Shown here: positions 1-34,856 of the stretch, piece after piece | Layout of the letters: each line of letters opens with the position of its first letter | Numbering within the stretch: the first letter of the stretch is position 1 | Virus record (IMG/VR): IMGVR_UViG_3300045988_100094 | DNA from: a virus | Length of the DNA: 34,856 nt | Reading direction: 5' to 3' (one strand) | The notes under the pieces: model-generated | The model's database searches: none | What the model was told of the DNA's origin: nothing | What the model saw: the letters and a program-made list of their open reading frames with translations, nothing else | Translations under genes and position numbers: made by a program

Positions 1-51
1 CGTCTACCGCCTTTCAATACCTGACTTGTCAGGAATCAACCGAATGAAAAG
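1..51. repeat. Left copy of 51-nt terminal direct repeat (candidate att core / circular overlap)
   Basis: Identical base for base to 34806-34856. Contains the imperfect palindrome CCTGAC-TT-GTCAGG at 20-33. Runs into the window edge, so true length is unknown. Confidence 0.85.
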
Positions 52-78
52 CCTGATTTTACAGGCTTTTTGTTTTTT
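47..78 (+). terminator. Rho-independent terminator
   Basis: 9-bp stem AAAAGCCTG (47-55) / CAGGCTTTT (62-70), 6-nt loop, then TTTTTGTTTTTT. Nested inside a 9-bp inverted repeat AACCGAATG (38-46) / CATTCGGTT (81-89). Confidence 0.8.
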
Positions 79-114
79 CTCATTCGGTTAAATTCGGCAA
101 AACATGGTAAAGTT

Positions 115-136
115 GGTGGGCAAATGGTGGGCAAAT
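115..136 (+). repeat. Tandem 11-mer GGTGGGCAAAT x2 (candidate integrase arm-type binding sites)
   Basis: GGTGGGCAAATGGTGGGCAAAT. The 21-mer GTGGGCAAATGGTGGGCAAAT recurs at 34749-34769, immediately after the int stop codon. Confidence 0.6.
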
Positions 137-189
137 TTATTAAGATTTTCATTTCAATCGTCTCCTAACTGTCTATTCGCAAAAAGTTT

Positions 190-220
190 CAAAAAATAAT
201 TTCCTTTATAAGGGAAATTT
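190..220 (-). terminator. Probable terminator of the abi gene
   Basis: On the minus strand: AATTTCC / GGAAATT 7-bp stem (198-204 / 213-219), 8-nt loop, followed by ATTTTTT. The stem is AT-rich and therefore weak. Confidence 0.4.
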
Positions 221-313
221 GTAAAAATAGCCTTTTTAATGGAAATAAACTGATGTTTTTAGGAGAATCCTTTTTAGTGAACTAAATTTTAATACATATG
301 TATTATTTTTTCT

Positions 314-1273
314 TTATTTTTTTATCTTTTTATCTTGTTTTATTTTTTCGAGGGTATTTAAAGCTTTAAATCCATAATAATTAGCTGTTGCTTCATCTCT
401 AATTAATTTGTCAAGAGATCCTATAATCTCTTTAAATTGATATTTTGGATTAATTTGGTCCATCATTTCTAGAATAATCAAAAATGGTAATGCTATCCTA
501 TTTGAATAAACACCAGATTTGTACTCAAATAGGAAATTTTTCCACTCTTTTTTTATTGATGGTGTTGTTGTCAATTTTAAATCTATAATATTGGAGTTAT
601 GAGCACAGATATTTCTTACTAAATTAATACATCTCAACCACGACAATAATTCGGAATTGCTACATGAAAATTGTTGTGATATTTTTGTTAAATTTTTCAC
701 AGACATTAGTTCCAACAAAGCAACTACTTGCCCAAAAGTAAGAGAATTAACCATTAACCAAACTGGAGGAAATTTTGTTTTATCAATTTTTTGCTTCTCT
801 TTAATCTCAAATGACTCAGAATTATTTATTGTAGAGAGAAGTTTCTTTTTGAAGTCATTTTGTCTATACAATAAATAATGCTTACAATACTCTTCTTTAT
901 TACACCATTTTGAAAAGTCTAAGTAACCGTAACTACCTAACCCATTCTTACCTAAGATATAAGCGACTCGAGTTTTTAGCGCTACTTCGATATCCTCTAT
1001 TGCATGTAACAAATGCAATCGTAAATTTTTATCCTGATAATAACGTGAAATCACAATTTCGAATTTAGTATTTTGATAATCAATAATTCTTTTGTTATTA
1101 ATCTTTTTTGTGACTGCAAAAGGTTTTGCAAATTCCTTTATTCTATAATATGAGATGATTGACAAGCTATGGGCGGCTTTTTCTTTTGATTTTTTATTAG
1201 AAAAAAGCATTGAGCGTGATTCGAGTAAATCAATTTGTTCTTCAAATGTTTTATGTATAAACTTACTTTTCAT
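314..1273 (-). CDS. Abortive-infection protein, Abi_2 (AbiD/AbiF-like) family with HEPN Rx4H motif
   Basis: Track ORF 314-1318. The family-typical layout is recalled from AbiD/AbiF proteins. C-terminal RNICAH matches the Rx4H HEPN signature. The track start at 1318 is TTG, and I prefer ATG at 1273 (MKSKFIHKTF...). Confidence 0.75.
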   Translation of the reverse strand: MKSKFIHKTFEEQIDLLESRSMLFSNKKSKEKAAHSLSIISYYRIKEFAKPFAVTKKINNKRIIDYQNTKFEIVISRYYQDKNLRLHLLHAIEDIEVALKTRVAYILGKNGLGSYGYLDFSKWCNKEEYCKHYLLYRQNDFKKKLLSTINNSESFEIKEKQKIDKTKFPPVWLMVNSLTFGQVVALLELMSVKNLTKISQQFSCSNSELLSWLRCINLVRNICAHNSNIIDLKLTTTPSIKKEWKNFLFEYKSGVYSNRIALPFLIILEMMDQINPKYQFKEIIGSLDKLIRDEATANYYGFKALNTLEKIKQDKKIKK

Positions 1274-1349
1274 TATAAACCTATAAAAAAGACCTCCCAT
1301 CAGAACATGTCTGCGCAAAAACGAGGAAGGCCGTTGATATCTTTATTAT

Positions 1350-1378
1350 ATTATATACCTTACTTTATATTTTATCAA
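1350..1378 (-). promoter_or_regulatory. Sigma-70 type promoter for the abi gene
   Basis: Minus strand reads TTGATA (1378-1373), a 17-nt spacer, then TATAAT (1355-1350). It lies between the lysin terminator and the abi start. Confidence 0.7.
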
Positions 1379-1401
1379 CTATTTTTTTAACTTTTTTGCA
1401 A

Positions 1402-1432
1402 AATAAAAAAACCCTAGCAAAAGCTAGGGTTA
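1402..1432 (-). terminator. Rho-independent terminator after the endolysin gene
   Basis: Stem ACCCTAGC (1411-1418) / GCTAGGGT (1423-1430), loop AAAA. On the minus strand a run TTTTTTATTT follows. It lies 25 nt after the lysin stop. Confidence 0.8.
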
Positions 1433-1454
1433 CTTGTTCATTTAAAAAAAGATT

Positions 1455-2270
1455 TTAGCCATGTAACAAATGGTCAACGCTCCAGACGGAGAGCCAAACT
1501 CGACCACTTTCGGCTAGCTCAATGTTACGCCAGTAATAATTGCTTGATCCATAAGCTCCCTCGCCGTCAGAAACCACTTTGCTTGGATTGATGACAAATA
1601 AGCTTCCAACTCTCGTCTCTTGGTCTGCTAACAAATTGCCGTTTTCGTCCACAAGGTCAATGTCTTCGCAGGCAATCCCGTTATCTGTCCAGTCAAAATC
1701 GACTGGGACAAGGTCGTTACAACGTACTTGCCAAATGTCGTTGACAAATTGCAAATCGTCTACGCGATAGATTTTTAGACTTTGCGCTTTATTAGCAAGC
1801 GGAGCTGGTTGTGGCGCTGCAGCTTGTCCGTTTTCGCGAAAAACTGTTTCGCGAGGCCGTCCGTTTAGCTCCCAAATTTGATTATAATCACTTTCTACTA
1901 TTCCATCGTAGCCGTAACTACAATGAATCATTGTTGTAGGACCGGTCATGATTACCACATGCCCAAACGCGCCAAGCGAACTAGAGCCATCGCGAGGGCT
2001 CCAAATCGCCACATCACCATACTCGAAATCAATAGAGCCATCTACGCCATCATAAACACAGTTATAGTTAATTTTAGGTAAATTGCTCTTCAGCGTCTCG
2101 GTGTTGTTGTTAAGGCTCAATCCTAAGGCCTGACTGACAGACGAGCTACAATCATACTCGATGCGTCCGTCTCCGTCTGCATCATTCCCATAGCGATCAC
2201 CCATGTCATAGTGTACAGGAATTGCTTGCAATCTGCGCATCTCTGCAATACTTGATTCAATTCTACTCAT
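1455..2270 (-). CDS. Endolysin: Amidase_5-type N-terminal domain plus C-terminal cell-wall-binding domain
   Basis: The motifs YDCSSS, GHVVIM and IHCSYGYDGI match the pattern recalled for pneumophage Pal-type Amidase_5 lysins. A Pro/Ala linker (AAAPQPAPLA) separates a roughly 110-aa C-terminal domain. It is the last gene of the lysis cassette. Confidence 0.85.
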   Translation of the reverse strand: MSRIESSIAEMRRLQAIPVHYDMGDRYGNDADGDGRIEYDCSSSVSQALGLSLNNNTETLKSNLPKINYNCVYDGVDGSIDFEYGDVAIWSPRDGSSSLGAFGHVVIMTGPTTMIHCSYGYDGIVESDYNQIWELNGRPRETVFRENGQAAAPQPAPLANKAQSLKIYRVDDLQFVNDIWQVRCNDLVPVDFDWTDNGIACEDIDLVDENGNLLADQETRVGSLFVINPSKVVSDGEGAYGSSNYYWRNIELAESGRVWLSVWSVDHLLHG

Positions 2271-2272
2271 GT

Positions 2273-2605
2273 TTATTCTCCTTTTTCTGTTTCTGTTTGC
2301 TTTTCTGTTTCTTCTTTATCTTTGTCATCCTTTACAGTATCGTATCCTAATGCTTGCTCAGAATCACCAAATCCTGATGTTGTAGGATCGGGAATGATAT
2401 TGATGAAGTTAAAGATTGACATTACCAAAATGAATGGATTAGAAAATGCTTTCGCCATCAAATCAAACAACACATTCCAACTTGTAATATCATTAACTTT
2501 AAGTCCATAATATGTAAGAATAGGAATAAATACTGCTACGAATACCCTAGTAACAAATGCTTTGTTCTTTTTAGTAAACCGTATTTTCCAATTAATTTTA
2601 TTCAT
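2273..2605 (-). CDS. Holin (phi-LC3-like family)
   Basis: 110 aa. The N-terminus MNKINWKIRFTKKNKAF is followed by hydrophobic segments and a highly charged C-terminal tail. RBS AAAGGAG lies 7 nt upstream. It sits directly upstream of the lysin. Confidence 0.8.
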   Translation of the reverse strand: MNKINWKIRFTKKNKAFVTRVFVAVFIPILTYYGLKVNDITSWNVLFDLMAKAFSNPFILVMSIFNFINIIPDPTTSGFGDSEQALGYDTVKDDKDKEETEKQTETEKGE

Positions 2606-2623
2606 TATTTTTCTCCTTTTTAT

Positions 2624-2905
2624 TTAATTATTATTGTTTATAATTTTTTTAAGCTCTTTAATATCTTCGCTTAAACCTTTGACTTGTTCAGCTAAAACTA
2701 AAATTGCTTTGTTTTGCTCGTCATGACTATCGAGCCGGCGAGTTGCTGACTTTTTAAACTCTCGAAAGTTTTCAATGTCTTTTTCAAGCACAGTAATTCT
2801 ACGTTCGTGTTTTGCTGCTCGGTCTTTTAGCGACCAGTATAAACCTATCAAAGGGATAATGAAGATGATAACTTGATATACAAAATCATTTCTGACAACA
2901 AACAT
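2624..2905 (-). CDS. Small membrane / coiled-coil protein of the lysis cassette (possible second holin or XhlA-like)
   Basis: N-terminal TM segment (VIIFIIPLIGLYWSL) followed by a charged helical tail. The ATG at 2905 has TAGGTGA 8 nt upstream, whereas the track start at 2917 is GTG. Confidence 0.6.
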   Translation of the reverse strand: MFVVRNDFVYQVIIFIIPLIGLYWSLKDRAAKHERRITVLEKDIENFREFKKSATRRLDSHDEQNKAILVLAEQVKGLSEDIKELKKIINNNN

Positions 2906-2922
2906 ACAAGCAATCACCTACC

Positions 2923-3471
2923 CTAATTTAATTTAGGCATAATCGTTGTACAAGCACCTTTTTGCAGCAACTCTTGCAATGGTTGGCCTTTGTGCGTCCA
3001 ATTATCCAAAAACTTCAAAATGACAGGCGTACCTTGTGGATATTTAGGGTTAGTATCATACGGATATGGTGCACTGACAATGTCCCCAAAACTATAGCGG
3101 ACACCGTCGGTTAGCGTCGGCAAAAGTGATGCAACTTTTTTGTACAAATCTTGCTGCATACCACCCTCGATCGAAATAGCAAGCAGAATCAATACATCTG
3201 TCAATTTTGATGTACGCTCTACGCTATCTTTATTTTTATTTGTTGCGTCTGATGTCTTGTCTAGTTTTTGTTGCATTTCTGCAATAGCTCCTGTTGGATC
3301 AAGTTCAGTCGCTACCATTTTTAAAACTGCGTCTGTCAAAATCTCATCGCTGTCATTCATGCGATCGCCTTCGAGCACACGGTCGTAAGCCGTATAAGGC
3401 TCGTCGCAACGAATAGCAACAAAAGTCTTGTTTGCTTCGCGTAAATATTTATTAGCTACTCTAAATTTCAT
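2923..3471 (-). CDS. Hypothetical phage protein between tail fibre and lysis genes (DUF1366-like by position and recall)
   Basis: 182-aa ORF with good coding context. The family assignment is from memory only. Confidence 0.55.
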   Translation of the reverse strand: MKFRVANKYLREANKTFVAIRCDEPYTAYDRVLEGDRMNDSDEILTDAVLKMVATELDPTGAIAEMQQKLDKTSDATNKNKDSVERTSKLTDVLILLAISIEGGMQQDLYKKVASLLPTLTDGVRYSFGDIVSAPYPYDTNPKYPQGTPVILKFLDNWTHKGQPLQELLQKGACTTIMPKLN

Positions 3472-3498
3472 TTTATTTCTTCTTTCTTTTTTATTTTT

Positions 3499-6400
3499 TT
3501 AATAAGTCCAAATGATTTGGCCGAGATATGGAATACCTCTTTCTGCACCTATAATGTGTAAATCTCCGCCAACATTTAATTGAGCTGTTCGGTCTTTGTT
3601 TCTATCCAAACTCCAAGCTTGGACAGGGAACATTTTATTGCTAGGCACGTACTGCTTTGGGATATCTGCCAAATGATAATCACCATCATGGTCAAATTGT
3701 AAGTTAAAATCGACAAGCACAAGACTGCCTTGTACTTTCCAACGCACTTTGTTGTTGACTTCAGATTGTTTCCAATCTGTGTAATTGTCTGATTTTAGAT
3801 AAAGTTCAGCATTACGACAAGTTATGTATAACGCATCTTTCCCGTCTTCTTTTTTGCCAAAATACATAAGGGATGAGCCGCCTCGAACAAAAGGATGAAT
3901 CCCGTTCATTTCCATATATTTAAGAGAGTGTCCAGCTTCAAGATTTGCAAAAAACAATTCACCGTTTTTAAAATATGAAACAGGTGTGATTGTTGGCGTC
4001 TTATCCTCTTTATTTTCCCGGCCAATTTTGCCATTTGAATAAATACCGCTGCTATTTATCAGTACAGTTGCATCATAGTTATACTCTCCCGGAACTGTCC
4101 CCCAAGTATCATGACTTGGAGAATTCCTGAAACGAGCGGTAAATTCAATTTCTCCCGCTGTGATTTTCCCCAAATCCGAAGCGAGCGCACTCAATTCTTT
4201 AACATTTAGTTTATCCGCTGTGATAGCCCCGTTTACAATCATGTCCGCTTTAACTTTAAGCAATTTAGCGATAATTTCCACCCATTCTGGATGTTGTGCG
4301 ATCATACTAGCCAAAGTCTGGCCGTTCACAACTTTTTCAGCAGTTGAAACAATCCCGTTCTCGTTGACTCTGATTTGATTCTTTTTCACAACGTTATCAT
4401 TCAACTCTTGCACAGTTTGCGTGATTTGATTTGCCCGCTGTTCAAATGTAGCTTGTGAGACTTTGCCATTAACGTCTTGCTTAACTGCCGCAAGTTGTCC
4501 GTCTACCGTTTGCTTATATTCAGCCAGTTTTGTTTCGGTATATTTTTTATTGTCTTCAACAGATGGTGTCCAATTCGTATTTGTTAATTTTGGCCGCTTA
4601 AAGTAAAGCACGCTGTTTGATGTAAAGCCATAGCCGTAAATGTAAAAGCCCATCTCCTTTGAAAAATCGACGTCATCATTTATTTTTAGTTCTAATGATA
4701 TACGAGACCATGCGTTTATGCTCGTGATGTTTTTTCTCGCCCTTCCAGCGTGGAACTCTCGCATTCCTGCTTTGTTGTAATAATAAAAGCCAACTTCAAG
4801 ATGTGTTCCTAAGCCTGTTGCATTAACATCCGCCGAAAAGATATATTTTCCGATGGTATAACGGCTATCGCTTGTGATAAAAATTGGAAGTCCTTTCCAC
4901 TCTCTAACACCGTTCGATTCGTTGAACTCAAATACAGTCTCGCTGAATTTTGTTTCATTGAAATAACCGTGATAATTTGTTTTAGGGTTGGGGATACCAT
5001 CATTGTATGAGCTATACCATTTGTCAAGTGTCTTTACTTTATACGTTTTACCGCCAACAGTAAATTGATTCCCAACGTCAATTAAATTTTTAAAATCAGT
5101 GTTAGGAAGCAAGTTAGTGCCGTTAAGATTTAGTTCTTCAAAACGTCTTGCAACACCTCTTGCGTCTTCCGAATATTGGCTTTTAGCGACATAGCTTTCA
5201 GACGCTTGTTTCCGCAACGCTTCTGCACTGCGTGCTGTTTCTGTGCGTGTGTACTGTTCTAACTGTTCTCTCCGCTTGCCGTCATCTGCTACATAAGATT
5301 TGACGGCGGCCATGTCTGTTTTGAGACCTTCCGCGGTTTTTTCAAACGTTGTGCGTGCTGCAGTAATTTGCTCGTCTGTATCTTCAACAGCTTTAATCCA
5401 CTCTTTGTTGTTGTGGCCGATTCCCCATTTTGGTCTTGATAATTTAATTTGCCCAGTCGCTTGGAAATATAACCCGCCAGCAATTGAAACTATTTGCTTG
5501 CCAGCTGGCAAAACAAAGTTTTGGCTGATCCGTGTCAAAGCAGTGTCGCTTGTCTGAAATACCTCAGTCCATAAATTACTTCCGTCAGAAAACTTAAGCT
5601 CGTAACTAATACCAAAGCGCTTTTTGTCATTTTTTGCTACCATGTTTTGAGCAATCACATCTACTGATAACGTAAAACTACGTTCTGCATTTAGCGTGCG
5701 GATAAGGTCAGATGACAGAGGCAAACCTGTGCCAGTTGTTCTATCCGTGGCTGTAGTCATATCACTATTTAAAATATAGTTTCTGCTTGCAGTACTCAAG
5801 TGACTAATCTCTTCTCGAATTCCATCTGCAGTCTGTTTGACTTCGGATTTGCTGGCTTTGTCACCAAGTTGCCCAGTAATACGAGCTAGATTCTGCGTGT
5901 TGGTCTGCTCGTAGGTCGTCTGCTGATTCCGGATAGCCCCCACGTCTTGTTTGACTTGGTCGATTTTAGCGGAGCTTTCTGATTTCTCCCTGAGTAAATC
6001 TGCTTTAACATCATCTAAACCTTGTCTAGCTTGATTCATTTCTTGTTTAAGCTGATTTAATTCTTTTGGATCTGCAGGATCTCCTTTGTCGCCTTTAGGT
6101 ACGACAATAGACTTGTTATCGCTAAATGTGACTTTCACTCCGTCGGCTTGTCGTTCTGTCTTTGTAATTGTGATAGATTTTCCGGGGTCGCCTTTTGCTC
6201 CGTCATTAATATTGCTAAAAGTGACTTGCTCTCTAGCAACTTCTTTCTCGTCAACTAAAGCAATGGCTGTCAGCACTAGCTTGCTTGACATGCCAGCCGC
6301 TCTAACTTCAAATGTTGCAGATGTTCCAAACGATTGATTATCAACCAGCCACTGCCATGTACACTCAACTCTCTTATTGCCCTTTTTAAGGGTTGGATAG

Positions 6401-7617
6401 ACTATAGATTGCCCTTGGTTATTTTTAAAGATAATCCCATTATTTGTTGCTAACTTAATTGTATAAGGCGTTGCTTCAAGTGCTAGTTGTTCTACTTTTT
6501 GCAACAATTCATTGGCGATCTGGTTCGACTTACGAACATAGTTTGAGAGACTGGTTTTGACATCGCTTGCCTCCAACAAAGATTCTGTTTGCTCACTAAT
6601 CCGAGCTTGTACATAAAGTGGAGGGTCAAAGTGCTGTGCATCAATCAATGTCTTTTTATCACCAATATTACCATCCACTGCTCCCTCTACTTCATAGTCC
6701 ACTTTTAACTCACAGTGTTTCTTTAGCTCAGACAGCATATAACCAAACAGAGCTTCTTTATTAGCATATTCAGTACCGCTATCCTCATTGACGATATACC
6801 CATCATTGGTCTTTCGAGCGATAGATGGGTATTTATCTCTTGCTTGCGGTGCATAGAGTGTATCGCCACTGCTGTAAAAGAGTAAATTCCCCTTGTCGTC
6901 ATAGATTTTTTTATTTAATCCACCTATCGTCAGACCGTCTTTGCCAGTTCTACGAATGCCAGTGTAAAAATCATCCATGTTATCAGAATAATTGATAACC
7001 TTTAGCTTTTCCCCTACCCGGACTGGCATTCCTGTCTTATCTTTACCAAAATTACCTTCTCGGTAGATATTGATGACATGCCGTTTGAGCGAGTAGTCAT
7101 TATTTAGCTCTGTGACAAATTCCAACTCAGCTCCGAAGCCATTGGCAACTGAATAGAGCCGAGCCAAAATGGTATCTGTACCACTCCATTCCAATTTAAG
7201 GGATTTATCTGCCACTTCGTTAATTCCAATTACAAACGAGTTCTCTGGATCGTAATAATCAATATACTGCTTAATCGTCAGGGCACTCGCAGGTTTATGC
7301 GGGCCTCGCTTTTCCTTGTTCGCTTCCAAGCTCAGTGAATAAGCTGTCAACTCAATGTTATAACCTGCCTTTTTGACGCTGTTAATATTCAACCAAAAAT
7401 CCTTGTCTTTGAATCGGAAGGCTAGCTTTTGCCCACTTTGAGCGACCATTTTCTTAGAATGATAGGTCAGGACAAGAACGCTGCAAGAACCTTTTAAAAA
7501 CTGTGTTAAGTTAGCAGCATTGTACTTAATGCCACTTTTATTATCGAAAAAACCGACAACGTGCGTGTCGGTCGTGTCTCTAATGGCAATTCTTACGTTT
7601 CGTTTCACTAAATCCAT
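3499..7617 (-). CDS. Tail fibre / tail-associated host-specificity protein (phage minor structural protein, prophage-tail N-terminal domain)
   Basis: 1372 aa, positioned after Dit. The N-terminus is typical of Siphoviridae Tal proteins. There is central coiled-coil and short collagen-like GXY runs (GAKGDPGKS, GDKGDP). The C-terminal region looks like a receptor-binding domain. Confidence 0.85.
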   Translation of the reverse strand: MDLVKRNVRIAIRDTTDTHVVGFFDNKSGIKYNAANLTQFLKGSCSVLVLTYHSKKMVAQSGQKLAFRFKDKDFWLNINSVKKAGYNIELTAYSLSLEANKEKRGPHKPASALTIKQYIDYYDPENSFVIGINEVADKSLKLEWSGTDTILARLYSVANGFGAELEFVTELNNDYSLKRHVINIYREGNFGKDKTGMPVRVGEKLKVINYSDNMDDFYTGIRRTGKDGLTIGGLNKKIYDDKGNLLFYSSGDTLYAPQARDKYPSIARKTNDGYIVNEDSGTEYANKEALFGYMLSELKKHCELKVDYEVEGAVDGNIGDKKTLIDAQHFDPPLYVQARISEQTESLLEASDVKTSLSNYVRKSNQIANELLQKVEQLALEATPYTIKLATNNGIIFKNNQGQSIVYPTLKKGNKRVECTWQWLVDNQSFGTSATFEVRAAGMSSKLVLTAIALVDEKEVAREQVTFSNINDGAKGDPGKSITITKTERQADGVKVTFSDNKSIVVPKGDKGDPADPKELNQLKQEMNQARQGLDDVKADLLREKSESSAKIDQVKQDVGAIRNQQTTYEQTNTQNLARITGQLGDKASKSEVKQTADGIREEISHLSTASRNYILNSDMTTATDRTTGTGLPLSSDLIRTLNAERSFTLSVDVIAQNMVAKNDKKRFGISYELKFSDGSNLWTEVFQTSDTALTRISQNFVLPAGKQIVSIAGGLYFQATGQIKLSRPKWGIGHNNKEWIKAVEDTDEQITAARTTFEKTAEGLKTDMAAVKSYVADDGKRREQLEQYTRTETARSAEALRKQASESYVAKSQYSEDARGVARRFEELNLNGTNLLPNTDFKNLIDVGNQFTVGGKTYKVKTLDKWYSSYNDGIPNPKTNYHGYFNETKFSETVFEFNESNGVREWKGLPIFITSDSRYTIGKYIFSADVNATGLGTHLEVGFYYYNKAGMREFHAGRARKNITSINAWSRISLELKINDDVDFSKEMGFYIYGYGFTSNSVLYFKRPKLTNTNWTPSVEDNKKYTETKLAEYKQTVDGQLAAVKQDVNGKVSQATFEQRANQITQTVQELNDNVVKKNQIRVNENGIVSTAEKVVNGQTLASMIAQHPEWVEIIAKLLKVKADMIVNGAITADKLNVKELSALASDLGKITAGEIEFTARFRNSPSHDTWGTVPGEYNYDATVLINSSGIYSNGKIGRENKEDKTPTITPVSYFKNGELFFANLEAGHSLKYMEMNGIHPFVRGGSSLMYFGKKEDGKDALYITCRNAELYLKSDNYTDWKQSEVNNKVRWKVQGSLVLVDFNLQFDHDGDYHLADIPKQYVPSNKMFPVQAWSLDRNKDRTAQLNVGGDLHIIGAERGIPYLGQIIWTY

Positions 7618-9131
7618 GCCTCCTCAATTTCAGCTCGTGCGCTCTCTACTTCCGCAAAACTTGACACAAGCAGCTGTACTTTTGTTTTTCCAGGCGGAAC
7701 CTTAAAGTAGTCTGTCCCCAAAATCTCATCATCTGGAGCTAATAAGTTATTGACATACAATCGCCCTTTTTCTTCTGGATTTACTTCTCCTGTTGAATCT
7801 ATAAAAAGTTCTGCTCCTGTCGGATAGCGATTCGGTACGTCACGCCAGTATGGTACGTTTAATTTATAAATGGCAAAATCATTTAAATAATGATGTGTTA
7901 CCAATTCGTTGATAGTCGAGTTTCGCCCTTTATACTGTCCAACGAAAAACTGAACTTTAGCTGCTTGCTTATCCTTGATTTTTGATTCGAAAAAGGAATG
8001 ATAACTACCGTACCAGAAGTAGGTGATTTTATCTCCTTCTTTTCGCAAGTCAAACATATTTCTGTTTTGGTCTTTCCCCTCCAAACTATAAGGGTTATCT
8101 TTGACCCAAAGAGTTGGCGAAAACTCAATGGATTTTACAACTCGACTGCCACCGGCTCCATCTCCCATAAGGAATACAACTAGTGCTTTATTACGTGTTC
8201 GTTCGCTTTTTTCAATCGCCATACCAGCTATAAAATGATTGTCGCTGTCTACAACTGACAAGCACCATGCCCCCGTCTGACTAACATAGCCAGTCTCAAA
8301 CCAAGCACGAGCCCAAATATACCAGTCTTTAGCTTGTTGAGACAGGCTTAACTCTTTGACCGCTCCAAAGTAAGCTCCATCAGCTGTGTTTGTAAAATCT
8401 GCAGACAGCACTCCCAAGCGGCCACCAAGATTGGTATCTGCAGTCATTTTTGTAACAACTTTTTTGTTCTGATTTTCGTAAAAAACAGTACCGTCTGTCC
8501 AGTTGCTAAAATCACCTGTTCCATTTGCGGACAGCAAGACATTCTTTTTATCCTCAACTGAATCAGTTTCTTCAATTTTTCCAAACTGCATTGCTCCATA
8601 TCGACTAGTAATGCCAACAAAGCCTGATTCTCGTTTGAGTTTTATTTTGTAATTCACCGGAATTTCTTCACTGCCGTTATTTTCAATCTCGGCTTCTAAA
8701 ATGCCTTGTTCATTTTTCTTAAACTCAAAATAGCGTGGATGCTTAGAATGCGCCAAACCATCCACAATCGAAAAATTAATTGTCCCTTTGCCGCTGAACT
8801 TGATTTCTTTAAAATCAAGATCTCCGCTCGGAATAGCGTAAAAAACACGATCAGGCAAATGACTGAAAGTCAGCTTTTTCGGCTCGTCCACATTGAGACT
8901 CGTCTGCAGTGCATCATAGTCAGCCACACCTTCATATTTTACATAAAACGGCACAGGAATCTTTTTCAACTTCTTGCGAGTCTTGATAAATTCCGATCCA
9001 TTAAGTATTGGATAGTTATGGAAAGTCGGATCATAGTCTGCACCACCCAAGGCGGTAAATCCATCTAAAACAGTAATCCATTTTGTTAATTCAACATCAT
9101 TAAAATATACTTTTATCAATTCATTTGCCAC
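7608..9131 (-). CDS. Distal tail protein (Dit), long form with insertion domain
   Basis: 507 aa, between the tape measure and Tal. The N-terminus MANELIKVYFNDVEL... is typical of the Sipho_tail family. Its length suggests an added carbohydrate-binding-type insertion. Confidence 0.75.
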   Translation of the reverse strand: MANELIKVYFNDVELTKWITVLDGFTALGGADYDPTFHNYPILNGSEFIKTRKKLKKIPVPFYVKYEGVADYDALQTSLNVDEPKKLTFSHLPDRVFYAIPSGDLDFKEIKFSGKGTINFSIVDGLAHSKHPRYFEFKKNEQGILEAEIENNGSEEIPVNYKIKLKRESGFVGITSRYGAMQFGKIEETDSVEDKKNVLLSANGTGDFSNWTDGTVFYENQNKKVVTKMTADTNLGGRLGVLSADFTNTADGAYFGAVKELSLSQQAKDWYIWARAWFETGYVSQTGAWCLSVVDSDNHFIAGMAIEKSERTRNKALVVFLMGDGAGGSRVVKSIEFSPTLWVKDNPYSLEGKDQNRNMFDLRKEGDKITYFWYGSYHSFFESKIKDKQAAKVQFFVGQYKGRNSTINELVTHHYLNDFAIYKLNVPYWRDVPNRYPTGAELFIDSTGEVNPEEKGRLYVNNLLAPDDEILGTDYFKVPPGKTKVQLLVSSFAEVESARAEIEEAWI

Positions 9132-12103
9132 CCCAATCCATCTACAGCATTTAAAATAGCCTGTTTTCTTGCTTGTTCTTCAGCAACTGGCTCTGCTATT
9201 ATTCTTGAAATTTCTCTCTTATCAAGTTCTTGAGAGACAATAGTAGGACGATTTGCCAACTTAGCAATAATACTTAGTAACTCAATCTCTCTGCTTTGAG
9301 GTTGTGCTACATTAGCCATCTTAGTTGTTAAAATAGCATTTGACACATCCATTTGTGGATTCACAGATTCAAAGCCAGATAAGCCAATGGATAAAGGTTG
9401 ATCCTCTAAACTATCAGTAATCTCTCCAGCCATATTGCTAACAGTTGATTTAACTGATCTAAATTGATTTCGTAATCCCTCATCTAAACCATTCATAATA
9501 GCTCGACCGGCCGGAATCAAAAGTTTGCGGTCGTATTCGATTGGACCTTTATGATCGCGAATCCAGCCTGCAATTCCACCGACAAAGTCAGTCACACCTT
9601 GCCAAGCAGATTTTAAACCGCCAAGAAAACCATCTAGAATAGCTCGACCGGCACTCCAAAGATTAATGTTACGTAAACCATTGAAAATATTAGCAATTCC
9701 AGATACCAAATTTGAAACACCCTGTTTCATGCTGTTCCAAGCATTCTGAGCACCTTGCACAATTCCATTTATGATGGCTTGTACAGAAGATTTTAGACCA
9801 TTCCATGCCCCGACAGCAACAGAAGTAATAAAATTCCATAAACTAGACAAGAAGCTCATAAATCCATTCAAGATATTTTGAGCTCCCTGTACTAATCCAG
9901 TTATCAGATTTGATATAGTAGTTTTTATCCATTCCCATGCTGCAGAAGCTGTATTTTTGATAAAATCCCATATAGCAGCTAAAGCATTTGAAAAGTTCTC
10001 AAATACGGATTGACCATATCCAACAATTGCACTCACAACACCCATAAAATAGGTTTTGATGCCTTCCCAAATCGTACTCACAGCATCTGAAATACCTTGC
10101 CAAATTAATCCCAGATCTTCGCCAAGTTTCCCAAAATTTCCTGTAATAATATCAAGGACGATCAAAACAGCCCCTAATACAATGGATTTGATGAAATCCC
10201 ATGCTCCTTGAAAAATCATCTTAACACCTTCCCACATCTGAGAAAGTCCATCTTTTATGCCGTTCCAAATATTTATAAATCCGTCAATGAATGGCTGAAC
10301 AATTGTCATGATAGTCTGCGTTATTGCAGTCCATGCAGCACTAACGCCTGATGTGATACCAGACCAAAGATTCGAGAAGAACTCTACAATCCCATCCCAT
10401 GCATTTTTAATCGTATCAACTACTGCATTCCATGTGTCAGTCACGCCATTCCAAAGGTTCTTCGCACCATCAGAAATACCGGACCAGATTCCAACAAAGA
10501 AATCAGCAATCCCTTGCCAGGCGTTTTTTATCCAGCTAACAAACCCAGCCCAAATCTTTTGACCAATTTTTGTTTGAGTAAAGAACCAAACTAAACCTGC
10601 TACAACAGCAGCAATCGCAGCTGCTATAGCACCGATTGGATTTGCTACTATGGCAGCATTAAAGGCCAAAACAGCCACTTTAGCTGCACTAATAGCTACA
10701 GTAAAACCAGAAATAATAGCTTTAATCGTAGCTACAGTTTTAAATGCTAAAAATCCTGCTAATAAACCTGCCATCGTTGACTTGAGCACAGCCATTGCCG
10801 TTTCGTTACTTTTAAGCCAAGTTGTAAAATTCTTAATTGCGCCAGAAGCTGACTTGATGAAACCTGTAACAGATTCAAACTCAGAACCAATAGCATTTAC
10901 ACTTTTCTCACTACCGGCTATACCTAACAAATCACTGACAAAGCTACCGATGATACCAGCTATATTCCCAATAGTAGATCCAATATTCACGAAAGTCACA
11001 CGGATATTTTCACCGATATTAACAATTCTAGAAGCTAGCTTCTCATCAAGTCCAAGATAGCTTTTTAAAAAGTCTTTGTTGTCTGCTTTGTTTCCGGAAC
11101 CAAAGATCATATCAGATAGTGCATTGAGAACACCACTAACATTAGCATAGATGTTATAAATTTTATCATTGATACTTTTAGCAATTCCATCACCAAAAAT
11201 AGCAGCAATTCCCTCTTTCAAAACTGTACCTATGACAGTCGGTAAGCCACGAAGAATATTTCCGACCATCGGAATGAAGTTTTTAAATAGAAACGTTGAT
11301 GTCGTCTCTGCCAGAGCTTTTAGCGATGGCATGATATCTTCACCAAGAGCCAATTTCCCCAGAACATTTTGAGCTGCCGCTTTCATAGAAGCAAAAGAAC
11401 CACTAAAAGTAGTTGCTGCTTCTTTCGCGGTTGTGCCAGTAATATCAAGTTTCCCTTGAATCGCATGAATCGCTTGATAAACGTCAGACAAATTGTTGAT
11501 GTCATATTTAACACCGGTCAGTTTAGTAGCATCTGCCAGTAAGCGTTCCATTTCCGTTTTAGTACCACCATAACCAAGTTTAAGGTTATCTAGCATGGTA
11601 TAGTTTTGTTTGGCGAATCCTTGATATGCGTCTTGAATACGATCCATGGATGTACCCATCTTATTGGCATTATCAGACATATCCACCATAGCCATATTTG
11701 CTATTTCTGCTGCTTTATTGGTATCTCCACCTAAAGATTGAAGCAAACTAGCACTAAAACCAGTGACATTCTCCATGTAGGTATTGGCTGACAATCCTGT
11801 TGTCCGATAAGCTTCATTGGCGTAGGCTTTAACCTTATCAGCCGAACCCTTAAAAAGTGTCTCAATTCCTCCAAGCGATTGTTGAAGAGCAGCTCCTTCA
11901 TTGATAGCTGCTGAAAATGCTCTACCAATTCCTGCAGCGGCAATAATACCAGTCGCTGCCTTAACAAGAGTAGAACCTATACTTGAACCAGCACTATTAC
12001 CTGCTGCTGTTGCTTCAGGAGCCAACGCACTTTGAATAGATCCGCTGATACCTTTTGCCGATGGCATAATCTGCACATAAGCCTGTCCTAATTCTGTTGC
12101 CAC
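9116..12103 (-). CDS. Tape measure protein
   Basis: 995 aa, Gly/Ala/Ile-rich with repeated W/F-containing helical segments and hydrophobic central stretches. It lies directly after the G/G-T chaperone genes. GTG start with GGAGG 9 nt upstream. Confidence 0.9.
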   Translation of the reverse strand: MATELGQAYVQIMPSAKGISGSIQSALAPEATAAGNSAGSSIGSTLVKAATGIIAAAGIGRAFSAAINEGAALQQSLGGIETLFKGSADKVKAYANEAYRTTGLSANTYMENVTGFSASLLQSLGGDTNKAAEIANMAMVDMSDNANKMGTSMDRIQDAYQGFAKQNYTMLDNLKLGYGGTKTEMERLLADATKLTGVKYDINNLSDVYQAIHAIQGKLDITGTTAKEAATTFSGSFASMKAAAQNVLGKLALGEDIMPSLKALAETTSTFLFKNFIPMVGNILRGLPTVIGTVLKEGIAAIFGDGIAKSINDKIYNIYANVSGVLNALSDMIFGSGNKADNKDFLKSYLGLDEKLASRIVNIGENIRVTFVNIGSTIGNIAGIIGSFVSDLLGIAGSEKSVNAIGSEFESVTGFIKSASGAIKNFTTWLKSNETAMAVLKSTMAGLLAGFLAFKTVATIKAIISGFTVAISAAKVAVLAFNAAIVANPIGAIAAAIAAVVAGLVWFFTQTKIGQKIWAGFVSWIKNAWQGIADFFVGIWSGISDGAKNLWNGVTDTWNAVVDTIKNAWDGIVEFFSNLWSGITSGVSAAWTAITQTIMTIVQPFIDGFINIWNGIKDGLSQMWEGVKMIFQGAWDFIKSIVLGAVLIVLDIITGNFGKLGEDLGLIWQGISDAVSTIWEGIKTYFMGVVSAIVGYGQSVFENFSNALAAIWDFIKNTASAAWEWIKTTISNLITGLVQGAQNILNGFMSFLSSLWNFITSVAVGAWNGLKSSVQAIINGIVQGAQNAWNSMKQGVSNLVSGIANIFNGLRNINLWSAGRAILDGFLGGLKSAWQGVTDFVGGIAGWIRDHKGPIEYDRKLLIPAGRAIMNGLDEGLRNQFRSVKSTVSNMAGEITDSLEDQPLSIGLSGFESVNPQMDVSNAILTTKMANVAQPQSREIELLSIIAKLANRPTIVSQELDKREISRIIAEPVAEEQARKQAILNAVDGLGWQMN

Positions 12104-12477
12104 TAATGTTCACCTCCAATCTTTTCTAAAATTTCTTTTCTTGCTCTCTCAAACTCCTCACCAGAAGTAAAGACCATTTCTTTGCGTTCTTTTGGTTCTG
12201 CTGTTAATTGTTCCACAATGGATTCTGGTCTATTCGTTCCCTTCTGACCATCTGCTGTCTTAAACCAAGCTAAAATAGACAGTCTATCAAAGATACCAGC
12301 TAGAAGTAGTGTTTCCGTTGATACTTTCTGATTAGACAATTTCATCTTGATTCTCGAATCATCTCTTAAACCAATAGAAAAGACAGCTACCTTAAGAGCT
12401 GGTAACTGCCTATAATCATAAATATGGTATGTTTCAGCCAAATCACAAATCAACGCATTTTCATCAGCCTTTATCAT
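12103..12477 (-). CDS. Tail assembly chaperone, T part (Gp15-like), expressed as a G-T fusion by -1 frameshift
   Basis: The 124-aa frame is open upstream of its ATG and joins the preceding ORF in the -1 frame through the linker LTILAG. Family recalled as bacteriophage Gp15. Confidence 0.8.
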   Translation of the reverse strand: MIKADENALICDLAETYHIYDYRQLPALKVAVFSIGLRDDSRIKMKLSNQKVSTETLLLAGIFDRLSILAWFKTADGQKGTNRPESIVEQLTAEPKERKEMVFTSGEEFERARKEILEKIGGEH

Positions 12478-12491
12478 TCCGGCAAGGATAG

Positions 12492-12830
12492 TTAGTTTTT
12501 TAACGAGGTTTTGCTATTAAAGATCTCTTCAATTTCAGCCATCAGTCTGTTAAGAGGGACCAGTCCGTTTTCATCTCGAACATGTTCTTTTAAATCCTCT
12601 GCTTGCGGACCAAGTAAATTTTTCACCACCTTAGGAAGTACAAGCGGATTTTCATCAACTTCTGCAATCGCCTCTACTAATTCATAATTCGCCAGCCGTT
12701 CTTTTAATACTTCGAATTTAAAACCAGTTGAGGTTGTTCCTTTGATGACATTAGAATTTAATTCCGGAAGATTCATTTTAGTAACTTGTTTAGACGGTGT
12801 TTTTACTTTATTTTTTTTAGATTTTGACAT
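12492..12830 (-). CDS. Tail assembly chaperone, G part
   Basis: 112 aa, immediately after the major tail protein. It ends ...TCG TTA AAA AAC TAA, with a slippery heptamer just before the stop. Confidence 0.85.
   Translation of the reverse strand: MSKSKKNKVKTPSKQVTKMNLPELNSNVIKGTTSTGFKFEVLKERLANYELVEAIAEVDENPLVLPKVVKNLLGPQAEDLKEHVRDENGLVPLNRLMAEIEEIFNSKTSLKN
12495..12501 (-). promoter_or_regulatory. Programmed -1 ribosomal frameshift site A_AAA_AAC
   Basis: Minus strand reads TT[A AAA AAC] TAA. After a -1 slip the frame reads CTA ACT ATC CTT GCC GGA ATG ATA AAG..., which is the downstream ORF with no intervening stop. Confidence 0.85.
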
Positions 12831-12832
12831 CT

Positions 12833-13384
12833 TTAAGCTCCTTTGATGTATTCATAGTGGGTGTTCTGATCTTTATCTGGAAAAGCTGTCACGGTTGTTT
12901 GATAGCCGACTGTTTCACCATCTTTATAGCTAATCTCGCCGATTTCAGTCACTTTCCCTTGTGGAACAACAATCCGTTTTAGCACACCATTTTTCATAAC
13001 GATTTCAGCAACCAAGCAATGATCCTTTAATTCCTTGGAATTTGCTTTAACTTCGATACCCGTCGAAAGATCTCCAGACACATTTTCAGAGCCATAAACC
13101 TCTTTCAAAACCTCCACATTTAAGGCTTCAATCAGCGTGAAACCAAAAGTATCTTTCTTTTCAGTTTGAGATGAATTAACAACGTCACCACCCCAAGCCT
13201 TAATATCTTCTGATTCAGGCGAGTTGGTATTCGTCATGCCATCTTCTGAAATATATCCCAACGATTTAAAAGCTGCATTGAGTGCAGTTGTTGCATCTGT
13301 AGGCAATTCTGTGCCAAGAGGAGCTGAATAAATCGCACCTCCGACCTTAGGTTTTGCCGTTGTCACATTTGATGATTTAGACAT
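12833..13384 (-). CDS. Major tail protein (phi13-type)
   Basis: 183 aa. The position and sequence style ([25 protein letters not shown]...) match the Firmicutes siphophage major tail family. Confidence 0.85.
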
Positions 13385-13399
13385 ATAATTTCTCCTTTT

Positions 13400-13735
13400 T
13401 TAAAAATAATTGATATCAAATACTGCTTGATATCTGTATCGCTTTGTTTCCGTGTCTGTATAATTATAATCACTATTGAGATGAACGCCACTAATGGAAT
13501 TGAGCTCAGCCATTTCTTTAACAACTTCTTTGACTTTTTCATTCAGTTCTGCTGCTTTCTGCATAGAGCTTGCATAACTTTGAAAAGCAAAAGTTGCCGA
13601 TTTAGAATGGTCTCGCTCACTGCCACTAGTCTTTTCAATCAAGATAAAACTATCAGGCATTTTTGTTTCATGTTCAAAAAAAGACGGCACATCTAAATGA
13701 CCGTCAAGATATTTTTTAATAATAATTTCAATCAT
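13400..13735 (-). CDS. Tail terminator / tail completion protein
   Basis: 111 aa, directly upstream of the major tail gene in the conserved connector block. Confidence 0.55.
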   Translation of the reverse strand: MIEIIIKKYLDGHLDVPSFFEHETKMPDSFILIEKTSGSERDHSKSATFAFQSYASSMQKAAELNEKVKEVVKEMAELNSISGVHLNSDYNYTDTETKRYRYQAVFDINYF

Positions 13736-13963
13736 TTAACGCACCGCCTTTAGTAAAGTATTGTTTTTTAGATTATCTTTTTTAGCTTTGACTGTCTTAG
13801 CGCTCACCATAGCATTTGCACGATTACGCCCGACATAGACATCCTGCTCATAGCCATCACCACACCTATTTTTGATATTGCTAGCATGTTTGTTCAAAAC
13901 AGTTTGCATAGCTCCTGATTTCATCAGATCAGCTACACCTGCACGATTCAGTTTAAATTTCAT
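13736..13963 (-). CDS. Neck protein (short HK97 gp10-like)
   Basis: 75 aa. Call rests on position in the connector block and back-to-back start/stop with its neighbours. Confidence 0.5.
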   Translation of the reverse strand: MKFKLNRAGVADLMKSGAMQTVLNKHASNIKNRCGDGYEQDVYVGRNRANAMVSAKTVKAKKDNLKNNTLLKAVR

Positions 13964-14294
13964 ACCGTTCTACCGTCACTTTCTTGTTCCAGTCAAGTGG
14001 GATTAAATCTTCAATTCCCTCAAGTGGAAGACCAAATACCTGCCACCGTTTTCCAAAGAACCGCACTTCCTTATTTTCCCAATCATGAGTATCACCTTTC
14101 GGAATAGCTAACGTATAATCAGCTTTTCGACCAGTTAAATTAAGCTGTGTTGTAATATCCTCTGATGTAGCTGGACTGACTAGCACATTCTCAACTTCGA
14201 TTTCTTTATCTTCAAAGATTGAGTGACCGAAATCATCTTGACCCGTCTTGACCTTATCTATTAAGACCACGGGGATTCCTTTAATCCGTGCCAT
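13953..14294 (-). CDS. Head-tail joining (head closure) protein
   Basis: Position in the connector block. The ATG at 14294 is preferred over the TTG at 14303. Confidence 0.6.
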   Translation of the reverse strand: MARIKGIPVVLIDKVKTGQDDFGHSIFEDKEIEVENVLVSPATSEDITTQLNLTGRKADYTLAIPKGDTHDWENKEVRFFGKRWQVFGLPLEGIEDLIPLDWNKKVTVERYEI

Positions 14295-14676
14295 AAATAT
14301 CAATCACCCCATATCTTTGTTTTTTTAAACCAAGTCGTTTTAACTCTGAATCTTTGATAAACAGGCCGCCGCCCGGCACAAGATAAGAGCCGCTCCAAGT
14401 GTACCCCAGAGCGCCCTCAGAAACTTGTGTCATTGGCTCTTGATCTGTTGAAGTCATCAAAGTTCTAGCCACAACATCCACTACCACAGACTTAACAACA
14501 CAGGCGTACGATTCATTGGCTACAAACAATTTGTCTAAGTCTTTACCAACCTTTTCAGCTTCAACACGCAACGAAGCAGAGACAACTTTCAACAGTGCCT
14601 CAGCTCGTTTTTGTTCATCAAGCTTTAAAGGTCGCCACAATTCCTGCAGCTCATCTACTGTTGCAAAGTTCTTCAT
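14281..14676 (-). CDS. Head-tail connector protein (gp6-like)
   Basis: 131 aa. It is the first connector gene after the capsid region, with an N-terminal helical segment typical of gp6-like adaptors. Confidence 0.65.
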   Translation of the reverse strand: MKNFATVDELQELWRPLKLDEQKRAEALLKVVSASLRVEAEKVGKDLDKLFVANESYACVVKSVVVDVVARTLMTSTDQEPMTQVSEGALGYTWSGSYLVPGGGLFIKDSELKRLGLKKQRYGVIDIYGTD

Positions 14677-14681
14677 ATCTT

Positions 14682-14888
14682 TTACCCTTCGTGTTGTTCT
14701 AATAAGGCAATCAAGTCTGATTTCACTGCTTTGCTATCGTATTCAATTCCAAGTTCATCAAGTTTAGACTTGATTTCAGGAACAGTCAGCTTATAGTCCT
14801 CTTTAAGCTCCGAAGCGGGGACCCAATCCCCGCCAAGTTCGCAGTCTGTTTCAATACTTGCAAGAGTTTCTTTATTAATATATTCCAT
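14682..14888 (-). CDS. Small protein with HeH/SAP-like motif
   Basis: MEYINKET... ends with TVPEIKSKLDELGIEYDSKAVKSDLIALL, a helix-extension-helix pattern. The ATG at 14888 has GGAGG upstream, whereas the track start at 14942 overlaps the capsid gene. Confidence 0.6.
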   Translation of the reverse strand: MEYINKETLASIETDCELGGDWVPASELKEDYKLTVPEIKSKLDELGIEYDSKAVKSDLIALLEQHEG

Positions 14889-14889
14889 A

Positions 14890-15780
14890 TTAAGCCTCCA
14901 CACGAGCAAATGCTTGCTCATCAAGAATTCCCCAACCAGCATATACTTCTGTACGCAGGCATACTTCTCGATACCGTTTCAAGTCTCGACCTGCTCCGTC
15001 AGGGTCGCCGTATTCAATAATTTCAAGCGGAATATTTTCTGCATATCCCCACTTCACCGCATTTTCAAAATCTCCCACGATAACATGATCTTTTTTAGCT
15101 GTACTTGCAACAGTTGTCAATGTTTTATTAACATCAGACTTCATTCCGTAAAATGAATCTGGATTTTGACCAAAACGATATTCAGGATATTGAACTACCC
15201 CGTTTACTTTAATTTTACCAAGTGCCGCTCCTGCTGCTGGAGATAACGCAATTCCGTTCACTTCACAATCATTTGCTGTAATAGTCGCAACAGCAGCATC
15301 AATATTTTCATCAATTTTATCCGCTTCAAAAGTTACTACATTTCCTGTAATCAAACCGTCAAATGAGTTCGTTGCTTTAAAAGAGGCGTCCGTCATTGAT
15401 TTAGGTTCTAATCCATGGAAAGAAGCAATATCAATTGCTTGTGCCACTTTCTTAGCCAAACCATCAATAAATGATTTAAGATATGATAATTGTTTTTCTT
15501 CTGAACAATGTACAAATTCTTCCGAAATCCGTGCTTGATAAGTAATTAAAACTGGTTTGATCACTTTTTGTTTCATAGTTGCATTTCCAGCACTTGAAGG
15601 ATTTCCTTCACCTATAATTTCAGCGTTTCCTTCAAGGTTGAATACAAATGTTTCTGTGCCAGTAAATGGAATAGGTTCTTGTGTGGTAAGTTTTGCAAGG
15701 GTTGAGTGCCCTTTTACTTTACTAAAAATATCTTGTACTGTTTGTACAGGGAACATATCCCCTGATTGCAATGTTGCCAT
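14890..15780 (-). CDS. Major capsid protein (HK97 fold)
   Basis: 296 aa, directly after the scaffold gene. The sequence style is that of Firmicutes phage major capsid proteins. Confidence 0.85.
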   Translation of the reverse strand: MATLQSGDMFPVQTVQDIFSKVKGHSTLAKLTTQEPIPFTGTETFVFNLEGNAEIIGEGNPSSAGNATMKQKVIKPVLITYQARISEEFVHCSEEKQLSYLKSFIDGLAKKVAQAIDIASFHGLEPKSMTDASFKATNSFDGLITGNVVTFEADKIDENIDAAVATITANDCEVNGIALSPAAGAALGKIKVNGVVQYPEYRFGQNPDSFYGMKSDVNKTLTTVASTAKKDHVIVGDFENAVKWGYAENIPLEIIEYGDPDGAGRDLKRYREVCLRTEVYAGWGILDEQAFARVEA

Positions 15781-15784
15781 ATAA

Positions 15785-16243
15785 TTATTCTCCTCTCATA
15801 TTTCGCAGCATTCCCTTCAATGCTGCATCTTCATCATTGCCTAAATTAGGCTCATTATTTTTTAACGGTGGTACTGGCTTTTTAATTTTCATAAAACCTG
15901 CCAATTTTTCTGCATCTGCCTTGAGTGCTTCTTCGTCGTCTCCTTGAAGTCGAGCGGCTAAATCAAGTGGCAAACCATGCTCCAGCGCTACACGAGTTCG
16001 CAGCTTTTCTGTTTCAAAACCTGCAATTTGTGATTGCAAATCTGCAACTTGCTTATCTGCCTCTGCTTTTGATTGATTAGAAGCCTCAATAGATGATTTC
16101 AAGCCCCCGTTTTCAGTTTCCAATTCTGCTACACGAGATTTCAGCTGGTCATAATCAGAATACTTCTCTTTTTCACGAACCAAACGCGACTTGATAGCTG
16201 CATCAAATTCTTCTTGTGTAGTAATTGCTTTAAATTCTGACAT
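15785..16243 (-). CDS. Capsid scaffolding protein (DUF4355-like)
   Basis: MSEFKAITTQEEFDAAIKSRLVREKEK... followed by coiled coil. The ATG at 16243 is preceded by AGGAGA. Confidence 0.8.
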   Translation of the reverse strand: MSEFKAITTQEEFDAAIKSRLVREKEKYSDYDQLKSRVAELETENGGLKSSIEASNQSKAEADKQVADLQSQIAGFETEKLRTRVALEHGLPLDLAARLQGDDEEALKADAEKLAGFMKIKKPVPPLKNNEPNLGNDEDAALKGMLRNMRGE

Positions 16244-16324
16244 TCTTATGTCTCCTTTCTCCTGCTTCCCCGGCAGTTCGGTAATTTTTTTGAGCATTAA
16301 AAAAGCCGCTTTTTAGCAGCTCCT

Positions 16325-17305
16325 CTAATAACTAATTTTTTGCTTTTTCTTAGGCTTGGTTGTTACACAAGCCCAGTGCGCAAGCAAAGCACTATCCATA
16401 AGACTAATATCCATATCACTAAAATGAGACCTATAACCAAAACCACCATTTGAGCCAATATTCCGCTTATCGCAGTTTGTTGCAACTTTAGCAAGAGATG
16501 GCTGACCATTATGACAGATAGTATGCTGATAAATCCCCTGTTCCCACAGTGAATTAGCAGTGATGATTTCTTTGACTGTTGGCAAGATGACATTTTTAAT
16601 CTTATAGTCTTTTAACTCATCATCTAAAACTTTCTGCCCACTTGCACCATCAACCACAATTTGCGACACATCCGCCTGTTTCAGAAAAGCAACAATCCAA
16701 TGATTGCCGTTTCTCACAGATTGACAGTCAATTGTCTCAATAAAGATTCGCTTATCCGCAGTTCGCACAGCAATACTCATTGATACGTTCGTACCGTCTT
16801 GTCCATACTTGATACCAACAAATAAGCGCCCTGATAATTTAGGTATTTCCTCAACTTCAAGCGCATTCCATTCTGTTTCAGAAATAGCTGATTTTTGATT
16901 ATAGGTCGGCCAAAAACCCAACCGCTGAACATTATGGTCAAGTTTATCCTCGCCAAGTTCAGCCTCTATCTTCCGCTCGTTTAAGTGGAATCCCATTGAG
17001 GGGTTGGAGTTGTACCAAGCCTCAACATCATCAATCTCTTTTTCCTCATTTACGGACCATTCAGCCCAACCAGAATATTTTCCTTTACCAAATAAACAAG
17101 CTTCACGATATTTTGTAAATACCGTCCCACTTGATACTGGTGTCGGAGGAGTACCACACATGATAGTCATTGGATTATCACTATCAGTCACCGTGTACTT
17201 AAGTGCTGATTCCTGCTCCGTTGTGTACTCCTGTGCTTCATCAATGATAAGCAAGTCAAAACCTTCACCAAGACCACCATTTGAGGTTTTGACAAGTAAT
17301 TTCAT
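16325..17305 (-). CDS. terL: Terminase large subunit, C-terminal piece (Walker B plus nuclease domain)
   Basis: Begins MKLLVKTSNGGLGEGFDLLIIDEAQEY (Walker B DLLIIDE). The rest resembles an RNaseH-like nuclease domain. Its ATG overlaps the stop of the upstream piece (ATGA at 17302-17305). Confidence 0.8.
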   Translation of the reverse strand: MKLLVKTSNGGLGEGFDLLIIDEAQEYTTEQESALKYTVTDSDNPMTIMCGTPPTPVSSGTVFTKYREACLFGKGKYSGWAEWSVNEEKEIDDVEAWYNSNPSMGFHLNERKIEAELGEDKLDHNVQRLGFWPTYNQKSAISETEWNALEVEEIPKLSGRLFVGIKYGQDGTNVSMSIAVRTADKRIFIETIDCQSVRNGNHWIVAFLKQADVSQIVVDGASGQKVLDDELKDYKIKNVILPTVKEIITANSLWEQGIYQHTICHNGQPSLAKVATNCDKRNIGSNGGFGYRSHFSDMDISLMDSALLAHWACVTTKPKKKQKISY

Positions 17306-17763
17306 GTTCTGGTACGGAATTGGACAACACCACCTGTTGAATATAGCTCAATTCTTTCTTGTCCCTTAGCTCGAATGGAGTTAAAATCCTCACCGTCCTC
17401 ATAACCCATTTTTTCCAAATATCGCTTCACTTTTTCAAATGAAGAATGGGATGTGCTAATTCTGTGAGCAGTATGAAGCATGTTCAAACCATGTTCAAGT
17501 CCCCACAATTCAAGAATATAAAGAATTTCACTCTTCCCATTTCGTCGAGGAATAGAATAACCAAACTTCTGATGTACCCATACCCCAGTCTTATCAACAG
17601 CCATAATAGCCTTTAATAAATTCTGCTGCCATGGATAACTAGAAAGCCCAGTCCGCTCATAAATATCAATAGCCTCTTTATATAATGATTTCTTCTTAGT
17701 ATATGGAAGAATTACCGATTGAGTAGGATTCTGATTGCCAAGCTTTTTCTTAGTCCTAGCCAT
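17302..17763 (-). CDS. terL: Terminase large subunit, N-terminal piece (Walker A)
   Basis: MARTKKKLGNQNP... contains PRRNGKSE (a terminase-type Walker A) and ends ...VVQFRTRT*. The ATG at 17763 is preferred over the TTG at 17778. Confidence 0.8.
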   Translation of the reverse strand: MARTKKKLGNQNPTQSVILPYTKKKSLYKEAIDIYERTGLSSYPWQQNLLKAIMAVDKTGVWVHQKFGYSIPRRNGKSEILYILELWGLEHGLNMLHTAHRISTSHSSFEKVKRYLEKMGYEDGEDFNSIRAKGQERIELYSTGGVVQFRTRT

Positions 17764-17825
17764 AACCTTTCCTTTCAATCGTCATTGCATGATAACCCTA
17801 TCGCTGGGAGATATCGGATCACCTC

Positions 17826-18077
17826 CTAATCTTTAATAGCCCGATTTGAAACTTTTGCATATACATCTACATAAGTTTCTTTCTTATCACCGTTATGAGT
17901 AATTTCTGCATAGTCACCGCACTTCTCGTTTGATGAAATTGCATTCGTGCTGACAAGTGCCTTCCAATTCTGCAAGGTTTTACTAAACCAGACGATAAAG
18001 CATTCCTCTGCTTTAATTTCACGGCCTGAAAGACGCGAAAATTCTTGTGATGCTAATTGTTTTGCTTTTTCTAACAT
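17826..18077 (-). CDS. Hypothetical small phage protein
   Basis: 83-aa ORF in the operon context. No function inferred. Confidence 0.6.
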   Translation of the reverse strand: MLEKAKQLASQEFSRLSGREIKAEECFIVWFSKTLQNWKALVSTNAISSNEKCGDYAEITHNGDKKETYVDVYAKVSNRAIKD

Positions 18078-18079
18078 TT

Positions 18080-18331
18080 TTATTCCTCCGTTTTTTCGTA
18101 TGTTTCAGCAAAGATATCCGGCTTGCATGGATAAAATTCACCTTGCACGCCTTTGATAATGTAATCGCCGACCGATGCTTCCATAATCCCTTCTAATGTT
18201 CTGATGAACATTTTACGAGTTTCTATTTCATAGTTAATTTGTGACTCACCCATAAAATCAGCAAGGTCTTTGACGTTGTTCCCTGTCCATTTTACCGCTT
18301 CAATCACCACAGGTTTCTTTCTGTATTTCAT
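18080..18331 (-). CDS. Hypothetical small phage protein
   Basis: MKYRKKPVVIEAVKW...YPCKPDIFAETYE. The ATG at 18331 has AAAGGAGA upstream. Confidence 0.65.
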   Translation of the reverse strand: MKYRKKPVVIEAVKWTGNNVKDLADFMGESQINYEIETRKMFIRTLEGIMEASVGDYIIKGVQGEFYPCKPDIFAETYEKTEE

Positions 18332-18384
18332 TTTCTTTCTCCTTTTTGAGCATAATAAAAGCACCCTTTCGAGCGCCATTCTGA

Positions 18385-18684
18385 TTATTTTTTTCTATTT
18401 GATAAAAATTCTTTCCAATACGGATTTTCTTTATCAAAAATTTCAACTTCCTTGTCCATCATATTATGTGGATAGTCCACAAACAAGTTGTAGATTTTTT
18501 TCTGGTCAAAACTAAACAAATGCTCACCTATAGCATCTAGTTTATCAATCCACCAAACTTTCGAAGCTTCATTTTCTTTATAAAAGTCACTATAACCATC
18601 TAAATGAGATTCAGACCATATTCTGTCATCTTCTTGATTAGCTAATTCAGATAGTTCTTCTAAAAAATCATCGTTATTTGACAT
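18385..18684 (-). CDS. Acidic 99-aa protein translationally coupled to the MuF C-terminal domain (candidate immunity protein)
   Basis: Its ATG lies inside the last codons of the upstream gene (ggctATGTCAAATAA). The N-terminus is acidic. Confidence 0.6.
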   Translation of the reverse strand: MSNNDDFLEELSELANQEDDRIWSESHLDGYSDFYKENEASKVWWIDKLDAIGEHLFSFDQKKIYNLFVDYPHNMMDKEVEIFDKENPYWKEFLSNRKK

Positions 18685-20068
18685 AGCCCTTATCTCCTTT
18701 ATTTTGCTGACCTTTCTTAGTATTAATAAATCCTAGAATCTTTTGAAATTCTTCATTTTCTCCTAAACTATCAGAATCTATTAATACATTCGGAACTTGT
18801 AATTTTTGTCCATACACTGAATGAGAACGTTGACAACCAAAGCGCTCTTTTAAAACTGCATTGGTTATAGGTTTAAACCCGTTACCTTCAAAAGGAGCTT
18901 GCAATTCTAAGTATTGGAACCGCCCCTCTTTTTTTCGCACAATTGCCGCATGCTTTCCTGTTGCTAAATAATATTCTTTGTCATCTTGCATTTGACCAAT
19001 TAATTTTTTAACAGCAGTAAAGTCGTTTGTATCTGCAACAACATGCGAATTAACACTCGGTAACTCACTAATGTTTTTGATGTTTAGCATGCTTGCAAAA
19101 AAAGTTCTGCTTTTTCCATCACGATAATCCAAAACATCGAAACCTGCTTTATTGCCAATATAGGCCAGCGCAAGAGAAGAGCAAGACCCCTTTGTCTGGT
19201 CTCCCCCTCCAACAGCTTTAATAATTGCTTCTTCAGTCTTTTTTACTTTAGATCTCTTGATAGGATTAACTTTAATTCCATGTTGCAGCGCGCTTTTTCT
19301 AACAACGCTGATATTCTCTTCTTTGTTTAACCCTTTCCTTTCTTTAATCTTATCACTATCCTTTTGTTTCCGCCATATTTTACTCCAAACATCCTGAACT
19401 TTCCCATTTTTAGGGTCATAATCAACTATGCAACGACAGCGTTGATGTCTCCGATAAATATCTTTTGGAACTCGTGGATATTTATAGATACCTTGAACCT
19501 CTTGACACCAATCACAGCACTTAGCGACTGACTTTCTAACAACTTCAGGTTGCAATCCTGCCTTGTGATGAAATTCTGCATTTTTCTCAATACTATCATC
19601 CACAATGCTTTGAGTAAAATTAACAATTGGATCTTGCAAAATCCACTTAATATCATCAAAATCCTGTTCAGAAGAAACACGATTGACGATTCCATCAATT
19701 CTATCCTGATTCAATGCAGGTATTTGTGTTTTGAGGTGAATATTAGTGCGTTCATTCAATTGTTTTTGAACATCACTAGCATAACTACTCACAAGCTCAT
19801 AATTCTGCCCTAGCGTGCCTTCTAAGAGGCGTTTTGCAATATTGTAATACAATTTACCGTCTGGCAACTTATCGGCGCTTAGAGAAGCTCCTAGAGCCTT
19901 TGAAAGAATTTCCCCTATTTCAATCGCAAAATCATTAACAGTCGTGTAAGTCGCTTTTTTAGATTTTAAAGCCTCAAAAGACTTTCTGACAACCTCACTT
20001 TTACCGTAAGCACGCTCAAAGTCATCTTGAATGGATTTAATCAATTCTGGAAAAATATCTTTATCCAT
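18674..20068 (-). CDS. Minor capsid / head morphogenesis protein (MuF / SPP1 gp7-like) with about 240-aa C-terminal extension
   Basis: It follows the portal gene with an ATGGATAA overlap. The MuF-type end motif CCDWCQ...HQRCRC lies at aa 184-213. A basic linker follows, then a roughly 170-aa domain containing DQTKGSC(296)SS and GKH(373)AAIV. Confidence 0.8.
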   Translation of the reverse strand: MDKDIFPELIKSIQDDFERAYGKSEVVRKSFEALKSKKATYTTVNDFAIEIGEILSKALGASLSADKLPDGKLYYNIAKRLLEGTLGQNYELVSSYASDVQKQLNERTNIHLKTQIPALNQDRIDGIVNRVSSEQDFDDIKWILQDPIVNFTQSIVDDSIEKNAEFHHKAGLQPEVVRKSVAKCCDWCQEVQGIYKYPRVPKDIYRRHQRCRCIVDYDPKNGKVQDVWSKIWRKQKDSDKIKERKGLNKEENISVVRKSALQHGIKVNPIKRSKVKKTEEAIIKAVGGGDQTKGSCSSLALAYIGNKAGFDVLDYRDGKSRTFFASMLNIKNISELPSVNSHVVADTNDFTAVKKLIGQMQDDKEYYLATGKHAAIVRKKEGRFQYLELQAPFEGNGFKPITNAVLKERFGCQRSHSVYGQKLQVPNVLIDSDSLGENEEFQKILGFINTKKGQQNKGDKGYVK

Positions 20069-21332
20069 CTACTGCCTCTTTCTCTGAAGGAAGCGCAGGC
20101 GCTACATTTCCAGAGCCTTTGACCCCTGTCAAATCACGAATAGCCTCACCATCAAGAAAACCAGGAATTGCTTGATTTAACTTGATAGCTCCGTCACCAA
20201 TCATTGTCAAGGTGCTTGCATCTGCTTCAAATAACGGTTCCCACTTGATATTTGTATTGACAAATTGACTGCGCAAATAATGAAATTCGTCACGCAAACA
20301 AACTGCCACATAAGCTACATTAAGCAAACCAGAACCAAGGCTGCGCTGCGCCTTTCGACCAGCCAACCGCAAATTTTCATGACTAGCTTTGATAGCCTCA
20401 ACAGATGACGGGTTGTCAGACACGAATCCCAAGTCATCCATTGTCAATCCCATTTCGCCAGCAAATCCCGCCGCCGCTGTCTTTAGCTGTTCCGTGAATG
20501 GTGTCATGCTTGACGTTGTGAATTGCCCAACGGTTGGTTTATCACCCTCCTCATCTTTATCAATTCGCAGCAGGCTAGAAACAGTCGCTTTCCATTTATC
20601 CATTGCATCCGCTGACGGATCCATACCCAAAATATACTTCTGAGGGTATGAATAAAATTCAGCAGTGACATCAGCACGTTCAAGCGTCCGTTTTGCATAC
20701 CGCTGATAGTACATACCAGCCCGCGTAATCCGACTGCGCCCAAATGGTCGCACCGCATCGGGTCGATGTATCACTGGCACAAGCAACGGAACACCAGCCG
20801 GGTTATGAATGCTGTAAGGCTTCTCATTTTTCGGATAATACCAAGTCATATCTTCTGTAAAATACGCTTCAAGCAACGGATTATCATAATCATCGCGTTG
20901 TAACACAGCGTATCCCTCTGTCAATAGTCCCGTAATCGGATCTAAAACACCAGTCGCATTACTTGCCTCAATTACTTGTAATCTTGGAATCTCTGTCGCT
21001 CCCTGTGAAATATAGACGAAGCAACAAGAACCAATCAAAGCAGATAGTACAGCGCTATCAAAGAAAACGTCTGGATTATTTTGATTAAAGATTTCATTTG
21101 CCTCAAAATCATCATTAGCAAATTCCCTAAATACTAATCTATCCGCAAGACTATCAACACCTTTAGCAGCCCAACCAAGAACTGAACGGTATTTCATACG
21201 AACTTCTGCAGGAATCGTAATTCCGACAGAAATATCGTTATATTTCATTGCATATTGCTTATACCTCATATCAACCCTCAATTTATAATTGAGGAGCTTT
21301 TTCCTGAGATAAGACATACCTTTCAAACTCAA
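20061..21332 (-). CDS. Portal protein (SPP1 gp6-like)
   Basis: 423 aa. Call rests on position upstream of MuF and general portal sequence style. TTG start at 21332 with AAAGGAG 9 nt upstream. Confidence 0.75.
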   Translation of the reverse strand: MSLKGMSYLRKKLLNYKLRVDMRYKQYAMKYNDISVGITIPAEVRMKYRSVLGWAAKGVDSLADRLVFREFANDDFEANEIFNQNNPDVFFDSAVLSALIGSCCFVYISQGATEIPRLQVIEASNATGVLDPITGLLTEGYAVLQRDDYDNPLLEAYFTEDMTWYYPKNEKPYSIHNPAGVPLLVPVIHRPDAVRPFGRSRITRAGMYYQRYAKRTLERADVTAEFYSYPQKYILGMDPSADAMDKWKATVSSLLRIDKDEEGDKPTVGQFTTSSMTPFTEQLKTAAAGFAGEMGLTMDDLGFVSDNPSSVEAIKASHENLRLAGRKAQRSLGSGLLNVAYVAVCLRDEFHYLRSQFVNTNIKWEPLFEADASTLTMIGDGAIKLNQAIPGFLDGEAIRDLTGVKGSGNVAPALPSEKEAVDG

Positions 21333-21375
21333 AATTTGCTACTCCTTTCGATTTTGGCGCGAGAAAATATGTACA

Positions 21376-21424
21376 GTGACGGCGTGAAGGGCTGCGCCCG
21401 CCAAGGGGAGGGGGTTACCCCCCT
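21376..21424. other. GC-rich island with short hairpins (candidate cos / packaging site or terminator)
   Basis: By my count 34 of the 44 nt at 21381-21424 are G/C, in an otherwise AT-rich genome. It contains GGGC-TGC-GCCC and GGGGG-TTA-CCCCC, and spans the HNH stop codon. Confidence 0.35.
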
Positions 21425-21771
21425 ATCTTGGACTTGCAACTTCTATAGCTCATCCAGTTGATGCTTTGTGGCAAATTACGATTGCCAATCACAGCTGAGC
21501 CCATTGCTCGTTCTTCTGCGTATAACTTATCAGACTTCTGTCTGTTGCATTGCCAGTGAGCCAACTGCAAGTTGTTGATATCAGAAGGATGACCATTCTT
21601 GTTGATTGGTATTATATGGTCTATAACTGGACTTAGTGGATGCGGATAGCGTAGACTCTTATCAACTGGTTGTCCACATATTCCACAAGTATTTCTAGTT
21701 TTAAGAATAATCTTTTTATTTTTTTCAAAAGCAACTCGATGAGGTCCACTTCTATCAGCTCTTATTTCCAC
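21415..21771 (-). CDS. HNH endonuclease
   Basis: CGICGQPV...DHIIPINKNGHPSDINNLQLAHWQCNRQKSDK matches the HNH motif. GTG start with GAGAGG 8 nt upstream. Confidence 0.85.
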   Translation of the reverse strand: MEIRADRSGPHRVAFEKNKKIILKTRNTCGICGQPVDKSLRYPHPLSPVIDHIIPINKNGHPSDINNLQLAHWQCNRQKSDKLYAEERAMGSAVIGNRNLPQSINWMSYRSCKSKIGG

Positions 21772-21821
21772 ATCTAATACCTCTCTTAATACTTTTCTAA
21801 AATAGGTCTATTTCCCTCTCT

Positions 21822-21853
21822 GAATTTAACATATCTTATATTCTGTTAAATTC
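21822..21853. repeat. Perfect 10-bp inverted repeat GAATTTAACA-N12-TGTTAAATTC
   Basis: Arms at 21822-21831 and 21844-21853. Flanked by 11-nt direct repeats AGGTCTATTTC at 21804-21814 and 21891-21901. A further TGTTAAAT half-site lies at 21931-21938. Confidence 0.7.
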
Positions 21854-21948
21854 GATTAATATCATTCAATCTCAGTTTTAATAAGGGGGGAGGTCTATTT
21901 CTTTATTTCTTAATTTACTTTTTTTCAATATGTTAAATACATAGAATT

Positions 21949-22515
21949 TTAATAACTAAAATCAATCATTGAACTATCTAATTCATCTTGCTTATATCCA
22001 ATATATCTCAATGTGATATCTGGAGATGAGTGATTGAATATCTCCATCAGAATAGCCACATTCTGATTCTTTTTATAATGATGATATCCAAAAGTCTTTC
22101 TCAAAGAATGTGTACCAATATTTTGTAAGCCTATACTTTCAGCTGCTGATTTGATAATCTGATAAGCTGCTACTCTACCAATATGAGTTATCCGGACGCC
22201 ATCTGCTCTTTTTCTCTTTCTGCTTTGAAACAAGAAGTCATATCCCTTCAAATCATTATTCTTGATGTAGTTATTCAGGGTTCTTCTTAATTCAGGATTG
22301 ATTGCGAATCGTTTCGTCTTACCTGTTTTTCGCTCCTTGATTTCGATGTGTTCACCAGTTACTTGCTTGACTTGAAGAGGAATAATATCACTAATTCTCA
22401 TACCTGAATATAGTCCAGTGACTATCAACATATAGTCTCTTTCGTTTCTATCCTTTAGATAATCCTTGAGACGTTGAATATCATCAACATCTCTGATTGG
22501 TTCAACTCGTCTCAA
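21949..22515 (-). CDS. Short tyrosine recombinase (catalytic domain only)
   Basis: Candidate catalytic hexad: R43 (GMRISD), K in KERKTGK, H139-x-x-R142 (THSLRKT), H165 (NHSS), Y174 (LRYI). Only about 35 aa precede box I. The probable TTG start at 22515 lies 8 nt after AAGGAGG. Confidence 0.8.
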   Translation of the reverse strand: MRRVEPIRDVDDIQRLKDYLKDRNERDYMLIVTGLYSGMRISDIIPLQVKQVTGEHIEIKERKTGKTKRFAINPELRRTLNNYIKNNDLKGYDFLFQSRKRKRADGVRITHIGRVAAYQIIKSAAESIGLQNIGTHSLRKTFGYHHYKKNQNVAILMEIFNHSSPDITLRYIGYKQDELDSSMIDFSY

Positions 22516-22538
22516 GAATTTCACCTCCTTAACGACTA

Positions 22539-22565
22539 TATTAAAAGGCAGGTAGTGCCTGCCTT
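22539..22565 (-). terminator. Rho-independent terminator after arpU
   Basis: Stem AAGGCAGG (22545-22552) / CCTGCCTT (22558-22565), 5-nt loop. On the minus strand TTTTAATA follows. Confidence 0.7.
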
Positions 22566-22622
22566 ACGTATTAATTCTCATATTACTATCTTATCATCTT
22601 TTAGCAGCTTTTCACTCCGCAT

Positions 22623-23060
22623 TTACTCCGGATTTTCTCCAGAAATTGCGACTTGTTCACCATTTCTATAGATTTCTGCAAAAGCTATTAGAGCTTTATC
22701 AAGTAAATCATAATAAGAACTTTCTGAAATAGCTAGATTCTGATAGATTGAGAAGTCTTTTTCAGGCGTACTCTTTAAATATTTCTCAAAAAGGATTCTA
22801 CGATAGAAAGGATTGTGTAGATTACTGACAGCTTGTTCAATTGCATCAAGTTCAATTTCTGCATCAACCTTTCTAATAGCCAGCTTTTCAACTTGACTAT
22901 TGTTAGTGAAATTCGGATTTCGTGGTGTAAAGGAATAGATAGTTGTCACCCTCTGACCGTTTCTATCATTGGCTACTCTTCGCCATCGAGGGTAGCCACG
23001 CAAAATCTTTCTTGCATTTTCTTTCGTTTTCACCTCATTAATTTCTGGGAAAAAAGGCAT
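22623..23060 (-). CDS. arpU: ArpU-family late transcriptional activator
   Basis: MPFFPEINEVKTKENARKILRGYPRWRRVA...YRRILFEKYL... is typical of ArpU / sigma-region-4-like phage regulators. It lies at the early/late boundary. Confidence 0.8.
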   Translation of the reverse strand: MPFFPEINEVKTKENARKILRGYPRWRRVANDRNGQRVTTIYSFTPRNPNFTNNSQVEKLAIRKVDAEIELDAIEQAVSNLHNPFYRRILFEKYLKSTPEKDFSIYQNLAISESSYYDLLDKALIAFAEIYRNGEQVAISGENPE

Positions 23061-23064
23061 ATGC

Positions 23065-23256
23065 TCACCTCTTTTTCAGCCAATTAAAAAAACTATCTTT
23101 ACAATTTGGACATAAATTAATAAGTTTTTGATGATAACGTTTGTTATACTCATCTGCGTTTGCAGTAACAAGTGAGTTAATATTTCTGGAATTATCATTT
23201 TTGTTATAGATCTCATGAAATTTACCACATCTATCACACTTTTTTGCTATTGCCAT
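23065..23256 (-). CDS. Small zinc-ribbon protein
   Basis: 63 aa with the pairs CDRC and CPNC. Confidence 0.6.
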   Translation of the reverse strand: MAIAKKCDRCGKFHEIYNKNDNSRNINSLVTANADEYNKRYHQKLINLCPNCKDSFFNWLKKR

Positions 23257-24163
23257 CTTTTTTCTCCAATCGTTTTAGTAGCTCTTGCTTCTGTTTCTCA
23301 AGTTCAGCTTGTTTTTCTGGACTAGTTTCATTTTTATAATCAGGATTGCTCCAATCAGGATTATTTCCTGCTTTTTGATTTTTAACCATAACCTTATTAT
23401 TTTTCTTCGCTTGGAAATCTCGCTGTGCTTGATAAGCTTGTTCAGGAGTTCTAATGCCTTGATTAATCCAATTATCTAAAATCCGTGCAATGTAATTAAA
23501 TTTTCTGACATTATTTGCGACTGCAATTTTCACAGCTTCAAGAAATAGTTCTGTAGAGACTTTTTGATTCAGTAAATAGTCATTTATCATGTCAAATTCA
23601 AATTTCACAAGGCCACGACCTAGATTTGCTTCAATTTCTTGAATAAAATTTTGCTTATCTATTACTACTATATTATCTTTATCTTTTTCTCTATCTGTAT
23701 CTATCTCTATATCTATATCTGTTGCGTTACATGGCGTTACTGTAACGTTACATGTAACGTTACCATTTTCAAGTAGTTGTTTTTGTTTTTCTCTATAACG
23801 AGCAACTCTTTTTCTAGTCTGCTCTTTTGCTTTCTCCATCCCATCAACATTTTGATGCTTTTCCCAATTCGGTAAAGAAATAATGCCATTTATGATTTCA
23901 ATCATGCCAAATTGTTCAAAAGTCTGTAAAGCCAGCCTAATTGTAGTTATTGGACGGTTGAAAATAGCTGCTAGCATTTCGTCTGTATAATGAACTTTAT
24001 TGTTCATCATCAGCAAGCCATTCCCGCCTTGTCGACCAGCCAAAGTCAAAATCTTAAACCAGATCACCAAAATAGCATCATGCTCAGGCAGCGCATCAAT
24101 CAACCTGATTTTTTCGTCATCAAAAATATCTGTTGTGATTTTAATCCATTTTATTTCTGACAT
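23234..24163 (-). CDS. Replisome organizer (N-terminal phage_rep_org domain) fused to DnaD-like domain
   Basis: MSEIKWIKITTDIFDDEKIRLIDALPEHDAILVIWFKILTLAG... at the N-terminus. The C-terminus contains ...ARILDNWINQGIRTPEQA, a DnaD/DnaB_2 pattern. Confidence 0.85.
   Translation of the reverse strand: MSEIKWIKITTDIFDDEKIRLIDALPEHDAILVIWFKILTLAGRQGGNGLLMMNNKVHYTDEMLAAIFNRPITTIRLALQTFEQFGMIEIINGIISLPNWEKHQNVDGMEKAKEQTRKRVARYREKQKQLLENGNVTCNVTVTPCNATDIDIEIDTDREKDKDNIVVIDKQNFIQEIEANLGRGLVKFEFDMINDYLLNQKVSTELFLEAVKIAVANNVRKFNYIARILDNWINQGIRTPEQAYQAQRDFQAKKNNKVMVKNQKAGNNPDWSNPDYKNETSPEKQAELEKQKQELLKRLEKKDGNSKKV
23691..23763. repeat. Iteron cluster inside the replisome-organizer gene (candidate origin of replication)
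   Basis: Tandem CTATCT(G/C)TAT at 23691-23710. Four CGTTAC units at 23725, 23735, 23746 and 23758, including two copies of the 10-bp palindrome GTAACGTTAC at 23742-23751 and 23754-23763. Confidence 0.65.
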
Positions 24164-24235
24164 CTTATGTCCTTTCTAGTGTGCATGCCATTTTTCTCCT
24201 CCAAAAAATCAAATATTGTCATTTGTTCCCCCTGC

Positions 24236-24985
24236 TTAAAATAAACTGGCTTGAAAGGATGTAAGCATTTTCTCCTTTGCATCTTTATAAAAGAAACGAT
24301 CAATCTCAAATCCATAAGCTTGTCGTTCAAGTTCCAATGCAGCTCTCAAGGTCGAACCACTACCAGCACATGGGTCAATAACGACATCGCCCTTATCTGT
24401 ATAAATTTCAATCAATCGTTTAAGAATTGGTACAGGTTTTTGCGTTTTGTGAATTTTTGGATAAGATTGGTCTACAATCCATGGAAAATGATTCAGAACC
24501 ATCTGACCGTCATTATTAAATTTTGGAAGTTTATCACGATATAGCACTAAGGCATACTCCACAGCTCCAACAATCTTCATGTTCGCTTTTAAAACTTGTG
24601 GACTGGATTTTTTTATAAAAACGATTGGAATGTATTTCTGAAATCCATATCTTTTAGCCAAATCAATCACCATTTGTTGCTGCTGATGTGCACAAAATAC
24701 GATCATGCAAGGAGCTTTCCCTTTTTCTTTTGGCTCTTTTATCAGCATTTTGCTACAGAAATGCATAAATTCAGCGATATTGAAATTTACATCCGTATTG
24801 AAAAAAGTAGATTTCGCTTTGTCACTTTCACCATTTTTATTATCTCCATCAACGTACCATTCAGGACTTGAAGCATAAGCATTTTCGCCCAGATTATAAG
24901 GAATATCAGCAATCACCAGCTGTGCTTTAGGAATTCCATAGCGCTTATAATTTTGAAAATTATCATGAAATAACTCACATTTCAC
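24236..24985 (-). CDS. DNA methyltransferase, beta-class N6-adenine / N4-cytosine type (orphan)
   Basis: Motif IV DIPYN lies near the N-terminus and motif I VIDPCAGSGST near the C-terminus. No adjacent endonuclease gene. The GTG at 24985 overlaps the upstream stop (GTGA). Confidence 0.8.
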   Translation of the reverse strand: MKCELFHDNFQNYKRYGIPKAQLVIADIPYNLGENAYASSPEWYVDGDNKNGESDKAKSTFFNTDVNFNIAEFMHFCSKMLIKEPKEKGKAPCMIVFCAHQQQQMVIDLAKRYGFQKYIPIVFIKKSSPQVLKANMKIVGAVEYALVLYRDKLPKFNNDGQMVLNHFPWIVDQSYPKIHKTQKPVPILKRLIEIYTDKGDVVIDPCAGSGSTLRAALELERQAYGFEIDRFFYKDAKEKMLTSFQASLF

Positions 24986-25230
24986 GCTTTTGCCCTCCAC
25001 TTTCTCGCCTGTCTCCGCTTAAATGCAGTCTGTCGCATATCCTGCCATGTTTTATTCGCTAGAGTTTCTACAAGATCCATTTTTTGAGTTTCGAGCAAAT
25101 CAATTTTAGCTTCATATTCTTCCATGTCATGATAACAGCGCCGAACTTCATCTTCAAGAAATTCTAAATGTTCAATCATTGCTTTAAGACCAGTAATGAA
25201 GCGATTATATGTTTTCCCATTTTCCCTCAT
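24982..25230 (-). CDS. Hypothetical coiled-coil protein
   Basis: 82-aa ORF in the operon context. Confidence 0.55.
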   Translation of the reverse strand: MRENGKTYNRFITGLKAMIEHLEFLEDEVRRCYHDMEEYEAKIDLLETQKMDLVETLANKTWQDMRQTAFKRRQARKWRAKA

Positions 25231-25247
25231 TATTTCCTCCTAAAATA

Positions 25248-25616
25248 CTAATAAGTCGGTTCTTCCCCATATAGACTATCCGCATTTGCAGCTTTATTCC
25301 GATTTTGAAGTATTTGAAAATTATCCGCGACAACTTCCATCACATAGACATGTTGGCCTTGTTGATTTTCGTAGGTACGCGTCTGAATGCGACCAGTAAT
25401 CCCGATTAAGGTTCCCTTTTTAGCCCAATTTGCAAGATTTTCTGCCTGCTGGCGCCAAATCACAACATTAATAAAATCAGCTTCTCTCTCCCCACTTTGA
25501 TTTTTAAAGTTGCGATTGACAGCAAGAGTAAAAGTTGCGACCGCCTGATTTTGCGGAGTATAGCGAAGTTCGGCATCTCGGGTCATCCGACCCACAAGTA
25601 CAACGTTATTTATCAT
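25248..25616 (-). CDS. ssb: Single-stranded DNA-binding protein
   Basis: [35 protein letters not shown]...[16 protein letters not shown] is a canonical OB-fold SSB. The tail ends GEEPTY rather than the usual DDD(I/L)PF. Confidence 0.85.
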
Positions 25617-25630
25617 ATCTGACCCTTTCT

Positions 25631-25864
25631 TTAATAATTCCAACCCGTTTTTTTCTTTCTCGCCTCTGCCAATTTCCGCATTCGCTCTCTGCGGTCGTGT
25701 TCGATTGCACAGACTACATACATAGCTTCAAGCTCTATGCGTTCATCTTCTCGCGCCTGTTGCTCTAATTTCTTCTGCTCCTTGCGCCAGTCTAAGTGGT
25801 TGATAAATGCGCCGAGGAAGAAGACTAGCACAAGCGTTAATACTGCTCCTAAAATTTCACTCAT
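25631..25864 (-). CDS. Hypothetical membrane protein
   Basis: 77 aa with an N-terminal TM segment and a charged tail. Confidence 0.55.
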
Positions 25865-26130
25865 TATTTCTCACTCTCTCTAATATTTATCAACTCAACT
25901 CCGTTAGTAATTTTTTGTGATAATCTTTGTAATTCTTCGTCTGAAATATAAGTAATGCCTTTGTTTTTTATGTAAGACCAATATTTGTTATATACTTCAT
26001 CGGGAACATTAAGCCAACCCCAATCGTTTCGAAAAAATATACATAGTACCCCTTCTATTACTGCAAATATTGTTTGGTCTTTATTTTTAAAATTTATTCT
26101 GAATGGTTTTCTGTCAATAATTTTACTCAT
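25864..26130 (-). CDS. Hypothetical protein
   Basis: 88-aa ORF with abutting start/stop. Confidence 0.55.
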   Translation of the reverse strand: MSKIIDRKPFRINFKNKDQTIFAVIEGVLCIFFRNDWGWLNVPDEVYNKYWSYIKNKGITYISDEELQRLSQKITNGVELINIRESEK

Positions 26131-26132
26131 TT

Positions 26133-26441
26133 TTACCCTCCCAGAAAGTTATCTTTCTCTGTTATTCTTTTATGCTGGTACTCGTAGTACATCTGATTAA
26201 ACTTGTTAATCATCACATCCTGACGCTGATTGACGTTCTTTTGCTCATTTGTCATACGCTCTAGTTCTGTTTGCAGGTCTTTAATTTGCGTTTGTTGCTT
26301 GCCATAGCCTGCTATCATACCAATAACGAGCAGGAACATGATAAAACTCACAAACACAAGCCATAGCTGCGTATTTGCTAGATTGCGCTTTTGGACGGCA
26401 TGCAGCGCTTCTAAGTTTTCTATTTTGTCTTTCAGCGTCAT
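26133..26441 (-). CDS. Hypothetical membrane / coiled-coil protein
   Basis: 102 aa with a central TM segment. ATGA overlap with the upstream gene. Confidence 0.55.
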   Translation of the reverse strand: MTLKDKIENLEALHAVQKRNLANTQLWLVFVSFIMFLLVIGMIAGYGKQQTQIKDLQTELERMTNEQKNVNQRQDVMINKFNQMYYEYQHKRITEKDNFLGG

Positions 26442-26881
26442 ACGTTGCCCTCCACCAGCTCAGGATTCTCGTATATGTTTCCAACAATCGATACTTTGAC
26501 ACCAGCGAATTTACGCCCATCTTCAAAATCTTTAATCGTGATTGGGCTGTTTGGAAAATCTCCTGTTACGATAAACCCATAAACATCACGTTCTATCGTT
26601 ACAAAAGGATTTCCAACACTAGCTAAACCTCCCTCATAGTCCGTTGTGTCTATAATATCCCCCTCAAAGATTTCCACGCCGTTCTTATCTTTGAGTCCTG
26701 TTGATTGTCCAATTGTTTTCATATCAATATCACACCAATCTTCTAACGAAACATATTCATCATTAGCTTCAATTATTCCATTGATGATGAGCGCTCTGTT
26801 GTCATCAATTAACAAATGTCCATATACCCATTTGCCTTTATCATCTTCGACGGTTGACCGTCCTCTAAATTTTGGTATCAT
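26438..26881 (-). CDS. YopX-family protein
   Basis: MIPKFRG...GLKDKNGVEIFEGDII...IVGNIYENPEL matches the recalled YopX pattern. Confidence 0.75.
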   Translation of the reverse strand: MIPKFRGRSTVEDDKGKWVYGHLLIDDNRALIINGIIEANDEYVSLEDWCDIDMKTIGQSTGLKDKNGVEIFEGDIIDTTDYEGGLASVGNPFVTIERDVYGFIVTGDFPNSPITIKDFEDGRKFAGVKVSIVGNIYENPELVEGNV

Positions 26882-27132
26882 ATCTTAACCTCCTGCACTT
26901 TCCACCCTAAAACGTCAGCAACTTTCTGTGCTTCATCTTTGCTGTCGAACTTTTTGACATAATTCATAGTACCCGGCATTTTGTCGGCGAGTATAACGAT
27001 TTCTACGTCTTTTTGGCATTCTTTAAAATAAAGGTGGTTTCCGTCTGTTACTACGTACCGCTTCTCCTGCTCCACCTCATAGCCGTCAAGCCATGCTCGA
27101 GCGAACAAATTTTGATTATCTAACGCGCCCAC
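26878..27132 (-). CDS. Hypothetical protein
   Basis: 84-aa ORF. The start (GTG) is uncertain. Confidence 0.5.
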   Translation of the reverse strand: MGALDNQNLFARAWLDGYEVEQEKRYVVTDGNHLYFKECQKDVEIVILADKMPGTMNYVKKFDSKDEAQKVADVLGWKVQEVKI

Positions 27133-27557
27133 CTAGTGCATTTATAAACACTTCCTTTGAAAGTTCCAGCAATTCCTATTCCGTACTCTGATACAGGGTC
27201 AAACGCTCCAGTAATTGTGAAATGATTTTCTTTGCAATAATCAATCCAATCGGCCACAAACTGCGGAATAACAACTTTTGACTTCCCAGCTTCTACGTCA
27301 TTTGCGAACTCATGCATAATTTCGTCCATCCAGACTTTGCGGTCGTGTTCTGGCAACTCACGCAGTCGTGCTAGTACGTTTCGCAAATAGCGCGGCTTTT
27401 CGTCTGTATCATTTTGTGGAATACATTCGTCCAAACACGAATCAATCCAAACTCCATTCTCTCTGGTGGATATATACAAGTCCCAAACATTGCCCTTATC
27501 TATTTGGTTGATTACTCCTTTCACCCAAACTTTATCGCCTATTTTAAATTCTGTCAT
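27120..27557 (-). CDS. Hypothetical protein (DUF1642-like by recall)
   Basis: MTEFKIGDKVWVKG...VVIPQFVADWIDYCK. ATG at 27557 with GAGGA upstream. Confidence 0.6.
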   Translation of the reverse strand: MTEFKIGDKVWVKGVINQIDKGNVWDLYISTRENGVWIDSCLDECIPQNDTDEKPRYLRNVLARLRELPEHDRKVWMDEIMHEFANDVEAGKSKVVIPQFVADWIDYCKENHFTITGAFDPVSEYGIGIAGTFKGSVYKCTRWAR

Positions 27558-27558
27558 C

Positions 27559-27789
27559 TCATCCTCTTTTCTTAAAAATAGTCGTTTTGTCGCCCTCAAT
27601 CTTCATCGCACCTTTTGGCTCGACTGAAAACGTCACGCTGTCCCACTCTCTCGACAAGTTGTCTAATTCCAGCTTAACTGCTTCTACTGACCGCTTAGCG
27701 AGTTTGTTTTTGTAATTTGTTCCCAGCCTGTAATGGTCGCGCTCCCAGTTCATGATTAGACGTATTTGTTTTTGGTTTTGCATTTTCAT
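27559..27789 (-). CDS. Hypothetical protein
   Basis: 76-aa ORF in the operon. Confidence 0.5.
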   Translation of the reverse strand: MKMQNQKQIRLIMNWERDHYRLGTNYKNKLAKRSVEAVKLELDNLSREWDSVTFSVEPKGAMKIEGDKTTIFKKRG

Positions 27790-28232
27790 CCTCCTAAATT
27801 ACTAAACGGTACATCCCACTGATAATCATCATATTCATTACAAATATCTTGGATGATTTTACCCTTGCGAATTTCTATTTCTTGAGTAAATTCCATACCC
27901 ATTTCAAATGTAAAAATTTTAATATCAACATCATGTTTTTTTGATATTTCTTGATAATTTTCTGGAATAGCAGCCCACGCTTGCTTAAAATTATCAAGTT
28001 CGACAATACAGAAATCTTCTTCAAGCCAAACTTCAACTTGATCTGTTTCAATGAACGCCCGTCTCGTATTATTTATGTAAAAATAGTGAGCCGTGCTGTT
28101 AAATACTAATAAATCGTCATCACACCCGCCCTCAAATGATACATTAGCATTCAATAACATGTCTTTTAATGCCGATGCGATGTTTTCTCGTCTTCCTCTT
28201 AATTTAAGGGTTCCTTTTGCCCAATTTGGCAT
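27786..28232 (-). CDS. Hypothetical protein (N-terminus MPNWAKGTLKLRG resembles DUF1281-type ferredoxin-like proteins)
   Basis: 148-aa ORF. Family resemblance is from memory only. Confidence 0.55.
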   Translation of the reverse strand: MPNWAKGTLKLRGRRENIASALKDMLLNANVSFEGGCDDDLLVFNSTAHYFYINNTRRAFIETDQVEVWLEEDFCIVELDNFKQAWAAIPENYQEISKKHDVDIKIFTFEMGMEFTQEIEIRKGKIIQDICNEYDDYQWDVPFSNLGG

Positions 28233-28235
28233 TGC

Positions 28236-28520
28236 TCATCCTCCTGTCTTCATCCAATTTCTGTGATACCAGTCAATTACCTCATCACGAGGAAACTTGT
28301 CACGTTTTCCCTCGATTCGAGGGAAATCTTTATGACAGTTGAAACGTGCATCAAACGTTCCAGTATCTTTCGTCCCTAGTAACATTTCAGAGCATTGCGA
28401 TTTGTTTAACTCCATAGGATAGCGCCTTTTTTCGTCTGTCACAACGTGCATGACCTTTAATGCTCTATCCATCAGACCAGCTTCAAATTGATCCAACATT
28501 TGATTCATTAGATCATTCAT
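28236..28520 (-). CDS. Hypothetical protein
   Basis: 94-aa ORF in the operon. Confidence 0.55.
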   Translation of the reverse strand: MNDLMNQMLDQFEAGLMDRALKVMHVVTDEKRRYPMELNKSQCSEMLLGTKDTGTFDARFNCHKDFPRIEGKRDKFPRDEVIDWYHRNWMKTGG

Positions 28521-28541
28521 GATATAATCCTCTTGTAATAT

Positions 28542-28904
28542 TTATTTTTGAGCCTGATTGCCGTCAGGCTTTTTTCGTTGCCAAAATGCTTCCAAATCAA
28601 CTGCCATCACAGTAGCCAAAGTCTTCTGCTCTGTCTCTATCTGTCGCCTGTAAGGTGCAAGACCAGCCTGCCGCTCTTCTTCATTGCGTGGAAGATAATA
28701 TCCGCTTGGCTGTGTCCTTTTAGCAATAATCGGCTGCCTAAAATTCACCCGCAAACTTTCAATCACTTCTTCCAGCATACGCTTAGAGAGACCAAGACTA
28801 ATTCTCAATTCACTCGCTTGAATTGGCAAATCAAAACTAGCACCATTTTTGATACCGTTCAAAACCTTAATTTCAAGCTCTGTCATATCTCGACTAACTA
28901 CCAT
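28542..28904 (-). CDS. Putative winged-helix DNA-binding protein
   Basis: 120 aa. The segment ASELRISLGLSKRMLEEVIESLR looks like an HTH. Confidence 0.5.
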   Translation of the reverse strand: MVVSRDMTELEIKVLNGIKNGASFDLPIQASELRISLGLSKRMLEEVIESLRVNFRQPIIAKRTQPSGYYLPRNEEERQAGLAPYRRQIETEQKTLATVMAVDLEAFWQRKKPDGNQAQK

Positions 28905-28912
28905 AGTCCCTC

Positions 28913-29110
28913 CTAGTTAATCACTTGATCGCCAATGCAGAACTTCTCTGTCCTAACATCAACTTCTTTTAATTCCACATTTTCAACGCCGTAGCGTACA
29001 AACATACTGATGACTTTGCTAATTTTCAAGTCATTCGCATTTGCAAATTTCACTGCCGCATCATAAGCATCAGGCTCAATGCGAACTACATTTACTGCAA
29101 CATTACTCAT
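28913..29110 (-). CDS. Hypothetical protein
   Basis: 65-aa ORF. Confidence 0.5.
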   Translation of the reverse strand: MSNVAVNVVRIEPDAYDAAVKFANANDLKISKVISMFVRYGVENVELKEVDVRTEKFCIGDQVIN

Positions 29111-29213
29111 TTTTTAAATTCCTTTCTAATCTCATCATAAGAGATATTCAAAAATTATTTTTTAATGGGACAAATCAGAAAAATTTTTTAAATCTAAGCT
29201 CTCCAATACGTTA

Positions 29214-29387
29214 TTAATAAAAATCGCGTACAGCTTTTATCAACCCTGCGACTGCCGCAACAGCCGCAGGGTCTTTTTTATTTATTTCTTTCATTACATC
29301 AGCGAGAAATTGTGCTGAAACTTCACTGATAGTCGTTTCCCTGACAGCTTTTCTATTTGTAGAATACGGATACTTCTTCGGTCTCAT
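29214..29387 (-). CDS. Hypothetical 57-aa protein (not in ORF track)
   Basis: My translation: [57 protein letters not shown]. Strong RBS AAAGGAGAGGGGT precedes the ATG at 29387. Confidence 0.6.
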
Positions 29388-29400
29388 ACCCCTCTCCTTT

Positions 29401-29616
29401 CTAAATCGGTTTTAAATCGGATTTATGGCCTAAAAAAATAAAATTAGGATCAATCTGATATAAATTTGCTAATTTATGCAGTAAGTCTAGTGGAATTCTA
29501 GAACTATCATGTTCATATTTTAGTAAAGTTTGATGATGAATACCTATTTTTTTAGCAGCTTCTTTAGCAGACAAATTGTTATTAACTCGTAACGCTCGTA
29601 ACGTCATTTTCTGCAC
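29401..29616 (-). CDS. XRE-family HTH regulator (Cro-like)
   Basis: [21 protein letters not shown] is a classic HTH_3 pattern. It is divergent from the DUF2513-like gene. Confidence 0.8.
29405..29422. promoter_or_regulatory. Distal operator-like site (ATCCGATTTAAAACCGAT on minus strand)
   Basis: Near-identical to the 18-mer ATCCGATTTAAACCGGAT at 31800-31817, which fills the lytic promoter spacer. It sits at the 3' end of the HTH gene, just upstream of the next RBS. Confidence 0.55.
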
Positions 29617-29639
29617 CTCTCCTCACCTCCTTTTAGTTG

Positions 29640-29648
29640 TGATATAAT
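29640..29648 (+). promoter_or_regulatory. Extended -10 promoter element TGATATAAT for the DUF2513-like gene
   Basis: TGnTATAAT lies 27 nt upstream of the ATG at 29675. No clear -35 element. Confidence 0.45.
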
Positions 29649-29674
29649 TAAAATAAAAATATTGAGGTCTAAAA

Positions 29675-30049
29675 ATGAGATTAAATCCTGATTGTATACG
29701 TGATATTCTACTTGTCGTTGAAAAACATGCAACCTATTCTAACGACGTTGAACAAGATATCGTTTTTAGAAAATTAGAGGATACATATAATCACGAAGAA
29801 ATTTTGTATCATATCCGCCAATGTGAAGCAAGCGGACTCTTCTTAAAGGTACAACACTTTTTCGGTGGTTTCTCAATTATAGATTTATCTCCAGCCGGCC
29901 ATCAATTTATTAACGATATTAGACAAGATACTAACTGGAACAAAATTAAAGAAATCGCAAAGAACGTTGGTTCTACTTCTCTTGATGTCTTAAAAGAAAT
30001 ATCTGTTCAGGTTATTTCAAATCTTATATCAAACCAATTTAGCAAGTAA
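29675..30049 (+). CDS. DUF2513-like winged-helix protein, lysogeny-strand accessory gene
   Basis: MRLNPDCIRDILLVVEKH... resembles the DUF2513 N-terminal pattern (from memory). It is on the plus strand, embedded antisense within the early lytic operon. Confidence 0.6.
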   Translation: MRLNPDCIRDILLVVEKHATYSNDVEQDIVFRKLEDTYNHEEILYHIRQCEASGLFLKVQHFFGGFSIIDLSPAGHQFINDIRQDTNWNKIKEIAKNVGSTSLDVLKEISVQVISNLISNQFSK

Positions 30050-30169
30050 TTTGATATAAACCTCGGCATAGCCTTTCTCGGATGTGCTTTTTATTTTAAT
30101 AGCTTGCACGCCATTTATTTTTTGGTTATTTATACGAATAGAGTTTTCTCGTATAGCGATGGTATCCAT
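30029..30169 (-). CDS. Possible 46-aa ORF downstream of the Cro-like gene (not in ORF track)
   Basis: My translation: MDTIAIRENSIRINNQKINGVQAIKIKSTSEKGYAEVYIKLLAKLV. The ATG at 30169 is preceded by GGGGGTAAGGAT. Its 3' end overlaps the convergent DUF2513-like gene by 21 nt. Confidence 0.4.
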   Translation of the reverse strand: MDTIAIRENSIRINNQKINGVQAIKIKSTSEKGYAEVYIKLLAKLV

Positions 30170-30180
30170 ATCCTTACCCC

Positions 30181-30366
30181 CTATCTAAATTCATCTAGGC
30201 TGACGTCCAATGCGTCAGCTATTTTTTGCATGTTGTCAAAGTAAACGCGTTTTGTACGGCCAGTCTTTAAATTGATGAGTACATTCTGGTCAATGCCAGC
30301 CTTTTTACTAACAGCATACATCGTCATTCCTTTACGTTCCATGACAGCTTTTATTTTTTTCCACAT
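30181..30366 (-). CDS. XRE-family HTH regulator (Cro-like), divergent from the Abi_alpha-like gene
   Basis: 61 aa. MTMYAVSKKAGIDQNVLINLKTG matches an HTH_3 pattern. RBS GGAGGA upstream. Confidence 0.8.
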   Translation of the reverse strand: MWKKIKAVMERKGMTMYAVSKKAGIDQNVLINLKTGRTKRVYFDNMQKIADALDVSLDEFR

Positions 30367-30413
30367 GTCATCCTCCTACTACATATTGTGCTTTTTGTTT
30401 TTATTATTCAAAA

Positions 30414-30430
30414 CAATATACTATATATTG
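30414..30430. promoter_or_regulatory. Palindromic operator candidate CAATATA-CTA-TATATTG
   Basis: Perfect 7-bp arms at 30414-30420 and 30424-30430. It overlaps the -35 boxes of both divergent promoters. The sequence is unrelated to the CI-type operators. Confidence 0.5.
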
Positions 30431-30456
30431 ACAAGTTGCTATATTTATTTTATAAT
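30428..30456 (+). promoter_or_regulatory. Consensus sigma-70 promoter for the Abi_alpha-like gene
   Basis: TTGACA (30428-30433), a 17-nt spacer, then TATAAT (30451-30456). A face-to-face minus-strand candidate, TTGTCA-N17-TTGAAT, shares the same -35 nucleotides. Confidence 0.75.
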
Positions 30457-30532
30457 ATAACTATGATTAACGACTAAGCCAACTTTAACTACCAATTTTA
30501 CTCTTTCGTTAATCAAAGAATTAAGAAAGTAA

Positions 30533-31330
30533 ATGACGATGACTGAAGATAACTCAAAAAATGACTTACTCAATCCTTTACCTATTTCAAAAGATACTGG
30601 AGACGCCTTATTCAAACCTGCTGCAACTTCTATCGGAGAAGCTTCTAAAACTTTATTAGATGGTGTTTTCCATCTAGCCTTTGATCCTATTAGAAAATTC
30701 AATATACAGAGAGAATCCGATTTAGAGCGTTTCAGGCTAGAAATTCAAGCTTCTGCCCAAGCAATCCCAAATGAATTTTATGATAATTCAAAAATCGGTT
30801 TAGTATTAAAAAGCATTGAAGATTCAAAGTATCAACTCAACAATGATGAAATAAGGGCGATGTTTACAAGACTAATCATTACTGCCATGGACTCACGGTC
30901 AAACTCGAATATCAGTCCTAAGTACAGCTCTATTGTCTCAGAAATGACTCCAGAAGAAGCACGGTTATTGAAGGAGATTTACTCAAACACAGCTTCCTTA
31001 GTCCCTTTTGCCAGCTTGAAAATGGAAAATAAAGATGGCTCTTCAAGGGATTTAGATCAATATTTTTTACTGTTTGATAACTATTCAGATAACAATAAAA
31101 TGTTGGAATTATCATTACTTGAAAGCTCCAATTTAATAAATTTCCATAAAGATACAAAACTAGTGCACCCACACTTTACCAATATAATTACCTCTTTCAG
31201 AAAGAGCTTTCCAGAAAATTTGAATACATTATTCCCGAACTTTTCAGACGACGAAGAGGTTATTTTCGAGCATTCCTACTATTCTTTGACTACACTTGGA
31301 GAATCCTTTTGCAAAATAGTTTTTAGTTGA
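30533..31330 (+). CDS. DUF4393 / Abi_alpha-like protein
   Basis: 265 aa. The central block DEIRAMFTRLIITAMDSRSNSNISPKYSSIVSEMTPEEARLLKEIY matches the recalled DUF4393 (Abi_alpha) signature. It is on the lysogeny strand with its own consensus promoter. Confidence 0.65.
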   Translation: MTMTEDNSKNDLLNPLPISKDTGDALFKPAATSIGEASKTLLDGVFHLAFDPIRKFNIQRESDLERFRLEIQASAQAIPNEFYDNSKIGLVLKSIEDSKYQLNNDEIRAMFTRLIITAMDSRSNSNISPKYSSIVSEMTPEEARLLKEIYSNTASLVPFASLKMENKDGSSRDLDQYFLLFDNYSDNNKMLELSLLESSNLINFHKDTKLVHPHFTNIITSFRKSFPENLNTLFPNFSDDEEVIFEHSYYSLTTLGESFCKIVFS

Positions 31331-31446
31331 AGATAAAGAATCCTGTTCTCCATTTTATCTAACTCTTTAGCCAAATAGTAACTATAAATTCTCAAGATAA
31401 TGAAAGTTATTAGTATGTTCGTAATTATTATCAGAACAAAAAACAT
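31279..31446 (-). CDS. Possible 55-aa membrane peptide
   Basis: MFFVLIIITNILITFIILRIYSYYLAKELDKMENRILYLQLKTILQKDSPSVVKE. AAGGAGG lies 9 nt upstream of the ATG at 31446. It is the internal start of track ORF 31279-31557. The last 52 nt overlap the convergent Abi_alpha-like gene. Confidence 0.5.
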   Translation of the reverse strand: MFFVLIIITNILITFIILRIYSYYLAKELDKMENRILYLQLKTILQKDSPSVVKE

Positions 31447-31460
31447 CTTTCCCTTCCTCC

Positions 31461-31547
31461 TTAAAAAATAAAATTCCAAATCACAATCGCAAGTATCACA
31501 CCAACAGAGACCAGTCCGCCGACTGTCCAAAGTTGCTCTTTCTTCAT
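31461..31547 (-). CDS. Possible 28-aa hydrophobic peptide (not in ORF track)
   Basis: My translation: MKKEQLWTVGGLVSVGVILAIVIWNFIF. GAGGTGA lies 7 nt upstream of the ATG at 31547. Its TAA overlaps the RBS of the next ORF. Confidence 0.45.
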   Translation of the reverse strand: MKKEQLWTVGGLVSVGVILAIVIWNFIF

Positions 31548-31581
31548 TGCTTTTCACCTCGCATTATGCTAGAATGACGGT

Positions 31582-31612
31582 GTAAGAGTTGGGGCTTGCG
31601 CCCCGTTCTTAC
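31582..31612 (-). ncRNA. Stable GC hairpin with tetraloop (structured RNA element, function unknown)
   Basis: Outer stem GTAAGA / TCTTAC, inner stem GGGGC / GCCCC. The loop is GCAA on the minus strand (GNRA type). No U-tract follows on either strand. Confidence 0.4.
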
Positions 31613-31631
31613 TACTCCTTCGGCGTGACTC

Positions 31632-31745
31632 TTATTTAAATAAGAGTTGGAGTATAACTGCGATAAGCGCTATTATCGCTGCTATTACTGTGGCTCTTGG
31701 CTGTGTTAGCCAAGGGTCTTTTCGTTTACGCCGGCGTCTTAGCAT
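31632..31745 (-). CDS. Possible 37-aa peptide with basic N-terminus and TM segment (not in ORF track)
   Basis: My translation: MLRRRRKRKDPWLTQPRATVIAAIIALIAVILQLLFK. It is the first ORF after the consensus lytic promoter, with GAAAGGA upstream. The region is also packed with hairpins, so it may be non-coding. Confidence 0.4.
   Translation of the reverse strand: MLRRRRKRKDPWLTQPRATVIAAIIALIAVILQLLFK
31694..31727 (+). terminator. Possible plus-strand terminator shielding the cI promoter region
   Basis: Stem CTCTTGGC (31694-31701) / GCCAAGGG (31709-31716) including one G-U pair, 7-nt loop, then TCTTTTCGTTT. Confidence 0.4.
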
Positions 31746-31793
31746 AATATTTTTCCTTTCGTTTTATTTGGTCATTTCCTTGACCTTGATTAT

Positions 31794-31822
31794 ATTATAA
31801 TCCGATTTAAACCGGATGTCAA
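31794..31822 (-). promoter_or_regulatory. Consensus early-lytic promoter with operator in the spacer
   Basis: Minus strand reads TTGACA (31822-31817), a 17-nt spacer, then TATAAT (31799-31794). The spacer is the near-palindromic operator. Confidence 0.8.
31800..31817. promoter_or_regulatory. Operator ATCCGATTTAAACCGGAT (near-palindrome)
   Basis: Arms ATCCG / CGGAT around TTTAAA. Related sites: TACGATTTAAAACGGTA (31872-31888), TACGAAAAAAATCGGAT (31830-31846, degenerate) and 29405-29422. Confidence 0.65.
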
Positions 31823-31863
31823 GAGTTTTTACGAAAAAAATCGGATTTTTTTATATTTTTTTA

Positions 31864-31892
31864 TTTACAAGTACGATTTAAAACGGTATTAT
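31864..31892 (+). promoter_or_regulatory. Probable cI (lysogenic) promoter
   Basis: TTTACA (31864-31869), a 17-nt spacer, then TATTAT (31887-31892). The spacer holds operator-like site 31872-31888. RBS AAAGGAG lies 6 nt before the ATG at 31926. Confidence 0.6.
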
Positions 31893-31925
31893 ATAGTAAA
31901 AAGGATAAATAGAAAGGAGCAAAAA

Positions 31926-32702
31926 ATGGCTAGAGGACGAGGAAAACTAACCCCGCATGAGTTAGAAGCGATGAAAGTTGTATCTAACAATCTTCAAAAA
32001 ATTTTATTTGAAAAAAATTTAAAACAATCACAAATAGCTGACGCGCTCAATATTCCAAGAAGTACTTTTAACGACTATATAAAAGGGAATACGTTGCCTA
32101 TTCCGGGAAACGTCCAAAAAATAGCTGATTATTTTGGTTTATTAAAATCAGACATTGACCCAAGATTTGCTTCTACGAACACATCTCCCACTCTTTCCAC
32201 TACGGCAAAAGCTATTTCTGATACCGTAGAGAAGCTAGAAGAACCCCGTAGAGTAATTGTACTAGACACTGCTAAAACGCAGCTAGACGAGCAAAACAGA
32301 GCCCAGAATGACGTTCATGAGGAACTAACAGAATATCATGTATTCGAGAAGTTAGCTGCAGGTAATGGCTACAATTACATGGAAGACCGCAACTATGATG
32401 TTGTATTTTTTAATAAAGATATTGACCACGACTTTGCTTCTTGGGTCTATGGCGATTCAATGGAGCCCAAATACCTTGACGGTTCTGTTGCCCTTATCAA
32501 AGATACCGGCTGGGACTACGACGGTGCTATCTATGCCGTTGACTGGGACGGGCAATCTTACATCAAGAAAGTATATAAAGAAAAAGACGGCCTAAGGCTC
32601 GTCTCAATAAATGATAAATATGACGATAAGTTTGCCAAGTGGGAAGAAGACCCCCGCATCATTGGAAAAGTAGTTGGCAATTTTATGCCGGTGGAGAGAT
32701 AA
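31926..32702 (+). CDS. CI-like repressor: N-terminal XRE HTH plus C-terminal S24 (LexA-like) autopeptidase
   Basis: The HTH is QSQIADALNIPRSTFNDYIKG. A candidate Ala-Gly cleavage site lies in LAAGNG. The serine motif is GDSMEP, with a downstream lysine in YIKKV. Confidence 0.9.
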   Translation: MARGRGKLTPHELEAMKVVSNNLQKILFEKNLKQSQIADALNIPRSTFNDYIKGNTLPIPGNVQKIADYFGLLKSDIDPRFASTNTSPTLSTTAKAISDTVEKLEEPRRVIVLDTAKTQLDEQNRAQNDVHEELTEYHVFEKLAAGNGYNYMEDRNYDVVFFNKDIDHDFASWVYGDSMEPKYLDGSVALIKDTGWDYDGAIYAVDWDGQSYIKKVYKEKDGLRLVSINDKYDDKFAKWEEDPRIIGKVVGNFMPVER

Positions 32703-32865
32703 TTATTGACAAAATAAAGCAGAGTTAGATGAATGCGAAGATAAAGAACAATTCAACTATCTCGCATTTATGCAAAAATATAAATTAAAGACCATCGCCG
32801 ATGAAACAATGGTGAAAGAAGAATTTTATGATTTAGTGAATATAATTTAATTTGGAGATACTTAT

Positions 32866-33285
32866 ATGAAAATAGGGATAAGAAAACCTAGTTTAAAGAG
32901 AAGTCTAAAAGCTAGGAGCACATCAAAGTGGAAACGCCAAATGAAAAAAGCGGTGATCCCAGGATATGGACAAAAAGGAATAGGCTGGATTAAAAACCCT
33001 AAAAAGGCACTATATAACAAGGTTTATCACAAAACAACTTTTGGATTATCTGACATTGTGAAATCTTCAAAAAAGAAAGGTTCAGCTAAAGTTAAGAAAA
33101 AAGCTGTCCGACAAGCTAAAGACTACACGGTAAAAGACTATAAGCAGGCCGGCATTGTAATGATTATTTTAGGTCTGCTATTGATGTTTCTAATACCATT
33201 TTTAGGGACATTTTTGTTATTATTTGGTATTATTTCATTCTTTGTTGCCACTCTATTTTCTAAAAAATATTCAAGGAGTAAATAA
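32866..33285 (+). CDS. Basic membrane protein expressed from the lysogeny strand (superinfection-exclusion candidate)
   Basis: 139 aa. Lys/Arg-rich N-terminal two-thirds, with two C-terminal TM segments (GIVMIILGLLLMFLIPFLGTFLLLFGIISFFVATLF). Confidence 0.65.
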   Translation: MKIGIRKPSLKRSLKARSTSKWKRQMKKAVIPGYGQKGIGWIKNPKKALYNKVYHKTTFGLSDIVKSSKKKGSAKVKKKAVRQAKDYTVKDYKQAGIVMIILGLLLMFLIPFLGTFLLLFGIISFFVATLFSKKYSRSK

Positions 33286-33555
33286 ATGGGATTTTTTGAC
33301 AAAGCAAAAGAAGAAGGATCTTTCTCTACCGCTTCAGGTATTGAAAATCTTCACTATGTCGTATTACAAGTGACTTTGAAAGAAAAATTTATTGGAACTG
33401 GTTCAGGAAATTTAACAGAGCTAGAAAATGTCATCAATAAGCAGGCTAAAAAAGGCTATCGCCTACACACCATTGCTACTAGTAACGGTGGAAGTAAAGG
33501 TCTAGTTGGCGGAGATAGGATTCAAGCTACTATGGTTTTTGAAAAAATTTATTAA
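33286..33555 (+). CDS. DUF4177-like small protein
   Basis: 89 aa. HYVVLQV...LENVINKQAKKGYRLHTIA...ATMVFEK matches the recalled DUF4177 pattern. AGGAG lies 7 nt upstream, and the ATG abuts the previous stop. Confidence 0.55.
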   Translation: MGFFDKAKEEGSFSTASGIENLHYVVLQVTLKEKFIGTGSGNLTELENVINKQAKKGYRLHTIATSNGGSKGLVGGDRIQATMVFEKIY

Positions 33556-33560
33556 ATAAA

Positions 33561-33598
33561 AATCCCCACGCTGCCGACCAAAGCAAAGCGTGAGGATT
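33561..33598 (-). terminator. Minus-strand intrinsic terminator between the DUF4177-like gene and int
   Basis: 12-bp stem (33561-33572 / 33587-33598). Its single non-Watson-Crick position is G-U on the minus-strand RNA but C-A on the plus-strand RNA. TTTTTATTT follows only on the minus strand. Confidence 0.45.
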
Positions 33599-33674
33599 GA
33601 CTCTGTATAGTAATCAGGCATTAAAAAGCCCTTTTTACTTACCCATTTTATCAAAAAGTGAGGTAAAATACAAT

Positions 33675-34745
33675 ATGGCATCAATTAGAAAAAGAGGAAA
33701 ATACTTTGAATACCGTGTCGTCTATCATGATAGCTTAGGAGAAAGACATGAAGCTTCATGTGGTGGCTTTAAGACGAAGGCACAAGCGAGAGCCGCAGGG
33801 CAAAAAAGAGAAGTTGAGTTGCGTAATTCGCCAATGTCTAATAATGAAGTCACCATGCTTGATTATTATAAGGCGTGGGCACAACTTTATAAAAAGCCTT
33901 ACATCAAGAAAAAAACTTGGAACTCTTACAAACAAACAAAAAATCACATCATTAAGTATTTTGGGCAAATCAAACTTAAAGATATGACACCAGTCAGATA
34001 TCAAGAGTTTTTAAACAAATTTGGTTCAAAATATGCTCAAGATACGATTGAACGGACACACTACCATATAAAATCAGCTGTTAAAATTGCTGTTCGCGAT
34101 CAACTTATTCCATCGAATTTCACAGAAGGAGCGGTTGTTAAATCACAAAAAGAAAAAAAGCCAGAAGCTGAAAGCTATCTTGAAGAAGATGAGTATTTCT
34201 ATGTCATTTCAAAGACTCAAGAAAATCCACAATATATTTCACATATGACTCTCTATATTCTGGCTATTAGTGGAATGAGATTCGCTGAAGCTATGGGTCT
34301 AACTTGGGATGACATTGATTTTAAAAACCAAGTTTTCAGAGTTGAAAATACATGGGACTACTCTGACACAGAAGATTTTTCAGAAACTAAGAACGAACAA
34401 TCTATTAGAGAAATCCCCTTTAATGATAATGTAGCAAGAGTTTTGAAGAATTATAAGAAAAACTATTGGCGAGAAAATAAACAAGGTCGTGTTCTTTTTG
34501 GAGCGTCAAATAGAGCCACTAACACGGCTTTAAAAAGAATGGTCAAGAGAGAAGTCCACCCGCATACTTTGAGACACACATACGCCTCCTATCTCATTTT
34601 TAAGGAGGTACCAGTTGCCAGTATCTCAAAACTGTTGGGACACAAATCAATATTAGTAACACTCAAGGTTTATGCCCACCAGTTTGAAAAAATGAAAGAA
34701 AAACATCATTCAGAAGTTAGAAATATTTTATCAGAAATTCATTAG
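33675..34745 (+). CDS. int: Tyrosine integrase
   Basis: MASIRKRGKYFEYRVVY... is an arm-binding N-terminal style. Catalytic boxes are SGMRFAEA, HPHTLRHTYAS and LGHKSILVTLKVYAH. The ATG at 33675 with GTGAGG upstream is preferred to the track start at 33597. Confidence 0.9.
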   Translation: MASIRKRGKYFEYRVVYHDSLGERHEASCGGFKTKAQARAAGQKREVELRNSPMSNNEVTMLDYYKAWAQLYKKPYIKKKTWNSYKQTKNHIIKYFGQIKLKDMTPVRYQEFLNKFGSKYAQDTIERTHYHIKSAVKIAVRDQLIPSNFTEGAVVKSQKEKKPEAESYLEEDEYFYVISKTQENPQYISHMTLYILAISGMRFAEAMGLTWDDIDFKNQVFRVENTWDYSDTEDFSETKNEQSIREIPFNDNVARVLKNYKKNYWRENKQGRVLFGASNRATNTALKRMVKREVHPHTLRHTYASYLIFKEVPVASISKLLGHKSILVTLKVYAHQFEKMKEKHHSEVRNILSEIH

Positions 34746-34748
34746 TCA

Positions 34749-34769
34749 GTGGGCAAATGGTGGGCAAAT
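34749..34769 (+). repeat. Second copy of GTGGGCAAATGGTGGGCAAAT
   Basis: Identical 21-mer to 116-136. It starts 3 nt after the int stop codon. Confidence 0.6.
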
Positions 34770-34805
34770 ATCTATAAACCGTTGATATATCAATGGTTTC
34801 AAATC

Positions 34806-34856
34806 CGTCTACCGCCTTTCAATACCTGACTTGTCAGGAATCAACCGAATGAAAAG
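34806..34856. repeat. Right copy of 51-nt terminal direct repeat
   Basis: Identical to 1-51 and runs into the window edge. Confidence 0.85.

What the first reader, a model, noticed from the sequence alone, without database searches (positions are those of the whole stretch)
31279..31760. The cro position is occupied by three tiny hydrophobic ORFs and a chain of hairpins, driven by a CI-operated consensus promoter and converging on the Abi_alpha gene
**Promoter and first ORFs.** The strongest promoter in the window (TTGACA-17-TATAAT, minus strand, 31822-31794) has a CI-type operator as its whole spacer. It does not lead into a Cro-like HTH gene. It leads into three short ORFs, each with its own Shine-Dalgarno sequence:
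- 37 aa, MLRRRRKRKDPW followed by a TM segment
- 28 aa, MKKEQLWTVGGLVSVGVILAIVIWNFIF
- 55 aa, a TM segment followed by an amphipathic tail

**RNA structure.** The same 200 nt contain at least four consecutive stable hairpins:
- 31694-31716
- 31660-31679
- the perfect 20-nt palindrome ACTCTTATTTAAATAAGAGT at 31628-31647, which spans the stop codon of the 37-aa ORF
- the GC hairpin with a GNRA loop at 31582-31612

TAAGAGTTGG occurs twice (31583-31592 and 31641-31650), which would allow mutually exclusive pairings.

**Convergence.** The unit runs head-on into the plus-strand Abi_alpha-like gene. The ORFs overlap by 52 nt. If the plus-strand transcript reaches the candidate terminator at 31694-31727, it would be antisense to all three peptide ORFs.

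**Interpretation.** Small TM peptides, 3'-overlapping convergent transcripts and a prophage location are the architecture of Firmicutes type I toxin-antitoxin loci such as txpA/ratA and bsrG/SR4. Here, however, the putative toxin side is under direct repressor control. I am not aware of a described system with this layout. It could be a repressor-gated membrane-toxin / abortive-infection module, a structured regulatory RNA, or a cro replacement.
Basis: partly seen in the sequence, partly recalled or inferred. Interest (0 to 1): 0.75.

Follow-up and report, generated by a model that had tools for sequence, protein, structure and literature searches.

The report
RNA-gated two-peptide cassette behind phage PR
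Just downstream of the repressor-controlled early promoter of this Streptococcus prophage lie two conserved tiny membrane-peptide genes and, very probably, a convergent antisense small-RNA gene, an unannotated toxin-antitoxin-like cassette shared by phages with at least ten different repressor specificities; it does not replace cro.

Summary
The consensus promoter, its palindromic operator, the three short ORFs, the hairpins and the 52-nt overlap with the Abi_alpha gene are all present.

- Homologues were found in 85 loci, all Streptococcus prophage-like. ORF1 (37 aa) and ORF2 (28 aa) are real genes under purifying selection.
- They form a fixed module that begins at the -10 box of PR. It is attached to at least ten different repressor/operator types.
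- ORF3 (55 aa) belongs to the neighbouring Abi_alpha cassette.
- Cro-like HTH genes exist 1.1 and 2.1 kb downstream. In relatives without an inserted gene they follow ORF2 directly, so cro is not replaced.

New findings:
- The plus strand carries an invariant extended -10 promoter. A 5' stem-loop starts at the predicted +1.
- About 145 nt further on, an intrinsic terminator lies inside ORF1. Synonymous sites are frozen there, and two G-U pairs work only on the plus strand.
- This predicts a cis-antisense sRNA covering ORF1.
- In the mRNA, the ORF1 AUG pairs with a box about 170 nt downstream. This helix covaries in five lineage-specific forms.

[quoted passage not shown] No Pfam, NCBIfam, PHROG or Rfam family matches. 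Toxicity and the transcripts themselves are untested.

The parts
31794..31822 (-). Early promoter PR (TTGACA-17-TATAAT) with the palindromic operator ATCCGATTTAAACCGGAT (31800-31817) as its spacer
   Evidence: 12/12 match and a perfect palindrome. In 54 relatives the hexamers are kept. The spacer palindrome differs in at least 10 types and tracks the HTH type of the divergent repressor.
31770..31785 (-). 5' leader hairpin of the PR transcript (GGTCA AGGAAA TGACC). The transcription start is inferred near 31787.
   Evidence: 93.6% of cells are paired and 3 of 5 pairs show changes on both sides, e.g. GGTCA/TGACC to GCTTA/TAAGC. The start site is an inference from the -10 position.
31632..31745 (-). 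ORF1, 37 aa: polybasic N-terminus, invariant DPWLTQPRAT, then a C-terminal transmembrane helix
   Evidence: Intact in most of 85 loci. pN/pS is 0.18, against 1.2-3.1 in four other frames; the fifth (antisense frame 1, 0.29) has stop codons in 21 of 53 sequences. Only 17 unnamed clusters in 5.8 billion proteins and 7 representatives in 1.84 billion. No Pfam, PHROG or NCBIfam hit.
31740..31749 (-). 5' arm of the long-range mRNA helix; it contains the ORF1 AUG (31745-31743)
   Evidence: Pairs with 31562-31571 in the MFE fold. 98.3% of cells are paired across 52 distinct sequences, with pair 103/288 as GC 34 / UA 16 / AU 1. Two further lineage-specific forms in L050 and L114 were read by eye.
31562..31571 (-). 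3' arm of the long-range helix (box TAGCATAATG), just upstream of the ORF2 Shine-Dalgarno sequence. It overlaps the antisense promoter's extended -10.
   Evidence: There are 38 G-U cells in mRNA sense against 3 that would pair only in the opposite sense.
31547..31575 (+). Predicted antisense promoter Pas: TTGCTT, 17 nt, TGcTAGAAT (extended -10)
   Evidence: The pattern TTGNNN-N14-TGN-TANANT is present in 54/54 distinct relatives with a purine 7 nt downstream. Invariant columns fall on T1, A2, A4 and T6 of the hexamer, on the TG, and on the TTG of the -35. The pattern occurs 4 times in the window against 0.64 expected. It is kept, as TGgTAACAT with an 18-nt spacer, in distant L114. No transcript data exist.
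31582..31727 (+). Predicted cis-antisense sRNA of about 145 nt, complementary to ORF1 from about codon 7 to the stop plus about 50 nt of the ORF1-ORF2 spacer
   Evidence: Inferred from the promoter and terminator. Predicted lengths in relatives are 121-146 nt. MFE is -64.7 kcal/mol with z = -6.4. No Rfam family matches.
31582..31612 (.). Extended GC hairpin (GTAAGA..GGGGC-loop-GCCCC..TCTTAC). It is the 5' terminal stem-loop of the predicted sRNA and an intercistronic hairpin with a GNRA loop in the mRNA.
   Evidence: 95-98% of cells are paired, with covariation GTAAGA/TCTTAC to GTAGG/CCTAC. The mRNA-strand loop is GCAA, GAAA or GUAA in most sequences. The whole hairpin is inverted in L077 and L090.
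31628..31647 (.). Palindrome/hairpin spanning the ORF1 stop codon
   Evidence: 93.1% of cells are paired and 5 of 8 pairs show changes on both sides. The perfect palindrome is lost in the Javan74/L092 group.
31660..31679 (.). Hairpin GCGATAA-loop-TTATCGC inside the ORF1 transmembrane coding region
   Evidence: In both MFE folds. The inner stem is 88.7% paired in mRNA sense and 93.4% in antisense sense. This is the weakest of the conserved helices.
31692..31727 (+). Intrinsic terminator of the plus strand embedded in ORF1 codons 7-19: a 12-bp stem at 31692-31718 and a U-tract at 31719-31727
   Evidence: Terminator-like in the scan. All 12 pairs are kept in 54/54, one pair covaries (UA 37 / CG 17), and two invariant G-U pairs would be C-A on the minus strand. 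Fold energy is -16.6 kcal/mol on the plus strand and -10.0 on the minus strand. Synonymous sites of codons D10, P11, T14, P16, R17, A18 and T19 are frozen in 53/53, while transmembrane codons use 2-5 synonymous codons.
31461..31547 (-). ORF2, 28 aa: a short polar N-terminus, the motif W-x-[VI]-G-G, then a transmembrane helix
   Evidence: 31 distinct variants. pN/pS is 0.21-0.40 with variation concentrated at third codon positions. It is always found with ORF1, but L064 has a different ORF in its place.
31279..31446 (-). ORF3, 55 aa: a transmembrane helix plus an amphipathic tail. It is part of the Abi_alpha cassette, not of the PR module.
   Evidence: Absent from most relatives. Roughly 70% aa identity by eye (74% nt identity), with the same convergent overlap with an Abi_alpha homologue, in phage OlisA3, which lacks ORF1/ORF2.
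30428..31330 (+). Convergent Abi_alpha gene (30533-31330) with its own 12/12 promoter (30428-30456). It occupies a variable gene slot.
   Evidence: Pfam PF14337, E=2e-29; promoter. 38 of 46 relatives have a convergent gene of at least 100 aa within 700 nt of ORF2: Abi_alpha of three types, DUF4145 and unknowns.
30181..30366 (-). Cro-like XRE-family HTH gene (61 aa), the first HTH gene in lytic orientation
   Evidence: Pfam HTH_26 at 1.2e-12 and HTH_3 at 1.5e-9. Similar small HTH genes follow the convergent gene in many relatives.
31926..32702 (+). CI-type repressor (HTH plus S24 peptidase), divergent from PR
   Evidence: Pfam Peptidase_S24 at 7.5e-22 and HTH_3 at 3e-6; PHROG_4 transcriptional repressor at 5e-44.

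Best explanation
**What it is.** The region is a conserved early-leader cassette of a family of Streptococcus temperate phages. It works like a type I toxin-antitoxin locus placed under repressor control.

**Shown by sequence comparison**
- The CI-operated promoter PR transcribes a structured bicistronic mRNA for two small single-pass membrane peptides, ORF1 (37 aa) and ORF2 (28 aa).
- The ORF1 AUG is locked in a 10-bp helix with a box about 170 nt downstream.
- The opposite strand has the signals of a dedicated sRNA gene: an extended -10 promoter at 31547-31575, a 5' stem-loop starting at the predicted +1 near 31582, and an intrinsic terminator at 31692-31727 written into ORF1 codons 7-19.

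**Inferred mechanism**
- In the lysogen, CI shuts PR while the constitutive antisense RNA of about 145 nt accumulates.
- Any leaked PR transcript is kept untranslated by the AUG-sequestering fold. It is also paired over the whole of ORF1 with the antisense RNA and degraded, probably by RNase III.
- After CI cleavage, the consensus PR fires head-on across the antisense promoter about 205 bp away. It outnumbers and occludes that promoter.
- The two peptides are then made as the first early products and act on the membrane, for example by depolarisation, host shut-off or help with lysis.
- The same transcript continues, antisense through the inserted gene, towards the cro-like genes.

**ORF3.** ORF3 is a separate small membrane protein of the Abi_alpha cassette.
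For: **Coding**
- ORF1 pN/pS is 0.18 and ORF2 0.21-0.40. Four of the five other frames give 1.2-3.1; the fifth (antisense frame 1, 0.29) carries stops in 21/53 sequences.
- There are 34 ORF1 and 31 ORF2 variants.

**Module boundaries and linkage**
- Conservation starts at the -10 box of PR and ends at the ORF2 stop.
- At least 10 operator types match different repressor HTH types.
- An ORF2 pattern finds only loci that also hold ORF1.

**Antisense gene**
- The promoter pattern is present in 54/54, with a purine at +7 and a 121-146 nt span to the terminator.
- Invariant columns fall exactly on the TG, on T1/A2/A4/T6 and on the -35 TTG.
- The pattern is rare in the window: 4 found against 0.64 expected.
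- The terminator has 12 pairs unbroken in 54/54, one covarying pair and two plus-strand-only G-U pairs. Its energy is -16.6 against -10.0 kcal/mol.
- Synonymous sites in the stem are frozen.
- The same anatomy is found in the distant loci L050 and L114.

**mRNA lock**
- The helix is 98.3% paired, with compensatory GC/UA/AU at one pair and 38 mRNA-only G-U cells.
- There are five lineage-specific forms: ATTATGCTA, GACAGTATGCT, GCGATATGC, AGCGGTATGG and TAATGTGG.

**Genetic linkage**
- Deletion variants lose the ORF1 transmembrane part, Pas and ORF2 together (L087 group, L088/L044).
- L064 keeps ORF1 plus Pas but has a different ORF2.

**Precedents**
- hokW-sokW assists lysis after prophage induction (PMC8621323).
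- yonT/yoyJ/SR6 has two toxins on one mRNA and one antisense RNA in prophage SPbeta (PMC5848175).
- RacR silences the toxic ydaS/ydaT genes (PMC5700373); that they lie in the cro position of rac is my own knowledge.
Against: - There are no transcript, translation or toxicity data. The antisense RNA and both transcription starts are predictions.
- The -35 of Pas matches the consensus only in TTG, so the standard scan did not list it.
- The TG of the extended -10 is also forced by complementarity to AUG, so it is not independent evidence.
- The peptides match no known toxin family. Their charge layout, with a basic N-terminus before the helix, is the reverse of most type I toxins (my own knowledge).
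- A toxin promoter that is repressed in the lysogen does not fit post-segregational killing.
- About 10% of loci lack an intact ORF1, so the cassette is dispensable, or those prophages are decaying.
- Every helix is mirrored on both strands, so only G-U asymmetry assigns a strand.
- The relatives are closely related, so covariation counts overstate the number of independent events.
Confidence: 0.55

Rival explanations
1. The cassette is a regulatory antisense system without a toxin, in the manner of lambda OOP/cII or P22 sar. The sRNA and the hairpins tune the stability or amount of the PR transcript, and so the expression of the downstream cro-like and replication genes. This adds a second, repressor-independent layer of immunity. 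The two peptides are ordinary early membrane proteins, for example for superinfection exclusion or host takeover.
For: - The same promoter, terminator and helix evidence applies.
- The module is identical across heteroimmune phages. A resident sRNA could therefore act in trans on incoming relatives.
- In L050 and L114 an HTH gene follows directly in the same operon.
- There is no homology to toxins.
Against: - The start-codon lock acts on ORF1 specifically. Double locking of a tiny hydrophobic ORF is the usual signature of a harmful product (my own knowledge of hok, tisB and aapA1).
- The sRNA does not cover the ORF2 or downstream ribosome-binding sites.
- No terminator in mRNA sense is available for attenuation.
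Confidence: 0.25
2. There is no dedicated sRNA. The plus-strand hairpin inside ORF1 is only an insulator terminator that stops transcripts of the convergent inserted genes (here Abi_alpha) before they reach the genetic switch. The conserved box is kept solely for pairing with the ORF1 AUG. The promoter-like pattern is a by-product.
For: - 38 of 46 relatives carry a convergent gene just downstream.
- In the window no strong terminator lies between the Abi_alpha stop (31330) and 31692.
- The TG and part of the box are explained by the helix.
- The -35 is weak.
Against: - The T1/A2/A4/T6 positions stay invariant in L040 and L050, where those bases are not part of the helix.
- The -35 TTG and the 17-nt spacing are invariant in what should be a free Shine-Dalgarno-to-AUG spacer.
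- A purine at +7 is followed at once by a 5' stem-loop in all lineages.
- The terminator is equally conserved in loci without a convergent gene (L050, L114, L032) and in loci where the convergent gene has its own terminator (L043/L047).
Confidence: 0.12
3. ORF1 and/or ORF2 are precursors of secreted signalling peptides (SHP/Rgg-, PrgQ- or arbitrium-like) that report phage or lysogen density.
For: ORF2 looks like short hydrophobic pheromone precursors: a few charged residues followed by a hydrophobic stretch, with a variable C-terminus. The resemblance rests on my own knowledge.
Against: - No Rgg, PlcR, AimR or other TPR receptor gene is adjacent. The neighbour is an HTH-S24 repressor.
- The most conserved parts are the N-proximal W-x-x-G-G motif and the helix, not a C-terminal mature peptide.
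- The peptides are made only after derepression.
Confidence: 0.04
4. The peptides replace Cro, or the unit is a repressor-gated abortive-infection module that works together with Abi_alpha.
For: No HTH gene lies directly after PR in the window. Abi_alpha is the convergent neighbour.
Against: - Cro-like HTH genes are present downstream, and directly adjacent in L050 and L114.
- The convergent partner varies (Abi_alpha, DUF4145, unknowns) or is absent, while the module stays constant.
- Abi_alpha with ORF3 occurs without the module in OlisA3.
Confidence: 0.04

Closest known systems
hok/sok-type type I toxin-antitoxin loci, including hokW-sokW of Stx prophage Sp5 (PMC8621323)
   Same: - A small membrane peptide.
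- A cis-antisense RNA with its own promoter.
- A long-range fold-back in the mRNA that blocks translation initiation (for hok, the fbi/tac elements; my own knowledge).
- A prophage location. hokW-sokW is activated on SOS induction and helps phage release.
   Different: - No sequence homology.
- The antisense RNA covers the body and 3' end of ORF1, not the 5' leader.
- The fold-back partner is internal to a polycistronic mRNA, not at a processed 3' end.
- The peptide promoter is a CI-operated early promoter, not a constitutive one.
yonT/yoyJ/SR6, bsrG/SR4 and txpA/ratA of Bacillus subtilis prophages and prophage-like elements (PMC5848175)
   Same: - A Firmicutes prophage context.
- Convergent transcription.
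- An antisense RNA of 100-220 nt that ends at its own terminator.
- yonT/yoyJ has two small toxic ORFs on one mRNA controlled by one antisense RNA.
   Different: - In those systems the overlap is at the 3' ends or on the second ORF's ribosome-binding site. Here the RNA covers nearly all of ORF1 and stops short of the ORF2 ribosome-binding site.
- The peptides are unrelated.
- Those toxin promoters are not under the phage repressor (my own knowledge).
Ibs/Sib of E. coli (my own knowledge)
   Same: An antisense RNA of about 140 nt, fully complementary to a very short hydrophobic ORF.
   Different: A chromosomal repeat in Gram-negative bacteria with constitutive promoters, no repressor control and no second peptide.
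Antisense RNAs in phage early operons: lambda OOP against cII, P22 sar against ant (my own knowledge)
   Same: A short convergent antisense RNA inside the repressor-controlled early right operon, with RNase III-type decay of the early transcript.
   Different: Their targets are soluble regulators (CII, Ant), not membrane peptides. No start-codon lock by a long-range helix is described for them.
RacR-YdaS/YdaT of the rac prophage (PMC5700373)
   Same: A CI-like prophage repressor keeps toxic products encoded next to it transcriptionally silent. That ydaS/ydaT are divergently transcribed in the cro position is my own knowledge.
   Different: YdaS is an HTH protein; no antisense RNA or membrane peptide is involved.
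prgQ/Anti-Q of Enterococcus plasmid pCF10 (my own knowledge)
   Same: A repressor-operated promoter leads into a tiny hydrophobic peptide ORF and a chain of hairpins, opposed by a convergent small RNA. Transcriptional interference occurs between face-to-face promoters.
   Different: That peptide is a secreted pheromone inhibitor, the hairpin (IRS1) is a true terminator used for attenuation, and the repressor PrgX is an RRNPP receptor.

Membership tests
Type I toxin-antitoxin system | Small (under 60 aa) hydrophobic peptide with one transmembrane segment | tested here: met
   ORF1 is 37 aa and ORF2 28 aa. Each has a hydrophobic stretch of about 20 residues, and both are under purifying selection. 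The transmembrane assignment is by inspection; no predictor was run.
Type I toxin-antitoxin system | A cis- or trans-encoded antisense RNA with its own promoter and terminator that base-pairs with the toxin mRNA | tested here: inconclusive
   Promoter, 5' stem-loop and intrinsic terminator signals are conserved in 54/54 relatives, with strand-specific G-U pairs and frozen synonymous sites. No transcript evidence is available.
Type I toxin-antitoxin system | Toxin mRNA folded so that translation initiation is blocked | tested here: met
   A 10-bp helix holding the ORF1 AUG is 98.3% paired, with compensatory changes and five lineage-specific forms. This is in silico only.
Type I toxin-antitoxin system | Peptide is toxic when expressed and is neutralised by the RNA | not testable with these tools
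   Needs inducible expression with and without the antisense region.
Type I toxin-antitoxin system | Toxin mRNA made constitutively and more stable than the antitoxin RNA (basis of post-segregational killing) | tested here: not met
   The only recognisable promoter upstream of ORF1 is PR, whose spacer is the repressor's operator. RNA half-lives are not testable here.
Known type I toxin families (Hok, Fst/Ldr, TxpA/BsrG, Ibs, TisB, SprA/SprG and others) | Sequence match to the family model | tested here: not met
   No hit in Pfam, NCBIfam or PHROGs at E up to 1-10. No Rfam hit for either strand.
Cro / XRE-family switch protein | Helix-turn-helix DNA-binding domain encoded as the first gene after PR | tested here: not met
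   ORF1-3 have no HTH match. HTH genes lie further downstream at 30366-30181 and 29616-29401.
RRNPP / SHP-type or arbitrium signalling peptide | Adjacent cognate TPR-type receptor or regulator (Rgg, PlcR, PrgX, AimR) | tested here: not met
   The neighbouring regulator is HTH plus Peptidase_S24 in the window and in L114. Divergent repressors in relatives are 246-313 aa (most 246-278), a size consistent with CI-type proteins.
Holin | Match to a holin family and a position next to the endolysin | tested here: not met
   Only a chance-level PHROG holin hit (E=0.57). The genes lie at the start of the early operon, far from the lysis genes.
Intrinsic (Rho-independent) terminator, plus strand 31692-31727 | GC-rich stem followed directly by a U-tract on the transcribed strand | tested here: met
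   A 12-bp stem of -16.6 kcal/mol followed by TTTTCGTTT; relatives have TTTTTTCTTTT. The minus strand has no U-tract after the hairpin.

The most novel reading that the evidence does not exclude
This is a previously undescribed class of repressor-gated type I toxin-antitoxin cassette, placed at the head of the early operon of streptococcal temperate phages.

- A membrane toxin is held by three locks: the CI operator, the AUG-sequestering fold and a constitutive antisense RNA. The locks turn loss of repressor into a rapid, irreversible commitment through membrane damage and silencing of the antisense promoter by head-on transcription.
- The cassette is nearly identical in phages of at least ten immunity types. 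The resident antisense RNA could therefore also act in trans on the early transcripts of superinfecting heteroimmune relatives, giving RNA-based cross-immunity that ignores repressor specificity.
- The module also marks the upstream edge of a hot spot where diverse anti-phage genes are inserted convergently.
Probability: 0.3. Interest if true: 0.78.

Novelty: new variant of a known kind. Interest (0 to 1): 0.62.

Why it matters
- **Cro-first assumption.** If the predictions hold, the first products made after prophage derepression in a widespread group of oral and commensal Streptococcus phages are two RNA-gated membrane peptides, not Cro.
- **A new input for type I TA-style control.** Post-transcriptional control of the type I TA kind would be wired directly into a lysis-lysogeny switch. 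Known type I systems do not take the phage repressor as an input.
- **Compact overlapping coding.** The terminator stem and U-tract on one strand encode the DPWLTQPR motif and the polybasic N-terminus on the other. An extended -10 element doubles as an anti-start-codon box.
- **Annotation.** The module is a precise landmark for an insertion slot that collects candidate defence genes (Abi_alpha, DUF4145 and unknowns). The peptide genes and the sRNA are missing from, or mis-stranded in, current phage annotations; Javan278, for example, has a CDS called on the wrong strand.
- **Testability.** All predictions can be tested with one lysogen, one Northern blot and a few plasmids.

Tried and rejected
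**Database searches that returned nothing**
- Rfam at gathering threshold on the whole window, and at E up to 10 on 31200-31950: only chance-level hits.
- Pfam, PHROGs and NCBIfam on the three peptides and on divergent variants: nothing.
- Literature search for the peptide strings: 0 papers.
- Literature searches on streptococcal switches, antisense RNAs and type I systems: no description of this module.

**Technical limits**
The 43-aa Javan64 variant was used instead.
- The genome contigs pattern scan returned mostly chance hits in high-GC MAGs. Only 5 Streptococcus loci were real.

**Ideas tested and dropped**
- Alternative pairing through the duplicated TAAGAGTTGG: dropped because the second copy is not conserved.
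- Helices 3 and 4 of the window's MFE fold: not conserved, at 41-54% paired.
- An internal minus-strand promoter for ORF2 at the box: rejected by eye because there is no plausible -35.
- The GC hairpin as a terminator on either strand: rejected because there is no conserved U-tract.
- Homology between ORF3 and the small membrane ORF of L014: none (E=0.29).
- A marginal high-GC hit (P0022, E=5e-4) carrying WLTQPRATV followed by a helix: looked at, but it could not be interpreted.

Full report
**Setting.** The window is a Streptococcus prophage. Its closest relatives are the anginosus-group phages Javan278, Javan64 and Javan74. The lytic genes lie on the minus strand. The right end carries the integrase (33597-34745, +), two small lysogeny-side genes, and a CI-type repressor with HTH and S24 peptidase domains (31926-32702, +; Pfam 7.5e-22). 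The finding lies directly across the divergent promoter region from cI.

**Check of the observation.**
- PR is TTGACA-17-TATAAT at 31822-31794, a 12/12 match.
- Its spacer is the perfect palindrome ATCCGATTTAAACCGGAT. The related core CGATTTAAAACGG fills the spacer of the cI promoter at 31864-31892.
- The ORFs of 37, 28 and 55 aa exist with Shine-Dalgarno-like sequences.
- The 55-aa ORF overlaps by 52 nt the plus-strand gene 30533-31330, which is Abi_alpha (2e-29).
- Both strands of the region fold far better than shuffled controls: z = -6.4 and -6.0, with 0 of 200 shuffles as good.
- One correction: a second 12/12 promoter, for Abi_alpha, lies at 30428-30456.

**Relatives.** DNA-pattern scans of IMG/VR, species-representative genomes and metagenomes, together with GenBank phages, gave 85 loci with a homologous stretch. 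All are Streptococcus or prophage-like, at 70-97% identity. Of these, 54 are distinct over the module. A profile search of 1.84 billion protein representatives added a still more distant locus, L114. The ORF1 family is tiny and unnamed: 17 clusters among 5.8 billion proteins and 7 representatives at E<0.001.

**What is conserved.**
- Conservation begins at the -10 box of PR and ends at the ORF2 stop codon.
- Upstream, the -35 and -10 hexamers are kept, but the 17-nt spacer holds at least ten different palindromes. Each goes with a different N-terminal HTH sequence of the divergent repressor of about 250 aa. This co-variation is good evidence that the palindromes are the repressors' operators. 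It also shows the cassette is shared by heteroimmune phages.
- Downstream of ORF2 the sequence is variable.

**The peptides are genes.**
- ORF1 has pN/pS 0.18. Four other frames give 1.2-3.1, and the fifth (antisense frame 1, 0.29) has stop codons in 21 of 53 sequences.
- ORF2 has pN/pS 0.21-0.40, and most variable columns are at third codon positions.
- ORF1 reads M-L-(basic x7)-DPWLTQPRAT-(20-residue hydrophobic helix)-K/R. ORF2 has a short polar start, an invariant W-x-[VI]-G-G and a hydrophobic helix running to the C-terminus.
- Neither matches any Pfam, PHROG or NCBIfam model.
- An ORF2-based pattern recovered only loci that also have ORF1. L064 keeps ORF1 but has a different ORF starting at the ORF2 ATG.

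**ORF3 is a different unit.** The 55-aa ORF is missing from most relatives. A homologue (74% nt identity; roughly 70% aa identity by eye) is found in S. oralis phage OlisA3. It has the same convergent 3' overlap with an Abi_alpha homologue and is followed by the same kind of 61-63-aa HTH gene. That phage has a different (repressor plus IrrE) switch and no ORF1/ORF2. ORF3, Abi_alpha and the 61-aa HTH gene therefore form a mobile cassette inserted behind ORF2.

**Cro is not replaced.**
- A Cro-like XRE gene lies at 30366-30181 (HTH_26, 1.2e-12). A second HTH gene lies at 29616-29401.
- In 38 of 46 relatives with enough flank, a convergent gene of at least 100 aa sits within 700 nt of ORF2. These are three kinds of Abi_alpha, DUF4145 proteins and several unknowns. 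In many of these loci the next gene in lytic orientation is a small HTH gene.
- In L050 and L114 there is no insert, and an HTH gene follows ORF2 directly. In L114 it is a frameshifted homologue of the window's 71-aa HTH gene.
- The likely ancestral order is therefore PR, ORF1, ORF2, cro-like gene. The space after ORF2 is an insertion slot for accessory genes, probably for defence.

**A predicted antisense RNA gene.** The plus strand carries TTGCTT-17-TGcTAGAAT at 31547-31575.
- In the 54-sequence alignment the invariant columns fall on the TG, on positions 1, 2, 4 and 6 of the hexamer, and on the TTG of the -35. Hexamer positions 3 and 5 vary.
- All 54 sequences match TTGNNN-N14-TGN-TANANT and have a purine 7 nt downstream.
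- The pattern is rare: 4 matches in the window against 0.64 expected.
- The purine is the first base of a stem-loop, GTAAGA..GGGGC TTGC GCCCC..TCTTAC. Its outer stem covaries to GTAGG/CCTAC.
- Between 121 and 146 nt further on lies the hairpin at 31692-31718, followed by a U-tract.
- All 12 pairs of that hairpin are unbroken in 54/54, and one pair covaries (UA 37, CG 17). Two invariant G-U pairs would be C-A mismatches on the other strand. The energies are -16.6 and -10.0 kcal/mol.
- This terminator is written into ORF1. The stem encodes D-P-W-L-T-Q-P-R-A-T and the U-tract encodes the lysine/arginine run.
- Synonymous sites of seven stem codons are frozen in 53/53 sequences, whereas the helix codons use two to five synonymous codons each.
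- The same promoter, 5' stem-loop and terminator are recognisable in the divergent L050 and L114.
- I therefore predict a cis-antisense sRNA of about 145 nt (31582 to about 31727), complementary to ORF1 from about codon 7 through the stop and 50 nt beyond. This is an inference from sequence; there are no transcript data. No Rfam family matches.

**A start-codon lock in the mRNA.**
- In the fold of the PR transcript, UAUUAUGCUA (31749-31740, containing the ORF1 AUG) pairs with UAGCAUAAUG (31571-31562), just before the ORF2 Shine-Dalgarno sequence.
- Across 52 distinct sequences this helix is 98.3% paired. One pair occurs as GC 34, UA 16 and AU 1. The whole structure exceeds all 500 column shuffles and all slid controls.
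- It has 38 G-U cells that pair only in mRNA sense.
- By eye, the two arms change together in five forms: ATTATGCTA (window), GACAGTATGCT (the divergent majority), GCGATATGC (L040), AGCGGTATGG (L050) and TAATGTGG (L114).
- The box overlaps the extended -10 of the antisense promoter, so one 10-nt stretch serves both strands. The TG is therefore not independent evidence for the promoter. The TAnAnT positions are, because in L040 and L050 they lie outside the helix.
- Other conserved helices are the 5' leader hairpin (93.6%, three covarying pairs), the hairpin over the ORF1 stop (93.1%) and the GC hairpin (95-98%). The GC hairpin's loop on the mRNA strand is GCAA, GAAA or GUAA in most sequences.
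- There is no U-tract after any hairpin in mRNA sense, so nothing suggests attenuation of the PR transcript.

**Mechanism proposed.**
- Shown: two conserved peptide genes behind a repressor-operated promoter, a conserved AUG-sequestering helix, and conserved plus-strand promoter and terminator signals.
- Inferred for the lysogen: CI closes PR and the antisense RNA accumulates. Leaked PR transcripts stay untranslated and are paired and cleaved.
- Inferred after CI cleavage: the consensus PR fires head-on over the antisense promoter about 205 bp away and overwhelms it. The peptides are then made first and act on the membrane. The transcript reads on, antisense through the inserted gene, to the cro-like genes.
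- In the window the Abi_alpha mRNA probably also runs to the ORF1-embedded terminator, because no strong terminator lies in between.
- Deletion variants lose the ORF1 helix, the antisense promoter and ORF2 together but keep the terminator hairpin (L087 group, L088/L044). That fits a unit whose parts cannot safely be lost one at a time, but it is weak evidence.

**Comparison with known systems.**
- The cassette works like a type I toxin-antitoxin locus.
- The fold-back lock and antisense RNA recall hok/sok. hokW-sokW of prophage Sp5 is activated by mitomycin C and helps phage release.
- Two small ORFs on one mRNA with one antisense RNA recall yonT/yoyJ/SR6 of SPbeta.
- Full coverage of the ORF recalls Ibs/Sib (my own knowledge).
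- A repressor that silences a toxic neighbour recalls RacR-YdaS/T.
- An antisense RNA inside the early right operon recalls lambda OOP (my own knowledge).
- Membership in type I TA is not established. Toxicity is untested, the peptides match no toxin family, and the toxin-side promoter is repressed in the lysogen, which does not fit post-segregational killing.
- I file it as a new variant of a known kind.

**Uncertainties.**
- The relatives are fairly close, so the number of independent compensatory events is small, perhaps five lineages.
- Metagenome assemblies carry errors. L114 has frameshifts.
- The -35 of the antisense promoter is weak.
- Strand assignment rests on G-U asymmetry.
- The function of the peptides is unknown.

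Noticed in passing
window 29405-29422: ATCGGTTTTAAATCGGAT is a near-copy of the PR operator (1 mismatch to the half-site pattern). It lies 2.4 kb away at the 3' end of the 71-aa HTH gene (29616-29401). It could be a distal operator for repressor looping, or a chance match.
   Followed up: no
window 30428-31330 and the equivalent place in L001-L112: The space just after ORF2 is a hot spot for convergently inserted genes with their own promoters. 38 of 46 relatives carry one: Abi_alpha of three types, DUF4145 proteins, and several proteins of 110-240 aa with no family. This looks like a defence-gene slot.
   Followed up: partly
window 30181-31446; L113 (OlisA3) 1389-2679: ORF3 (small membrane protein), Abi_alpha and a 61-63-aa XRE HTH gene travel together as a three-gene cassette between unrelated lysogeny modules. 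ORF3 and Abi_alpha always overlap tail to tail by about 50-60 nt.
   Followed up: partly
window 29675-30049 (+): A second plus-strand insert, a DUF2513 protein (Pfam 5.5e-20), sits between the two HTH genes of the early region.
   Followed up: no
L077 and L090 (also L019), GC hairpin between ORF1 and ORF2: The whole hairpin of about 34 nt is present as its exact reverse complement relative to the other sequences. This is an inversion that keeps the stem but moves the GNRA loop to the other strand.
   Followed up: no
L087, L066, L057, L070, L073, L074; L088, L044; P0020, P0021: These are recombinant or deleted variants. The first 20-27 codons of ORF1, through the terminator hairpin, are fused in frame to unrelated downstream genes. 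The breakpoint lies just after the hairpin.
   Followed up: partly
L001 (Javan278) 3312-3425: In the GenBank record of Javan278 the only CDS annotated over ORF1 is on the opposite strand. That frame has stop codons in 21 of 53 relatives. ORF2 is not annotated in any of the three Javan records.
   Followed up: yes
window 28500-28528 (+), 33409-33437 (-), 33645-33673 (-): These are the three other exact matches to the extended -10 promoter pattern TTG-N17-TGnTAnAnT. Each faces against the local genes, and one lies inside the 5' part of int. They may be further antisense promoters.
   Followed up: no
L115 683-913 (P0022): A 76-aa protein on a high-GC metagenome contig carries SWLTQPRATV followed by a hydrophobic helix (E=4.9e-4 against the ORF1 profile). 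It is unclear whether this is chance or a sign that the motif matters at protein level.
   Followed up: partly
window 32866-33555 (+): Between cI and int lie a 139-aa protein with a basic N-terminal part and a hydrophobic C-terminal stretch (PHROG_29766, unknown function) and a DUF4177 protein. Both are on the lysogeny side and are candidates for lysogenic-conversion or exclusion functions.
   Followed up: no
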